The notes: generated from the sequence alone by a model not told the origin. Counted from the first letter of the stretch, positions 1-64,000 are shown. The stretch is 64,000 nucleotides of DNA from Octopus sinensis (GCF_006345805.1 NC_043000.1:43090001-43154000); one strand, 5' to 3'. Translations and numbers: made by a program.

Positions 1-440
1 GATAATAAAGTAGTGGTGATACCAAAATGAAGGTGCGCGTGCGTATATATGTGAGAGCGTGTATGTGCATGTGTATAGGGGCAGGTGACCTTGACGTGTG
101 CATGTGTGCATGTGTAGGTGTGTGGTTGATGGTGTGGGTACTGGGAAGTGGTCAGTGTGTGCGCAGTGGTGTGGTATGGTGGTGTTGTGTGGTGTGACAA
201 GATGTGGTGTGTTGGTGTGTGGGGTGAGGTGGTGGTATTGGGGTGTGGGGGAGGCGAGGGTGGGGGTAAGCAAGAGTGGGGTTTGTGGGAGTGGAATTTG
301 TGGGATGGGGTGGAGTGGGATGTATAGGGATGGTGAGGTTGGAATGTGTAAGGCTGGGGTAACGATGGTGGGGTGACGAGGAAGGGAGAGGGTGGACGGG
401 GGAAGGTGGGTAGGAGTGAAGAGAGGAAGTAGGTGTCAGA
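1..440. repeat. G/T- and G/A-rich low-complexity tract
   Basis: Degenerate GTG/GGT/GGGA runs with almost no C; the ORF 98..376 is a by-product. Confidence 0.8.
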
Positions 441-714
441 GCAAGAGAGGAGAGGTGAAGATATATCTATATCTATCTATCTCTCTCTCTATATATATTT
501 ATAATATATATGTATGTATGTATGTATGTATTCACATATCTTGTAAGGTCTGATTTCTTGCTATTAATAAAATAGTTTCTAATTATATGCTTCAGATGTC
601 TGAATGTGTTACGTTAAACTCCTGTACTTCTATTTCTTATATATTCGTATATATGCACATAAACGAAAGTTAGCACCGCTTTATATGTATGTATATGTCT
701 CTCTCTCTGTACAC

Positions 715-780
715 ACGTACACACACACACACACACACATACACACACACACATACACACACACACATACACACACACAC
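715..780. repeat. (CA)n microsatellite
   Basis: Direct reading of an interrupted CA run. Confidence 0.95.
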
Positions 781-1367
781 AAACTCATACACTTGTACCA
801 TGGCTTTTATGAAGTTTAAGGGAGAATAGTTGTGAGTATGAACACCTCTGATCTGTCCTGAAAATATTTCACAGCTGCTTTACTTCTAAATTTCCTGGTT
901 GGGAAACATAATGAACTCTGTCATAGTAATTGAAATAGATAGGTCTGGAGTCTTAATGGTCAATCTTATCGAGAGTCTGTAATGTATTATGATTTTAAAA
1001 GAAATTCATGAAATAAAATTTGCGTAAACTACGAATTTGATTTTTGCAAAATGTATTTCAAATAAGCGAAGGAAATAAATAAAGTAGAAATTAAATGGAG
1101 CTGTAAAGATATTGTCTTTTCTAATTCAGGATGTCTGATAGAAATTCTGAAACGTTGATCCGTGTTTTCTTCATTATTTCCTGGTTAAGTATATTTGAGC
1201 ACTTTTGAAATTTTTATGATCGTTTAGTCACACGTCAACACTAATCGAGCAGAAGAGCGATCTAAAGTACTACAGCAGCGATCTTGTCATAGTTATTCTG
1301 GTAGTAAATATTCCAATGCGTTCTTATTTTAAGACATACAATGAGACCTGAGTGGATTTTGTCTGCC

Positions 1368-1630
1368 ATTTCTTATTTCTTTATTGCCCACAGGGTGCTA
1401 AACATAGAGGGGACAAACAAGGGCAGACAGAGGGATTAAGCGATTACATCGACCGTAGTGCGTAACTGGTACTTAATTTATCGACCTCTAAAGGTACTTA
1501 TCTAATCGATCCCGAAAGGATGAAAGGCAAAGTCGACCTCAGCGGAATTTGAACTCAGAACGTAACAGCAGACGAAATATCGCTAAGCATTTCGCCCGGC
1601 GCTCTAACGCTTCTGCCAGTTCGCCGCCTT
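1368..1630 (-). mobile_element. tRNA-derived SINE, family 'B' (head AAGGCGGCGAGCTGGCAGAA, B box GTTCAAATTCC, core GCCTTTCATCCTTTCGGGGTCGAT)
   Basis: Matches about 10 other copies in the window (e.g. 41345, 52760, 59285); has a short internal duplication near 1485-1520. Confidence 0.85.
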
Positions 1631-2078
1631 TTTTTATCTGTCATTTCTTGTCATTCGAGAGGTCCCTTTATTACCTTGTGGATGATGTCATGCAGATAGA
1701 TAAAATCAGTAAAAAACTGAAAACGCATCAATATTTACCACTAGGTTGGCAGAAGAGGTTCAACAGCTGGTACAATTTTTTTTTATTTACCTTCACTTGA
1801 TATATTTTGATTTTAAACCAATATTATTAATTCAACTACGGTAGTAGTTGACTAATATTCTTAAGGCCGCAATTTACTCACACGCAACATGTTTCAGAGC
1901 TTTTCGCTAATTCAGTTCTTATCCAAATTGAAAACTATCAATATTTTTTGAAGAGGACTGATCCCTAGATACATTTTCGCATAAAGAACTGAGATATGAT
2001 CTATTAGAAAAAGTCAAACATCAAAATTTATAGCAACGTTATAGGAGAGTAAGTAACGCCATCAATCACGTTTAGATC

Positions 2079-2309
2079 TTTTTACTCTTTTACTCTCTTA
2101 CTTGTTTCAGTCATTTGACTGCGGCCATGCTGGAGCACCGCCTTTAGTCGAGCAAATCGACCCCGGGACTTATTCTTTGTAAGCCCAGTACTTATTCTAT
2201 CGATCTGATTTGCCGAACCGCTAAGTAACGGGGACGTAAACACACCAGCATCGGTTGTCAAGCAATGCTAGGGGGACAAACACAGACTCACAAACATATA
2301 CACACACAG

Positions 2310-2343
<34 letters not shown>

Positions 2344-2492
2344 CATATATACGACAGGCTTCTTTCAGTTTCCGTCTACCAAATCCACTCACAAGGCATT
2401 GGTCGGCCCGGGGCTATAGCAGAAGACACTTGCCCAAGGTGCCACGCAGTGGGACTGAACCCGGAACCATGTGGTTGGTTAGCAAGCTACTT
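2079..2492 (-). mobile_element. SINE family 'A' body and tail (CORE-type tRNA-derived SINE, octopus OR-like), split from its head by Tx1-like element A
   Basis: Reverse complement reads AAGTAGCTTGCTAACCAACCACATGGTTCCGGGTTCAGTCCC...GGCACCTTGGGCAAGTG (CORE-like), then an internal (TA)n(TG)n, then tail CCAGCATGGCCGCAGTCAAATGACTGAAACAAGT. Colinear with the intact copy at 36452-36865. Confidence 0.9.
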
Positions 2493-2806
2493 TATTTCAA
2501 AACATTTGCCATAAAGGCAGTACACAGATTAAGTTAGCTTTGCGGGCTGGACGAGGACATTAATGAAGTGAATGATAATGAAAGAAAGATGATAAGGATG
2601 GGAGAAGACAAAAAGCGCCCGCCGACTTTCGCTTCTCTAAAACATTGTTCTTTTTAAAGATAAACACAAAACGAGGTATTAAACCTCTTACAATTTTTCC
2701 AATTTTTGGACTTAGCAGTCCATTATTACAAAACGAGGTATTAAACCTCTTACAATTTTTCAATTTTGGACTTAGCAGTCCATTACTAATAATAACAGTT
2801 CAATAA

Positions 2807-3235
2807 TTACATATCGTCCTCGAAATAGCTTGTGCCCGCGCCCTCCACCATCAACCACGCCTCCCTCAGAACGTAATCAAGTTCCGAGTTTGCGTCGCCC
2901 GGGACCAAGTTATAATCTTCATTGAGCTCCTTTAGCCCAAGCGTCACGTCGAACGCCACGGCCTCCACAGCTACCTGCGGAGGCCATTCGGGGTTCTGTG
3001 TGAAGGCTAAAGGTGCTCCCTTGTGGTGCTCTTCCATCACCTTTTCAATTTCGCCTCCTCTATAGAAGAGGACCAATACGTTCAGTTCTTTCGTTGGCGG
3101 CACAGTTCCCGCCAACGGTATTCCTTCTCTTGTCGGTGGCACAACCCCAACCGACGTAGTTCCGGGACATTCCGCTGCTATGTCACTGACAGCCGGCAAT
3201 GTCCCGTTTTTCTTCCTCTTTTTCTTTTTTTCCCT
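2807..3235 (-). pseudogene. Probable frameshifted C-terminal part of element A ORF1
   Basis: Open frame (track 2807..3322) overlapping the ORF1 end at an A-rich tract near 3210-3235; it stops 8 codons before the conserved TAATG motif. Confidence 0.55.
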
Positions 3236-4046
3236 TTTCAACTGAGGGAGGGTGCGTCTCCTCCGTGGCCGGAAGATTCGCCTTCCTCTCCTCATCCCTA
3301 TTATCCTTTGGTGAGCACCCATTGTTGCTCACCTTCCTCTTTCGGCCTCTGTTTGAGGAGTCCTCTGCTTTCTCGGCCGTTATCATTCCCTCTTCTAGAG
3401 GGGTTTTACTTAACTGTTCCGGGATCCTATTTTGTTCCCGGGGACAGTTCTTCTTTATGTGGCCGGACTCCAAGCACCGATGACACTTAGGGGGGCGACC
3501 CTCAAGCATCACCGGGTACCTGCACCCGGCCATTTTAAAAAAATCTGGAAGAACCAGATTGGCTGATTGGGTCCACAGGGTCAAAATTGCTTTTGACCCA
3601 ACCCAAGCAGCCACAGGAAGAACTTTTACGTTAAGGAGCTTAGTTTCGCTGCCACCCAGACCCCGGCGGATAGTCTCCTCTATCCACTCGGGTTCTATGT
3701 CGGGTGGCAGCCCGCAGATCCAAGCTTTCATCAATTTCTTTTTTTTGTACGTGGGCAGGAATAAGATTTCCTTACCCTCCAGGGGTTTGCTAGCAAATTT
3801 GCAAGCCTCTTCAGGGGTGTCAAATAGCAACCACACCGTTGCATATTTGACACCCCTGGAAATGAATTTAATTGTTGGCAAATACTCTTCCAACTCCTTT
3901 TCAATTGCCGTCTTTTCGAATAGGGCGATGGTGTCGAGTGCCTTGGAGTAGGTTCTCAACACCACCGTCCTATCTTCACGGTCTTTTAACCACTTTTTAG
4001 GTGGTATGATTTCCCACTCCAAAATTTTGTTATTTTTCATTGCCAT
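3183..4046 (-). CDS. ORF1p (gag-like nucleic-acid chaperone, CX2CX4HX4C zinc knuckle) of element A
   Basis: Contains EGRPPKCHRCLESGHIKKNCP. First ATG is at 4046 (MAMKNNK; the track starts at TTG 4085). N-terminal half aligns with element B ORF1 (EDRTVVLRTY..FEKTAIEKEL vs EKRTVVFKTF..FEKSTIEKCL). Confidence 0.85.
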   Translation of the reverse strand: MAMKNNKILEWEIIPPKKWLKDREDRTVVLRTYSKALDTIALFEKTAIEKELEEYLPTIKFISRGVKYATVWLLFDTPEEACKFASKPLEGKEILFLPTYKKKKLMKAWICGLPPDIEPEWIEETIRRGLGGSETKLLNVKVLPVAAWVGSKAILTLWTQSANLVLPDFFKMAGCRYPVMLEGRPPKCHRCLESGHIKKNCPREQNRIPEQLSKTPLEEGMITAEKAEDSSNRGRKRKVSNNGCSPKDNRDEERKANLPATEETHPPSVEKGKKEKEEEKRDIAGCQ

Positions 4047-4743
4047 GTTTTTTTTTAATATATTCAAATTAAACTCAAAAAGCAAGAAGAAAAAAGTTCA
4101 AAAGTCCAAATGAAATTTGATAGATTTTTGAAAAAACAAAAAGGAGAAAGCACAACAGAAGGGAAGAAATCAACGGAAAGTCGCAATAAAGAAAAAAACA
4201 AAAGGGGGGGTTAAATGAAGTTCAAAAGAAATTTAATAAACAGAAAAACACAGCAAAAATATTCTGGCCTTGCGGTACTCCCGGCCTGGGTTGAACCTGG
4301 AACGCCGCAACTGCAACACAACCTCCACAAAAATGGGTCCGAAAGGTAATCCAATAGTGGCTTATTTTTATAATTTTCTTGCGAAGTACTCTGACAAGGG
4401 AATAAATTCAACAAACCCAAACACAGCACTGGCTACCGCCAACGGTAATTTTAACAGTAACTGTATTGAATTCCGAGGATACGCCCCTCCACTGTTTTTT
4501 CTTTTTTTTTTTCAATGAACACAAAAACGGCAGCCGCCGAGAGCAGGCGAAATTGTCTCAGAGTTGGACACAACTTACTGAAATAATAATTGGCACGCAA
4601 TAAATTATGCCCAACTCACAATAAACAAAATCACTTACCTCGACAACTTGCCGTTTTTGGTCTTTTTTCTTTAATTGGACGGAGCTGGTTGACTCGCGTC
4701 CACTCTGGCTGAACAGGAAGCAACTGACTAACTGCGCATGTGC

Positions 4744-4780
4744 GTTAGCAAGCTACTTACCACACAGCCACTCCTGTGCC
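4744..4780 (-). mobile_element. SINE-A 5' head upstream of element A (A box TGGCTGTGTGG)
   Basis: Reverse complement is GGCACAGGAGTGGCTGTGTGGTAAGTAGCTTGCTAAC. Confidence 0.9.
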
Positions 4781-5409
4781 TAAGTAACATTAAAAAAAAA
4801 ATTAATTTTAAAAGAAAAACATATTTATCTTAGATTCAATGACAGAAAAAAGCATGTAGAATTTCATTGGTCTCATGCAACAAAAATTTGTATCAAAAGT
4901 TGCGAAGTAAAATATCATGAAAATAATATAAGGCAAAAAATTGGATTTAAGTATAATTACCTTATTTTATATTTTAAAGACAAACTGTATTTTAATTAAG
5001 TTTAAATGATAGAGCTGAAGTCGAAGAATTTCATGGCATAAATCTCATGCAATGAAATTTTAAAAGAAAAAAGTTATTAGCGTTTGTTTCTCAACAACTA
5101 TATTTTTTAAATATAGTTCTACAAGGGGACTTTTAATATATCTATCTCACCAGCGTCATTGAGGTATGGGAATAATTATCAACGACACCGGTAATTGACA
5201 CATTTGACACATCACATTATCAATTAACATAATAGCATAGCCTGGGAAAATCACGAATTACATGGAAAGATGCGAGCAAGAGAAATAATATTCTTAAGAT
5301 TATAAACCTGGAAAATTACAGGACAAGTTATTACACTTGGAAAAGTTCAGGACAACTTATTACATCTGGTAAAGTACAGAACAAGAAAAGTTTTCCATGT
5401 AATATAAGG

Positions 5410-5740
5410 TATAAAGCGACGAGCTAACAGAATCGTTAGCACGCCGGACAAAATGCTTAGCGGCATTTACTCCATATTTACGTCCTGTGCTAAAATTCCA
5501 TTGAGGTCTTTTCGGGACCGTTAAAATAAGTACCAGATGGTACTTACTTCGAAATTGTTGGCCTTATGCCAACATTTGACACCGATAGTATAAAGCTAGT
5601 CTGTAGATAGAATCGTTACCGCGCTGGAAAAACGTTTTCATCCTTTCGGGTTCGATAAAATAAGTACCAGTTGAACGCTGTATCGAGATAATCGGCTTAA
5701 CTCCCCCGAAATTGCTGGTCTTTTGCCAAAGTTTGAAAGC
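5410..5740 (+). mobile_element. Degenerate SINE-B copy plus a partial second copy
   Basis: AAAGCGACGAGCTAACAGAATCGTTAGCACGCCGG... and TTTCATCCTTTCGGGTTCGATAAAATAAGTACCAG. Confidence 0.7.
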
Positions 5741-6209
5741 AGTATTACTCAGTGTTTACTTTCGTTATTAAATGTAAAGTTTTATTTGAGGGAATTGGCT
5801 AGTATTTCTAGTATGTCTTATGACCGTATAAGTGGTCTCCTCATTTATTATTTAGTATAAATGTTATATTTAACGATGAAGTTTATATATTAATGAAAAC
5901 TCTTACAAATAAAATCAATGTTGTTGCTCTGTAAGTTAGACAGGTTAGTATAGTAGTGAGTTTTGTCATAGTGTATTAAGGTTGACTATTTTTTGCCTTA
6001 GTTTTTATGTCTTCTGTAATGGGAAGGATTGTCATTCGTTTGTTGAAAGTGATATTTAGAACTTTCGATCTTTTATATGCGTGAGTCGGATGTTGATTTC
6101 ATTGAGTGTGATCGGAATATGAGATAATATTCTCTAGGGTTCAAGAGGCGAGCAGCAATCAAATGTAATTCTAAATTTAATTTCATCAAGTTGATAAAGG
6201 TATAAGGGT

Positions 6210-6960
6210 CAGGAGATGAGATTTCTAAATCTAGCCGAGAAGTCAAGTATTAATAAATTGACGAAATTGGTTTCTGATGAAAAAATTTTAAGCCGAAATC
6301 TAACTACACGAACTTTGGAAGCTGGGAATTTATTATCAGTGAACTCCAAACTTTCACTAAATTTATTGTATGTAATTCTTCTTTTGTAATTACGGTTACG
6401 TAAAATACAGAAAATCATTATATGTGGTGTGTATCAGAACGTCCTGTTGAGAAAGTCTCCGAAAGTCGGTTACTGAAGGAAGGCAATTTTCAGATCAAAC
6501 TTTGTTTGCATATAAAATATTTCATGCAACACGGAGTAAACTGTTCCCATCTAACAGAAAAAAAAGAAAGAAAATTCATGTAGCTATCATATTTCCTAGA
6601 AATATCAGTCAACCCCGGCTCCAAGTATATCTTACAAATTTAAAAGGATCGCATTGGATGAAATATCTGTTTGTTTTATTCCTTTCTGCATAGTTATTGC
6701 TCTTGAAATGTGAATAGCACGCTTAATTACAACATTTTTGAAACTTCTTACGTTAGCTATAGTGATGTAAATGTAGAATATAAGAGACTTTTAAATAAAC
6801 GACCCATAATAAATATTACGCTATCACAGGACTTAGTGGAGTCAATAAATATAACATGCAGAGGTCTGTTCAATTGTGGTGACTTTCGAAATTTTATCTG
6901 TTTGATGTTTTTCTTCTTGATGGATAAGCAGCTTGGGAAATCGGAATGTATGAGCATAGG
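6210..6960 (-). pseudogene. Highly decayed RTE-like reverse transcriptase remnant
   Basis: QLNRPLHVIFIDSTKSCDSV resembles the RTE RT motif EQNRPLxxxFIDLTKAFDSV; downstream RFRLKIFSSET weakly resembles FGLxISxxKT. Multiple stops. Confidence 0.4.
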
Positions 6961-7776
6961 TCGTCTTTGATCCTATCTATGATGACAACTATAAACTAAT
7001 AGAAGACATAACAAAACGATTTATGTGTCTATACAACTAAGTACAGAGTCCAAATAAAACAAAGCGCATATCATATTCAATCAGTCGTTTTAAATCTGCT
7101 GTAGTCACGTATTGATTTTGTTTAGACTTGGCACAACTCCAAGATTTGTGGGTGCAATTTGTTTTGGCTTGGTACAAGTCCAATATTAATAAGAAAGAAA
7201 TTTATATGAATTAATTCTACTTTATTACTCGTACTTACTTCATACTTTGTCGTCATAAAAGGTTTTTGAATTGAAATACAGATTGATACAACTAAACGCA
7301 TAAAGCCTTACAAAAACCATTTAACTTTAATAGCATTCCACCACATCTGCCTTCTCAATGACGATACAAGGATGCTATATGTAGTCGTTCGAGGTGTTAA
7401 AAATAGCAACTAAATCTTCCTCAAATCACGTCCTACTGTCTGAAAAATGGATGACTGCTTTGGATAATATAATCTGAGTGAAAAGAATAGTAGAATTAAC
7501 ACTTTTTCGACAATTATTGATTAACAGATCTGCTCAGTCAGCGTCGATTTGGGATTAAACCATAACTTATTCACTAAAATGATAACCTATATAGACTATG
7601 TTGTCAATTGAAATGCATGAAATAATAACCAATTTCTCATAAATTAGACTCTATTTTTGACCAGAATTTTCATAAAGAAATGGCTATTAGACAGCGTAGT
7701 CCTATGCATGCAAGCAAAACGGTTTTGTTACCACAGGAATATTTATGTTCAGAGCAGCCAGGTACAACATAGGGCA

Positions 7777-7780
7777 ACAT

Positions 7781-7813
<33 letters not shown>

Positions 7814-7844
7814 CACCACCACCACCACCACCACCACCACCACC

Positions 7845-7895
<51 letters not shown>
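7777..7895. repeat. Compound (CTA)n-(CCA)n-(CTA)n microsatellite
   Basis: Direct reading. Confidence 0.95.
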
Positions 7896-7897
<2 letters not shown>

Positions 7898-7984
7898 AAA
7901 GTTCAGCTCAAAGTGTTATGACGTGGGATCAAACCAAAATCTCATTATAACGACGCAAATTTTCCCATTCGATTACAATAGCAT

Positions 7985-8017
<33 letters not shown>

Positions 8018-8047
8018 ACACACACACACACAAACTACGATATATAT

Positions 8048-8093
<46 letters not shown>

Positions 8094-8929
8094 AGCGTAG
8101 ATTCGATTAGATTTTCCATTTGATATATGATCAATAACATAAGGAAGATATCTTCACGTAAAATTGAATTAGTAGCAAACAAATAAAATAAGAACATTAG
8201 AAGTCAAATTATCATGTTCGAAATGAAATTAAAGAACATTTACTATTGTCGTATTGTAATGTTACACGCCGAATATAAATTTATATGCGTTTAAACATTA
8301 TTGTTTATTTATGAATAACTTTGCGTAAGAAAATTATTATTTCTGTCGACAAAATTTATTGCTTGCAATAACACGATGAAGTATCGAAAGTTCATTAAAA
8401 TTTGGTCTTCAGATCAAACTTCCTCCTTAATATCAATACTGTCTTCACAGTGAAGTACTAAAACGCTCGCGAGAAGAGAAATATATATGCATTCCTTGAA
8501 GGTAGAATCTAATATATATAGCGTTCATCGAAATTAATTGAATATGAGGAAATGTAGTTAAATGTCAAATGAGGTGAGGTTGATGTACTATAGAATTATT
8601 TAAAACTTTTTTTGTCGTTCGTACTATTGTATACCAGTCAGCACCGAACGAGAAAAGCCTATGACGAAAGGCATTCGAATCGCAGTCATCTTTTCTTTAA
8701 TTATTTTCCCAGACGTAATGCATCTGAGATTGCATTATCCAAGGTGATATTTCCTGTAAATGATGCTATTTATATCCAAAAATAATTTAGGATTTCATTC
8801 TTCAGTATATCTTTTTGACTATTTTAAGGTTGCGGGGTGTAATACGAAATAATTGAACTGCTATTTCTTCTAAGTACTGCGACTACGAAGCGGCTTCTAC
8901 ATTGACTTATCAAAAATAACCTTTTTTTC

Positions 8930-9042
8930 AGTTTCCGTCCACCAAATCCATTCACAACGCTTTGGTCGCCAGTGGACGAGGGAATATAATAGAATACACT
9001 TGCACAAGGTGCCATGCAGGAGTACTGAACCCGGAACCATGT
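8930..9042 (-). mobile_element. SINE-A fragment
   Basis: CAGTTTCCGTCCACCAAATCC...CAAGGTGCCATGCAG..CTGAACCCGGAACCATGTG. Confidence 0.7.
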
Positions 9043-10634
9043 GCTACCATCGAAATATATAGCTGTAAATTATGATGCCTTTTGTTTTGCTTATTTAAGT
9101 AGACTGAAATGAAATCGTGGAAAAAATCACAGAAAAAAAAAGATATAATGACTATAAAAAAAGTGGGTATGAGAATACATTTTCTTCATTTTCTCGCTAA
9201 CTATAATTACTATTGCAAATTAATTATCTTTCAATTAGCGTAGATTAAATTCTATTATTTTCTCGAAAGGTCCTCAAAATATCTTAATCATCTACCTACA
9301 ATAGAAATACATACTCGTAGTCACATTATTGGGTACATTAATTTAAAAAAGAAAATTATTTCGCTATCGCTTTATATATATCTTCTCAATTTGTTTACGG
9401 GTGACAATTATCAGAACGCCTGCTTAATGAATCTTAGAAAGATGAAAATATACAGTGCTTCGACTTTTTACTTTTTTTTTTCCAGGGTCAACATATTAAA
9501 TACCAGTTATTTACCTGGGTGTTTTAATAAAATATATATTGGAAAAGATATGAAAAATTCTATTTTGAAGAGATTGTTATTTTTCCTTCTGCGTCGTTAA
9601 TATTTTTTGTATTTAAAACAGCAAGAGAAGAAATTGTTCTGTTTTTCTTTTATGATTTAAATTTTAGAATTTTCCTTTACCTATGTAATTTACTATACCC
9701 TGGTAATTATTACTCAAGAATAGGACACTTAGAGCACCTTTATAATAGTTGACTAACAATTACTTATACAATGACAATTAATTTCATCCTATGTATTCCC
9801 TGAAACATTGTTTTGAAAGTTTGTTTTGCGATGTCCACGATGTAACATATGGTTACTTACCAGAACTAATGGACTATTTTAAAAACTATTCCATTTATAA
9901 GCCTATAACTTTATTATGAGTAAATGTTATTGCATTTCCCTCTTCTCAACTGAGTGTCATTTTAGACAATTGCATTAATTTAGCAGTTTTCATTATGTTA
10001 CTCTACTTCCATAAGCGTTAAACCAACTTGAAGGGAATTATCATGCCGTTACATTATCTACAAGCTTCGTAAGTCTCTTTTGCAGAGTACGTCGTTTACT
10101 TGTTACGTTCTACATCTATGCACTTTTTATTATATAGAATTGACATTGCGCGTCGATAAAGCAAAACGAAATATATCATCCCGTATGTTGAATCAGAAAA
10201 TTACTCTAATACTGAACGTGATGATCCGACGTGGTTTAGCAGAAACATCGTTCGAGCCAGTACCTACGGGATTAAGCAAGCCTGATCAATAATGACGTAA
10301 TGTGAACCAGTAACGAAATAATACAGCAGAAAGTCTCCGGTTGTGATTCAATACTCAGGTGATTTTCTTACAGTTGCACTGTTTTTATTACAAAACGGAA
10401 ATTTGTAGAAGCGAAGTTTAGTGTATTCAGAAAAGTTTTAGTGGTTCTAAAACTGTCAGCAAGACATTTCTTCACCATTTGAATACTGTCTACATCGACT
10501 CACGAATATACCCTGTAGGCAAATCCAGATGGATAATCTTCGTGGAATGAGGCGCTTTGAATTTACTTAAAGGATAGAAGTTGCTTCAATAGATACTTTT
10601 TGCGTCAATGTTCATCCTAACCTGCTTGGATTTT

Positions 10635-11990
10635 GTTAAATATAATCATTTTACGTATATTGCACAACCAATGTACAACGATTGTCCCATAACTGTAGAA
10701 ACACTACTTCTGTAGTGAAGTTTCTTTTCGATTATAAGAAGGTAGGCCATATGACATCGTTCATTGGATCCAAAGTATTTTGTACTACTCACCAAAAACA
10801 ATAGTCAGATAGGCAGTACTGATCATTTGAAAGTTACTTCAAACGGTGCATTTCGTTGGGAAAAAATGTCACCAGTGTCATTTCCCCGATTAAAGCAGTT
10901 CTGAAGATTAGTCAAAAGAAATGAACTAATTTTACGATATTTTTTAGACTATTCCGTTTATACATTATTTTCGCCGGTATGAAAGAAAAGGTGGAGTGAA
11001 TCTTCTAACTTCTTTTCAGAATGCTTTTTCATGCGGCCTTGTTAAGCAAGTCGCTATCACATAATTTTCATTGAAGCTTAAAACTAATTTACGAGAATCA
11101 ATCATAAAGTAATGCAATTTTTATTTGAATGATTTTTTGATTGATACTATCCTGTTTGCGAGGATTAATCAAATAGCAATGCAATTAAAAAATGCATTAC
11201 TTTCTAACCCACCTTCGTACATACTAGCTTTACCATCCCATAGAAATAGGAATAGGAATAGAGTAGTAAGTTATTTATCGGCTAACTTCGCGGTCACATG
11301 GGAATAGAATAGCAATTTCTGGGTTGATATAGTGAATGACTCATTCAAAACAAAGATCAACTGATGAAAATTTCTCCCTGAGCTGAAGTTAAAAAATGAG
11401 GTTGACGCGCAAACAATTTTCAGTGACTTTCAGAGAAGCAGGGAAGATAATTTATCATTTCTCTGGAAGTTATTTCAATTACATTTCAAATTTTGCGTAA
11501 TTCATCTCTTAACTCTTCTAAGTTCATGTCATTTAGCTTCTTGACAGTTATATACTTTAGTTATATACTATCGATAACATGTTGCATTCAATATTCGTCC
11601 CTACACAGATTTTAATACATAGAATTGGCATTATATATCGATAATAAACTCTAGGTACTATACCAAAGTAGCCTTTGCGTTTTCCTTTGGGTGTGGGTAG
11701 AAAAGATGCAGGGATGGACAAAATAATTGATAGATTAGGTAAGGAGAATATAAGAACAAAAAGTTATGCAGGCATTGCTCAGAGACAAATAAAAAGTTAA
11801 ATATAACCATTTTACTTATATTGCACAATGTACGACGATTGTCCCAAAAACAATAGAAACACTACTTCTGTAGTGAAGTGCCTTTTCGATTATAAGAAGA
11901 TAGGCCATATGATCGCTTACGGATCCAAAGTAGTTTGTAATACTCACCAAAAGTCAGATAGTCAGTACTGATCATTTGAAAGTTGCCTCC
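10635..11990. repeat. Pair of diverged ~200-bp direct repeats (10635-10840 and 11796-11990)
   Basis: Shared blocks TAGAAACACTACTTCTGTAGTGAAGT, TTTCGATTATAAGAAG, GGATCCAAAGTA, CAGTACTGATCATTTGAAAGTT; offset 1161 bp. Confidence 0.85.
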
Positions 11991-12699
11991 CTTGACAGCT
12001 ACATAGTTCGAGAACGGAAGTTAAGTTTACAATTTATACAACTTTATTTCTATATGTTATACCTATAAGCAAAAGACCGGTTAATTCTATTCATTTTGTC
12101 AGCTCTGTTGTATGTACATTTACTCTTATTTTGACCATGGCAAAGCTACTCGCTTTAAACGTGTACCATTCAAAATAGACTTCCATTAATAATTAAATAT
12201 AAGATTTTGCTTCCAAGAAGTTGTCATTTCAAAATATTACGAATTGTTGACTAATTTAAATCTGCACTGACAATTTTACATACAAAATATATGAAACATT
12301 GATTATAAAAAATACATTACTTGAACTGTCATTTTCCGAATGACATACAGACTGTTGTTAGTATTCATAATTCAAATCACTGTTTTATATTGCTTATAAT
12401 TATCAGTTCACATAATGGGATAGACAGACCTATTACCTACAGGTTTAATGTAAAGAAGTTTACTTGTACAAAATTTAAATAATATAGTTTTTTTTTCTTT
12501 TGTTGTGTCTCCCCACAAGTTTTTGTTCTCTGTGGCATGGAGAACGTTGAAACAAATACGGCATCCACAACTACCAAGTACCACAAACATCAATACAATA
12601 ACTGCAGTAAACACCGATATTAGCGAACAAAGTGAAAACAGGATTGCAAATATATGCAGAAATAGAGAAGTGTCTCTTTTATGAGAAGTAAAAGACCAC

Positions 12700-13933
12700 C
12701 TCTTTGAGATAAACATTTGCATTTCATAGAGGGACTTTGAAATACAAAAGTTCATCTCACCAAAAGTGGAAATCAGTACACTTGAACACAGCTTGAGATT
12801 CAACAGGAAATTCATAGAAAAACTATAATATACAAATGTGATGGATTGAAACTGAGATGATTTCAAGCGAGCAACTCTGATTCAGCTTAAACCAGTCAGG
12901 GACTTAAGAACCTATGTAGTTTGGGGAAGGTTTGAAACAGTGGAGATAAGAATTCAAACCGGAGAAAAAGTGAAGAACATTTCAATAACAACGCTTAAAA
13001 GTGACAAGCTGCTTCTAATTCAAATAAACTACTATACTACTAATCCGGCCGGAGAGCGGTAGAAATAAAAGTAAGCGAGGTACCACAAAAATAGATACCC
13101 TCTTCCTTGTGGAGTCCGAAATATATGATATCGAAAATGAAACAAGTATTCTGAAATTCCATAAACTTGAGAAAAAAATTTGGTCAGGCACAGAAATGGT
13201 ACTATTAATCCAAAATGATCAAGAACGCATATAAGTGATTCTTGATTTGTTCAGCCTCACAAAATAGTTTTTAGCATTTCGTAATAGTTGAAGCAGAAGA
13301 CCGAGTTGCTATATATGTGAGGACGCAAACATTTAAGAGGTTTCTGTCCATATGACAAACAAAAAAAAAAATTGGAATACCCCTATCTGCAGCTGATGAC
13401 TCCATCATAACAGCAACACCGGTAACAAAAGTAGTAGCATTCCCCCTAACGACAGAAGCAAGAGCAGCAACAACAATACCAGCAATAGCAGTACCAAACA
13501 GAACAACAAAAATCACATTCAACATCAGAAGCAAACACTAATTCCATTACCTGAGAAGAAATATATCCTGCAACACAACACAGAAATGCCCTACTCACAC
13601 CAGTCAACCAAATTTCAAACATAAATACAAACATACTCAATTTTGCAGATATATCTCTTTTCTTACCACAGATTTCTCTTACAGCGAAAACTCATTTTGA
13701 GAAGAAACGAGTTTGAACGACTCGACAGAAATGGATGCTTGTCAAGGGGAAGACAGAAACTAGAATATATTAATACACTACGTCATACAAAAATGAACAG
13801 ATGAGATAAAGCTACACATAATTTGACAATCACACACACCTCCAAAACCTACACAACCACAAACATATCCACCTCTAGAAACACCACAAAACATTACAAA
13901 AGTCACAATAAACGAAAACAACACAATGAACGC

Positions 13934-13970
<37 letters not shown>

Positions 13971-14560
13971 CAGTATTCTCAAACCGAAATACCTCATCAA
14001 TTATAGACTCTAACAAATAGACTGAATGAATTACCAAGAATCATACAAAATGAGCCAAGAAACATATAATAACCTGTAAACAAAATATCCCAAAGGAATA
14101 GAAGATCTCCAAAGGATTATTAATAAAATACTTTATGAAGAACTGCTTGCAGAAGCACCTATTAAGACAAATATCCAGAAGTATGGACTACATTTCCTTC
14201 CACTGAAATAAGGTAAGTGGTCAGTCTCGTCGAACATAGCTATCGCAAGAACAAGTACTGTGATCACACGTGGTCTGTATTTGTCATGGAAGTAGAACCA
14301 CCTGATCACTGACGTCAGACTTCTAGATATAGAAGTGGTGGACATCAGCTAGTGTAGAGTTTTCGATCCGTAAGCTTTTATGCTCATTTTCAGTGGATAC
14401 GAGATCTACTTATCTCCAAGACGACCAGTACCAAAAGGCAGATCTAGTGTATTCTTTCAGAAGGGTTTGAATTTAATGATACGGATCAGCTTCTAGGACT
14501 TAAAGATAAAATATTCTAATGGTGCTACAAGAATTGCTGGACAATACAAACAGAAGAGTT
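12700..14560 (+). pseudogene. Decayed Tx1-like element 'C' (ORF1 remnant and start of ORF2 endonuclease)
   Basis: Manual translation: YVVWGRFETVEIRI (12913), IKVSEVPQKID, KIWSGTEMVLLIQ, RRPSCYIC/HLRGFCP (13300-13350). From 14269: RGLYLSWK*NHLITDVRLLDIEVV..FSGYEIYLSP, matching element B RGLSSKWKQACFLDDLRSHDIHVM..LNGYEKIMSP. Confidence 0.75.
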
Positions 14561-17500
14561 AAAAGAAACCAAATGTTTCGTTCAGAAGTATACGAAGAAA
14601 GTTTATATAGCTAGGTTCGTTCCTTCTGGACTTCTCAGGCATCAATCGTAAGTGTCAGCAGAGCTGGAGAAGAGTACATAAGAGCAGAATGAGGTGAGAG
14701 TCGTAGGTTTCCCAACTTAATCACTCTTTTGTGGCAGGAGGCCTTTATGTGCCCTAAATTCAAATTCTTCCAAAGTTGAGTTTCCGTTTCTCCCTTTTGA
14801 GAAGTATCAATCGTGCACAGTTCGATGTAATCGACGAGACCCTTCCCCCTTCCCCAGAAATTTCAGTCCTTATATCTATATTAGAAAAAATATTTATTTT
14901 TCTTACTTGTGTAATGATGAAATAATTCATAGTACGGTGTCTAACGTCTCTGGTCCACGTTCGGATATTTTAACTCGTCTGTATATCTCTACATGTTCTT
15001 GTAAGACGTTTATCTATTTTGGATATATGAAAGGACATTAATAGCTACGAATAGAACTAAACTGTACTCGTTTGGCCAGCTTAACGAAAAGTAGAAAAAA
15101 TTTAGATAAACTGAATAATGTAATTCGTTCATGTCCAACTCAACCAATTGCATCATATAATAATATTAAGCATAATTATTTGCTCATATATGATTATTTG
15201 AGCACTTTTCTCTCAAGTGGTATTCGTAGTCTAAACATTTAACACATTATTATGCAGAAAATATTTTTAACTATGCTAAATGGTGAGCAACAAATGCAGA
15301 TAACAAAAGAAAAAAGCGGGTAATTTTTTTTTTTTTGTATGAAAATCATTTTTTCTCTGTTGGTTGTAAACACGAAGCCACGTTGAAAGAATAGAGATAT
15401 TTTACAACTTTTTGTCTATGATACTTCATGAGATATAATTGAATGTTTCTGCTGAAAATATATATAAAACACTAAAACCAAAAATCCAAAAACAAAAGAA
15501 GCAAATCGGAAGTGAAAAAAATAGAAGAGAAGCAAAACTTTTGATTAATAGATTGAATAAGACTAGCGAGAAAGAGAATAACTGCAGCGCTATTTTAGTA
15601 CAACGTGTCTCTGAATAAATTTCTTAGCATGCTTTTAATGCAAATGGAAATGGCAACTGTAATACTTTCCATACAGATAATCAAGAGAGCAGGGCGTGAC
15701 TTCCATGACGTTTGTAGTCATGTCCTGCTCATACTGCGGAGAATAGTCTAGTTAGAGATTGAGTCAGTTCATATCTAGTTCAGTTGATATTCTGAGTGTA
15801 GGGTTAGGGCTCAGGAATTTTCTTAACTGCAGGGTTTGATGCAGTTGATGCTCCTGTTGCAATTGCTGGCTCAGTTATTATTACCCTGATTGTTACGAGT
15901 GCGCTTGATGATTGCTTATACGGCAGAGTTTTGGCTTTGCTGATGCTCAAAAAGTAGAGACTCATGTAGTCGATGCTGTGACTCTATACTTTTCATGTGT
16001 TTTTGGGACACAGATATTATAGTTCAGCTGATACCATGACCACAATGATTGGCTCAGTTTAGAGAATGAATCTAATGGTTCCCGATACTACTGGCTCAGC
16101 TGAAACTCATATTGCAGAGATTGGCTTGGCTGACCTCCGACGTAATATTCGCAAAGAAATGTCTTTATTAGCAACGCAGGACGAAGGAACTGGATGCAAA
16201 TGTCAACGAAATAGATGTCGATTATGTCTTGGTTTTAAACTGAGCGCCATGTTAGATCTACCATCTAAGAGGTGCGAGTTCTATGCATGTGATGGTGAAA
16301 TGGAATGTAAAATTCAGCCTAGCTCAAGGTAGCTAGAAAAGAAAGGACTTTATTCATGATTATGATGATGATAGTAATGATGATAGTGATGGTGAAAACG
16401 TGGAAGAGTCAGATGAGACAAAACATCTTTTGCCTTTACTTTTTCACTCTTTAGACAGCAACCATCTTGGTGCACCACCTTGAAGGGTTTTAAGCAAACG
16501 AAGCCATCGATTTGCCAAGTGTTAAAACCTGGCATTTATTCTATCAATGTCTTTACGGGTATGTAAAGAATCCAACACCAGTTGTGAAGTGATGATGGAG
16601 GACAAACATGAACAGAAATACACTCATACATATACACACGCCCATACATATATGCATACATACATATTTACATACATAAATATCCATATCTTCTTTCTCT
16701 TTGTATATATACACACACACACATATATATATGTGTGTGTGTGTTTGTGGGCATACGATGGGTTCTGTCAGTTTTCGTCAACTACGTCCACTCACAGATC
16801 GATTGTTGAGCTAGTAGAAGGCACTTGCTTAAGGCGGAACCATGTAGTTGGGGAGCAAACTTTCCACAATACAGCACCAATTCGTACTACGCCGACACTC
16901 CTAAATAAATAAAATCATTATTTAATCTGCAAACCCCGCCCCCCAAAAAACAAAATAAAAACACAATGAACAAAAAATGACGAACGAATTCACTAAATCT
17001 CTTCTCAGATGTTCTCATGATCCTTTTAAACCGACGCACTATGATATGAATAGGGCTATTGACATGTTACAAATGTTGAACTGTCGTTAAATTGGGGCCC
17101 ACATTAATTGAGTATACCTATGGTGCACTACAAAAATAATCCGTGCTTTGCCTCTACAGAAGAAAACTTTACATACCACTTTCCTTTCTTAAATTACTTA
17201 TTCCCCCCACCTCGCACGTAATTATAGTTTGACATTGATTTTTATTTTGTGAGAACTCCGAAATTGTTGCATATTTTATTTTCCTTTCCTTTTTTTTCTT
17301 CCGCTTTTATTCTATGGGTTTCTAGATTTTTAATGGAAGTCATAATTTATACGACTTGGACGTTATAATCTGATAATTGTCGCTTAGAAAATTGGAACAC
17401 TGAAAACACATTAACATTCAATAGCAAAAATGTTCGCGTATTCACATGAATATACGGAAAAATGAAAGGCGATAATGCACAAGAGTAGTTTGTGTGTGCT

Positions 17501-17711
17501 TCTAATACAAACAGAGGCAGTGAAATATGGTACGTACACGTGCACGCACGCATACAACTAAGCATATGTATCTTAGAAGTTTGCTTTCAGTTTACTATGG
17601 TGCTACACAGACCCTGCAACCACATGTAATCGTTCACCCAACCTTTTGTCGAGTGCATCTTAATAGCTGTTGCAATACAGCATGTCTCTGAATAACATGT
17701 TTCTTTATTTG

Positions 17712-17997
17712 TTCCTTCTCGAGTCACGCCTGGCTCATAAGGGCCGGTTTCCTAGTTTCTTTGGCGTATAGGTTCCCCACCTGGACGGGACGCCGGTGAG
17801 CTGCAAGATGCAGGAAGAATGAATGAGAGAAAGTTGTGGCGAAAGTGTCATCAGAAGTTCGCCATTACCTTCTGCCGGAGCCGCGTGGAGCTTAGGTGTT
17901 TCGCTCATAAACATACATATTGCCCGGTCTGAGATTCGAACCCGCGATGCTCGACCGCGAGTTCACTGCTCTAACCACTAGGCCATGTGCCTCCACT
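17712..17997 (-). mobile_element. tRNA-derived SINE (third family)
   Basis: Head GTGGAGGCACATGGCCTAGTGGTTAGAGC...GGGTTCGAATCTC has A and B boxes, followed by a non-tRNA body; tail related to the 18645 copy. Confidence 0.8.
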
Positions 17998-18169
17998 CTG
18001 AATAACATAGCTTGATTTTAAACAAAGCTTATATAGCGAATCTGTACTACCTAAGTACGAGCATATGCATGTTTAAACGTGTGCTGTAACCTTTTCAAGC
18101 GCGGTTGGTCCCTCACGGTTGTGTGTGCGCGTGATCACCACCGCGGACCTTTTTGGAATTTCTTTTCTA

Positions 18170-18640
18170 CTATAGGCATAAAGCCTGAAATTTTGAGGAA
18201 GAGCCGAGTCGATTATATCCTCCCCAGTACATGACTGGTATTTATTTTATCGGCTCCCGGAAGGATGAAAGGCAAAAATCGACCTCGGCGGAATTTGAAC
18301 TTAGACCGCAAAGGCGGACAGAAAGCCGCTGGGTAAAATACTGAGCGGCATTTCGTCTGACTTTACGTTCTGAGTTCAAATTCTGCCGAGATCGACTTAG
18401 CTTTTCACTCTTTCAGAGTCGAGAAAATAATTACCATTTGAGCTCTGGGGTCGATGTAATCGACTTATTATTATCCCTCGAAATTGTAGGCTTTCTGCCA
18501 ATATTTACTTGGGAGTAATATTTTGTCCGTCTGTACGTTTGGAGTTCAAATTTTTCTGAGGTGTACTCTGCCTTTCATCCTTTCGGAGTCAATAAAATAA
18601 GTACAAGTCAAGTGCTGGAGTCGATGTAATCGACTTACCC
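18170..18640. mobile_element. Cluster of three SINE-B copies: minus 18170-18330, plus 18340-18500, plus 18515-18640
   Basis: Core GGATGAAAGGCAAA/TTTCATCCTTTCGG and GAATTTGAAC/GTTCAAATTC occur in opposite orientations. Confidence 0.8.
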
Positions 18641-18644
18641 CTTC

Positions 18645-18860
18645 CATGGAGGCGCATAATTTAGTGGTTAGGTTGTTGGATTAATGATCGTAAGATTGTA
18701 GTTTCGATTGCTGGACCGGGCGACGCGTTGCTCCAGTCCACTCAGCTGGCAAAGATGAGTAATCCTGCAAAGGAACGGCGTCCCGTCCAAGTGGGAAATA
18801 TATACGCCATGAAACCGGAAAACTGGCCCTTATCAGTCTGTGTGACTCGAAAAGCAGCTT
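18645..18860 (+). mobile_element. Internally deleted tRNA-derived SINE
   Basis: ATGGAGGCGCATAATTTAGTGGTTAGG...GCTCCAGTCCACTCAGCTGGCAAA is shared with 42640-42966; tail GAAAACTGGCCCTTAT..GTGACTCG is shared with 17712. Confidence 0.7.
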
Positions 18861-20011
18861 TACATTTACTTACCCTCCACCCTCGAAACCTGATGGTCTT
18901 ATGTCAAAATTTGAAACTAGTATTTACTTGGTGGTTGTTTGTTTATTGCAATAGATGAAATATTCTTGTTTCGTATTTACTTACTTCATTACTCTATGAA
19001 CTGGAACTCTGTAAGGATCAGCTTTGACGTTAATCTTCCTGAAACCCGCTGAAATAAATACTAGTGAAATATGATTTAATCGACAACTCTGATTACTTTA
19101 ACATTTTCATGTTGAACCTAAAAATTAAGTCAAAAATTTCTTTATGACAGAATGAATTGCTGTATTATTTAGGACCATCCCTTTTAGTAATATTAACTCA
19201 TCAGTGAATACCTTACTTTTCATCTGGAAGCGATCAAAAAGAAAATACCCGAATTAAATTCTTATACGTTCACTCCATTTTTTAAACCTAACAAATAACT
19301 CTTCTGAAAATACGAGCACGGAGTCGCTCCGCTAGTCAGAGAATAGTACAAATCACCATCATGTCATACCACATTTTACAAGAGACAATATTGCTATGTT
19401 TGGAATGCCTTTGATTATAGTTCTGGTCAATCAAAAGTTTCCCAGAACAAAAGAAAATCATAAAGGCAATATCGTACAGAGTCAACTAAATTTTTCATCC
19501 TTCGGGATTGTTAAAATACACTATCTTTCGAGGATGTTCAATGGAATATTACATTAGTGACATGATATATATTTCTTTCATATATATTTGAAAGAAGTAA
19601 ACAATTGATGAATAATAATCACCGTTGCCGTTAAGCAAATGGTAGACAAATTATTTTACAGACAGCTTTCTCGTGAAGGCTAAAATGACTTCAGCATGGT
19701 CAACAAACCTCAAATTCATCAGATTTACAATACTCCTATTAATTGGAGTGACAGATTATACTTCTTCTGTCGTACCATTCTGTGTCACAGAACACTTGGT
19801 TGTTGATGCTTATAGAATCTGGCCCACTCTTGCATTCGGATGGATTTGCGCTTTAGTCCCAAATTAAAGAGAGGAAGAGAGAGAAATATATTTTTTTTAT
19901 ATACTATATATTGATTATATAAGACTTATATATACTATATGATATATACAAATATTATGTAAATTACATGTACAGTACATACATCTTATATATATAAATA
20001 TATAAATATTC

Positions 20012-20240
20012 ATAGGCGTTGGCATGACTGTGTGGCAAGAAGTTTGCTACCTAAACACATGGTTCGAAGTTCAGACCTATTGCATGACACCTTGGGCAAG
20101 TGTCGTCTACTGTAGCCTCGCTACAAATAAAGCCTTGTGAGTGGATTTGTTAGGGAAACAGAAAAAAACCCATCGTATATATATATATGTATGTATGTAT
20201 GTATGTATAAATACTTATGTGCGTGTGTGTCTTTGTGTCT
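20012..20240 (+). mobile_element. Degenerate SINE-A (empty target site, 3' part missing)
   Basis: ATAGGCGTTGGCATGACTGTGTGGCAAGAAGTTTGC...ACACCTTGGGCAAGTG...AAAGCCTTGTGAGTGGATTTG. Confidence 0.75.
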
Positions 20241-22084
20241 GTGTTTGTCCCCACCCCCAATTGATGAACCCAGTTAATACAGTGACAGTTGTTGTGGACT
20301 GAGATTCAATCATGGTGAACGAGCAGAGTAAGGAGGAAGGCTGGTCTATACGTAAGGTTGACCGTGTTATGTGCACGCTTTAAGTAATCTACTTGATATC
20401 GCGGTTAATTTCAGGACCAGAGAGAGACAGTTGCCCTTTCAAAAGTTAACGTTGTCGCGATATTATTTTTGTCTGCATAGATAAAAAAACCGCCATTTAC
20501 GTAGTTTCATCATACGTGAAGACATACCGTAAGGGGTGACACATGAGAGAACGGTCAAACTTTTCGGTGATAAGTTTAGAAAAGCTGCTTGTATTCGGAC
20601 ATTCTCTGGCTTCCAACGTATACGTGGGTATGCATGTATGTATGAATGCTGGGCTCTGTATGCGTGTTTCTTTATATGTGCGTGTATATATATATATGTA
20701 TGTCAATATATCTTTGTACCTCGTGTACATGTGCCTATAGCTATACAAATGTGTATAAGTGTCCATATACTTTATGTCCCTATATATGTTACACATATAT
20801 AATACACACTCTCTCTGTCTCTCACACACACGCACACAAATACATACATGTGTGTTTTGCGTGTGTGACTATTTGATTTTGTGGATATGTAGACGCATTA
20901 ATATTCACATAATTAAGTGCAATTCATTAATAGTTGAAAACAAACAAACGACATATGCTGATATTTTCTATTGTCCTACTTTTTGTCCGTTTCTTTTCTT
21001 TGCAGATTTTGTTCAGATTTAATTTGTAAAAGTTAATGAATATGTATGAGCAGGCTAATGGCAGTAATAACTTTCTTCATGTTAATAGACCAACATAGTA
21101 GTTGATTTTTTTGTTACTGAAAATGTGCTGTGTACAAGCCCAACCACTAGTGATGCACAAACACTTACATGCTTATACACACAGTTATATCTTATGCATT
21201 TCGAAGATATACGCATACTCATTTATTCATCTAGTCACTTATTCGGAAAGAAACACGTTCAACACCACATTCATTCAATCACAAAAATAAACACATGAAC
21301 TTAAAACGCATACACTCGTGCACATATACATACTGATACAGACTGATACGGACACACACACACACATATTAACACTATTACACCCAGCTATATACCTACG
21401 TGTCTATATACGTATACGTATATGTGCGTGCGTGTGTGTGTACGTTGTGTGCATTTATGTATATGTGTATATTTGTGTAAATGTATATATGTGTTTATGT
21501 GTGCTTATGTTTATATGCATATGTGCCTCTATGTCTGTGTGAGTGTACGCGTGTGTGTATTTGTAAGCATGTGTAGGCTTACATATATGCGTGTGTTTAT
21601 ATGTATACGCACACATGTATGCGTGCGTGCAAGCGAGCTTCTGAGCGTGCGTGTGTGTGTGTGAGTGTGTATGTGTGTGTGAGTGTGTATGTGTGTGTGC
21701 GCGTATGTGGGTGTGGGTGTGTGCGCGCGCGTGACAATAAATTCACATGTTTTCATCAAATTTCAGTATATACTCACGCGCATGCGGCCTTTTGTTTTTA
21801 GAGATGAATTGTTAACATCATAAAGAAATGTCGACTTGATACCTTCATATTATCATTAGTTTTTTTTTCTTTTCCGATTTCCTTTTTACTTTCCGCTTTA
21901 TTGTTTACATAAAAAAAATCTATTCTACGGCATTATCCTGTATTTTATGAAGCACTTTCTAGACCTAGTTCACAGGAAGTTAATTTATAAATAAGAAAAA
22001 ATAAATAAATAGCTGCATAAAGAAATATAAAGTAGCAAAGATGTGGTAAAAAAAAAAGTTACGCGGGAAAAGAATACAACAGAA

Positions 22085-22121
22085 ATATATGTATATATGC
22101 ATATATGTATACATATGTATA

Positions 22122-22169
<48 letters not shown>

Positions 22170-22174
22170 ATATA

Positions 22175-22206
<32 letters not shown>

Positions 22207-22250
22207 ACATATGTATATATATATATTTATATATATATATTATATATATA

Positions 22251-22292
<42 letters not shown>

Positions 22293-22958
22293 ACATATAT
22301 ATATATATGTATATACATATGTATATATATATATATATATTTATATATACACATGCATATATATACACACACGCACACATACAGTAGCCACTACATAACC
22401 ACGCTTTCTATCTCATTCGTTTATTTTTTTAATTCTATGGTATTAGATTATTTGAACTTCAAAGGAGTATAATGAAAGGTAAGAAATTAAAGTACGCTTT
22501 TTTCCACTCCTTCATTATCACGTTATTTTTATTGACTAAATAATTACTGTTGCTTGCCAACTTCAATGAAATGTTAATTCATTTTTCATTTTAAAGATTT
22601 CATTTGGTATAGAAATCTTATTTTAGATACTTTGGTTTTTTTTACCTTTTTTGTTTTAAAGAAGGAATGAAAGTAAGTTATTTCACCACTTATTAGTCCC
22701 ATCAGTTTAGAAATGTTCTATTGTCGTCAGTATGTTTATAACAATGAGAAAACGGAGAAATCTTTGATTTCTTTACAGAATAATGCGTTTGCCAAGTCAT
22801 CTAATAACTTACAGTCACTATCCGAAATATGTAAGTGTACTATACGTCATATACATGCCTGCACACACATACACACACACACACACATACATACATACAC
22901 ATATTTGGGTGTGTGTGAATGTCTGTGCGAGAGAGCGTATTAATATGCATAGATGATA

Positions 22959-23006
<48 letters not shown>

Positions 23007-23150
23007 TATATATATATACATATATTTACAAGCACACATGCATGCGTATAGGTGTATGTATGTTAATATATAGATAAATAAGTATATATTAGGAATAAAT
23101 ATATATATGCACATATATTTATGTATATATATATATATAAATACGTGTGT
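22085..23150. repeat. (TA)n/(TATG)n/(CA)n microsatellite fields
   Basis: Direct reading; source of the YIYIYI ORFs. Confidence 0.9.
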
Positions 23151-23967
23151 AGTGATGTATAACTACGTGATTAAAGCAATCATATGAATACACATTCACG
23201 CACATAATTTATACATACATATACACATACGCACACACATATATGTACACTTATATCAAGAAAGAAAGTGAAAGTACCTAATTAAGAATTCGTAGAAAAC
23301 AACTAATTTAATTGAAGGAAATAAAGAAATGTTTGTTTAAACGTTAAATTAAAGATAAAAAACTAAACTAAATTGCAACTAAATGTTCTGTTTTTTAGTT
23401 ACATCAAACCTGTAGAAGTTATTACATTTGTACATTGAACCTACGTATAACGTCGAATCTCTTCTTACCAAAGAATGGACATTCAATTGTTTATATACTA
23501 ATTGTTTTAGTAAAATAAATGCACGTTTATATTACAAAATACACACAGAAAATATCAGGAAGTAGTTATTTTAAAATCTGTTTTCAATTAAACTCTTTAC
23601 AATTTATTTTCATTGGTGTATACCTAGCGTACAGAATCCAGATAAGTGATGAGTGCTACTATATCGCAGCCAATTTATTGGTCTCACAATGAATGCTTTT
23701 ATATTTTATTTCACATTTCTAGTTATAATGACAGTAATTCTTCTGCTATTCTCAGATGTTATTACCATGACGAATAAAAGAAAACATTAACTGACATCTA
23801 TTTAAATAGATACTTAGTTCTTCAAATAAATATTCATGTGTTCATGTATTGTGTTTTTTGTTGGTGTATTGTTTTACATAAAAGAATAATTAACATCACA
23901 CAAAACATTTTAACTGGAAAACAGTAGACATTGACATTAAAATAATTTCAACAAGATAACAATGATG

Positions 23968-24017
<50 letters not shown>

Positions 24018-26084
24018 GAAATGAATAAAAATAAAAATAAAGAAAACTCTTACTAGAAATCATTAGTAGAACGTTTCGTTTAAGTGAAAACAGTTTACTG
24101 AATTTTCGACAAAATTTTTATAGCTGTTACGTCTTTAGAGGATGTGTCTGAATGGACATTTAAATTACCCTATTACTTCTGTTTAATTGATTAAACAAAT
24201 AATTAATTGTACAGATTTATACTAGAAAGGTTAATAAATTTACACACACTGTGATAGAATGTACTATTCTCCAATGAAACAATACTGAAATTGTTTACAA
24301 GTGGGGCAGAATGTTACACATTATACAATAAAAGCAATCCCAACAGAAGCATACACCTGATTTCAAAAATAGTCCCACGGGAAACAGCAACCGATCTAAA
24401 GATTATTAGTTGTCATGGGTATTTCTTTAAACTGCTCATACTCTGTTGCGTTAATAATACCTCATTACTTTAAGAATACAGCAATTCAATTTGCATCTTC
24501 TTTAGCTTGCGCACAAGTCTGAATAAAGTTATCTGATACTTAACCATTCAATTTCCGGGTTTTCAAGACAAGGTGAAATTTGCCTACTTTTACATACCAA
24601 TATCAACGAAAACATAGGAAATTTTGATAGAAATGTGGCCACCCATTTTGAAGCAGTTTGTAAGACAATCAAAAGACAATTACTAATACCAAAATTCAGG
24701 TTTATGTCAAGTTCAAAAAGGCCATCTTATAGTTGTTACCTCATACGCTAGAAATAGCTGCCTAAATTTTCTCAGATTACGCTCTTCCATCTTAAGAACT
24801 CGAAAACATTGGATAATAGTGTCCTAAATGTACTGAATCTGAAACCAAAGTGGTAAGTGTTCGGTGTGAACGAACAAGGTTAACGTAGGTTTAAACAATA
24901 AGAAGAAATAGATTTTATGTATTCTGCAATTCGAAACGAGCGTGGAATGAGAGTGAAAAAAATAAGATACATATCAAAATTAAGATTATCTGCTAAACTT
25001 AAGTTGTTTTCTCTATTTCAGACTAAAATTCGTGTTACCAAATGGAAAAGCAGTTTCTCAAATATGCAAATTATAGGGATTATAATTAGAGACAGATAAA
25101 ATGTTACTAGAGTGAAATAAAGTGCAAAAATTGATGTTATTCAAGGATAGGCAGAAAGTCAATAACTGAAACCGGTAAAACAAGTAAAATCATGGCTTAG
25201 ATTACGCGATACACGATGCATCTGCTGAATGTTAGGCACCTGTAAGAACAGTCTTTCCAAATTTTCATGAATATTGTAAACTCCGTATATGTAGGAAATC
25301 GCCAGATAATTTATTTATTTATCACTCAAAGGGAAAAGTTGTGGTATATGTTCGCAGCAGTAGATGTTTGAGAAAGAAATCAATCATTCAACACTGTTTG
25401 GTACAAAATTTAACATTTAGCTTAATATATCAGATAATTCGGGAAAATATATCTAAAATAAAATATTTATATTACTAGTAGCAAAGAAAATGGTACACTG
25501 TTACTCGGAAATCAAATAATCAAGACTTTGCTATAAGTATGTAACTGTGATTTGGGTTTGTCGGAACTTCAAAACAAATAACATTCAACGACGAGGAAAC
25601 GGGTGAAGTCCAATGTGGTTACCCGATCTGCAAAAGAAAACAGTGTAATCTCTGTCACGTCAAACCACCACTATGTTTGAAAGAAAGCTATACATTGGTG
25701 GTGCTCCAGCCCGACCGCAGGCACTTAGCCGAAACGAATAACAAAAAATTGAATAATGTAGTCCTTGACATGCAGTTAGCAAGAGAAGAGAGGTGTGATG
25801 GAAATAGGAATGTATATATTCATTCGACTCATATGTACTCATTCAGATGGTGTGGGATTAAAAACAAACAAACACATCTGTTACTTCCCAAGTCGGTAGT
25901 GATGTAGCTCTATAAATTATAATATCTGGGTAAGCAAATGTAGTTCAAATTCATATTAAAACAAAACATAAAGACCAGTGATAAAACCAAGGATAAATGA
26001 TTATAATACTTTTCTTGTTTTTGGTGGATAGTGCTTACATATTTTTGATAACACTGAAAATTGAAAGTAAATAATATGTGTGTA

Positions 26085-26396
26085 TGTATATTTACACACA
26101 AACACACACGCACACATTTAAATGTATATATATATATATATATATATATAAGATAGACATACTACATACATATGAATATATGTATATATGTGTATATATA
26201 TATGACATACTGTATATATAATATACAAGCATATATATCGTTAAGTGTAGATAGATCGATAGATACACACACGCGCACAAAGACACACACACAATGATAC
26301 AAACACATATATGTGTATATATATGTATATATATATATATATGTATATATGAAAATATAAGCATACTACATACATGCATATGAATACCTGTATATA

Positions 26397-26441
<45 letters not shown>

Positions 26442-26540
26442 CTATATACTACATATATAATATATATTCATATGTATATATGTGTGTGTGTGCGCGTGTG
26501 TATGTATATACATATATACATATATATGCATGTCTATCTT
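26085..26540. repeat. Degenerate (TA)n/(TG)n field
   Basis: Direct reading. Confidence 0.9.
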
Positions 26541-26859
26541 CTTATGAAACAAAAAAAAAAGATATGGGAGAATAAAAACGCTTAGAAACCCGAGCGATTG
26601 GATGGATATATACAGCACCCCGCAGCTATTTTCAAGGTCTTTTTTTCCTTATATCTTCAGTTGATCTTTGGTAAAGAGATTCCTTAACAATTTGATGGGA
26701 AAATGTGGTGATACTTGCATCTAGTAGTTTTCTCGTTTTCCTGACAAGATGAGATCCAATAACTATCTATTTTCCCACCCCTTTTAAATACCTTAAAGCT
26801 ATTATATACAATGGTTTATTATTACTACATCTTTTAGCACAAGCATCGTTGCAGCAATC

Positions 26860-27040
26860 AGTCGTCTTCATCATCATCAAGGCAAACAGCACTAGCACAC
26901 ATGAGCATCATCATTATCATCGTCATCGTTATCGTCGTCGTCACTATGACGACGACGACGACCACTACCACCTTCACCATCACCACCACCACAACCACCG
27001 CTACCACCACCACCACTGCCGTCGCCGTCTTCATAACGAC
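26860..27040. repeat. Compound trinucleotide tract (CAT/CGT/GAC/CAC)n
   Basis: Direct reading. Confidence 0.85.
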
Positions 27041-27399
27041 CGATGTAAATATACTTTTCAATGTCTCCCCCACTGAGTATTAATTTCGCTGTATAATCTG
27101 CCTTGAGATTTTTTGCATGTACGCATATTTATAAACATAAATTGATTGTAAAGTATGTGCTAATGTAGTTCTATCATTATTCCACATAGACTGGGCAAAA
27201 ATAGTCTCACACAAACACACACAGACACATACACTCACACACACATGTATATGCATACATACATAATTCACTCACGCACACATGTATATATACATACACA
27301 CACACATTGTACACTTACATACACACACCTGCAAATATGCTTACATATATGTTTACCTATATATAAGAGTGCAGGTATGTTTATAGGTAACAAATGTCG

Positions 27400-27590
27400 G
27401 GACAAGGCCAGTGAGTTCGGGAAATGGGGTAAGTCGAAAACAATACCCCCAATCCTCAACTCGTACTTAATATATCGAGGATGAAAGGTAAAGTTTACCG
27501 CCGCAGAATTTAAGTATTGAATGTATAAACGGACGAAATGCCGCTAAACATTTTGTCTTGCGTGCAAACGAGTCTGCAAGCTCGCCGCCT
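27400..27590 (-). mobile_element. Degenerate SINE-B
   Basis: GGATGAAAGGTAAAGTTTACC..GAATTT...GGACGAAATGCCGCTAAACATTT...GCTCGCCGCCTT. Confidence 0.7.
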
Positions 27591-27671
27591 TGTACAAATA
27601 TATATATTGCCAATATTTTTTTAATGCCTTCTATTTTCAGTTATATTGTGATTGTAAATTTAATAATAATA

Positions 27672-27750
<79 letters not shown>

Positions 27751-27752
<2 letters not shown>

Positions 27753-28279
27753 CCCTGATGCAATACCAGGCAGTGGCTCTCTTGGCTTCTAACTGATTGG
27801 AAGTGTTATCGTGTACATTGTTTTGTCTTGGTATAAAAATGGGCTACAGCAAATATTCTGCTCAATGCCACAGAGATGCTTGTCAGCTGTTTGACCTTAA
27901 CCAGCAGAGCATTTCCCTTGGTAGCTGGCAATATGTGCATTTCTGATCATGAGCAGAAGTAGTGGGGGAGCATCATAGCCATATGTTCAGAAGAATTCTT
28001 TGGGGTTTAGATAATTCAGCTCTGGAAACATGGGTGTTTCTTTCAACATCCTCAAACAACCCTTATTCAGGTACCTTTTCACCAGGATGGGATACTCGAC
28101 CTGAAGAAAATTCGAACTAGGCCTCATCTGCAAGGTCAGGTGCTGTTTATCTTGATACGAGATCAGCATGTCGCGCTCATATAGTTGTGATGCATTGCCT
28201 GGTATACACTTATCAGATGGGTAAGTCATGATGGCTATACCGGGCTTCGTATATTTTAACCCAGTGTCACTCAATGATA
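27751..28279. mobile_element. Unclassified ~530-bp interspersed-repeat-like element flanked by (AAT)n on both sides
   Basis: Complex, GC-richer segment set sharply between two (AAT)n tracts; no credible ORF. Confidence 0.5.
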
Positions 28280-28291
28280 GCAATAATAATA

Positions 28292-28353
<62 letters not shown>

Positions 28354-28354
<1 letters not shown>

Positions 28355-28890
28355 GTAACCATTCTGTGGGACTTTCCAGTACATACAGACCGAACCATCA
28401 AGGCCAATAAACCAGATATTGTTGTGAAAGACCAAAACAATAAAGTTTGCTTATTGATCGACATGAGCATCCCCTGTGATCATAATATCTCAGCGAAAGA
28501 GTTTGACAAGCTCAGAAAATATAAAGACCTACTCATTGAAATTGAGAAAATGTGGCATCTCAAGGCGGTTACAATACCAGTGATCGTAGGAGCACTAGGA
28601 ATGATCAAGAAGGGAACCGAAAATTATATGAGAATGATCCCTGGCTTACCATCCCTGCAAGAAGTGCAAAAGATTGTCTTAATTGGTACATCACACGTAT
28701 TGAGAAGAGCATTGTCGATGTGAGAACTGTTGCTGCTCATGTATTTTAATTTAACTTAAAAAAAAAAAAAAAATTAACGAACTATTGAGTTTGGTTTAAT
28801 GGCCTACCAATGTATACTATGAGTTTCTTTGCCCTAGGAGTCGGGAAGACACTCGGCAAGAAATGGAAGCAAATTTGAAAGAAGAAAAAA
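28354..28890 (+). mobile_element. 5'-truncated R4/Dong-like non-LTR retrotransposon (restriction-like endonuclease C-terminus and 3' UTR) in (AAT)n
   Basis: ILWDFPVHTDRTIKANKPDIVVKD..CLLIDMSIP..EFDKLRKYKDL..MW..PVIVGALG carries the RLE PD..D motif; stop at 28723; (AAT)n on both sides. Confidence 0.85.
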
Positions 28891-28908
28891 GTAGTAATAA
28901 TAATAATA

Positions 28909-28963
<55 letters not shown>

Positions 28964-28997
28964 TAATAATAATAATAATAAAATAATAATAATAATC

Positions 28998-29033
<36 letters not shown>

Positions 29034-29092
29034 GTAGTAATAGTAGTAGTAGTTATAATAATAATAATAAAAATAATAATAATAATAAATAA
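28891..29092. repeat. (AAT)n microsatellite
   Basis: Direct reading; further tracts at 27659-27750 and 28280-28353. Confidence 0.95.
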
Positions 29093-29322
29093 ATAATTAA
29101 ATAAATAGATGTTTGCAAATACGTAGCAAAAACTTTTGGAAGTATTTTAATATCAAACTTTCTGCAAAACTGACGAGATTCAAATCTGAAATACTTAGCA
29201 AAATAAATTTTATGAATTCCTTGGATTTGAGAATGATTGATTCTCACTACGATGTAAGTATATTCATATATATATATATATACACACATGCACACACACA
29301 CACACACACGCACACACACACA

Positions 29323-29378
<56 letters not shown>

Positions 29379-29391
29379 GTATATATGTATG

Positions 29392-29467
<76 letters not shown>

Positions 29468-29481
29468 ATATACATATATAT

Positions 29482-30289
29482 AACTTATAAATAGGGGCAA
29501 ACAAAAGAATTTCTAATGCCTGATATGCCGAAAAATTGGACATATTGTCCATTACCATATAATTTTTCACAATACGCACGCAACTCGAAAAAAAGCCGAC
29601 AGAAATTTCTAAAAAATTCCACTATTACCATATCGGACCGATTTCAGGGTAGTTGGTAAGAACCCTCCCTTCGTCAGTGATAAATGTGGTAAAGAAATAA
29701 ATGAGATACTTACTCATACCCATGGAAAAAGCAAAATACTAAGTCATGAGCACAATTAAGTACCCCAAATACATCCAAAATAGAAATACTCCAGCCCATT
29801 CAAGACACGTGCGATTTGAACTGAGGCTCTCATATTTAATGAAGGATAAAATTTTTTCGAAAAAAATTTTATCAATGGCCAGCATATTAAAAAATACCTT
29901 TAAAGGTTAAAAATATAAACAACTTATAAATAAGAGCAAACGAAACAATTTCTAATGCCAAATATGCCGAAAAATTGGACATATTGTCCATTACCATATA
30001 TTTTTTCACAATACGCACGCTACTCGAAAAAAAGCCGACAGAAATTTCCAAAAAAATCCATTATTAACATATTATTGTGAAAAATTATATGGTAATGGAC
30101 AATTTTTCGGCATATTTGGCATTAGAAATTTTTTCGTTTGCCCTTATTTATAAGTTGTTTATAATTTTAACCTTTTAAGGTATTTTTTAATATGCTAGCC
30201 ATTCATAAAATTTTTTTCGAAAAAGTTTTATCCTACATTAAATATAAATTTAAGTGTTCACTAGGCCTCACACTATGAGAGAGCCTCAG

Positions 30290-30359
<70 letters not shown>

Positions 30360-30832
30360 TATATATGTATATTTATATATATATTTATGTGTGTGTGTGT
30401 ATGTTTGTATAAATATGAACAAACTGGCGTTCATTTTATGGTAAGCGGCGAAATGTGTACTGTACGATGCAAGCAAGATGATTTTGTTTTCGAACGCGGA
30501 TTTTGCCGTTAGAACCGCAGGAATATTGGGTAAATTACCCTTACAAAGTCGAAAAAAGGTCTTTTTTTTGTATCGTACAATACACTTTTCGACACTTCTA
30601 ATAAAACAACTTTTAGTTTGCTTATAATTACTTACATGTGTTGTTCGGTTAACAATTTAGCGCATTTAAATCAGTGTAAGTATGGCCGCTAGAAGTTTAG
30701 CTTAATGGTAAATCACTCATCCGGAATCTTGAGGTATGTGGATTCGTTTTCCATGGCTGTCTGTTGACAATCTTCTTACATTAAATATAAATTTAAGTGT
30801 TCACTAGGCCTCACACTCTGAGAGGGCCTCAG

Positions 30833-30836
<4 letters not shown>
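29482..30836. mobile_element. Foldback/MITE-like family with long TIRs: palindromic copy 29817-30293, partial arm from 29482, extra right end 30775-30836
   Basis: TGAACTGAGGCTCTC (29817) pairs with GAGAGCCTCAGTTCA (ends 30293); ~180-bp inverted arms; right ends abut (TA)n. Confidence 0.75.
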
Positions 30837-30882
<46 letters not shown>

Positions 30883-30912
30883 CATACATACATACATACA
30901 TACATACATACT

Positions 30913-30962
<50 letters not shown>

Positions 30963-31496
30963 GTATATATATATTTAAAAAAATTATCTCGTTTGGCTTA
31001 ACAGCCCTTCTTGTCTGTGTTACTGTTATTTTCCGTGTCCTGTCTTTTACTGTTAATATTTTGTACTGTCGTTACTGTCCTGTTTTTATTACCATATTTA
31101 CCCCTCCGCAAAAAATCTCAAATTTTATTTAATTTGATTTTCGAAGGAAGGAAAATTTCATTGAATCCATGTATTACCTTGACCTTCGAAACGTGGAGTA
31201 GATGAAATTAAGGCGACTGAAGAAGGGGAATTTTCCTTGTTTTGTATGTCCTGTACTCTATTTTTTCGTTGTTTTAAAAAAATGTCCATTTCCTTGGTTT
31301 TGTGTTTATGTTTTCGTTTCTCATTGTGTTCGACGTTTTTTTGGTGTCCTGTACCCATATATGCATGTATATATACATGTAGAGGTAGGTACGTACATAT
31401 ATGTATGAATATATGCATATGCTTTATTTATTTATTAATTTATTATATATATACATATATACATATACATACATACATACATACATATATATATAT

Positions 31497-31905
31497 AGCG
31501 TAGGAGTGGCTGTGTTGTATGTTGCTTGCTTACGAACCACATGGTTCCGGGTTCAGTGCGCGTGGCACCTTGGGCAAGTGCCTTTTACTCTAGCCTCGGG
31601 TCGACTAAAGCCTTGATTGTATTTGGTAGACGGAAACTGAAAGAAGCCTATCGTATATATGTATATATACGTATATATGTATGTGTGCGTATATGTTTGT
31701 GTGTCTGCATTTATCCGCCCAATATCGCTTGACAGCCGATGCTGGTGTGTTTACGTCCCTGTAACCAAGCTGTTCGGCAAAAGTGATCGATAGAATAAGT
31801 ACTAGGCTTTCAAAGAATAAGTCCTGGGATCCATTTGCTCGACTAAAGGCGGTGCTCCAGCATGGCCACAGTCAGATGACTGAAACAAGTAAAAGAGTAA
31901 AAGAG
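31497..31905 (+). mobile_element. SINE-A, full length, empty target site
   Basis: Head, CORE-like segment, internal TA/TG tract and tail CCAGCATGGCCACAGTCAGATGACTGAAACAAGTAAAAG. Confidence 0.85.
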
Positions 31906-31909
31906 AGTA

Positions 31910-31970
<61 letters not shown>

Positions 31971-32329
31971 AATCTGCCTTCACACTACTTATAACACTTC
32001 CTCTCTAAGAAACCTTTTATCTGACAGCTATACATTAAGCACTTAATAATCTCTGTATATCCTAATCTAATATTATTCATTTCAAGATGGATAATGTCAC
32101 GAACTAATCGAAGTCACTTACTGACTTGTATATGTTTTATCACTTCCAGATGAGTGGAATAAAACAATTAACTCTAGGAAAACCAGAAGACTAGATCAAA
32201 TGTAATGTCACGAAATACGGTAAAATGTTTGCTTCATCATTTTTGGTTCTACTCTGTTGCTCCCATCCACGAAGCATGAAATATACAAGGTTCATTTTAG
32301 AAGTTTTGAGACATTTTGATGGGAGACAT

Positions 32330-32700
32330 TCATTAATTTCAAAACAAGTTGCAAAACTAATCTTCAAAGTACAATCCTCTGTAGTAAATGTACTTTAATG
32401 CCGCTCTCCAGCCACTTTGTGAAGGCCCCATAGAAGTCCCATAGAAGATGGAGAAAGCTGTGACAATGGTTCCTTCATCTTCCTAGTGTTTTCAAAATGA
32501 TTGCCCATGAGGTTCCCCTTCACCATGTGGAACAACCAAAAGTCACTGGGAAGATTAGGATCAGTTTTGACGCTCGTCTCTGTCAAGTAGTTTAACAGGA
32601 GGAAATAATTGTGGACTGGTACATATAATTACCACAGACGCGACGAAACCTCTTCTTAAGCTCCCTCAAACTCTCCATAAATAACCCTTATGTGTATAAC
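32330..32700 (-). pseudogene. Mariner transposase C-terminal remnant
   Basis: LRELKKRFRR...YLTETSVKTDPNLPSDFWLFHMVKGNLMGNHFE resembles mariner YSPDLAPSDFxLFxxLKxxLxGxRF. Confidence 0.65.
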
Positions 32701-32759
32701 TATAACTCTGCTTTTAAAATTAGTTTTATGTCCAATATATATCTAAATCTATATGTATA

Positions 32760-32802
<43 letters not shown>

Positions 32803-33109
32803 ATTAAATTAAACAACTCGATAAATATAGATCGAAATAACTATTGCAGTAGGGGTTATATAAAAGTCTGAATTACTTGAAGTTCGTAACGGCACTTTAT
32901 AGTTGGATTCAATCCAATGACCAAAGACAGAAGAGATTACATGACTGCAACAATATGAACTTAAATTCAATGAAAATTTTATTCAAAATATAATAATATA
33001 CAAGAAGATGCTGAAATGAATTAATACCAAAAAATGTTAATAGATAATTAAGTGTAAGATAATAAATGGTGACATTATGTAATGGTTAAATAGATTTTTT
33101 CATATATAT

Positions 33110-33490
33110 ATATATATGGTAAAGAAGTTCGCCTTACATTCATGAGATTCCAGATTCAATTACAGTAGGTGGTAGCCTGGGCAAGTGCCTTCTACCAAGA
33201 CCTCAAACCTTGCGGTGAGTAATGGGGTAGATTGAAAGAGGGTAATAACTTGTGTAAATTACACCCTGCTCTTCGAAAGTTCACTCTAATCACAATATTG
33301 ATTTGAAATTTTGGCATAAGGTCATTCGACTACATTAACCAGCAGTGCACAACTAGTACTTATTTTATCGACCTCGAAAGGATGATAAGCAAAGACGATC
33401 ACGGTCACGGCTGAATTTGAACTCAGAACGTAAAGATGGACAAAATGTAGCTAAGTATTTTGCCAGGGTTGTTAACGGTTCTGCAGGTTT
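33110..33490. mobile_element. Degenerate SINE-A head (plus) and SINE-B (minus)
   Basis: GGTAGCCTGGGCAAGTGCCTTCTAC; TTTTATCGACCTCGAAAGGATGATAAG..GAATTTGAACTCAGAACGTAAAG. Confidence 0.6.
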
Positions 33491-34504
33491 ACCACCTTTC
33501 ACGCTGACAGAATATCCAACGTAACATATCAGAAGGATTTTATTTATCATCTTTCTACTAAATAATTATTTTTAATATAACAGCTTTCGGAGGCTGTTAT
33601 ATTATTTTAAAGGTAATTGCTTAAATGACCAGTATTTAATTTATTGAGCCCAAGAGGATTACAATGAAGTTGACTGCAGAAGAACGAGAGGAAATGAACT
33701 CAATGTAGCAAAAGGGAAGTGAATTCCTGAAGGAAGAGATAAGAAAATGTCCATAGATAGAAAGAAATCAACTCCAGAGGGAAGACAGTAAAAAATGGCC
33801 TTGAAAAGGGGAAAAAAGTGGAATCGACTTGAAAAAGATGAAAAGAAAAAGACTCTAGCAGAGAGAAAAAAAATGTGTACTTCAGAAGGATGAAAAAACA
33901 TATTAACAGTGGTATGATTTTTAACTCACAGGTAAATATATATCTGACAATACAGGAAAAATTTATACTTATATTTCACAGATTTTGCTACTACCGCACT
34001 TCTGATACAATAACAATCATTAATATAGAAAGTGATTCCATGTTTTTGCGAAGTCACAGTTATATTATATTAACAAGTTTTTGTACTAAACTTTATCACA
34101 ATGAAATTTTGACTGATTTTCAAAACCTAAAATCCTTCGTAAAATGATGTAGTTTTGGGTCAGAATGCATTTTAATTATAAAAATCTAATTAATTAGATT
34201 CTAATTCGTTCATTGAAAGGAAGTAAATTCCCTATGCATTGAAATTTCAGGCAAATAATTATAATTAAAGAAAACTTTAATTAGATAGGGCGTGAAAGAG
34301 AGATGCACCAGGAGAGGAAAATAGGGGAAAAATTATATGACAACTACATATAGTGCTACATACGTACATGCATACATACATACTACATACATACATACAT
34401 ACATACATACATACATACATACATACATACATGCATGCATACATACATACGTACATACATACATACATACGTACGTACTTAGGTTTGTATGTATGAATAC
34501 ATAT

Positions 34505-35445
34505 GCATGTATAGGAATTGCGTTCAAAAAGTGTCCGGTTTAGGGCATAAAAAAATGTACTTTTCATAAATGTTATTTGATCACCTTCAAAATACTCCTC
34601 TCGGGAATTCACACACTTCTTCCAGCGGCTATTTCACTGTTAGTAACACCTCTGGAACGCCTTCTCTGCAATGCTGTTGAGCGCTGAGGTCACTTTTCTC
34701 ACAATTTCCACTGGTAACTCAAATCGATTCCCTTTTAACGTGGTTTTCTGGTTGGAGAAGAACCAAAGTCATACAGTGCCAAGGAAGGGGAGTGAAAGTA
34801 GGGAGAGTAGGGAACCTGTTGAACAAGTGATGCATTGTTTTTGACGAGGAAAGAATGGATTACGAGCTGTGTTCAAAAAGTATCCGATTTTATTTCTTCG
34901 TCGATTCTCTGCACTCGCAAATACTTCGCTAAAATAGAATGTGCTTATTTCCTCTTCATGAGTGATTTCTTGGATTGTTACACGGCGGTCTCTCATGACT
35001 TCTCGCCGAATATTCTCAATCGAGTTCTAGTTTCAGCTTGCCGATGGCCTGCTTGAATATGCTTGAATATGTCTTGAATATGAGGTATGGCCATGCTTGA
35101 AACGGTTGTACCACTCCATGATTTAAAGTTTGTCCATAGCATCACCGTCAATGATCTGTTAAATCTTCTGGATTATTTAAGCTCGAGTACTACAGAGCTT
35201 TTGACAATATTGGATGCAATATCTCTGCTGAATACCTTCAGTGAAAGCAAAAAATCGATCCGTCGAGGGCATACTACACGTCTGTATAAGTGTGACTGCC
35301 GGGAACTGATGCGTCCTATCGGCGCAGAAATTTTGATGTATACTCAGAAGGAGTGGTGTCATCAACCATCAAAAGAATTTTTTGCTCCCACTGAATTAGT
35401 TTTGGCGGCAAAAATACGTCGGGTAACTTTTGAATATACCTCGTA
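34505..35445 (-). mobile_element. Mariner remnants: TA-flanked internally deleted element 34861-35445 plus an adjacent C-terminal transposase fragment
   Basis: N-terminal HTH QQRYCIQYCQKL..IMEWYNRFKHG and RPSAS..ENIRREVMRDRRVTIQEI; C-terminal LKGNRFE..RWKKCVNSREEYFEGD; TIR-like TACGAGCTGTGTTCAAAAAGTATCCGA / TCGGGTAACTTTTGAATATACCTCGTA. Confidence 0.8.
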
Positions 35446-36315
35446 CGTATGGCGTATGTATGCACATACAAGCTTATATAAGCAAATATGTGTATATAAA
35501 TGCGTATATGTTATTAGAGTCCGTGCGGTAAGAAACCCTTAGAAATATTGATAGTATTATAATCGGCAATTGTTTAACTCTTCCACTGTGTAAATTTAAA
35601 TACATTTGAATACATCTTGATTTTTGATTCGTACACAAAAAAATAAGATGGCCTAAACATGTTTCCAAGTTAATTGAGTATTTTATTAGAGGAGAAATAT
35701 CTCTTTGTTCCTCTGATAGGAAGAAACTTATAGAGAAAATTTCTTCAAGCAAATAATGTCAGCGTTTCGATTAAACTGTTAATAAACATTTATTTACAGT
35801 TAAGTGATTATTAGAACATCTGAGATGAATTGAAAATTATCTTAAACAGTTTAACTAGTTTAATTTCCCCTTTGAACTCTCCTATTCGGTAGCAATTTCA
35901 AAATCCTGCAATTTCTGAAAGATGGCATAATTTCATAACATGCAGCACCTACAGATGTTTAATAGACAGACAAAGTCACTCTCACCCTTTTTGGTACATT
36001 TTATCAAAGAATGAACGAAGCACAGTTGATATGACATTCCACTAGCTTGAATTAATAACACAATGTATGTATTAGAGAGAGTATGTTTGAGAAAGAAATG
36101 TTTATGAATATGTTTCCCTCAAGATTCCTAATGATTGCAGGTATCTATACTAATCTTTGTATGAAAATACGATACGGATTAATTTTGTTTGGTTTCATTA
36201 GTGGAAAGTGTTTATGACATTATCAATATAACAATTATATCCACATGTTTTTGATACTTCAAGTATGGACATGGACATATACATATATAGATTGATATGT
36301 ATATATATGTTTATG

Positions 36316-36346
<31 letters not shown>

Positions 36347-36451
36347 GGGTACACACATACATACATACATACATATATATATATATATAGATAGATAGAT
36401 ATATGGGCACACACATACATACATATATATATATGGGTACATACACATACA

Positions 36452-36865
36452 TACTCTTACTCTTTTACTCTTTTACTTGTTTCAGTCATTTGACTGCGGC
36501 CATGCTGGAGCACCGCCTTTACTCGAGCAACTCGACCCCGGGACTTATTCTTTGTAAGCCCAGTACTTATTCTATCGGTCTGTTTTGCCGAACCGCTAAG
36601 TGACGGGGACATAAACACACCAGCATCGGTTGTCAAGCAATGCCAGGGGGACAGACGCACAGACACACACAGATACACATACATACATATATATACATAT
36701 ATACGACGGGCTTCTTTCAGTTTCCGTCTACCAAATCCACTCACAAGGCTTTGGTCGGCCCGAGGCTATAGTAGAAGACACTTGCCCAAGGTGCCACGGA
36801 GTGGGACTGAACCCGGAACCATGTGGTTTGTAAACAAGCTACTTACCACACAGCCACTCCTGCGT
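36452..36865 (-). mobile_element. SINE-A, intact, empty target site (variant AAGTAGCTTGTTTAC)
   Basis: Uninterrupted head, body, microsatellite and tail; serves as the reference for the split copies. Confidence 0.92.
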
Positions 36866-37134
36866 CTATTATATATATATATATATATATATAATAACTG
36901 TATATAATATATATCATAATGATATTTATTCTCCGATTTGAATCAACAATTTTTTAAATATAAACAAACTACCCCAAAAATATAGATTTGTCAATAACTG
37001 TACTGAACAGTAACACTTCTGTTTTGTATTGCAACCGGCTGATGTCATTAGTTTATAGAAAATTTTACGGAAACATAATTTCATCAGTACGTTCGGCAGA
37101 TGAACTGCCTGCTATACAGATATATATCAGGGCA

Positions 37135-37184
37135 AGACAGGAGAGAGAGAGACGAGAGAAAGAGCTGAGTGGAGAGAGAGATAC

Positions 37185-37225
<41 letters not shown>

Positions 37226-37350
37226 CTTTATTCACCATAAGGTTGAGAAAAAGAGGGGACAAAACAAACGTTGGGGTCAGGATATCGAATGAGACGAAAC
37301 ATGAATAAACAAACAATTAAAATATATACAATTAAATGAGATAGAGATAG

Positions 37351-37384
<34 letters not shown>

Positions 37385-37460
37385 CGAGATGAAGATGACG
37401 GGCAAGAGAAAGAGAGAGAGAGGGGGATAGAGAGCAAGTGTGAGAGAAAAGAGAAAAAGA
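37135..37460. repeat. (GA)n-rich tracts
   Basis: Direct reading. Confidence 0.9.
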
Positions 37461-38484
37461 GAGTGAGATATACGCACTAATACTCATCTGTTTCACATAA
37501 ACTCTGATGAAACCTAATTTGCAGACATTACATCCACCTCATAATGCAAATAAGGCAATAACTGGACATGAAATCAAACTACATATATTGCACCATTAGG
37601 AAGTTATTATATTAATGAATTATACATAAAAATTATTGAAACGAAATAAGAAATACTTTTTCTTATACACTTATTGACAGATCTGTACTGTAAAATCTCA
37701 CTGTCAGACAATGTAACTGGATGTTTATATAGAAGCATAACAAGATCGCTTGATTTAAGTGCTTGTAATATGATGAGAAATGATGGTTCAGGTTGTGTTG
37801 CTGCGCTGCAGCGGTCAAGTGATTCATGACAATTTACATGAAATAAAATGTGCTATAATACTGCTGGATTGATATGAGTTGTATTAACGTGCACGACCAC
37901 AGTACTAAAATATCATAGAATAAGAAGTTTGTACATGCTAAATCAAGATACTCATGTGTTTTGGAATACACGTTTGAAAGCATTTCAATTCATATTCACT
38001 TCATTGTTTGGTCATAATTCTTCCAATGTCCCTACTTCATTGCAATATATTACACTTTCCCTGATTCAGACAGGAAACAATATGATGAAAAATTTTAGGA
38101 TATCTAGCATGCATATCCTTACACATATACATATCCCATGCGCAAATATACTCTCATGCTAAGGAACATATACACATATATCCATGTACAAAAGCGCATA
38201 CACATATATTCCCACATAAACATTGATTACGTTTGCCTATGCGTGTGTAACTATGTACGAGCGTATGTATGTGAGCGCACACGTGTGCGCAGGTGTAAAC
38301 ACACAGATATTTGCAAGGATTTCCTCTTTGAGAAGTTTCTACACAATCTCTACGTACGTATAAGAAACCATACCAATCACCCACAATCAAGAATAAGAGA
38401 TTTTTCATAGGCAAACGAGATGATTTCTGAAAACGTCCTTTGCTTTAGCTTCAGTCGTAACATAAACGGCCATATAATATATAT

Positions 38485-38719
38485 ATAGGTGCAGGAGTGG
38501 CTGTGTGGCAACTAGCTTGCTTAGTAACCACATGGTTCTGGTTCAGTCTCACTCCGTGGCACCTTGGGCAACTGTCGTCTGCTATAGCAAGCCTTGTGAG
38601 TGGATCTGGTTGACGGAAACTGAAACAAGCCTGTCGTATATATATATATGTACGTATGTATGTATGTATGTGCATGTATATGTTTGTGTGTCTATGTTTG
38701 TCCTCCCAACATCACTAGA
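38485..38719 (+). mobile_element. SINE-A, empty target site, 3' part replaced by the TIR element
   Basis: AGGTGCAGGAGTGGCTGTGTGGCAACTAGCTTGCTTAGTAACCACATGG... Confidence 0.8.
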
Positions 38720-39159
38720 CATTATGCTCATATTAAGCCAGGTGTGATAAGTTAATATGTGGTTATAAATGAGACACTTACAAAAATATCCCAAGGCCTC
38801 TTCAGAGATTATAAAGTACAAACTAAACTAAATATGAATATCAGAGGAGGTACACCCATACAAGAGTGGGTACATACCCATAATATATAATATACACATA
38901 CATATGGGTGCATATACCCATACTCCTATATATATATACACATATACATAATAATATACAACAATATACATACATATGTTCTATATTCAGGGTTACAGTT
39001 GGTCAAAACAATATATTAGAATATTACAATATACAAACATACATATATCTATATTCAAATGCACATATACAAAGTCAAAAGTTCATTATATTAAGTTACA
39101 AAATGCCATTAATATTACCATCATTATTATTACCATTGCCACTATTGCTACTAATATTA

Positions 39160-39194
<35 letters not shown>

Positions 39195-39677
39195 AACATA
39201 ATACCAGCAAAACAATATATGCATCACGCGGTTCACTGTACATATTATGTGGAAAAAAATCAGGTAGAATACATCAACATCAAAATATATTGGAATAGCA
39301 ACATAATAGCAACAACAACAACAACAACAACAACAATAATACTGTACAATGCAAAACATTATAGATCGGCAAATACATATAAAATGAAAAATATTAATTT
39401 ACATCATAGCAAAGTTCATAAGTGTACAAGCATATAAACGCATGCCAGCCATAGTTATATATATATATATATATAGGAGTATGGGTATATGCACTCATAT
39501 GTATGTGTATATTATATATTATGGGTATGTACTCTTGTATGGGTGTACCTCCTCTGATATTCATATTTAGTTTAGTTTGTACTTTATAATCTCTGAAGAG
39601 GCCTTGGGATATTTTTGTAAGTGTCTCATTTATAACCACATATTAACTTATCACACCTGGCTAATATGAACATAATG
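38720..39677. mobile_element. ~960-bp non-autonomous foldback element with ~220-bp near-perfect terminal inverted repeats
   Basis: 38720-38938 is the reverse complement of 39456-39677 apart from a few substitutions and small indels; termini CATTATG/CATAATG; no ORF inside. Confidence 0.85.
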
Positions 39678-40210
39678 AGATACCCATATCTTCATGGCTG
39701 AAACAGCTGTAATATGTAGTTTATATTTATATTTATATTTATTTATATTCACCTATACATATTGTAATTATTGTATCATATTACTCATTGATGTGCATTG
39801 TTTTGTTCTATACTATTATATTTGACCTTGATGTTCATATGTAGTGGTTTAATAAATTATGTGATTGGGTATTATCTGGTAGTTGATTATTGATTAAGGT
39901 ATATTTCTCCATTTTCTTATTTTGTATATATATATATATGCATGTAAGTGTACGCTCGAATATATACAAGCACACATACGCAGCTACATGCATGAGTTTG
40001 TGTGTATGTGTGCATGCTTCTGCAAATATCACTATGTATAAATCTCTGTATATATATACATACATACATGCATATGTCTATATGTATATATATATGTACG
40101 AGCCATCTGTATTCACTGCATTTTTTGTAGCTTATTAAAGATGTCCTCGTACGAAACGATCGTACCGAGATTTTAATCCATTCTTGTTGCTTGTTTCCTA
40201 TTTATATGTA

Positions 40211-40270
<60 letters not shown>

Positions 40271-41344
40271 ATATATATATATACATATATACATATATGT
40301 ATGTATATATATATATATATGTGTACATATAGATATTTTCACACATACACACACACATATGCGCACGCGCACGTACACGCACACATACAGAGAATATAAA
40401 TGTATATAACTTATTCAATCTGATACAAAATTATATCTACATCGAGGATGCATATGATCTAGATTTTTCCCTATCTTTTAACTTCACCTCCTGCACATAA
40501 GCGTACATACATATGTGTGGGATTCTGTGTGTGTATGCGTTTAGAATGGTTAAATCCAATCTTGTTAATGCAAGAATCCATATCAGTAATCTTCATTGTA
40601 TTATGGTATCATCCAGAATTAGATAAGTTTCAAATCAGTTATACTTTCCCTGAAGCAGATTTCGAAGATTATAAATTTTATGCATTTTTTATTCTTAATT
40701 TGCAGTTTATTTTACTTTCCGTTGATAAATGCAATTTTTGGTTTCATAAATTACTCCATATTTCATGTGAAGCAAATTTAAACAGCTAGTGTGGTCTTTT
40801 AGACATTTTAGACATGAAGTTCCGGTACGTCGAATTTTAACTGCATAAAGTTTAGTGTCTAGTATTCCATGTGAATATTACATAAAATGTAATTCGTAGC
40901 GAAATGGCAAAAATTGAACCACTTTAGACGAATATCTTGGCTGTTCGAATTTTCCTGACTGTTCGTATGTTTTAATCTAATAAAAAAAACCTATGGATGC
41001 TATAAACAACGAGCTGGAATTTGTCCAAGTTAACAGCGGTACATCTGAATAATCCTGATACTATTCAGGCAATTAAAACGGAAGATTTGCAAGGATTTTT
41101 CATCTCTCCTCTGTGGGAAGATTCTACACATTCTCCTCTGCTTTCGTGGAAGATGTCATTCCAGTCACTCACAATCCTGAATGTGAGAGATTTTCACAGG
41201 AAAACGTCATGATATCTGAAAACATCCTTTGTTTTAGTTTCAGTTGGAGCATAAACGGCCACTAGTTTAAAGAAGTAGTAAGAAATCTGCTGTGCTGCTG
41301 CTCAGGTGTCACTACTTCCACGCTGACTAGAGATTACATGCAAT

Positions 41345-41710
41345 AAGGCGGCGAGCTGGCAGAAACGTTAGCACGCCGGGCGAAATGCTTAGCAGTATTT
41401 GGTCTGTCTTTACGTTCTGAGTTCAAATTCCGCCGAGGACGACTTTGCCTTTCATCCTTTCGGGGTCGATAAATTAAGTACCAGTTACGTACTGGTGTCG
41501 ATCTAATCGACTGGCTTCCTCCCCAAAAGTTTCGGGCCTTGTGCCTAAAGTAGAAAAGAATAATATTTTGGAAAACATTCCGCCGAGTTTGACTTAACCT
41601 TTCGTCGTTTCGGTCTCGATAAAATAAGTACCAGTTGTATACTGGGGTCGATGTAATCGACTATTCCCTCTCCCAAATTTCAGGCCTTGTGCCTATAGTA
41701 GAAAGGGTTA
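41345..41710 (+). mobile_element. SINE-B full copy plus a partial tandem copy
   Basis: AAGGCGGCGAGCTGGCAGAAACGTTAGCACGCCGGGCGAAATGCTTAGC...GCCTTTCATCCTTTCGGGGTCGATAAATTAAGTACCAG. Confidence 0.88.
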
Positions 41711-42639
41711 TTTTCTTTTGGAGAGTATTTCACCGTGAACTCTTAGCTAATTGTGTTGTTGCAGTTTTTGCTTTTTCGCAGGCACTCCAGCCTATTGACG
41801 AACGAACTTTTCTATCTTCATTGACAAGTACTATTTGATTCCATGGGAGTTTTCATTGAAAAACACTAACGTTGTTGCTCCTTTGTCTAACGCCATGTAT
41901 TACTTTATACAAGACATTATGTTCTTGCTTAAATATAGATATGTCCATCATAAATACTTTGGCATTCGGAACGTAAAGAACCGCTGTAACGATTCCACTT
42001 ATTCACTGTTCCGGACAGCTTTTAAAAATTATCGATGCATGTTAGGGTGATAAACTACGTTGATCACAACCAGTGCTTGCTGTCGTAAGACATGGGCATA
42101 TCGGGCAGTTGCTCAAGGAGCTCACAGATCTAGGGGTCTGATACTGATCTATTCATACTGTGATTACTGTCAATAAATAAATTATACCACGACCACTACC
42201 TAGAGTTGCGCATGCTTCTCATTCAACTTCATGCCAATTCTAGCGTATGTATGCTGCGACTTGCTGTCAATTTATAAATATTATAACTTTATTATATTAT
42301 AAATATTATAGTGCACTGATTTGCCTGGGACTTTATTGGTGTAGGGAGCCTAATTAAGATCTTTGTATGCTGTAACATACTGTCAATAAATAAAGACTAG
42401 AAGAGCCATTGCATTGATTTTTAAGAACCTAATAGGCTAAGAGGCCAACTTCTAATCTATATGGATTGTTGTCGATAAATAGTTCTTATAGCGGCCAGTT
42501 CCTTGAATTGTCCGGGGGTCTATAATACTATAAACGACTTCGATCTCAGCTAGAATTCAATTCAGAAGACAAAGAGACGAAATACATATCATGCGACATT
42601 TTGCAGAGCTCTGAAAATACTACCACTAAACGGTTGACT

Positions 42640-42966
42640 TTAGAAGCACTCCGTCGGTTACGACGACGAGAGTCCCAGCTGATACGATCAACAGAACAGC
42701 CAGCTCGTGAAATTAACGTGCAAGTGGCTGAGCACTCCACAGACACGTGTACCCTTAACGTAGTTCTCAGGGAGACCCAGCGTGACACACAGTGTGACAA
42801 GGCCGGCACTTTGAAATACAGGTACAACTCATTTTTGCCAGCTGAGTGGACTGGAGCAACATGAAATAAAGTGTCTTGCTCAAGGACACAACGCGTCGCT
42901 TGGAATTGAACTCACGACCTTACAATCGTGAGCCGAATGCCTTAACCACTAAGCCACGCGCCTTCA
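42640..42966 (-). mobile_element. tRNA-derived CORE-type SINE (fourth family)
   Basis: Reverse complement GTGAAGGCGCGTGGCTTAGTGGTTAAGGCATTCGG..GAGTTCAATTCC..GTGTCCTTGAGCAAGACACTT (CORE-like). Confidence 0.85.
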
Positions 42967-43065
42967 CAAACGGTTGACTAACGTGTTAATGTAACCCTCG
43001 GCAAACTATGGCAAAAGAAAAACAGATATGCTCATAGCTGGAAGGCGTTTGATCACAAATCTTAA

Positions 43066-43619
<554 letters not shown>

Positions 43620-44299
43620 ACCGATGCCTGACCTGTTGAATTCTTCAGCCACCGGTTCTCAACATACACTGATAAACAGTTTCGCCATGGGCTCTTAGGA
43701 GCACAGTTCGATTGTTTTGCTCTGCCTCTGTTCTGTTTTTGTTTTTCCAACGGATTTCCTTTTTTCTTCCTGAAGAGAAAGACACAATATGGTCCCATTA
43801 TTCAATCGGATTTTGGTAATTTGTGCCTTTCGAAACACGTGTAGAATGAAATAAAACGATTTCTGTTCAATCTGCGTTCAGCTCCATTTCTTCAATTCAC
43901 CAATAATGTTTTAATTTCAATTATCCGCACCAACGCACGGTTGCAACGCCAGATGGTTGTACCTCCAACCGTGCTGTTCACTGCTGTGATTTTTGCTACT
44001 AAGGTATCGGTTAAACTTTTGATTAATCTACTACAAGATTATTCATCTTTCTATTTCTCATATATATATATATATGTATATATGTGTGTGTGTATGCCTC
44101 AGTGTGAGAAATAGAGAAGGAAAATAAACAAGGAGTCGAACATATTAAATTATTGTGTTTTAAAATTAATATCTCTATAATTAAGAAATATTAAATTAAC
44201 ATCTTTCCAAATTGTTTTTAATCAGAGAGACAAACAGTTTTTTTTTTTTTGGTATGCTGTTTCTTTCGTCTTTGCTTCTTTTGTTTTTAACAGTTTTAT

Positions 44300-44560
44300 T
44301 CGCATATTTTATTTCCTCAGCAACATCTTTTTATTGTTTTTTCTTTCTAATCATGATTTTTCTAATTTCTCTTTCTTATATTCTTGTTCTTACTCCACTT
44401 ACTTTCGTTTTCCTTATATTTTACTTGTATGTCTTGTTGCTGTTATGCTTTCCTTTTTTATTATCGTGTACTTCCTTCCCCACCTTCCCTTCCACCCCCT
44501 CTTCCCTCTCCTTCCTTTTCTTGATTATCTTTTTGTGGTCGGACAGGTACAACAACAGCA

Positions 44561-44610
<50 letters not shown>

Positions 44611-44860
44611 CATCACTTTTTAAAATTTTTCCTTTATTTTCTTTTCGGATTCTTTTCTTTTTGTCATGATGATAATGATGACGACGATGATGATGATGAT
44701 GAGCATCCTCATCACCATACTGCAAAATTCGTCGCCGTTGATGTCAACCTCATCATCTTCATTATTAACATTTTCCTTACCGACTTCTTCATATTCTTTG
44801 CCTCGTTGTCCTTCACTCAATTCTCTGTCTTCCTCATCTCTTCATCGATTGTATAGTTGC
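44300..44860. repeat. Pyrimidine-rich low-complexity tract with (CTA)n and (GAT)n
   Basis: Direct reading; explains the 214-aa F/L/Y/D ORF. Confidence 0.8.
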
Positions 44861-45017
44861 AATATTCCGTCTGTATCCATGGTATGTCTGTATTTATGTT
44901 TTGTACTCACATTAAGTTTAAATTAAGTTATAAACTCTTATATTGTCACAGCGTTTGAAACTTCGTAATTTATTGTTCATTTTGTCTAACGTAAGTTTTT
45001 ATTGGTTGATCATAGAA

Positions 45018-45376
45018 TTAAAATTTCGTGACGTCACAGACCATTACTCAGTTATGCTCTGCTCACTGGTGTAATTGGACACACGCACCCACCTCTCTCT
45101 CTCATACACAAAAAGCCAGTTCCATTCCAACCAGAATATAATTTTATTATTAAATATTATTTAAATTAGCTATATGACAGACTTCACTGCGTATGAGTAA
45201 CATTTTATTATTCTTTTGTTGTTTGATAAATAAACAAATATGTTCTTTTATTTTGTTAGCTTTTTAGTATTATAGTTATTTCGATATATTCACAAATTCT
45301 AAGAAAACGACAGACGGTATGAATTACAATTTCGTGACGTCATAGACTATAACTCAGTGAATCTCTGTTTACTGGT

Positions 45377-45437
<61 letters not shown>

Positions 45438-45640
45438 AGTACATGTATACATGTGTTCATATATATATATATAGAATGTATGTATGTTTTTATCTAAAAT
45501 ATTATTTTATTATTAAATATTAGTCAAAATTAACTGTATGATAGAATTTGCAGCCTAAAAATACATTTTTTGTTATTATTCTTTTGCAGTTTGAAAAATA
45601 AAACATATTTTGTTTTATTTTTATTAAGTCTTCCTTTTTG
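45018..45640. repeat. Old degenerate tandem duplication (~310-370 bp)
   Basis: AATTTCGTGACGTCA..ACTCAGT..ACTGGTG and TTTTATTATTAAATATT each occur twice. Confidence 0.65.
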
Positions 45641-47629
45641 AAATAGTTTACTGTATCTACGAACTTTAAACAGTGTCTAGAATAATGTAATGTTTATAAA
45701 TGATATTGTTATAACGATGTCTGCTATTTGGATAATGTTTTCTAAACGATATTGTTAGACCTGTGTCTGGTAGTTTTGTAATGTTTTATAAAAAAAAATA
45801 TTGCTATAATCTTTTCTGGTAGATGGGTTATTTTATGAAAGATACTTTTATGACTATCTCGTATCAAGAAATGTTTTTGCTGGTTATTATTATATAAATA
45901 TTTGTGAGAATATATCGACTGTAAAGAGGACCGCTTCTTGTTGATTGCTAGTAAAGGTTGTCAGCCTTAGTTTTCCAATCATTCTGGTACCTCATCTGTA
46001 GAAAATGACCTACTTGGTATAGCTTACTGATATATGCAATAGAAAAACTATGTTTAATCAATGTTTCAATCCTTTGATCATTGAACTGGTGAGTTGATAG
46101 AGACATTTGAAAGTCTGAGAGAATACATAGCGGTATTTCTCTGAGCATTCTGCTAACTGAGTTCAACTCCCGTCCAGATCGACTTTTTTAAAGTCACTAT
46201 ACAATAAACAATTTACATGTCTTGTTTTGAAACTGATTTCTCGGTTTTTCTTAAAAAACAATTAGCTGTGGTTAGGCTTCAAGCGAGATGTGCCCTGCTA
46301 GATTTTAATGCCCAAGATACTCTGTGTGTTACAACCGAACCTCTTCAAGTCTATCGTGAATTGGGAATCCAACGCCAGCGCTTATTTCCATTCATTTTTG
46401 AGTAAATAACGTGAATGGATATGAGAATGTGACTTGGCAAACTGAATAGAAATTTTGAACAATCACTTGAGGTATTAATATTTCATATTTAGCCACTGAC
46501 AGTTCACAGCAAGGTAAACTTATCTTGTCTAGTGTTGCTATATTTTAATGTTTTGTCAGCTCGCATGACATTTTCGGAGTCTCTGTAATTGGCGAAGGAG
46601 AGGAAAGAAGAAACCACAGCTTACGAGTTTCTGTAATTTGTATCAACGTGATGCCCGGCATGACCACAGTTTAATGACTGAAACAAATAAAAAATACAGC
46701 TATTCTCATACCCGAGATGTAGGCTGAAATCTTGTGAGTAAACGTCGCTAGAAGCACTCAGCTATTATAATTCTGGTTTATGTCTTGCTGTTGCTACTTA
46801 ACATAATATCATCCATGATCTATCAGCCCTATGATGTCAGCTGTGATATCATAACGTCTTTGTCCTACGTACAGTGAAACCAAATTTGTGATGTGTAATT
46901 TTATTAAACGGTAGAGTATAATTTGGTGAAATTTTGCTACTGTTTCAAGATCATTTAGAAATTCCATCGTAGACTAGAATCTTAATGATTTACAGCTGTG
47001 ACTAATTCTAATGGGTTGTTGTTCCTGCTTTTGTGTATTTTATTTTGCTACAAGTCAACCCTCTTCATGCAAACTTAGAATTACATACTAGTTGCAATTA
47101 TCCCATTTTAGTTACAGACAAAATGTACTTAGAACACATTATCTGTTATATCTTTTCTTTTTAAGGTCGTACGATGTGATTTTAATGGGAATTTCTTAGC
47201 TATTTCTTCTAAAGAAACGTCCCCATAGACTCTCCATCGTTGATTCGAAAACAATGTATCCGAACATAGGATAATAAACACAATTTAAGTTGTACAACGG
47301 GATAAATTTTGTATACCTTACCGATTGTTAACTAGAAGCATTGATTTCAGCTGCTTCTTTGGCAAGCCAATGAAGCAGCTAGTACATTGTCATTTAATTG
47401 CGTTGATTTGATCAAAAATAACAGCCAAATCTTTCATAAAATGTGTTTATGCATTAAATACTGTAATTTTACAAATTCATAGAATTTTCGGAAACTTTAC
47501 GATTGATTCGTCCGATTTTATAACTGCGTAACCGTTTACAATATGTTCGTCTTACCTAATGAATATAGAAAATCTTGGAAGGATTTACACTAAATTCTAG
47601 CACTGAAAGTTACGCAAACAGCAGAACAG

Positions 47630-47965
47630 GGCGACACTGAGTGGCTCCAAAGATCCCAGCATCACCATTAAGATATAGGACCAGATACTGCAACATCTTG
47701 GGTTTCAAGGGACCATAGCTCTTCAATATACACCACCAAACCCTGACAGACCTGCATGAGGTGGATGTAGGTGTCTTCAAGACGAAAATGGATCTCCCCC
47801 TGTGAAATATTCCAGACAAGCCTATTTCACGGCAGAAAGCACAGATGAATCTAGCTGCATCACCCACCTCATTCACCAAATGTTACACATCAGAGGAGGT
47901 TGGTAGCAAAGCTAACGGCGTTGCCCCAGCATGGTTGCAGTTCTCCAGATGAAACTAGTAAAAGA
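47630..47965 (+). mobile_element. 3' end of a CR1/L2-group LINE (ORF2 C-terminus and tail)
   Basis: PKIPASPLRYRTRYCNILGFKGP*LFNIHHQTLTDLHEVDVGVFKTKMDLPL*NIPDKP fits the GPxLFNxLP..FKxKLDxxLxxIPDxP C-terminal pattern. Confidence 0.7.
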
Positions 47966-48278
47966 GTTAACGGATTGTGTTTTACATATTTTAAAGATGG
48001 CTGAGTGCGGTATAATTGACTCGAGTCACTCTTTCTCGTATATCTGGAGATTGCTAAGGGACCTTCGTCGGTAGCAGTCCCATTGTTGTTATATTCAAGA
48101 TTCAACGTAGAAGTTTCTCGGATCAACGAAGACTCCTTAATTTGGAAAAATGAAGTCATAAGAATACAAACTGGATCAAAGACTGGGATGTTTATAACAA
48201 TGGTATCAAGGTTACATTGTGTTAATAAAAACAATGACGAGAGAAACATCAATAACAAGAACAAAAAAAAGTAAATAA

Positions 48279-48314
48279 GCGCAGGAGTGGCTGTGTGGTA
48301 AGTAGCTTGCTAAC
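48279..48314 (+). mobile_element. SINE-A 5' head upstream of element B
   Basis: GCGCAGGAGTGGCTGTGTGGTAAGTAGCTTGCTAAC. Confidence 0.9.
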
Positions 48315-48795
48315 CTCACTGACAGAAGAGTGACTTTGCCTACCGTACTACGGTTTGGACGCGTTTTCTTCCCGGTAAGAGTTTTGCTGTGTTGTTAATT
48401 GTTGAATTCCTACTACTGAAAATTTGCCTTTAAACGTTGCTGATCTGTCTTGTTATCCGGTTTTACCGGGAAATAATTGAATAATTTCTTACCGTTGAAC
48501 TGTTAGCCACTGTGGCTTTTTATTTACGTGACTATACATAGTCCTGCCAGACTATTTTCGTGCCCCTCCCCCGAATGCGGGTAGGAATTGGAATTTTTGA
48601 ACTGCTTTTTTGAACTACTTTGGAAGAAAAACTTTCTATAGGTTTCCCAGTTTTGTGGGAAACCAATACTTGTAATTTTTGTGTTGTCTAATTTCAACAG
48701 AATAATATCTGTTGAAATTATTCACGAAAGTAGTGCTCTTGAGGAGAGCAATGTTAAAAAATTTTCTGAGGTAGCCGCAGTGGCTACCGAGAAAA

Positions 48796-49710
48796 TTGAC
48801 ATCGATGTCAACCAGCTCGTCGAGCTATTTAAAAAAAATGCAAGAGGAGGGTGGTGATGTTAAAATATCACCCTCCGCCAGTATCGTGGAGACCGAGAAG
48901 CGGACCGTAGTGTTTAAAACTTTCTGTCCACAAAGCAGAAGGTTCAAACACTTTGAAAAAAGTACCATCGAGAAATGCCTGTCCCCGATTTGGAAGGACA
49001 TCGTGTACGTCGCCAGGGGACGGGCATATGGCACTGTGGATGTCCGCTTCTCGGGGGAAGAAATGGCCCGCGGGCATTCTGTAAACCCCCTAAAAACCAA
49101 GGAGGTGGTACTTTTTCCAAGCTATAGGGGACGCAGGTCGTCCCGGGTCAGGATTGTAGAAGCCCCGCCGGAAGTAGATCCGGTAGAGGTAGTGGCTGCC
49201 CTATTATATAAAAGGGCGGACAAAATAAAAATACTAGAAGTAACATGCTCTACCCCTCGATTTTGGCTCGGGCGTAACATTAATATATTAATTCAAGGAA
49301 CAGCGGAGGACCTACAGCTCCTTCCTGAGAGGGTGCTCGTGGGCGAGAACGTAGCCCTCAGGGTACAGGTCGAAGGCCGAAAACCCACCTGTTACGCCTG
49401 CGGCAAAAAGGGCTACATTCGTGTAGACTATCCAGACAAGCAAAAGAAACCGCAGACACCAGGCCCCTCAGATAATAAAAAAGTCCCTACCCTTGCAAAC
49501 ACACCTACTCCTACAAAAAAATCCCACTCCTGCTGTTACGGTGCCACCCCAAAACAGACTGAAGAAAAAAACCCAGCCCTCGCACTCACAAACCCCTACA
49601 CTATTAAAACCTCCCACCCACCTAAAAACTGCGGCGCCTACCGAACAAACTATTGCTACCCCAGACGATACCATGGAGGTATCAGAGGGGGGATTTACAC
49701 CAGTTCGTAA
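48796..49710 (+). CDS. ORF1p of element B (degenerate zinc knuckle, frameshifted ends)
   Basis: VEGRKPTCYACGKKGYIRVDYP is CX2CX4HX4C with H>Y and C>Y; homologous to element A ORF1. C-terminal part continues in other frames to about 50102. Confidence 0.8.
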   Translation: MTSMSTSSSSYLKKMQEEGGDVKISPSASIVETEKRTVVFKTFCPQSRRFKHFEKSTIEKCLSPIWKDIVYVARGRAYGTVDVRFSGEEMARGHSVNPLKTKEVVLFPSYRGRRSSRVRIVEAPPEVDPVEVVAALLYKRADKIKILEVTCSTPRFWLGRNINILIQGTAEDLQLLPERVLVGENVALRVQVEGRKPTCYACGKKGYIRVDYPDKQKKPQTPGPSDNKKVPTLANTPTPTKKSHSCCYGATPKQTEEKNPALALTNPYTIKTSHPPKNCGAYRTNYCYPRRYHGGIRGGIYTSS

Positions 49711-50119
49711 AAGAATTCGTGCAGCATCCCCGTCCACATCCCCTACAAAAAATAATAAAAACAAAGACACACCACAGACACGGAAAAAAAATCCCGTTCA
49801 ACTGGCCCAGAAAAAGAAGACAAGAAAGAAAATGAACTCATATTAATTGAATTCGACACACAAGACAAATACATAAACGATATTGTGGTTCAGCATCAGT
49901 CAGCAAGACTGTACAACAAATACAAAATCGAAATAGACACGCGTGGATTGCGGAAACAACGTTCAAACAATTAAAAGACAGACACCCAAACGCCATCCGG
50001 CATGTCGCGAAATTGCCGGACTATCTGAAGAAAGAGGAGAAAGAAGGGGCCCACAAACGTGTGGTGAGGTCGGCCCCCACCTCTCCAACGAAATGTAAGT
50101 AGAACTTTTACTTTTTGTA

Positions 50120-51943
50120 ATGGCTTCGCTTAACCTTGGTTGTTTAAATGTGCGTGGTCTGAGTTCGAAGTGGAAGCAGGCTTGTTTCCTCGACGACCTC
50201 AGATCACATGATATACATGTGATGGTTGCTACAGAGACCAAGCTGGACAGCCTACAAACCTTCTCGCCTCTCCTGAATGGCTACGAGAAAATCATGTCTC
50301 CTGGCCAGACCGGAGGGCGAGGGGGCGTAGTGGTACTGATCCGTAAAGACTTGGCTCTACAGACAAGTACAGTCTATGTAGACCCAGAAGGTGGGCTGGT
50401 CGTCCTTGATATGACATACAGCAGTAAGGCCTTCAGGTTGATCGGACTCTATGCACCTTGTGCTAGAGGTTTCCAAACTGATTTTTATCGGCGCCTAGAG
50501 GGCTTTCTCGTGACGTCGAAGACTTTAGTGATATTAGGGGACTTTAATGCTATCGTTGACGTACACATCGATAGCGTTGGCTCGATCTATAGGAAAGTGA
50601 ACTCACGTCTCGTGGATCTGCTTAAGCGGTTTCAGCTAGCAGATCGTTTCAGACTTGACCATCCGAACGTCCCAGAGTGGACCTGGATGAGTGGCGACGG
50701 AAGATTCAAGTCTTATCTAGACAGGATAGTGATAAGAACTAGAGATAAGTCTAGTTTTAGTTGTCCACAGCTCGTCCAGGTGCCCTATACTGACCATAGA
50801 ATGGTCACGTGTAGACTGGACATAGATAGCACACTTAAGATAGGAACCGGCTACTGGAAGCTGAACAAGTCTATTTTGACACGCGAGGCATACGGTAGCC
50901 GGATTAAGGTGTTAGTGCAGAGGGCGTTAACCGGAGCCGTGGTTAATAACCGGTGGTGCTTCACCCTCAAAAGAGCCATTCGATTCGAGTCCATTAGATT
51001 TAGTAAACAACTAAGACTAGATAGGGCTAGAATAGAAGGGCAACTAGTTAAGAACTTAGAGGAGGCGTTGAGGTTGGGCTCTGCATCTCACATTTTAGCG
51101 GCGAGAACGGCATTAGACCGTCACCTCAAAACCAAACATGAGGGATGTAGAGTCCGGGCTAAAGTACGAGCATTGGGCCGTGAGGGAATTAATGTTGCCG
51201 GATGGGCCCGTACGATAGAAACACAGCGTGGAAACGATGCCACAATTGGGTCTCTTGTTGATGAAAACGGATGCACGATCAAGAAGCGGGACGAGATGTG
51301 TGAGGCACTTCACAAGCACTTCGCCGAGTTGTTCGGGAGGTGCGGGACGCTGGATCATGGTGAGGCCCTTAGGGACTTCCTGTCTGGTGGCCCGCGCCTC
51401 TCGACACGAGAGACTGAGTGCTGTGAAGGGCCAATCACAGCCGAGGAAGTAATCGAGGTAATGGGCAAGTGCCCCGGGGAGAAGTCGCTGGGTCTCGATG
51501 GTCTGCCCTATGAATTTTATAGAAGTATGCCAGACTTGTTCGGGCACCTGCTGGCTAGCGTCTACGCCAACTGGCAGCAGAATGGGAGAATTCCCAAGTC
51601 TGCGAGCCGGGGGGCGGTGACGTTGATCAGGAAGGACCCGAACAAGGGGGACGAGATAGGGAACTTCAGGCCCATAACTCTGTTAAACACAGAGTTAAAG
51701 ATTCTGGCCAAGGTGCTAGCAAAAAGGTCGGCGCGGGTCGTAGACAAACTTGTCGGGGAAGCGCAATCGTGCGCTATCCCCGGCAGAACGATCCACGACA
51801 ATCTCCACCTTATACGCTACTCCTTAGAGAGGGTGGGGAAGCTTTCTGGCGCAGGGGGAGCACTGGTACATTTAGACCAGTCCAAGCATTTGATAGGGTC
51901 GACCATCGGTACCTGGCGGTGGTCCTCGGAGAGGCTGGCCTAG
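50120..51943 (+). CDS. ORF2p of element B: APE-like endonuclease and N-terminal reverse transcriptase (pseudogenised)
   Basis: EN motifs LNVRGL, TETK, YAP, GDFN, YLDRI, TDH; RT motifs GLDGLPYEFY, FRPITLLN..KILAK, LDQSK/AFDRVDH (1-bp frameshift near 51889). Truncated before the catalytic YADD-type motif. Confidence 0.93.
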   Translation: MASLNLGCLNVRGLSSKWKQACFLDDLRSHDIHVMVATETKLDSLQTFSPLLNGYEKIMSPGQTGGRGGVVVLIRKDLALQTSTVYVDPEGGLVVLDMTYSSKAFRLIGLYAPCARGFQTDFYRRLEGFLVTSKTLVILGDFNAIVDVHIDSVGSIYRKVNSRLVDLLKRFQLADRFRLDHPNVPEWTWMSGDGRFKSYLDRIVIRTRDKSSFSCPQLVQVPYTDHRMVTCRLDIDSTLKIGTGYWKLNKSILTREAYGSRIKVLVQRALTGAVVNNRWCFTLKRAIRFESIRFSKQLRLDRARIEGQLVKNLEEALRLGSASHILAARTALDRHLKTKHEGCRVRAKVRALGREGINVAGWARTIETQRGNDATIGSLVDENGCTIKKRDEMCEALHKHFAELFGRCGTLDHGEALRDFLSGGPRLSTRETECCEGPITAEEVIEVMGKCPGEKSLGLDGLPYEFYRSMPDLFGHLLASVYANWQQNGRIPKSASRGAVTLIRKDPNKGDEIGNFRPITLLNTELKILAKVLAKRSARVVDKLVGEAQSCAIPGRTIHDNLHLIRYSLERVGKLSGAGGALVHLDQSKHLIGSTIGTWRWSSERLA

Positions 51944-52002
51944 GCCCGACCTTTCGAGGTTGGATCGCTGCTTTGTATAGCGACATCGAGTCTGTAGTCA
52001 AA

Positions 52003-52086
52003 GTCTTCTGCTATAGCTACGGGCCGACCAATGCCTTGTGAGTGGATTTGGTAGACGGAAACTGAAAGAAGCCTGTCGTATATATG

Positions 52087-52146
<60 letters not shown>

Positions 52147-52328
52147 TATGTGTGTGTGTGTGTGGTGTCTGTATGTTTGTGTTTGTCCCCCTAGCATTGC
52201 TTGACAACCGATGCTGGCGTGTTTACGTCCCCGTCACTTAGCGGTTCGGCAAAAGAGACCGATGGAATAAGTACAGGACTTACAAAGAATAAGTTCCGGG
52301 GTCGATTTGCTCGACTAAAGACGGTGCA
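52003..52328 (+). mobile_element. SINE-A body downstream of element B
   Basis: GTCTTCTGCTATAGC..GGCCGACCAATGCCTTGTGAGTGGATTTGG, internal TA/TG tract, partial tail. Confidence 0.9.
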
Positions 52329-52429
52329 GGATTTGACCTCGGAGAGTAAAGAACCGAAAAGAATACCACAAAAATTTTCTCCGACACTCTAAGGATTATA
52401 CTAGGTCACTGCGTTAATGATGATAATCC

Positions 52430-53003
52430 TTTCTACTATAAATTTGGAGGAGGGGGGCCAGTCGATTAGATCAACCCCAGTACACAAATGGCACCTAATT
52501 TATCGACACTGAAAGGATGAAAGAAAAAGTCGACCCCGGCAGAATGTGAACTCAGAACGTAATGACGGATGAAATACCTATTTCTTTACTACCCACAAGG
52601 GGCTAAACACAGAGAGGACAAACAAGGACAGACAAATGGATAAAGTCGATTATATCGACCCCAGTGCGTAACTGGTACTTATTTAGTCGACCTCGAAAGG
52701 ATGAAAGGCAAAGTCGACCTCGGCGGAATTTGAACTCAGAACGTAAAGACAGACGAAATACCTATTTCTTTTTTATTTCTTTACTACCCACAAGGGGCTA
52801 AACACAGAGAGGACAAACAAGGACAGACAAACAGATTAAGTGGATTACATTGACCTCAGTGCGTAACTGGTACATAATTTATCGACCCCGAAATGATGAA
52901 AGGCAAAGTCGACCTCGGTGGACTTTGAACTCTGAACGTAACGGCAGACGAAATACCGCTAAGCATTTCGTCCAACGCGCTGACGATTCTTCCAGCTCAC
53001 CGT
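52430..53003 (-). mobile_element. Head-to-tail SINE-B trimer
   Basis: Three GGATGAAAG..GTCGAC..GAACTCAGAACGTAA units; two identical junctions GAAATACC|TATTTCTTT. Confidence 0.85.
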
Positions 53004-54277
53004 AATAATAGTATAGTAGCAACAACAGCAGCACATGACATTAACAACAATAAATCTGAAGCAATAAAGTTTCTTCAGAAAATGGAACATTTCGAACGCT
53101 GTCGAACAGTGAGAACAGATGCAAATAATTCTAGCTTCATAAAATATTATAAAGCAATAAATTTAAAGAATTTTCTGTATCTCTGTCATTATATACAGAT
53201 ATATGAATAATGTGTGTGTATGTTTGTCTGTAAACATCCGTGTAGATGTGTTTGTGTGTGCTAGCGTGTATACTTGCCTACATATATGTATATATGTATG
53301 TTTACTTATAAATAAATATACAGATATACATATTCGCATATAGACGAGTTTTAGATATATGTGTGTGTATATGTGAATAAATACATATGTATGAATATAT
53401 ATGTAGGATCTTTTCACTTTGATCGGCAGATTTTTAAAATAATTTCCATGTAACTAAAAAATTTTTAACTTCGTCTACTGGTAGAATGTGTTTATAAAAC
53501 ATCTTTTTCTCTTGGCTTTCTCGAGAAAATTCTGTAGTCTGTAAGATATTTCCTTCAATTTTGGCAATTTCAACCAATCAATGACGTCTATTGAGGTGAA
53601 AACGATTTCTGCCGTAGAGTGTAAACAACATTTTCTGGCGGTGTCATATGAAAATGTCACCCATAATTATGACCCTATAGCATGAGTGAGGAGTCCTTCC
53701 GTGCCCTCACTCACACTATTATTGACCGTGAACTTACCAGCGGCCCTTCCGTAGCACTTACGTTGCCTTCCTGCCTTTTCGGTCTTCTGGATACCAAAAC
53801 ATCTCATATATGTACATAAATAAATCTGTTTTTTTTTTAGTATATGTATATATATACACACACTCGCAGACACACACTCACATACATATATATCACTGGT
53901 GTCTGTATGTTTTCTAAAATACAACGAGGAGCAGCTGTGTTCAGGGATGAATTAAATCATAAAAAACGAATCTATTTGTACGTGTCCATTTCTTATTTCT
54001 TTTTTAATATATGTGTGGAGGGTAAGATATATATATGATCGAGGGCGGATGTTTTCGTCTGTGTCTCTGTAGGTCTTTCCGTGTGTATTGACTTATTCTT
54101 CTACGTGTCTTCAACCATTCATACATTTATTGACTGTATAAGTTCTTGATTCAATATTTTTTCTCATTGTCCCCATTCACGTTGTGTAGTTGTCAGTGTA
54201 TCGGTGTCTCTCTGTCTATGTTCTGTTCTCTCCGTTTGCCTATTTGTTTGTCTTTCTGAACCTCCCTCTCACCCTTC

Positions 54278-54412
<135 letters not shown>

Positions 54413-54806
54413 TATCAGTTGTGTGGGTGTTGTACTTGCCTAATTGTAGACTGATACAGCTATGTCGCAAAGCAGCCATGGTTGGAATTTAGAACGATAA
54501 AACAGCTCTATGTTGGTGCTAAGGGACCGAACCTCTTTTCCCTGACAGAATATCGCTACCAACATCCTATCCGTGGACACATACCACAAAATTCCGAACG
54601 AAAATTGATTTCACTGTCAAATTGCAACACCATGCGAGCTGTGTTGACGAAAGGCAGCCTAATACCCAGTTGTCAGCACTGGCTCTTCCTCATTTAGCTC
54701 TACAAATCTAAAGAGGGTGGTTCGTTTGACGAGTCTACGTTCTTTTTTATAGAGCCGACTTAAACTTATCAAATAACACACACAGACACAAACACACACG
54801 CACACA

Positions 54807-54852
<46 letters not shown>

Positions 54853-54880
54853 GTTATTATTATTGTTGTTGTTGTTGTTG

Positions 54881-54912
<32 letters not shown>

Positions 54913-54914
54913 TT

Positions 54915-55453
54915 ATGTTTAACTTTTGCTTTACATTTGTACAAGTTGGCTCCAAGTCTCACCGAGAGACCTCAAGAGACAACAAGTTGGAAGTTGATGT
55001 TGGTGTTATGCCCAGGGTGCCATATACTTCGTTTTGTACATAGTATTGTTCTAGAGAATGTATAAGAAACCATAAGAACATTATGTTTGTTTTAAAACTT
55101 GAGATTGCATAGAAAGTATTTTGCGTAGGATATGGGCAGTTCCCATGAGTAATATCTTTTGAATTTCTGCCATTTTGGGGTGTCCTGGTATCTGAGCTAG
55201 GTAGTGATCATCCCCTTTTGCTATAATTCCCAGGGCACGAATGACAACAAGTATTGTTTTAGTCTTCAGGTTCCACATTTTGTTAATTTCTATTTCAAGA
55301 TCTTTATATTTGCTAAGTTTTTGGTAGGTCTTGACAGTTACGTTTATATCGATTGGGACAGTCATATCAATGAGGAGGCATGATTTTTGTCTGAAGTCTT
55401 TCAATGTGATGTCTGTCCTATTCGCATCTACCTTTTTGTCAGTTTGAATGTTG
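54915..55453 (-). mobile_element. 5'-truncated R4/Dong-like element (RLE C-terminus), tandem copy 1
   Basis: NIQTDKKVDANRTDITLKDFRQKSCLLIDMTVP..KYKDLEIEINKMW..RALG; embedded in (TAT)n. Confidence 0.85.
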
Positions 55454-55538
55454 TATTATTATTATTATTATATTATATTATTATTATTATTGTTATTATT
55501 ATTGTTGTTGTTGTTGTTATTATTATTATTATTATTTT

Positions 55539-56076
55539 ATGTTTAACTTTTGCTTTACATTTGTACAAGTTGGCTCCAAGTCTCACCCAGAGACCTCAAG
55601 AGACAACAAGTTGGAAGTTGATGTTGGTGTTATGCCCAGGGTGCCATATACTTTGTTTTGTACATAGTATTGTTCTAGAGAATGTATAAGAAACCATAAG
55701 AACATTATGTTTGTTTTAAAACTTGAGATTGCATAGAAAGTATTTTGCGTAGGATATGGGCAGTTCCCATGAGTAATATCTTTTGAATTTCTGCCATTTT
55801 GGGGTGTCCTGGTATCTGAGCTAGGTAGTGATCATCCCCTTTTGCTATAATTCCCAGGGCACGAATGACAACAAGTATTGTTTTAGTCTTCAGGTTCCAC
55901 ATTTTGTTAATTTCTATTTCAAGATCTTTATATTTGCTAAGTTTTTGGTAGGTCTTGACAGTTACGTTTATATCGATTGGGACAGTCATATCAATGAGGA
56001 GGCATGATTTTTGTCTGAAGTCTTTCAATGTGATGTCTGTCCTATTCGCATCTACCTTTTTGTCAGTTTGAATGTT

Positions 56077-56078
<2 letters not shown>
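55539..56078 (-). mobile_element. 5'-truncated R4/Dong-like element, tandem copy 2
   Basis: Near-identical to copy 1 at a 624-bp offset, with the same truncation point. Confidence 0.85.
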
Positions 56079-56163
<85 letters not shown>

Positions 56164-56314
56164 CTTTTTAGCAGAAGCAACAGAGTGACTCGAGGCCCAA
56201 GAGTTTCGTGAAACAAAATCGCTCAAGAGGTCGAGAGAGCAACAGGCATGCATTTCACCGTTGATGCGGTGAAATACGTATCTTAATCGGATGTGTATAT
56301 ATATATATATATAC

Positions 56315-56375
<61 letters not shown>

Positions 56376-56717
56376 ATATACACACATATGTATATACATA
56401 CATATATACATACGTACGTACATACATACATACATACATACATACATACATACATGTATTAATGTTTATATACTGCATGAGTTTAAATTACGTATTTCAC
56501 CACAGCAACAGCGAAGTGTGAGCTTGTTGCTCTCTTGCTATCTGAAACTATTTCGTTTCACCTATGGCTGAAATATATTGTGTATTTTAACACAATACAT
56601 CTACAAAGGGAGTTTCTCGGCTGGAAATCTCGCAGCTTTTAACAGTTCAACAAAGCATATTCATGAAGTATGTCATATCGATACATACGAGTATACATCT
56701 GAAACGATATATACATA

Positions 56718-57230
56718 CTAACAGAGGTACCCGGCGTTTCTGGGTATAACTCTCAGTTGATCAGTGGAGTATTTCTTCAAATGAACCGAAAGACGTCCGT
56801 CAAACACGTCAATAGAAGTAACAATTTACAGGTGTTGGCCCTAAAGAGGTCCTCTGAACATTCACTATGAAATATCTGCGGCGGGGCTGCCAGCAAAGAT
56901 GAATCCGATGGTAATATTTTAACCTTGCTGGCTCTAAAGAGAGCTTTGGATCGGTTACTCTCAAAAGTCTCAGCGGCGGTACTGCCAGCAAATTATAAAC
57001 CAGTGATAACAATTTATAGTTTATGGCCCTGAAGAGGACATTTTAACGTTCACTTTGAATTATCTCAACGGAGGTGCGGCCAGCAAAGATGAATACGATG
57101 GTAACAATTTAAACTTGGTGTCCCTGAAGAGGGCCTTGGATCGTTCACTCTTAAAATCCAAGCGGCAGAGCTGTCAGCAAAGACGACTCTGATTAGAGTT
57201 GGTGCCCCTTAAGAAGTCCTTCACATCACT
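56718..57230 (+). repeat. ~94-bp tandem repeat (about 4.4 units), possibly inside a Helentron/HINE-like element
   Basis: Units start at 56820, 56913, 57008 and 57103 and share AAGAG and G(C/T)CAGCAAA; upstream hairpin TACCC..GGGTA. Confidence 0.7.
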
Positions 57231-57624
57231 TTTGTGTGTCGTATTTGCTTGTTATTTCGCTTAATTCAAAATTGGTTTACTGCGCCCGCCTCACCAAGGG
57301 ATTCCTTACCTTAATTTCTGCGCAAGTACATACCTGCAACTTTATTTGTAGGCCTTAAGCAAGCAAAAGATTAATTTTGAAGAAGGGAAGCAAATTGCAA
57401 GTATTACGGACCTTTAGGCAGTAGTACTGTTGACTCCAAGAGAGAGGCTGAAGGGAGTTATCTGCGTGTGGGGCCCCCACAATCGATGTACAGAAAAATA
57501 AAATAGCCTACGACGCGTAATAGGACTTCAGAAAGTAATGCATAACATTTGTTGCAAATCGGTTGAAAAGTGTAGAAATGCATGCAGTTACACAGACAGC
57601 CAGCCATCTTCTGTATTATATCTA

Positions 57625-57695
<71 letters not shown>

Positions 57696-59189
57696 AACGT
57701 TATACATATATATGTATAAAGTTTTATAGATTTGTTCACATATTTATATAACTGTGTGTGTGAGTGTGTGTTTGTGTGTGTGCATATGTGTATGTTTGAA
57801 TGTTTGTAATTTTATGACACTGTGTGTGTTGACACGAAAACTAAAGAAGAACATAGTTTTCCGTAAATGCTGATTTAATGACTATATACAGTTTGTTAGG
57901 AGCAGCACATATAATGTATTACAAATGAAAGAAAAATGGAAAGAACAATTGTATGTTTTCAAACAAAACATTTGACAAACAATTCTATCAGTAAAGAGAT
58001 ATACGACTAAATGTTAGAAAACTTTGCATAAGCGGTTCATTAATTTTCCACAGAGAATTTCAAGAAAGAGCTGAGATTTACTCTGTGATATCAGATGACA
58101 ACCCTGAATCTCAAATGCATATCAAAATAAAGAAATTTAATGTAACTAAATAAATACATAACGGAATACGATAACTCGAAATTATATAGAGAGAGCTCTT
58201 TAAGTATAAATACCAATTCATGCGTTTCTAGTCTTTCTTTTCGCGTAAATAACACTGTCTGAACAAATACAACATTACATCAACAGCTTAAACACTTTTC
58301 TTCAAATCAACAGACATTCTCAATTTCCTTTCGCACCAGCAATGCAAGAGAACATCAATTTTCAATTTCTTTCTCACAAGCAACACAAAGGACATCAATT
58401 CGTATTCTGTATTCTCACGAACAATACGTTAGAACATCAATTCCAACGAACCCTCACACCTAGGAACATAAACAAACTACATATGTAAGTAAGATAGAAA
58501 ATACTAGAAATGACATATGACATCGCTTCAGTATTACAACCAGACGTAGAGAATATATCAAAGTAAACAAAATAGACTTCGAATCAATGAAACGACGATA
58601 TTGGATAAATGAGGTTCCGACAGAGCGTGCTTAAAATTAAAACTGTTAACAGTGTCATCACAACATATCTAATATAGATATGGACATCTCTGTATAGGTA
58701 TACTGCACATTTAAGCAGTATAACTCTCAACAACAAAGGTAAAACTACTGACTAGTTTCAACTTTCATTAAAGTCTTATCAAGATTCGAATACCTCCGTC
58801 TGTTCGCAAAAAAAATTATAGTGTTACTGTATAGTGGAAAATTTAACAACATAATATTGATGTACAGGGAAAATATTCGAACCATTATTGATTATACTTG
58901 ACCAACCTGGATCAACAATCAGTCCACAGCAATCATAACAAATTACGAAAGCACATAAAAACAAAATTCGCATCAGCTTAAGCTGTGCACTGATTTCATT
59001 CATAGATCGCCTATATATTTAAACAAAGATAATATAAATGAAATGACAAATGGATATACGAGTGGACCAACTTGACACGGAAACACGAAATGTTATGGAA
59101 TTAGTGTGTACTTCTTACAAGTGTAATCAAGTACACATTGGCTCATGCAGAATATTCTGGAACGTTACAACACAAAAATATCTCGATAA

Positions 59190-59720
59190 ATTAAGCACCA
59201 GTGAAATACTGGGGTCGATGTTATCGACAGCTCCACCCCACTAAATTGCTGCCCTTGTAGCAAAATTTGAAACCATAATTATTATCAAGGCGGCGAAGCG
59301 GCAGAATCGTCAGTACGCCGGTCAAAATGTTTAGCGGCATTTCGTCCGTCTTTATCTTCTGAGTTCAAATTCCACCGAGGCCGTCTTTGCTTTTCACCCA
59401 TTCGGGGATCAAGAAAATAAATACCAGTTGATCACTGGGGTCAATTTAATGGACTCCACCAAAATTTCAGGCTTTGTGTCTTTAGTAGAAAGGATTATCA
59501 TTATTATCATTATTATTATTATTATTATTATTATTAGTTGTTAGGGCGGTGAGCTGTCCTAATCGTTAGCACGATGGACGGAATGCTTAGTTCAAATTCC
59601 GCTGACGTCTACTTTGCCTTTTATCCTTTTGGGCTCGAAAAATTAAGTACCATTTGCGCACTGGGATCGAAATAATAGACTGGTCCCCTCCCTTGTGCCT
59701 ATAGTAGAAAGGATTATCAT
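59190..59720 (+). mobile_element. SINE-B cluster (tail fragment plus two copies separated by (ATT)n)
   Basis: AAGGCGGCGAAGCGGCAGAATCGT..GAGTTCAAATTCC..; second head at about 59543. Confidence 0.75.
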
Positions 59721-61185
59721 TATTTGTTGTTGTTGGTAGTGGTGGTGCGGAAATGACATAAAGGAAAAGAAAGAATTTGTTTGTGAATTTCATGTTTTAG
59801 TTGCTTCTAAATCATGGAAGTCGCAAACAAATCGTTTCTTTTATATGTGTAACTACTTAATCACACACATATAAACTTTTATCATACGCGAGACATAAAA
59901 TATTCATAGTTGGGTCAAATGTAACCGACTATAACTTCGGCATTAGATATTTGTCGTATAGTTTTATGAGAAATCAGACATGCGACTACTGTTGATTCCC
60001 TAAATATATATAATTCTTAAAAGAGAAAAGAAAATATAACTGTGTTAACTTTGTTGAAAATGTTATTTTAAATCTTGAAATTATTCCTCAATGTTTATGT
60101 TTATGTTTATATTAAAAATATATAAAACAGTTGAATCAGTAATATGCAAAAAAAGAAAAAGAAACAACCAAAAAAAGAAAAAGAACGAAAATATGTTGGT
60201 CTAAAACGAGAAAAATGGTAACCAAAATTATAAATATTATATCGTAAATTTTGGCCTCGTCTGTAGTTTCGAAAATTATTGCAATTTCAATTTAGCTTCG
60301 GGCATTTGTTTTCTCTAGGAAACACGAATTACACAAATACTCATTTATTCTTTTCTTTGACTGTCTTTCTCTAACTGTCTATCTACTTGTCAGTTTTTCT
60401 GTTCCTCTCTCTCTTCCATGCTTGTATTTCTTTTCTTTTCACATCAGCATTTGTGTCTCTTTCATTTTTTTTCTCTCGAAACTAGAAACATAGAAACACA
60501 CATTCTCAAGGAAATATACATACAACCATACACCCAAGTAAACGATATTGACATATCGTCTGTGTGTGTGTGTATATATATGTATATATATATAGAAAGA
60601 GAGAGAGAGACAGATATATAGATACATATATAAACATATATATGCATATATATATATATATATATACACATATATAGATATATACACATACATATCTCTC
60701 TATATATATATTATATACACATACACCCACACAAATATACAGATATATATATGTATACATCTACATATATATATATATATATATACATACATACATACAT
60801 ATATATATAATATATATATATATGTATGTATGAATATGTATATATGTGAGTATGTTAGAGTGTATTAATGTATATGCCACCAAAAACATAACTATGTAAA
60901 TCGTCATAACGACCACTTATAACTTGAAGCACATACGAGGAATATGTATGTATCTTTAAATTCAAATACTATTTATGAACGTTTATATAACCGTAGATAC
61001 ACAGGAATACATATAAAGAAGTCATAAATAAGTACACATACACACGCACACACACAACACACATAGAAGCAAACGAACAAATATTGTATTGACATATGCA
61101 TCCATATGCACACTTACACTAATAACGAATTCACACCAACGCACTTGTTTCGAGAGCTAAGTTTCATATATATATATATATATAT

Positions 61186-61472
61186 AAACAACTTATAAAT
61201 AAGGGCAAACGGAAAATTTTCTAATGCCAAATATGCCGAAAATTGGACATATTGTCCATTTACCATATAATTTTTTTTCCCATATAAGCGTGCGTACTGG
61301 GGAAAAAAATATATGGTAAATGGACAATATGTCCAATTTTCGGCATATTTGGCATTAGAATTTTTTTCGTTTGCCCTTATTTATAAGTTGTTTATAAGTT
61401 AACCTTTAAAGGTATTTTTTGATATGCTGGCCATTGATAAATTTTTTTTTCGAAAAAATTTTATCCTACATT
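61186..61472. mobile_element. Palindromic copy of the 29.8-kb foldback family between (TA)n tracts
   Basis: AACAACTTATAAATAAGGGCAAAC...GTTTGCCCTTATTTATAAGTTGTT forms a hairpin centred near 61285. Confidence 0.8.
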
Positions 61473-61474
61473 AG

Positions 61475-61515
<41 letters not shown>

Positions 61516-62449
61516 CAGCAGCGGTGACAACGATGGCAATATGCGATGATAACAACTATCACAATGGCAACACCGTAGGCGAACACACATACACAGTAAA
61601 ATACAGAAACTGTGCCATATTTTCGGGTTTTGGGACATCAGCAACAAAATGGGTTGAGAGGATGGGGCTGCTGAGGAGAATGCCACACTGTTGCTTAAAA
61701 CAAGCATGCACACATACATACAATCATGCACACACACATTCACACACGCGTACACACATACACACAAACAAGGACACAAAATCATGCGCACGTAAGGATG
61801 CATATCAAAGAGGAACCGAATGAAGTGTTGCTGAAGAGGTCACAGATGTGTGACAAAAGATTTCCGGACAATGGACATGAGTTGAAAGGATAAAATAACA
61901 ACAGTAATAAATGAATGAAGAAAAAATATATTACGCTTGTGTATATTTGGCAATTAAAAATGACAATCGTGCTATACAGCAATATATACGGCCAGCCATA
62001 ATCTTTCTTCCTTGGCCTGACTGCCAACCGCCAACACCTCTTACGTCCCTCTCCTATTTTCCTGCCTTAAGGCTTTCACTTTATACACGTCAGCTCAATT
62101 CATTTGTCCTCAGTCGAAAGGCACTTGTTGTTATATTCTTGTTCTTTTTAATTGTAATTGTGTACCATGTTCTCCGTTTTTTTGTCTTTGTTGTTGTACA
62201 CATTCGTTAGCTTTCTTCCCAAAAATCTAATGTTTTTTGCTTAGACGTTTATGGGGGAAACCAGATGGAACAGTCTCAAGTGAAACTGCCTGCAACAGTA
62301 AGGACATCTGGTAGCTTAACTGACGAAAGGAGGCTACGAATGACTCGTCATTTTTTACCTGTCTCTCTAATTGCTGTTTTTCCTGTTCACCTTTGTATCG
62401 TCTATCTGTTCGAATGTTTTATTGTCCTCTATTGCTCTTTTGTTTCATT

Positions 62450-62482
<33 letters not shown>

Positions 62483-62890
62483 TAATACACACACACACAT
62501 ATATGCATACATATGCATATATGTGTACAGGACGTCAGCAACAGTAAATAAAATGCAATGCGAATACAAACAAGTTCAATACGAAAACAATAAGAGAAGC
62601 AAATGGAAAACTGGAAAAGTAACACAAAGAAAGACCATTTATCAGTCATCGGCTGTCTATCTACTCCTCGTTTCGAGCATTGAACGACAATGTGATTCTT
62701 TGAAGATAGTCGCTTCCATAAGTACCAAGATAAAATTTGGGATTTATGGAGGGTCAAAGTTGGGAATAAAACAGGACAGTGGAGAATTTTGGATAATTCT
62801 TTATTAGCGCTTTCGTTCGTTTAACCGAATTCTTCAAAAAAATTGAGACAATATAGTATTCCATCTTTTCCTTAATATTATATATATATA

Positions 62891-62946
<56 letters not shown>

Positions 62947-63312
62947 TTCCTAAAATGTATATACAAGAAAAATAAAACTGTTTACAGTCCAAGTCATTCG
63001 AAACAACGAATCTTGTAGGCACTCACCTACAGACAAATACCGACATGCTGAATAATCGAACAAAATGAAACCGAGTTTATTGAACGTGGTACCTTTTGAA
63101 ACGTCACCTGATGAGACTAGACTGCACGGAAGGAAGCACCATAACCAGTTGTATAGTATTTCACCCGCGAGGACTTGAGGCATGATGGGTCGAAACAATC
63201 GTCGTGACTAATAAAACAAATTCGTGACATCTCTTTTTCTATTTCTCTCATTTGTTATATGTATATATATATATAATATATATATATATATCTATATATA
63301 TATATATAATAT

Positions 63313-63369
<57 letters not shown>

Positions 63370-63434
63370 TATATATACTAGCTTAAGGTGACCCGCTCTA
63401 CGCGCGGGTAAGAGTGTGGTGTTATTTTCTGTTG

Positions 63435-63765
63435 CATTCTTTCGGCACGTATAAAGCACTATCCGAACGTGGCCGATGGCAGCGCTGCCTTGACTGGCTT
63501 CTGTGCCGGTGGCACTAAAAAGCACCAACCGATCTTGGTCGCTGCCAGTGCCCCCTCCCCCCGTAGCACCTGTGCCGGTGGCACGAAAAAAGCTCCCACT
63601 ACAATCACGGAGTGGTTGGCGTTAGGAAGGGCATCCAGCTGTAGAAACACTGCCAGATCAGACTGGAGCCTGGTGCTGCCTCCTGGATTTCCAGACCCCG
63701 GACAAACCGTCCAACCCGTGCTAGCACGGAAAACGGTCGTTAAACGATGATGATGATGATGATGA
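63435..63765 (+). mobile_element. SINE 3' part with (GAT)n tail (fifth family)
   Basis: GGTTGGCGTTAGGAAGGGCATCCAGCTGTAGAAAC...AAACGATGATGATG; CTGTGCCGGTGGCAC is duplicated internally. Confidence 0.65.
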
Positions 63766-64000
63766 TTCCCCCTCTTTGTTTCTCTCCCCTTTCTCTCTCC
63801 CTTTCCCACTCTCTTACTCTTCCTTTCTCTCGGACTCTCCCCCGCTTTCTATTACTCTCTATCTTTCTCTATCTATCTCTCTCCCATTTATAAACAACGA
63901 AAGATCTTGAGTAATTTGAGAAAAAAAGTAGTTTGAAAGATCAATCATAAATATCAGGCAGTGACAACGGAAAGGTCTGCTTCCAGGCAGAAAGCAAAAC

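What the first reader, a model, noticed from the sequence alone, without database searches (positions are those of the whole stretch)
2478..4780. Element A splits a SINE head with a perfect 15-bp TSD, defining the cleavage geometry
Seen: GTTAGCAAGCTACTT at 2478-2492 and 4744-4758. Removing 2493-4758 restores an intact SINE-A colinear with 36452-36865. The implied first-strand nick is 5'-GCTACTT/ACCAC-3', a pyrimidine/purine step like the L1 EN consensus TTTT/AA, with the second cut 15 nt away. The duplicated segment corresponds to the D-arm/anticodon arm of a tRNA-Gly-like head (my alignment). Inference: specificity may have come from, or may extend to, real tRNA genes. There is no poly(A) tail; AAATA plus the TSD AA forms AATAAA at the junction.
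Basis: partly seen in the sequence, partly recalled or inferred. Interest (0 to 1): 0.82.

Follow-up and report, generated by a model that had tools for sequence, protein, structure and literature searches.

The report
Site-specific LINE insertions in octopus SINE
A 2.25-kb retrotransposon lacking its own reverse transcriptase sits in an octopus SINE with a perfect 15-bp duplication, and three other related elements are joined to the same SINE nucleotide, so this is a target-specific LINE lineage of a known general kind rather than a chance hit.

Summary
GTTAGCAAGCTACTT occurs at 2478-2492 and 4744-4758. Removing 2493-4758 rebuilds a SINE colinear with 36452-36865 (385/429 identities). The window is octopus DNA; the closest database proteins are from Octopus sinensis.

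Element A (2493-4743, sense on the minus strand) has a 5' UTR, an ORF1-type protein with a CCHC knuckle, a conserved extra C-terminal region and a 3' UTR ending GAAATA. It has no poly(A) and no endonuclease or reverse transcriptase.

There a second SINE head is followed, at the same nucleotide, by a different LINE, Element B. B has an ORF1 27% identical to A's and an ORF2 with AP-endonuclease and RT domains whose best solved-structure match is human L1 ORF2p. Two A-like copies in O. sinensis are joined to SINE heads at the same nucleotide. That gives four independent 5' junctions at one SINE position.

Best reading: an L1/Tx1-type LINE lineage that targets the SINE head between its box A-like and box B-like motifs. 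A belongs to an ORF2-less, HAL1-like branch.

Not supported: the tRNA-Gly identity. The exact nick is uncertain by up to 3 nt. Relatives end in AAATAAA, so the AATAAA is probably element-borne.

The parts
2082..2477 (-). Body and tail of the interrupted SINE, downstream of the insertion in SINE sense. It includes the box B-like motif GGTTCAGTCCC and the internal TA/TG microsatellite.
   Evidence: blastn against SINE 36452-36865: 89% identity over 411 columns.
2478..2492 (.). Target-site duplication, the copy at the element's 3' end (AAGTAGCTTGCTAAC in element sense).
   Evidence: Exact 15-mer.
2493..4743 (-). Element A: a 2251-bp ORF2-less LINE derivative, full length, with no poly(A).
   Evidence: Bounded by the duplication. 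No EN/RT remnant by tblastn with seven ORF2 relatives. Single copy in the window.
2493..2806 (-). Element A 3' UTR. It ends ...UGCCUUUAUGGCA (small hairpin) AAUGUUUUGAAAUA and contains a 61-63-bp tandem duplication at 2666-2788.
2807..3322 (-). ORFc: a conserved C-terminal coding region of about 130 aa, in a different frame from ORF1 in this copy. No known domain.
   Evidence: 58% identity to the same region of the O. sinensis copy in L005. No Pfam hit. No homologue in Element B or in ORF2 relatives.
3183..4046 (-). ORF1-type protein of 287 aa from the ATG, with a CCHC zinc knuckle (CHRCLESGHIKKNC).
   Evidence: Pfam zf-CCHC E 0.005, below the curated cut-off. Profile hits to CCHC knuckles in PDB, E 6.6e-6. 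27% identity and E 2e-21 to Element B ORF1. 64% identity to O. sinensis LOC115225585.
4047..4743 (-). Element A 5' UTR. It begins GCACATGCGCAG, a motif shared with the 5' ends of the two O. sinensis copies.
4744..4758 (.). Target-site duplication, the copy at the element's 5' end.
4759..4780 (-). First ~22 nt of the SINE head, including the box A-like motif TGGCTGTGTGG.
36452..36865 (-). Intact SINE copy used as reference for the unoccupied site.
48279..48314 (+). Head of a second SINE copy, ending in the same 15-mer AAGTAGCTTGCTAAC.
48315..52002 (+). Element B: a different LINE joined to the SINE at the same nucleotide. ORF1 is 48796-49710. ORF2 (AP-endonuclease plus the N-terminal part of RT) is 50120-51943 and continues after a frameshift to 52002. 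Its 3' half is deleted.
   Evidence: Pfam Exo_endo_phos E 2.2e-12; RVT_1 E 7.6e-5, 22.9 bits, below its 29.6-bit cut-off. Best PDB match is human L1 ORF2p, E 6.6e-35. Relatives align only to about residue 628 of about 1145.
52003..52327 (+). Remainder of the second SINE (reference positions 328 to 59). About 50 nt of SINE, the second duplication copy and Element B's 3' end are missing, which fits one later deletion.

Best explanation
Element A is a complete target-primed retrotransposition product of an L1/Tx1-type LINE lineage that recognises one site in the head of the abundant octopus tRNA-class SINE. The partner's AP-type endonuclease nicks the strand complementary to the SINE RNA at or within 3 nt of 5'-GCTACTT^ACCAC-3'. 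That position is just 3' of the box A-like motif. The freed 3'-OH, ending ...CTT, primes reverse transcription on the element RNA, whose 3' end (...GAAAUA(AA)) can pair with it over 2-3 nt. The other strand is cut about 15 nt away, after GCTAAC, which produces the 15-bp duplication.

Element A has no endonuclease or RT. It belongs to an ORF2-less branch, analogous to mammalian HAL1, that is inferred to be moved in trans by an autonomous relative such as Element B. That would also explain why it lands at the same nucleotide.

Shown: the anatomy, the duplication, the rebuilt SINE, the homology of the A and B ORF1 proteins, the EN+RT content of B, and four junctions at one nucleotide.

Inferred: the exact nick, mobilisation in trans, and membership of the Tx1 clade.
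For: - Exact 15-bp duplication, and the SINE is rebuilt when the insert is removed.
- Element B, a separate lineage (ORF1 27% identical, E 2e-21), starts immediately after the same 15-mer in another SINE copy. That SINE's body resumes downstream of B.
- The O. sinensis copies L001 (...GTAAGTAGCTTGCTTCC|TGTGCATGCG) and L005 (...GTAAGAAGTTTGCTTCC|ACTGCGCATG) have the same junction, with different outer flanks.
- SINEs make up about 11.6% of an octopus genome (PMC13282606) and are about 400 bp long. A random hit on one given SINE nucleotide is therefore about 3e-4 per insertion.
- B ORF2 has Exo_endo_phos and, below cut-off, RVT_1. It matches human L1 ORF2p across EN and RT at E 6.6e-35, against 0.017 for R2.
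- All three A-type copies share the ORF1+ORFc layout without ORF2. The ORF2-less form has therefore propagated.
- A relative, L004, has a 14-18-bp duplication and a hairpin+AAATAAA terminus like A's.
- Tx1-clade LINEs are known to be target-specific, including for other transposons (PMC4494074, PMC4640811). L1-Tx1 families are annotated as recently active in Octopus vulgaris (PMC13282606).
Against: - Only one complete 3' junction (A's) could be examined. B and L001 are truncated at the 3' side.
- The L005 copy is not followed by SINE sequence and shows no duplication.
- The two more distant relatives, L003 and L004, have unrelated flanks. Specificity is therefore not general to the wider ORF2 family.
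- No intact B-type 3' end was available to compare with A's tail.
- Tx1 placement rests on elimination and on literature annotation, not on a phylogeny with reference sequences.
Confidence: 0.78

Rival explanations
1. The SINE head is carried by the element rather than supplied by each target. Either transcripts start in the upstream SINE, so the first ~37 nt travel with the RNA. Or one ancestral SINE+insert composite amplified as a unit. In both cases identical 5' junctions would be shared by descent, and the 15-mer would be part of the element's own end.
For: - All four 5' junctions are identical.
- The L005 copy has the head but no SINE body downstream.
- Tx1 families that carry target-derived U1/U2 sequence at their 5' ends are documented (PMC4494074; noted in PMC4758252).
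Against: - A and B are separate lineages with unrelated 5' UTRs. At least two independent events at one nucleotide are needed in any case.
- A is followed by the SINE from the duplication to its tail. B is followed by a SINE body.
- The head variant follows the source, not the element lineage. It is GCTAAC for both A and B in the window, and GCTTCC for both O. sinensis copies.
- No duplication flanks head+element in L005.
- Even if heads are carried, joining them seamlessly still requires a SINE target.
Confidence: 0.12
2. This is a chance insertion of a LINE with no sequence preference into a very abundant SINE. The 15-bp duplication then says nothing about specificity.
For: - SINEs cover about 11.6% of octopus genomes (PMC13282606).
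- L1-type endonucleases give 7-20-bp duplications anywhere (established knowledge of L1).
- The relatives L003 and L004 sit in unrelated sequence.
Against: - Four junctions fall at the same nucleotide, in two related element families (A-type, three copies; B-type, one) and from two sources, the window and O. sinensis.
- Two of the six SINE heads in this window are occupied at that nucleotide.
Confidence: 0.04
3. Element A is a retrocopy or a domesticated host gene derived from a LINE ORF1, as L1TD1 is in mammals. It would not be a mobile family.
For: O. sinensis annotates a homologue as a protein-coding gene, LOC115225585.
Against: - There are three copies at unrelated loci, each with the same UTR-ORF layout and each joined to a SINE head.
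- The copies are degenerate, with frameshifts and stop codons.
- There is no poly(A) tail such as a processed mRNA copy would carry.
Confidence: 0.03

Closest known systems
Target-specific Tx1-clade LINEs: Tx1L in the Xenopus piggyBac element Tx1D, Keno in U2 snRNA genes, Tx1-Mar in crocodilian Mariner-N4_AMi (PMC4494074)
   Same: - AP-type endonuclease plus RT in ORF2.
- L1-group affinity.
- ORF1 with a CCHC knuckle.
- Nucleotide-precise insertion into a multicopy sequence, including other transposons.
- Non-autonomous partners that share the target.
   Different: - The target here is the head of a tRNA-class SINE, between its box A-like and box B-like motifs.
- I found no report of this target in the papers searched.
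- Clade membership was not tested by phylogeny.
HAL1 (half-L1) of mammals (PMC5753468, citing Bao & Jurka 2010)
   Same: - A LINE derivative that keeps only ORF1.
- It has propagated as a family and is presumed to use the ORF2 protein of an autonomous relative.
   Different: - The ORF1 is the knuckle-containing type, not the coiled-coil Transposase_22 type.
- It carries an extra conserved ~130-aa region of unknown fold.
- It is site-specific.
- It has no poly(A).
Human L1 endonuclease target site TTTT/AA, with 7-20-bp duplications
   Same: - Staggered cuts about 15 nt apart.
- A pyrimidine-rich 3'-OH side (CTACTT).
- Short microhomology between the primer and the RNA 3' end.
   Different: - The 3' side of the nick (ACCAC) is not a purine run.
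- There is no poly(A) to pair with a T-run.
- The site recurs exactly, which L1 does not do.
tRNA-gene-specific LINEs of the NeSL/LIN group (NeSL-1_TV, LIN15_SM, LIN25_SM; PMC4640811)
   Same: They insert inside tRNA or tRNA-derived sequence.
   Different: Those elements use a restriction-like endonuclease. Element B has an AP-type endonuclease. The target here is a SINE, not a demonstrated tRNA gene.

Membership tests
L1 group / Tx1 clade of non-LTR retrotransposons | ORF2 with an N-terminal AP-type endonuclease followed by a reverse transcriptase | tested here: met
   Element B: Exo_endo_phos E 2.2e-12, above cut-off. RVT_1 E 7.6e-5, 22.9 bits, below the 29.6-bit cut-off because the RT is truncated. 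Element A has no ORF2.
L1 group / Tx1 clade of non-LTR retrotransposons | Closer to L1-group ORF2 than to other solved LINE proteins | tested here: met
   Human L1 ORF2p E 6.6e-35 across EN and RT; L1 EN alone about 1e-10; R2 0.017. R1Bm and TRAS1 endonucleases are not among the 15 matches at E<=1.
L1 group / Tx1 clade of non-LTR retrotransposons | RT-domain phylogeny places the element inside Tx1 (RTclass1 / Repbase references) | not testable with these tools
   No labelled Tx1 reference sequence could be obtained. Thirty cluster look-ups gave no clade names. Indirect support: L1-Tx1 is the only L1-group label in the O. vulgaris repeat annotation (PMC13282606).
L1 group / Tx1 clade of non-LTR retrotransposons | Type I ORF1 (RRM plus CCHC knuckle) | tested here: inconclusive
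   The knuckle is present. An RRM is suggested only by the beta-alpha-beta pattern of a low-confidence model, pLDDT 38.8. No Pfam RRM hit.
Target-specific LINE | Independent copies joined to the same nucleotide of the same target sequence | tested here: met
   Four 5' junctions (A, B, L001, L005), two of them with a SINE body on the far side. Only one 3' junction could be read.
HAL1-like ORF1-only LINE derivative | Encodes an ORF1 homologue but no ORF2, in several copies of the same structure | tested here: met
   A and L005 show the full layout. L001 shows it up to a truncation.
HAL1-like ORF1-only LINE derivative | Mobilised in trans by the ORF2 protein of an autonomous relative | not testable with these tools
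   Inferred from the shared insertion site with Element B. No intact B-type 3' end was available for comparison.
tRNA-derived SINE (SINE2) with a tRNA-Gly head | Head recognisable as a tRNA of defined anticodon | tested here: not met
   No Rfam tRNA match at E<=10. ARAGORN finds none at default settings or down to an 80% threshold, and gives conflicting Ser/Trp/undetermined calls at 70%. Only box A-like TGGCTGTGTGG and box B-like GGTTCAGTCCC are visible in the sequence.
L1 endonuclease consensus site | Nick at TTTT/AA | tested here: not met
   The inferred nick is CTACTT/ACCAC. It shares only a pyrimidine-rich 5' side.

The most novel reading that the evidence does not exclude
A group of AP-endonuclease LINEs in octopods has evolved nucleotide-precise integration between the box A-like and box B-like motifs of the genome's most abundant SINE. 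The LINE would then act as a parasite that disables copies of another retroelement. An ORF1-only branch with a new conserved C-terminal domain rides on the same machinery. The same recognition might extend to genuine tRNA genes.
Probability: 0.35. Interest if true: 0.6.

Novelty: new member of a known kind. Interest (0 to 1): 0.45.

Why it matters
Target-specific LINEs are rare. They are studied both as models of how an AP-type endonuclease acquires sequence specificity and as leads for site-directed gene insertion (the R2-based PRINT approach, PMC11371274).

An L1/Tx1-type element that lands on one nucleotide of a SINE present in very many copies would add a new target class. It also supplies a natural autonomous/non-autonomous pair. 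It would show one retroelement family systematically splitting the promoter region of another, in a genome whose SINE expansion is a defining feature.

It is an extension of a known theme, not a new mechanism.

Tried and rejected
- **More copies by protein search.** All three word-indexed searches (A ORF1, B ORF2, an ORF1 profile) returned only six proteins.
- **Exact look-ups of window ORFs.** Nothing is on record.
- **Metagenome scans.** Two scans for the 3' and 5' junction patterns found nothing.
- **Clade naming.** I tried to read the clade from source names of 30 ORF2 relatives. None gave a clade name.
- **Structure prediction.** The model of ORF1+ORFc had pLDDT 38.8, too poor for a fold search.
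- **ORFc as the C-terminus of a deleted ORF2.** Rejected: no similarity to full-length relatives or to Element B.
- **tRNA identity of the SINE head.** Rfam and ARAGORN give nothing consistent.
- **SINE fragment at 8923-9044 as another occupied site.** Rejected: it reads as an ordinary truncated old copy.
- **Christensen et al. 2000 on the Tx1L endonuclease.** Not held in the library.

Full report
**Observation.** GTTAGCAAGCTACTT is present exactly at 2478-2492 and 4744-4758. With up to two mismatches the window holds four matches, against 0.10 expected, and all are in SINE heads. Joining the two flanks gives a sequence that aligns end to end with the SINE at 36452-36865. The score is 385/429 identities, and the gaps lie only in the internal microsatellite. 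The SINE lies antisense on the + strand. The insert is also sense on the minus strand. There is no poly(A). Read in element sense, the 3' junction is ...TGTTTTGAAATA|AAGTAGCTTGCTAAC|CAACCACATGG, and the 5' junction is ...GTGTGGT|AAGTAGCTTGCTAAC|GCACATGCGCAG. The repeat cannot be extended in either direction.

**What Element A is.** The 2251-bp insert has four parts:
- a ~700-nt 5' UTR;
- a 287-aa ORF with a CCHC zinc knuckle;
- a second ORF of 171 aa that overlaps the first in another frame;
- a 314-nt 3' UTR with a 61-63-bp tandem duplication.

It contains no trace of an endonuclease or a reverse transcriptase. The nearest database protein is Octopus sinensis LOC115225585, at 64% identity, so the window is octopus DNA.

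Two O. sinensis loci carry A-like copies. L001 is 74% identical at the nucleotide level and L005 is 78% identical. L005 has the same layout, including the second coding region at 58% amino-acid identity. This region, ORFc, is therefore a conserved part of the family. It has no Pfam match. It has no counterpart in Element B or in full-length ORF2 relatives.

In A, ORFc lies +1 relative to ORF1. In L001 and L005 it lies -1. In each case the shift falls at an A/G-rich run. These are most simply decayed copies of one long ORF. Three copies share the ORF2-less structure, so it is a propagating form analogous to mammalian HAL1 (PMC5753468).

**The key new finding.** The third exact 15-mer, at 48300-48314 on the minus strand, is the end of a second SINE head (48279-48314, sense on +). 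Directly after ...GCTAAC a different element begins. This Element B has:
- an ORF1 (48796-49710) that is 27% identical to A's, E 2e-21;
- an ORF2 (50120-51943, continuing after a frameshift to 52002) with an Exo_endo_phos domain and the start of an RT.

Relatives align only to about residue 628 of about 1145. At 52003 the SINE body resumes at reference position 328. A single later deletion therefore removed B's 3' half, the second duplication copy and about 50 nt of SINE.

In O. sinensis both A-like copies are also preceded by a SINE head that ends at the same nucleotide:
- L001...GTGGTAAGTAGCTTGCTTCC|TGTGCATGCG;
- L005...GTGGTAAGAAGTTTGCTTCC|ACTGCGCATG.

Their outer flanks differ. That gives four independent 5' junctions, in two related element families (A-type and B-type) and from two sources, at one SINE position. 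SINEs occupy about 11.6% of an octopus genome (PMC13282606) and are about 400 bp long. A random insertion would hit a given SINE nucleotide with probability near 3e-4.

In this window two of six recognisable SINE heads are occupied. Unoccupied heads in the window and in L005 are intact across the site.

**Affinity.** B's ORF2 matches human L1 ORF2p across both the endonuclease and the RT at E 6.6e-35. L1 endonuclease alone scores about 1e-10 and R2 only 0.017. An exhaustive HMMER search finds 19,412 relatives. The best is from the octopod Argonauta hians (50% identity). Others come from a sea turtle and from the limpet Patella caerulea.

No source name identifies a clade, so I could not run the defining RT phylogeny. 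By elimination the best label is L1/Tx1:
- the endonuclease is AP-type;
- the affinity is to the L1 group;
- ORF1 has a CCHC knuckle, as described for Tx1-like elements of non-mammalian animals (PMC5203782);
- the O. vulgaris repeat annotation lists L1-Tx1 as its only L1-group LINE (PMC13282606).

Tx1 is one of the three LINE groups known for target specificity, and its targets include other transposons (PMC4494074, PMC4640811).

**Mechanism.** For an element that is sense on the minus strand, the priming strand is the window + strand. Its 3' end at 2492 (...GCTACTT) is extended directly into the complement of the element's 3' end at 2493. The second cut lies after GCTAAC in SINE sense, 15 nt away. 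The four 5' junctions agree on that second position.

Two qualifications apply. First, two more distant relatives (L003 and L004, about 38% ORF2 identity) end in a short hairpin followed by AAATAAA. L004 has a 14-18-bp duplication that begins right after that motif. A ends ...GAAATA followed by the target's AAG. The AATAAA is therefore more likely the element's own terminus overlapping the target by 2-3 nt than a signal created by the junction. The nick is then uncertain by 0-3 nt, and the duplication is 12-15 bp. Second, the resemblance to the L1 site TTTT/AA is limited to a pyrimidine-rich 3'-OH side.

The insertion separates the box A-like motif (TGGCTGTGTGG) from the box B-like motif (GGTTCAGTCCC). 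This is read directly from the sequence. That it inactivates the SINE copy is inference.

**tRNA link.** Rfam gives no tRNA match to the SINE head at E<=10. ARAGORN finds nothing at default settings or down to an 80% threshold. At a 70% threshold it gives Ser, Trp or undetermined for different copies. No tRNA gene occurs in the window or in any fetched locus. The tRNA-Gly assignment is unsupported, and extension to real tRNA genes remains untested.

**Rivals.** The main alternative is that the SINE head travels with the element, either as a target-derived 5' sequence of the kind known in Tx1 (PMC4494074) or as part of a composite SINE+insert unit. It is favoured by L005, whose 3' flank is not SINE.

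Four points weigh against it:
- A and B have unrelated 5' UTRs and are separate lineages.
- Both are followed by a SINE body.
- The head variant follows the source rather than the element lineage.
- No duplication surrounds head+element in L005.

Chance insertion and a domesticated host gene are both poorly supported.

**Limits.** Only one intact 3' junction exists in the DNA I could reach. All attempts to obtain further copies failed.

**Verdict.** The case is a new example of a known kind, target-specific L1/Tx1-type LINEs with a non-autonomous partner. It is not a new mechanism.

Noticed in passing
window 3183-3322 (minus); L001:6800-6870; L005:17230-17290: ORF1 and the conserved downstream region ORFc overlap at an A/G-rich run. 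The frame offset is +1 in the window copy and -1 in both O. sinensis copies. This may be decay at a homopolymer, assembly error, or a programmed frameshift.
   Followed up: partly
window 4578-4638 (minus strand): A 61-nt stretch in Element A's 5' UTR starts GTAAGT and ends TTTCAG, like a short intron. That is unexpected in a retrotransposed copy. It may be coincidence.
   Followed up: no
window 4732-4743 (minus); L001:5488-5500; L005:15740-15755: All three A-type copies begin with a GC(A/G)CATG(C/T)GC-like near-palindrome, which from memory resembles an NRF1-type promoter motif. Element B's 5' end is unrelated.
   Followed up: no
window 2666-2788: A 61-63-bp tandem duplication (94% identity) in Element A's 3' UTR. 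It is absent from the O. sinensis copies, whose 3' UTRs are not alignable to A's.
   Followed up: partly
L003:11700-11751 and L004:11740-11791, compared with window 2491-2530 (minus): ORF2 relatives from an ENA assembly end in two small hairpins followed by AAATAAA. Element A has one similar hairpin (UGCCUUUAUGGCA) before GAAAUA(AA). This may be a conserved 3' recognition structure.
   Followed up: partly
L004:8038-8056 and 11792-11809: This relative is 5'-truncated. It has a 14-18-bp duplication (GGAAGCCTGTAGAGGACG) and sits inside a CCHC-knuckle coding sequence of another element.
   Followed up: partly
protein cluster of P0016 (Patella caerulea, locus tags SNE40_003393 to 003415): Near-identical ORF2 homologues carry a run of alternate locus tags (SNE40_003393 to 003415) on one limpet contig. 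That pattern suggests insertions in a tandem array of a multicopy target. The DNA could not be fetched.
   Followed up: no
L005:10001-36638: The O. sinensis gene model 'K02A2.6-like' is a chimera. It joins a fragment of the A-like ORF1 to an integrase-type domain of an unrelated retroelement.
   Followed up: no
window 48279-48314 and 4744-4780, compared with 36830-36865, 31499-31540, 38491-38530: Both occupied SINE heads in the window read GCTAAC at the cut, and both O. sinensis ones read GCTTCC. Unoccupied heads read GTTTAC, GCTTAC, GCTTAG or GCTACC. The sample is too small to tell whether the endonuclease prefers particular SINE variants.
   Followed up: partly

What the first reader, a model, noticed from the sequence alone, without database searches (positions are those of the whole stretch)
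48279..52328. SINE-targeting Tx1-like retrotransposon lineage: two divergent elements inserted at the same site of the same SINE
Seen: element B starts directly after the SINE-A head GCGCAGGAGTGGCTGTGTGGT-AAGTAGCTTGCTAAC (48300-48314; one further C is ambiguous) and the SINE body resumes after it. Element A, 44 kb away on the opposite strand, starts after the identical 15-mer, which there is a perfect TSD. A and B ORF1 proteins align only in short blocks while their SINE flanks are nearly identical, so these are independent insertions and not a duplication. The site lies between the SINE A box (TGGCTGTGTGG) and B box (GGTTCAGTCCC), so insertion should disable the SINE promoter. Established: the Tx1 clade contains target-specific families (Tx1L in a Xenopus DNA transposon, Keno in U2 snRNA, Mutsu in 5S rDNA, Dewa at tRNA arrays, Kibi/Koshi in microsatellites). 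Inference: this is a lineage using an abundant tRNA-derived SINE as its safe-harbour target. I do not know of a described cephalopod case, but I cannot search.
Basis: partly seen in the sequence, partly recalled or inferred. Interest (0 to 1): 0.92.

Follow-up and report, generated by a model that had tools for sequence, protein, structure and literature searches.

The report
LINE lineage that targets an octopus SINE
Two very different jumping genes of the LINE-1/Tx1 type sit at exactly the same nucleotide of two separate copies of an abundant octopus short repeat (SINE), and two more relatives from the Octopus sinensis genome start at that same spot, so this looks like a retrotransposon lineage that deliberately lands inside another mobile element: a new target for a known kind of behaviour.

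Summary
Element A (2493-4743, minus strand) is flanked by a perfect 15-bp duplication, AAGTAGCTTGCTAAC. Removing A restores an intact SINE. Element B (48315-~52004) starts after the same 15-mer in another SINE copy of the same subfamily.

- A has only ORF1, with no endonuclease or reverse transcriptase.
- B is cut inside its reverse transcriptase, and the SINE resumes 50 nt late, with its B box deleted. B therefore has no 3' junction or duplication.

A and B ORF1 proteins are homologous but only 27% identical, and their outer flanks are unrelated, so these are independent insertions.

As a test, two A-like copies were retrieved from Octopus sinensis by protein homology alone. Both begin after a SINE head at the same position, making 4 of 4. 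Neither has a SINE body downstream.

A and one of these copies diverged under purifying selection (dN/dS 0.23). B ORF2 is collinear with human LINE-1 ORF2p. Placement in Tx1 rather than L1 could not be tested.

Best reading: site-specific integration into the SINE head, between its A and B boxes (confidence about 0.7). This is a new member, with a new target, of the known target-specific L1/Tx1 retrotransposons. A genome-wide count is still needed.

The parts
48279..48314 (+). SINE head (SINE positions ~2-37) immediately upstream of element B. A-box-like TGGCTGTGTGG at 48288-48298; the 15-mer AAGTAGCTTGCTAAC at 48300-48314.
48315..52004 (+). Element B, a dead autonomous L1/Tx1-type LINE. 5'UTR 48315-48837. 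ORF1 48838-49710, with a frameshifted continuation to ~50100. ORF2 50120-51943, comprising an APE endonuclease with catalytic residues present and the N-terminal part of the reverse transcriptase. A frameshift near 51885 is followed by the RT motif-3 region, running to ~52004. RT motifs 4-7, including YxDD, and the whole 3' end are missing.
52003..52327 (+). SINE body resuming at SINE position 88 and running to ~381. Positions 38-87, including the B box, are absent. 2-3 nt of microhomology (GT/GTC) at the junction with B.
4744..4781 (-). SINE head upstream of element A. A-box-like motif at 4760-4770; 5' copy of the 15-bp target-site duplication at 4744-4758.
2493..4743 (-). Element A, 2251 bp, an ORF1-only non-autonomous relative of B. 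5'UTR 4047-4743. ORF1 3183-4046 (open, with a CCHC knuckle). C-terminal ORF1 domain in another frame at 2807-3322. 3'UTR 2493-2806, containing two tandem ~62-bp units (2666-2790) and ending ...TTGAAATA(AAG). No poly(A).
2478..2492 (-). 3' copy of the 15-bp target-site duplication AAGTAGCTTGCTAAC. Its first 3 nt (AAG) could equally belong to the element's 3' terminus.
2085..2477 (-). Rest of the SINE that hosts A (positions 38-~431). B-box-like GGTTCAGTCCC at 2451-2461; internal (TA)n(TG)n microsatellite.

Best explanation
A and B belong to an old, diversified lineage of L1/Tx1-type non-LTR retrotransposons that integrates site-specifically into the head of an abundant octopus SINE. Integration is always in the SINE's orientation, with the element's 5' end joined after SINE position 37 (GCTNNC|).

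Proposed mechanism:
1. The ORF2 apurinic-type endonuclease nicks the bottom strand of the SINE head at about 5'-AGCTACTT^ACCACAC-3'.
2. The freed 3' end primes reverse transcription on the element RNA, whose terminal ...AAUAAAG can pair with CTT.
3. The top strand is cut 15 bp (or 12 bp) downstream, after GCTAAC, which gives the 15-bp duplication seen around A.
4. The insert separates the SINE's A box from its B box and brings T-runs within 50-114 nt. That SINE copy can therefore no longer make a full Pol III transcript.

B is a dead autonomous copy. It later lost its 3' half and 50 nt of SINE in a deletion. A is an ORF1-only derivative and must be moved in trans by an autonomous relative with the same specificity.

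Shown here: the junction positions, the duplication, the orientation, the homology and divergence of the elements, and selection on ORF1. Inferred: the exact nick sites, endonuclease sequence specificity as the cause, trans-mobilisation, and loss of SINE transcription.
For: Junctions around A:
- A has a perfect 15-bp duplication, and the reconstructed empty site is a colinear SINE.

B in a second SINE copy:
- B starts after the same nucleotide of a different SINE copy, in the same orientation.
- SINE body of the same subfamily lies downstream of B.

Independence of the insertions:
- A and B ORF1 are homologous but only 27% identical.
- Their outer flanks are unrelated.

The independent test:
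- The only two ORF1 relatives in a 5.8-billion-protein collection lie in Octopus sinensis.
- Both are preceded by a SINE head ending at the same position. That makes 4 of 4.
- With roughly one SINE head per 10 kb, a random insertion hits that nucleotide and orientation with a probability of about 5e-5.

Heads come from the target:
- Heads are 72-79% identical between copies, as between unrelated SINE copies.
- The adjoining 100 nt of 5'UTR are only 38-56% identical. The heads are therefore target-derived, not inherited with the element.

Age of the lineage:
- dN/dS is 0.23 and dS 0.95 between the ORF1s of A and L001, so the lineages diverged while active.

Type of element:
- B ORF2 has an APE endonuclease and reverse transcriptase, colinear with human L1 ORF2p residues 10-597 at E 6.6e-35, with the endonuclease catalytic residues present.

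Precedent:
- Tx1-clade families are known to target other transposons (PMC4494074).
Against: - Only one element (A) has both junctions intact.
- B, L001 and L002 all lack a proper 3' junction. B is cut in its reverse transcriptase, L001 is cut in ORF1, and L002 has no SINE body within 25 kb downstream. This is unusual for LINEs, which are normally truncated at the 5' end.
- No genome-wide count was possible.
- The sample is four copies, and the window itself was chosen because of A and B.
- The four interrupted heads carry AAC or TCC at positions 35-37, whereas 5 of 7 intact copies carry TAC. This is unexplained.
- Endonuclease specificity is inferred, not measured.
- A related ORF2 family from another organism (L005/L006) shows no shared flanks.
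Confidence: 0.7

Rival explanations
1. The SINE head is not the target but is added to the element. In one version the reverse transcriptase, on reaching the 5' end of the LINE RNA, jumps onto a 5' fragment of SINE RNA that ends in the anticodon-loop equivalent, like a tRNA half. In the other version the head is carried in a read-through transcript. Either way, head plus element would then land anywhere.
For: L001 and L002 have a head upstream but no SINE body downstream. Some crocodilian Tx1 families carry U1- or U2-derived heads attributed to template switching (PMC4494074). All four heads are complete to the SINE 5' end.
Against: - It cannot explain A's perfect 15-bp duplication followed by the rest of the same SINE.
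- It cannot explain the same-subfamily SINE body after B.
- A head inherited with the element should have diverged as much as the neighbouring 5'UTR, but it has not.
- No head-head duplication is seen in any copy.
- L001 is visibly truncated inside the element, so its missing 3' flank says little.
Confidence: 0.12
2. Integration is specific for the SINE head, but the position is set by tethering to the Pol III machinery (TFIIIC/TFIIIB) bound to the A and B boxes. This would resemble Dictyostelium TRE elements or yeast Ty3 (stated from general knowledge). DNA sequence recognition by the endonuclease would not be the cause.
For: The site lies midway between A-box-like and B-box-like motifs with tRNA-like spacing. 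Head sequences around the junction differ between copies (AAC or TCC; AAGTAGC or AAGAAGT) while the position stays the same.
Against: Nucleotide-exact junctions and a fixed duplication are typical of sequence-specific APE-type LINEs, including Tx1L, whose endonuclease is reported to be site-specific (cited in PMC4494074). Known tethered elements insert outside the transcribed region, at a distance that varies. Most SINE copies are probably not bound by Pol III factors.
Confidence: 0.1
3. Chance nesting. SINEs are so dense in this genome that unrelated LINE insertions happen to fall in them.
For: SINEs make up about 4% of this window and 11.6% of the O. vulgaris genome (PMC13282606).
Against: All four elements have the same nucleotide position and the same orientation, including two that were found by protein homology only. 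The chance is about 5e-5 per insertion.
Confidence: 0.02
4. A and B, and the O. sinensis copies, descend from one ancestral insertion that was later copied as DNA together with its SINE.
For: The hosts of A and B belong to the same SINE subfamily and share the GCTAAC variant.
Against: ORF1 identity is 27% while SINE identity is 92-96%. Sequence outside the SINE is unrelated right up to its 5' end. dN/dS of 0.23 shows evolution as active elements, not as decaying duplicates.
Confidence: 0.01

Closest known systems
Tx1L of Xenopus laevis and the crocodilian Tx1-Mar families (Tx1 clade, L1 group)
   Same: APE-type LINEs with two ORFs that insert at fixed positions inside another family of transposable elements. 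Tx1L inserts in the piggyBac-type Tx1D and Tx1-Mar in Mariner-N4_AMi. Other crocodilian Tx1 families insert in LTR or Harbinger elements (PMC4494074). Here too there is a fixed position, a fixed orientation and a constant duplication inside a repeat.
   Different: The target here is a SINE, that is, a Pol III retroposon that itself depends on LINE machinery. The site is inside its promoter region. Clade membership by RT phylogeny was not tested. No SINE-targeting LINE was found in the literature searches.
Keno (U2 snRNA genes), Mutsu (5S rRNA genes), Dewa (spacer of tRNA-Leu repeats)
   Same: Tx-group LINEs specific for multicopy small-RNA genes or their arrays (PMC3706591; PMC4494074).
   Different: Those targets are host genes or their spacers. 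Here the target is a selfish tRNA-like retroposon, and the insertion lies inside the tRNA-like part.
HAL1 (half-L1) elements of mammals
   Same: Non-autonomous LINE derivatives that keep ORF1 and lack ORF2 (cited in PMC4494074). A, and apparently the O. sinensis copies, keep ORF1 only, and ORF1 evolved under purifying selection.
   Different: A belongs to a site-specific lineage and has a CCHC-knuckle ORF1, not the mammalian Transposase_22 type. Whether the three copies share one ancestral ORF2 deletion is not shown.
R1/R2 elements of rDNA
   Same: They are the model for LINEs that live in a multicopy 'safe harbour' and inactivate the copy they enter.
   Different: R2 uses a restriction-like endonuclease and an HDV-like ribozyme. 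No ribozyme was detected here, and B's endonuclease is APE-type.
Dada DNA transposons
   Same: They insert inside tRNA and snRNA genes at fixed positions (PMC3706591).
   Different: They are DNA transposons, with an unrelated enzyme and mechanism.

Membership tests
L1 group of non-LTR retrotransposons (L1 + Tx1 clades) | ORF2 with an N-terminal apurinic-type endonuclease followed by a reverse transcriptase, colinear with L1 ORF2p | tested here: met
   Pfam Exo_endo_phos E 2.2e-12 and RVT_1 E 7.6e-5. phmmer against human L1 ORF2p gives E 6.6e-35, with residues 6-583 aligning to 10-597. The catalytic N, E, D/N, D and H of the endonuclease are aligned. The RT is incomplete (no motifs 4-7).
Tx1 clade | RT domain clusters with Tx1 references rather than L1 in a phylogeny (or in RTclass1) | not testable with these tools
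   No named Tx1 reference sequences could be obtained. The supplement of PMC4494074 is not held. The only indirect hint is that the recently active LINEs listed for O. vulgaris include L1-Tx1 and no other L1-type class (PMC13282606).
Tx1 clade | ORF1 of Type I kind (RRM plus CCHC zinc knuckle) | tested here: inconclusive
   CCHC knuckle in A ORF1 at E 0.0055, below Pfam's cut-off. The ORF1 profile hits only CCHC knuckles in the PDB. B's knuckle is degenerate (Y in place of H). No RRM was found by Pfam. The AlphaFold model has pLDDT 36 and is unusable. Type I variants in animals are said to be consistent with Tx1 (PMC5203782).
Tx1 clade | C-terminal zinc-binding region after the RT | not testable with these tools
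   B is truncated before this region. A 36%-identical relative (L003) has zf-RVT.
Target-specific LINE | Independent copies share the same upstream target sequence at the 5' junction | tested here: met
   A, B, L001 and L002 all follow SINE position 37 in the SINE's orientation. The sample is four copies.
Target-specific LINE | Independent copies share the same downstream target sequence and a constant target-site duplication | tested here: inconclusive
   Met in A only (15-bp duplication). B has SINE downstream, but after a deletion. L001 and L002 have none.
tRNA-derived SINE (SINE2), for the host repeat | Head with Pol III A and B boxes at tRNA-like spacing | tested here: met
   TGGCTGTGTGG at positions 11-21 and GGTTCAGTCCC at 54-64, with box starts 43 nt apart. 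The comparison with the box consensus sequences is from general knowledge.
tRNA-derived SINE (SINE2), for the host repeat | Head recognisable as a tRNA | tested here: not met
   ARAGORN finds no tRNA in the window. Rfam finds no tRNA match even at E up to 10 on an intact copy.
ORF1-only non-autonomous LINE (HAL1-like), for element A | ORF1 retained and ORF2 absent, in several copies that evolved as elements | tested here: met
   No endonuclease or RT similarity within A or next to the L001 and L002 copies. dN/dS 0.23. Whether the copies share one deletion is unknown, because their 3' parts differ.

The most novel reading that the evidence does not exclude
Octopus genomes harbour an ancient, diversified clade of L1/Tx1-type retrotransposons, with autonomous and ORF1-only members. 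Its dedicated integration site is the anticodon-loop equivalent of an abundant SINE. This would be the first LINE lineage whose safe harbour is a SINE. It would be a parasite of a parasite: it splits the SINE's Pol III promoter each time it lands, and it has kept this target across lineages as far apart as 27% ORF1 identity.
Probability: 0.4. Interest if true: 0.6.

Novelty: new member of a known kind. Interest (0 to 1): 0.5.

Why it matters
Target-specific LINEs show how a retrotransposon endonuclease can be aimed at one sequence, and they are being explored as tools for site-directed gene insertion. A lineage aimed at a SINE would add a target class with hundreds of thousands of neutral landing sites.

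It would also give a natural case of one retroelement inactivating copies of another. That bears on how the very large SINE load of octopus genomes is shaped. The ORF1-only relatives under purifying selection would offer a second system, besides mammalian HAL1, for asking what ORF1 alone contributes to mobility.

For annotation, it explains a recurrent 'SINE head + LINE' chimera that repeat pipelines would otherwise build into false consensus sequences.

Tried and rejected
Searches for more copies:
ORF1 of A alone and an A/B/P0001 profile both found only two O. sinensis proteins. B ORF2 found one 57%-identical fragment on a 1.4-kb contig and three relatives at 36-38%.
- The SINE-head 21-mer has no match in JGI metagenome contigs.
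- A degenerate search with B ORF2 plus P0003 found only distant RTs.

Relatives from other organisms:
- L003, L005 and L006 contain no octopus SINE.
- L005 and L006 share no flanks.

RNA features:
- No HDV-like or other ribozyme, and no tRNA, by Rfam or ARAGORN in the 5'UTRs or the SINE head.

Structure and classification:
- The structure prediction of ORF1 failed (pLDDT 36), so no fold search was run.
- Tx1 reference sequences for a phylogeny were not available.

Flank analysis:
- A search for duplications flanking head-plus-element in L001 and L002 gave only one 9-mer, compatible with chance.
- An apparent coincidence between B's breakpoint and an RT fragment in L002 dissolved on inspection. 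That fragment starts about 30 residues earlier, right after a SINE tail.
- The SINE fragment at 8923-9043 that lacks a head is not a LINE 3' junction.
- No similarity was found between A's 3'UTR and the SINE tail, so there is no sign that this lineage also mobilises the SINE.
Full report
**What is in the sequence.**

The window is AT-rich (35% G+C). It carries at least seven copies or fragments of one ~430-bp SINE with an internal (TA)n(TG)n microsatellite.

The SINE head has an A-box-like TGGCTGTGTGG at positions 11-21 and a B-box-like GGTTCAGTCCC at positions 54-64. This is tRNA-like spacing. Even so, neither ARAGORN nor Rfam recognises a tRNA in it.

The 15-mer AAGTAGCTTGCTAAC (SINE positions 23-37) occurs exactly three times in the window, where about 0.1 is expected even with two mismatches allowed.

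**Element A (2493-4743, minus strand).**

- A is 2251 bp and lies between two of the three 15-mers.
- Joining the flanks restores a SINE that aligns without a gap across the junction to the other copies. This is a textbook target-site duplication.
- A has a ~700-nt 5'UTR and an open ORF1 (3183-4046) with a CCHC knuckle.
- A further ORF1 domain follows in another frame (2807-3322), after a shift in a lysine/glutamate-rich linker.
- The 315-nt 3'UTR has two tandem ~62-bp units and ends ...TTGAAATA(AAG). There is no poly(A).
- A has no endonuclease or reverse transcriptase.

**Element B (48315-~52004, plus strand).**

- B begins directly after the same 15-mer, which ends a SINE head at 48279-48314.
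- It has a ~520-nt 5'UTR and an ORF1 homologous to that of A: 27% identity over 197 residues, E 3e-21.
- Its ORF2 has an apurinic-type endonuclease and the start of a reverse transcriptase (Pfam).
- ORF2 aligns colinearly with human LINE-1 ORF2p residues 10-597 (E 6.6e-35), and the endonuclease catalytic residues are in place.
- After a frameshift the reading continues through the motif-3 region (...AFDRVDH...SDIESVVKV). It then runs straight into SINE position 88, with 2-3 nt of microhomology.
- B therefore lacks RT motifs 4-7 and its whole 3' end. Its host SINE lacks positions 38-87, including the B box.
- The simplest reading is insertion at the same site as A, followed by a deletion. B has no 3' junction of its own.

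**Independence of A and B.**

The sequences outside the two SINE copies are unrelated. The SINE parts match at 33/35, 82/85 and 141/154 positions, whereas the ORF1 proteins are only 27% identical. One ancestral insertion copied as DNA is excluded.

The two host SINEs do share diagnostic variants (GCTAAC, TTCTGC, CAATGCC, CCTGTCG, CGATTTG), so they belong to one subfamily.

**A test of the targeting idea.**

The only relatives of the ORF1 in the large protein collection were two Octopus sinensis gene models. Their loci were fetched without any reference to the SINE. Both elements begin right after a SINE head:

- L001: ...ggctgtgtggtaagtagcttgcttcc|tgtgcatgcg...
- L002: ...gccgtgtggtaagaagtttgcttcc|actgcgcatgtgcg...

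The three A-like 5' ends are homologous to one another from the junction onward. All four elements therefore share the same junction position and orientation. With about one SINE head per 10 kb, a random insertion does this with a probability of about 5e-5.

Three further points bear on what the heads are:

- The heads are as similar to each other as unrelated SINE copies are (72-79%), while the adjoining 100 nt of 5'UTR are only 38-56% identical. This argues that each head comes from the target and was not inherited with the element.
- The ORF1s of A and L001 differ by dS 0.95 with dN/dS 0.23. These lineages separated long ago and kept coding, that is, they diverged as active elements.
- The upstream flanks of A, L001 and L002 are unrelated.

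**What does not fit neatly.**

- Neither O. sinensis copy has a SINE body downstream. L001 is cut inside the ORF1 C-terminal domain. In L002, homology to A stops at the ORF1 stop codon, and no SINE body follows within 25 kb.
- Counting B, three of the four copies lack their 3' junction. This is odd for LINEs, which are usually truncated at the 5' end.
- The four interrupted heads carry AAC or TCC at positions 35-37, whereas five of seven intact copies carry TAC. This could be a subfamily or nick-site preference, or chance (about 0.05).

These points keep a rival alive. In that rival the head is added by template switching onto a SINE RNA fragment or is carried in a read-through transcript. There is precedent in the crocodilian Tx1 families with U1 or U2 heads (PMC4494074). 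That rival cannot produce A's duplication followed by the rest of the same SINE, nor the SINE body after B. I therefore rank it well below true targeting.

**Mechanism.**

I propose ordinary target-primed reverse transcription with a sequence-specific endonuclease:

1. The bottom strand is nicked at about AGCTACTT^ACCACAC.
2. Reverse transcription is primed on the element's ...AAUAAAG end.
3. The top strand is nicked after GCTAAC.
4. The result is a 15-bp duplication, or 12 bp if the terminal AAG belongs to the element.

The same 9-mer, GAAATAAAG, ends two copies of a distant ORF2 relative from another organism. This hints that it is the true 3' terminus.

The insertion separates the A and B boxes by kilobases and brings T4+ runs within 50-114 nt, so the SINE copy is silenced. 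That last step is inference. No ribozyme that would process a co-transcript was found. A must be moved in trans.

An alternative for how the site is chosen is tethering to Pol III factors. It cannot be excluded without biochemistry.

**Comparison with what is known.**

Target-specific insertion is a hallmark of the Tx1 clade. Known targets are:

- a piggyBac-type element (Tx1L);
- Mariner-N4_AMi, LTR and Harbinger elements (crocodilian Tx1 families);
- U2 and 5S genes, a tRNA-Leu spacer, and microsatellites (PMC4494074; PMC3706591).

O. vulgaris is reported to have 13 recently active L1-Tx1 families, but no target preference is mentioned (PMC13282606). Six full-text literature searches found no LINE described as targeting a SINE, in cephalopods or elsewhere. 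Repbase could not be consulted.

B is an L1-group element by direct test. Tx1 membership proper rests on an RT phylogeny that I could not run, and the Type I ORF1 criterion is only half met (knuckle yes, RRM not shown). A resembles mammalian HAL1 in keeping only ORF1.

**Verdict.**

This is a new member, with a new kind of target, of a known class, not a new class. The evidence is four copies with one complete pair of junctions. A genome-wide flank table would settle the matter in an afternoon.

Noticed in passing
window 2493-4743 (-); L001 5490-6995; L002 11743-13672: The A-type elements encode ORF1 only, like mammalian HAL1. The ORF1s of A and the O. sinensis copy L001 show dN/dS 0.23 at dS 0.95, so an ORF1-only lineage seems to have propagated under selection. 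In all three copies the C-terminal ORF1 domain is reached only after a frame change in a K/E-rich linker, but the direction of the shift differs between copies.
   Followed up: partly
window 2490-2498 (-); L005 ~13745-13755; L006 ~13785-13795: A ends in GAAATAAAG, overlapping its duplication by AAG. The same 9-mer is the 3' terminus of two copies of a 38%-identical ORF2 relative from an unrelated ENA assembly, whose flanks are otherwise unrelated. This may be a conserved 3' terminus that pairs with the nicked target.
   Followed up: partly
window 48309-48314, 4744-4749; L001 5484-5489; L002 ~11737-11742: The interrupted SINE heads carry AAC (A and B) or TCC (L001 and L002) at the three bases before the junction. 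Five of seven uninterrupted SINE copies carry TAC. This may be a subfamily or nick-site preference, or chance.
   Followed up: partly
window 52440-52800 (+); L002 7690-7900 (-): A second short repeat family (core ...GTCGACCYCGGCRGAATKTGAACTCAGAACGTAA...) lies in two adjacent copies right after B's host SINE. It also interrupts an RT fragment in O. sinensis.
   Followed up: no
L002 ~7400-8520 (-): A degenerate L1/Tx1-like reverse-transcriptase fragment starts, at about RT motif 3, directly after the 3' tail of a 5'-truncated SINE (8892-8524). It is not at the head site, so not every related LINE fragment sits in the proposed target.
   Followed up: partly
L001 7503-7916 and 9662-10067: Two direct repeats of ~415 bp at 94% identity lie about 550 bp downstream of the truncated A-like copy. 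They look like the LTRs of an inserted element and may be part of the rearrangement that removed that copy's 3' side.
   Followed up: no
window 28274-28723 (+): An open frame of 149 aa follows a long isoleucine-rich low-complexity run. It has no Pfam match. From memory it resembles the C-terminal piece of a retroelement protein common in invertebrate genomes.
   Followed up: no
window 36400-36456 and the SINE microsatellites: The (TA)n(TG)n tracts give spurious sub-threshold Rfam matches to the mir-297 and mir-3149 families. The tract length differs greatly between SINE copies: about 120 bp in B's host and about 60 bp in A's.
   Followed up: no
window 8923-9043 (-): A SINE fragment starts at about position 43, close to the insertion site, with no head and no LINE sequence upstream. 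It is probably an old truncated or internally deleted copy.
   Followed up: yes
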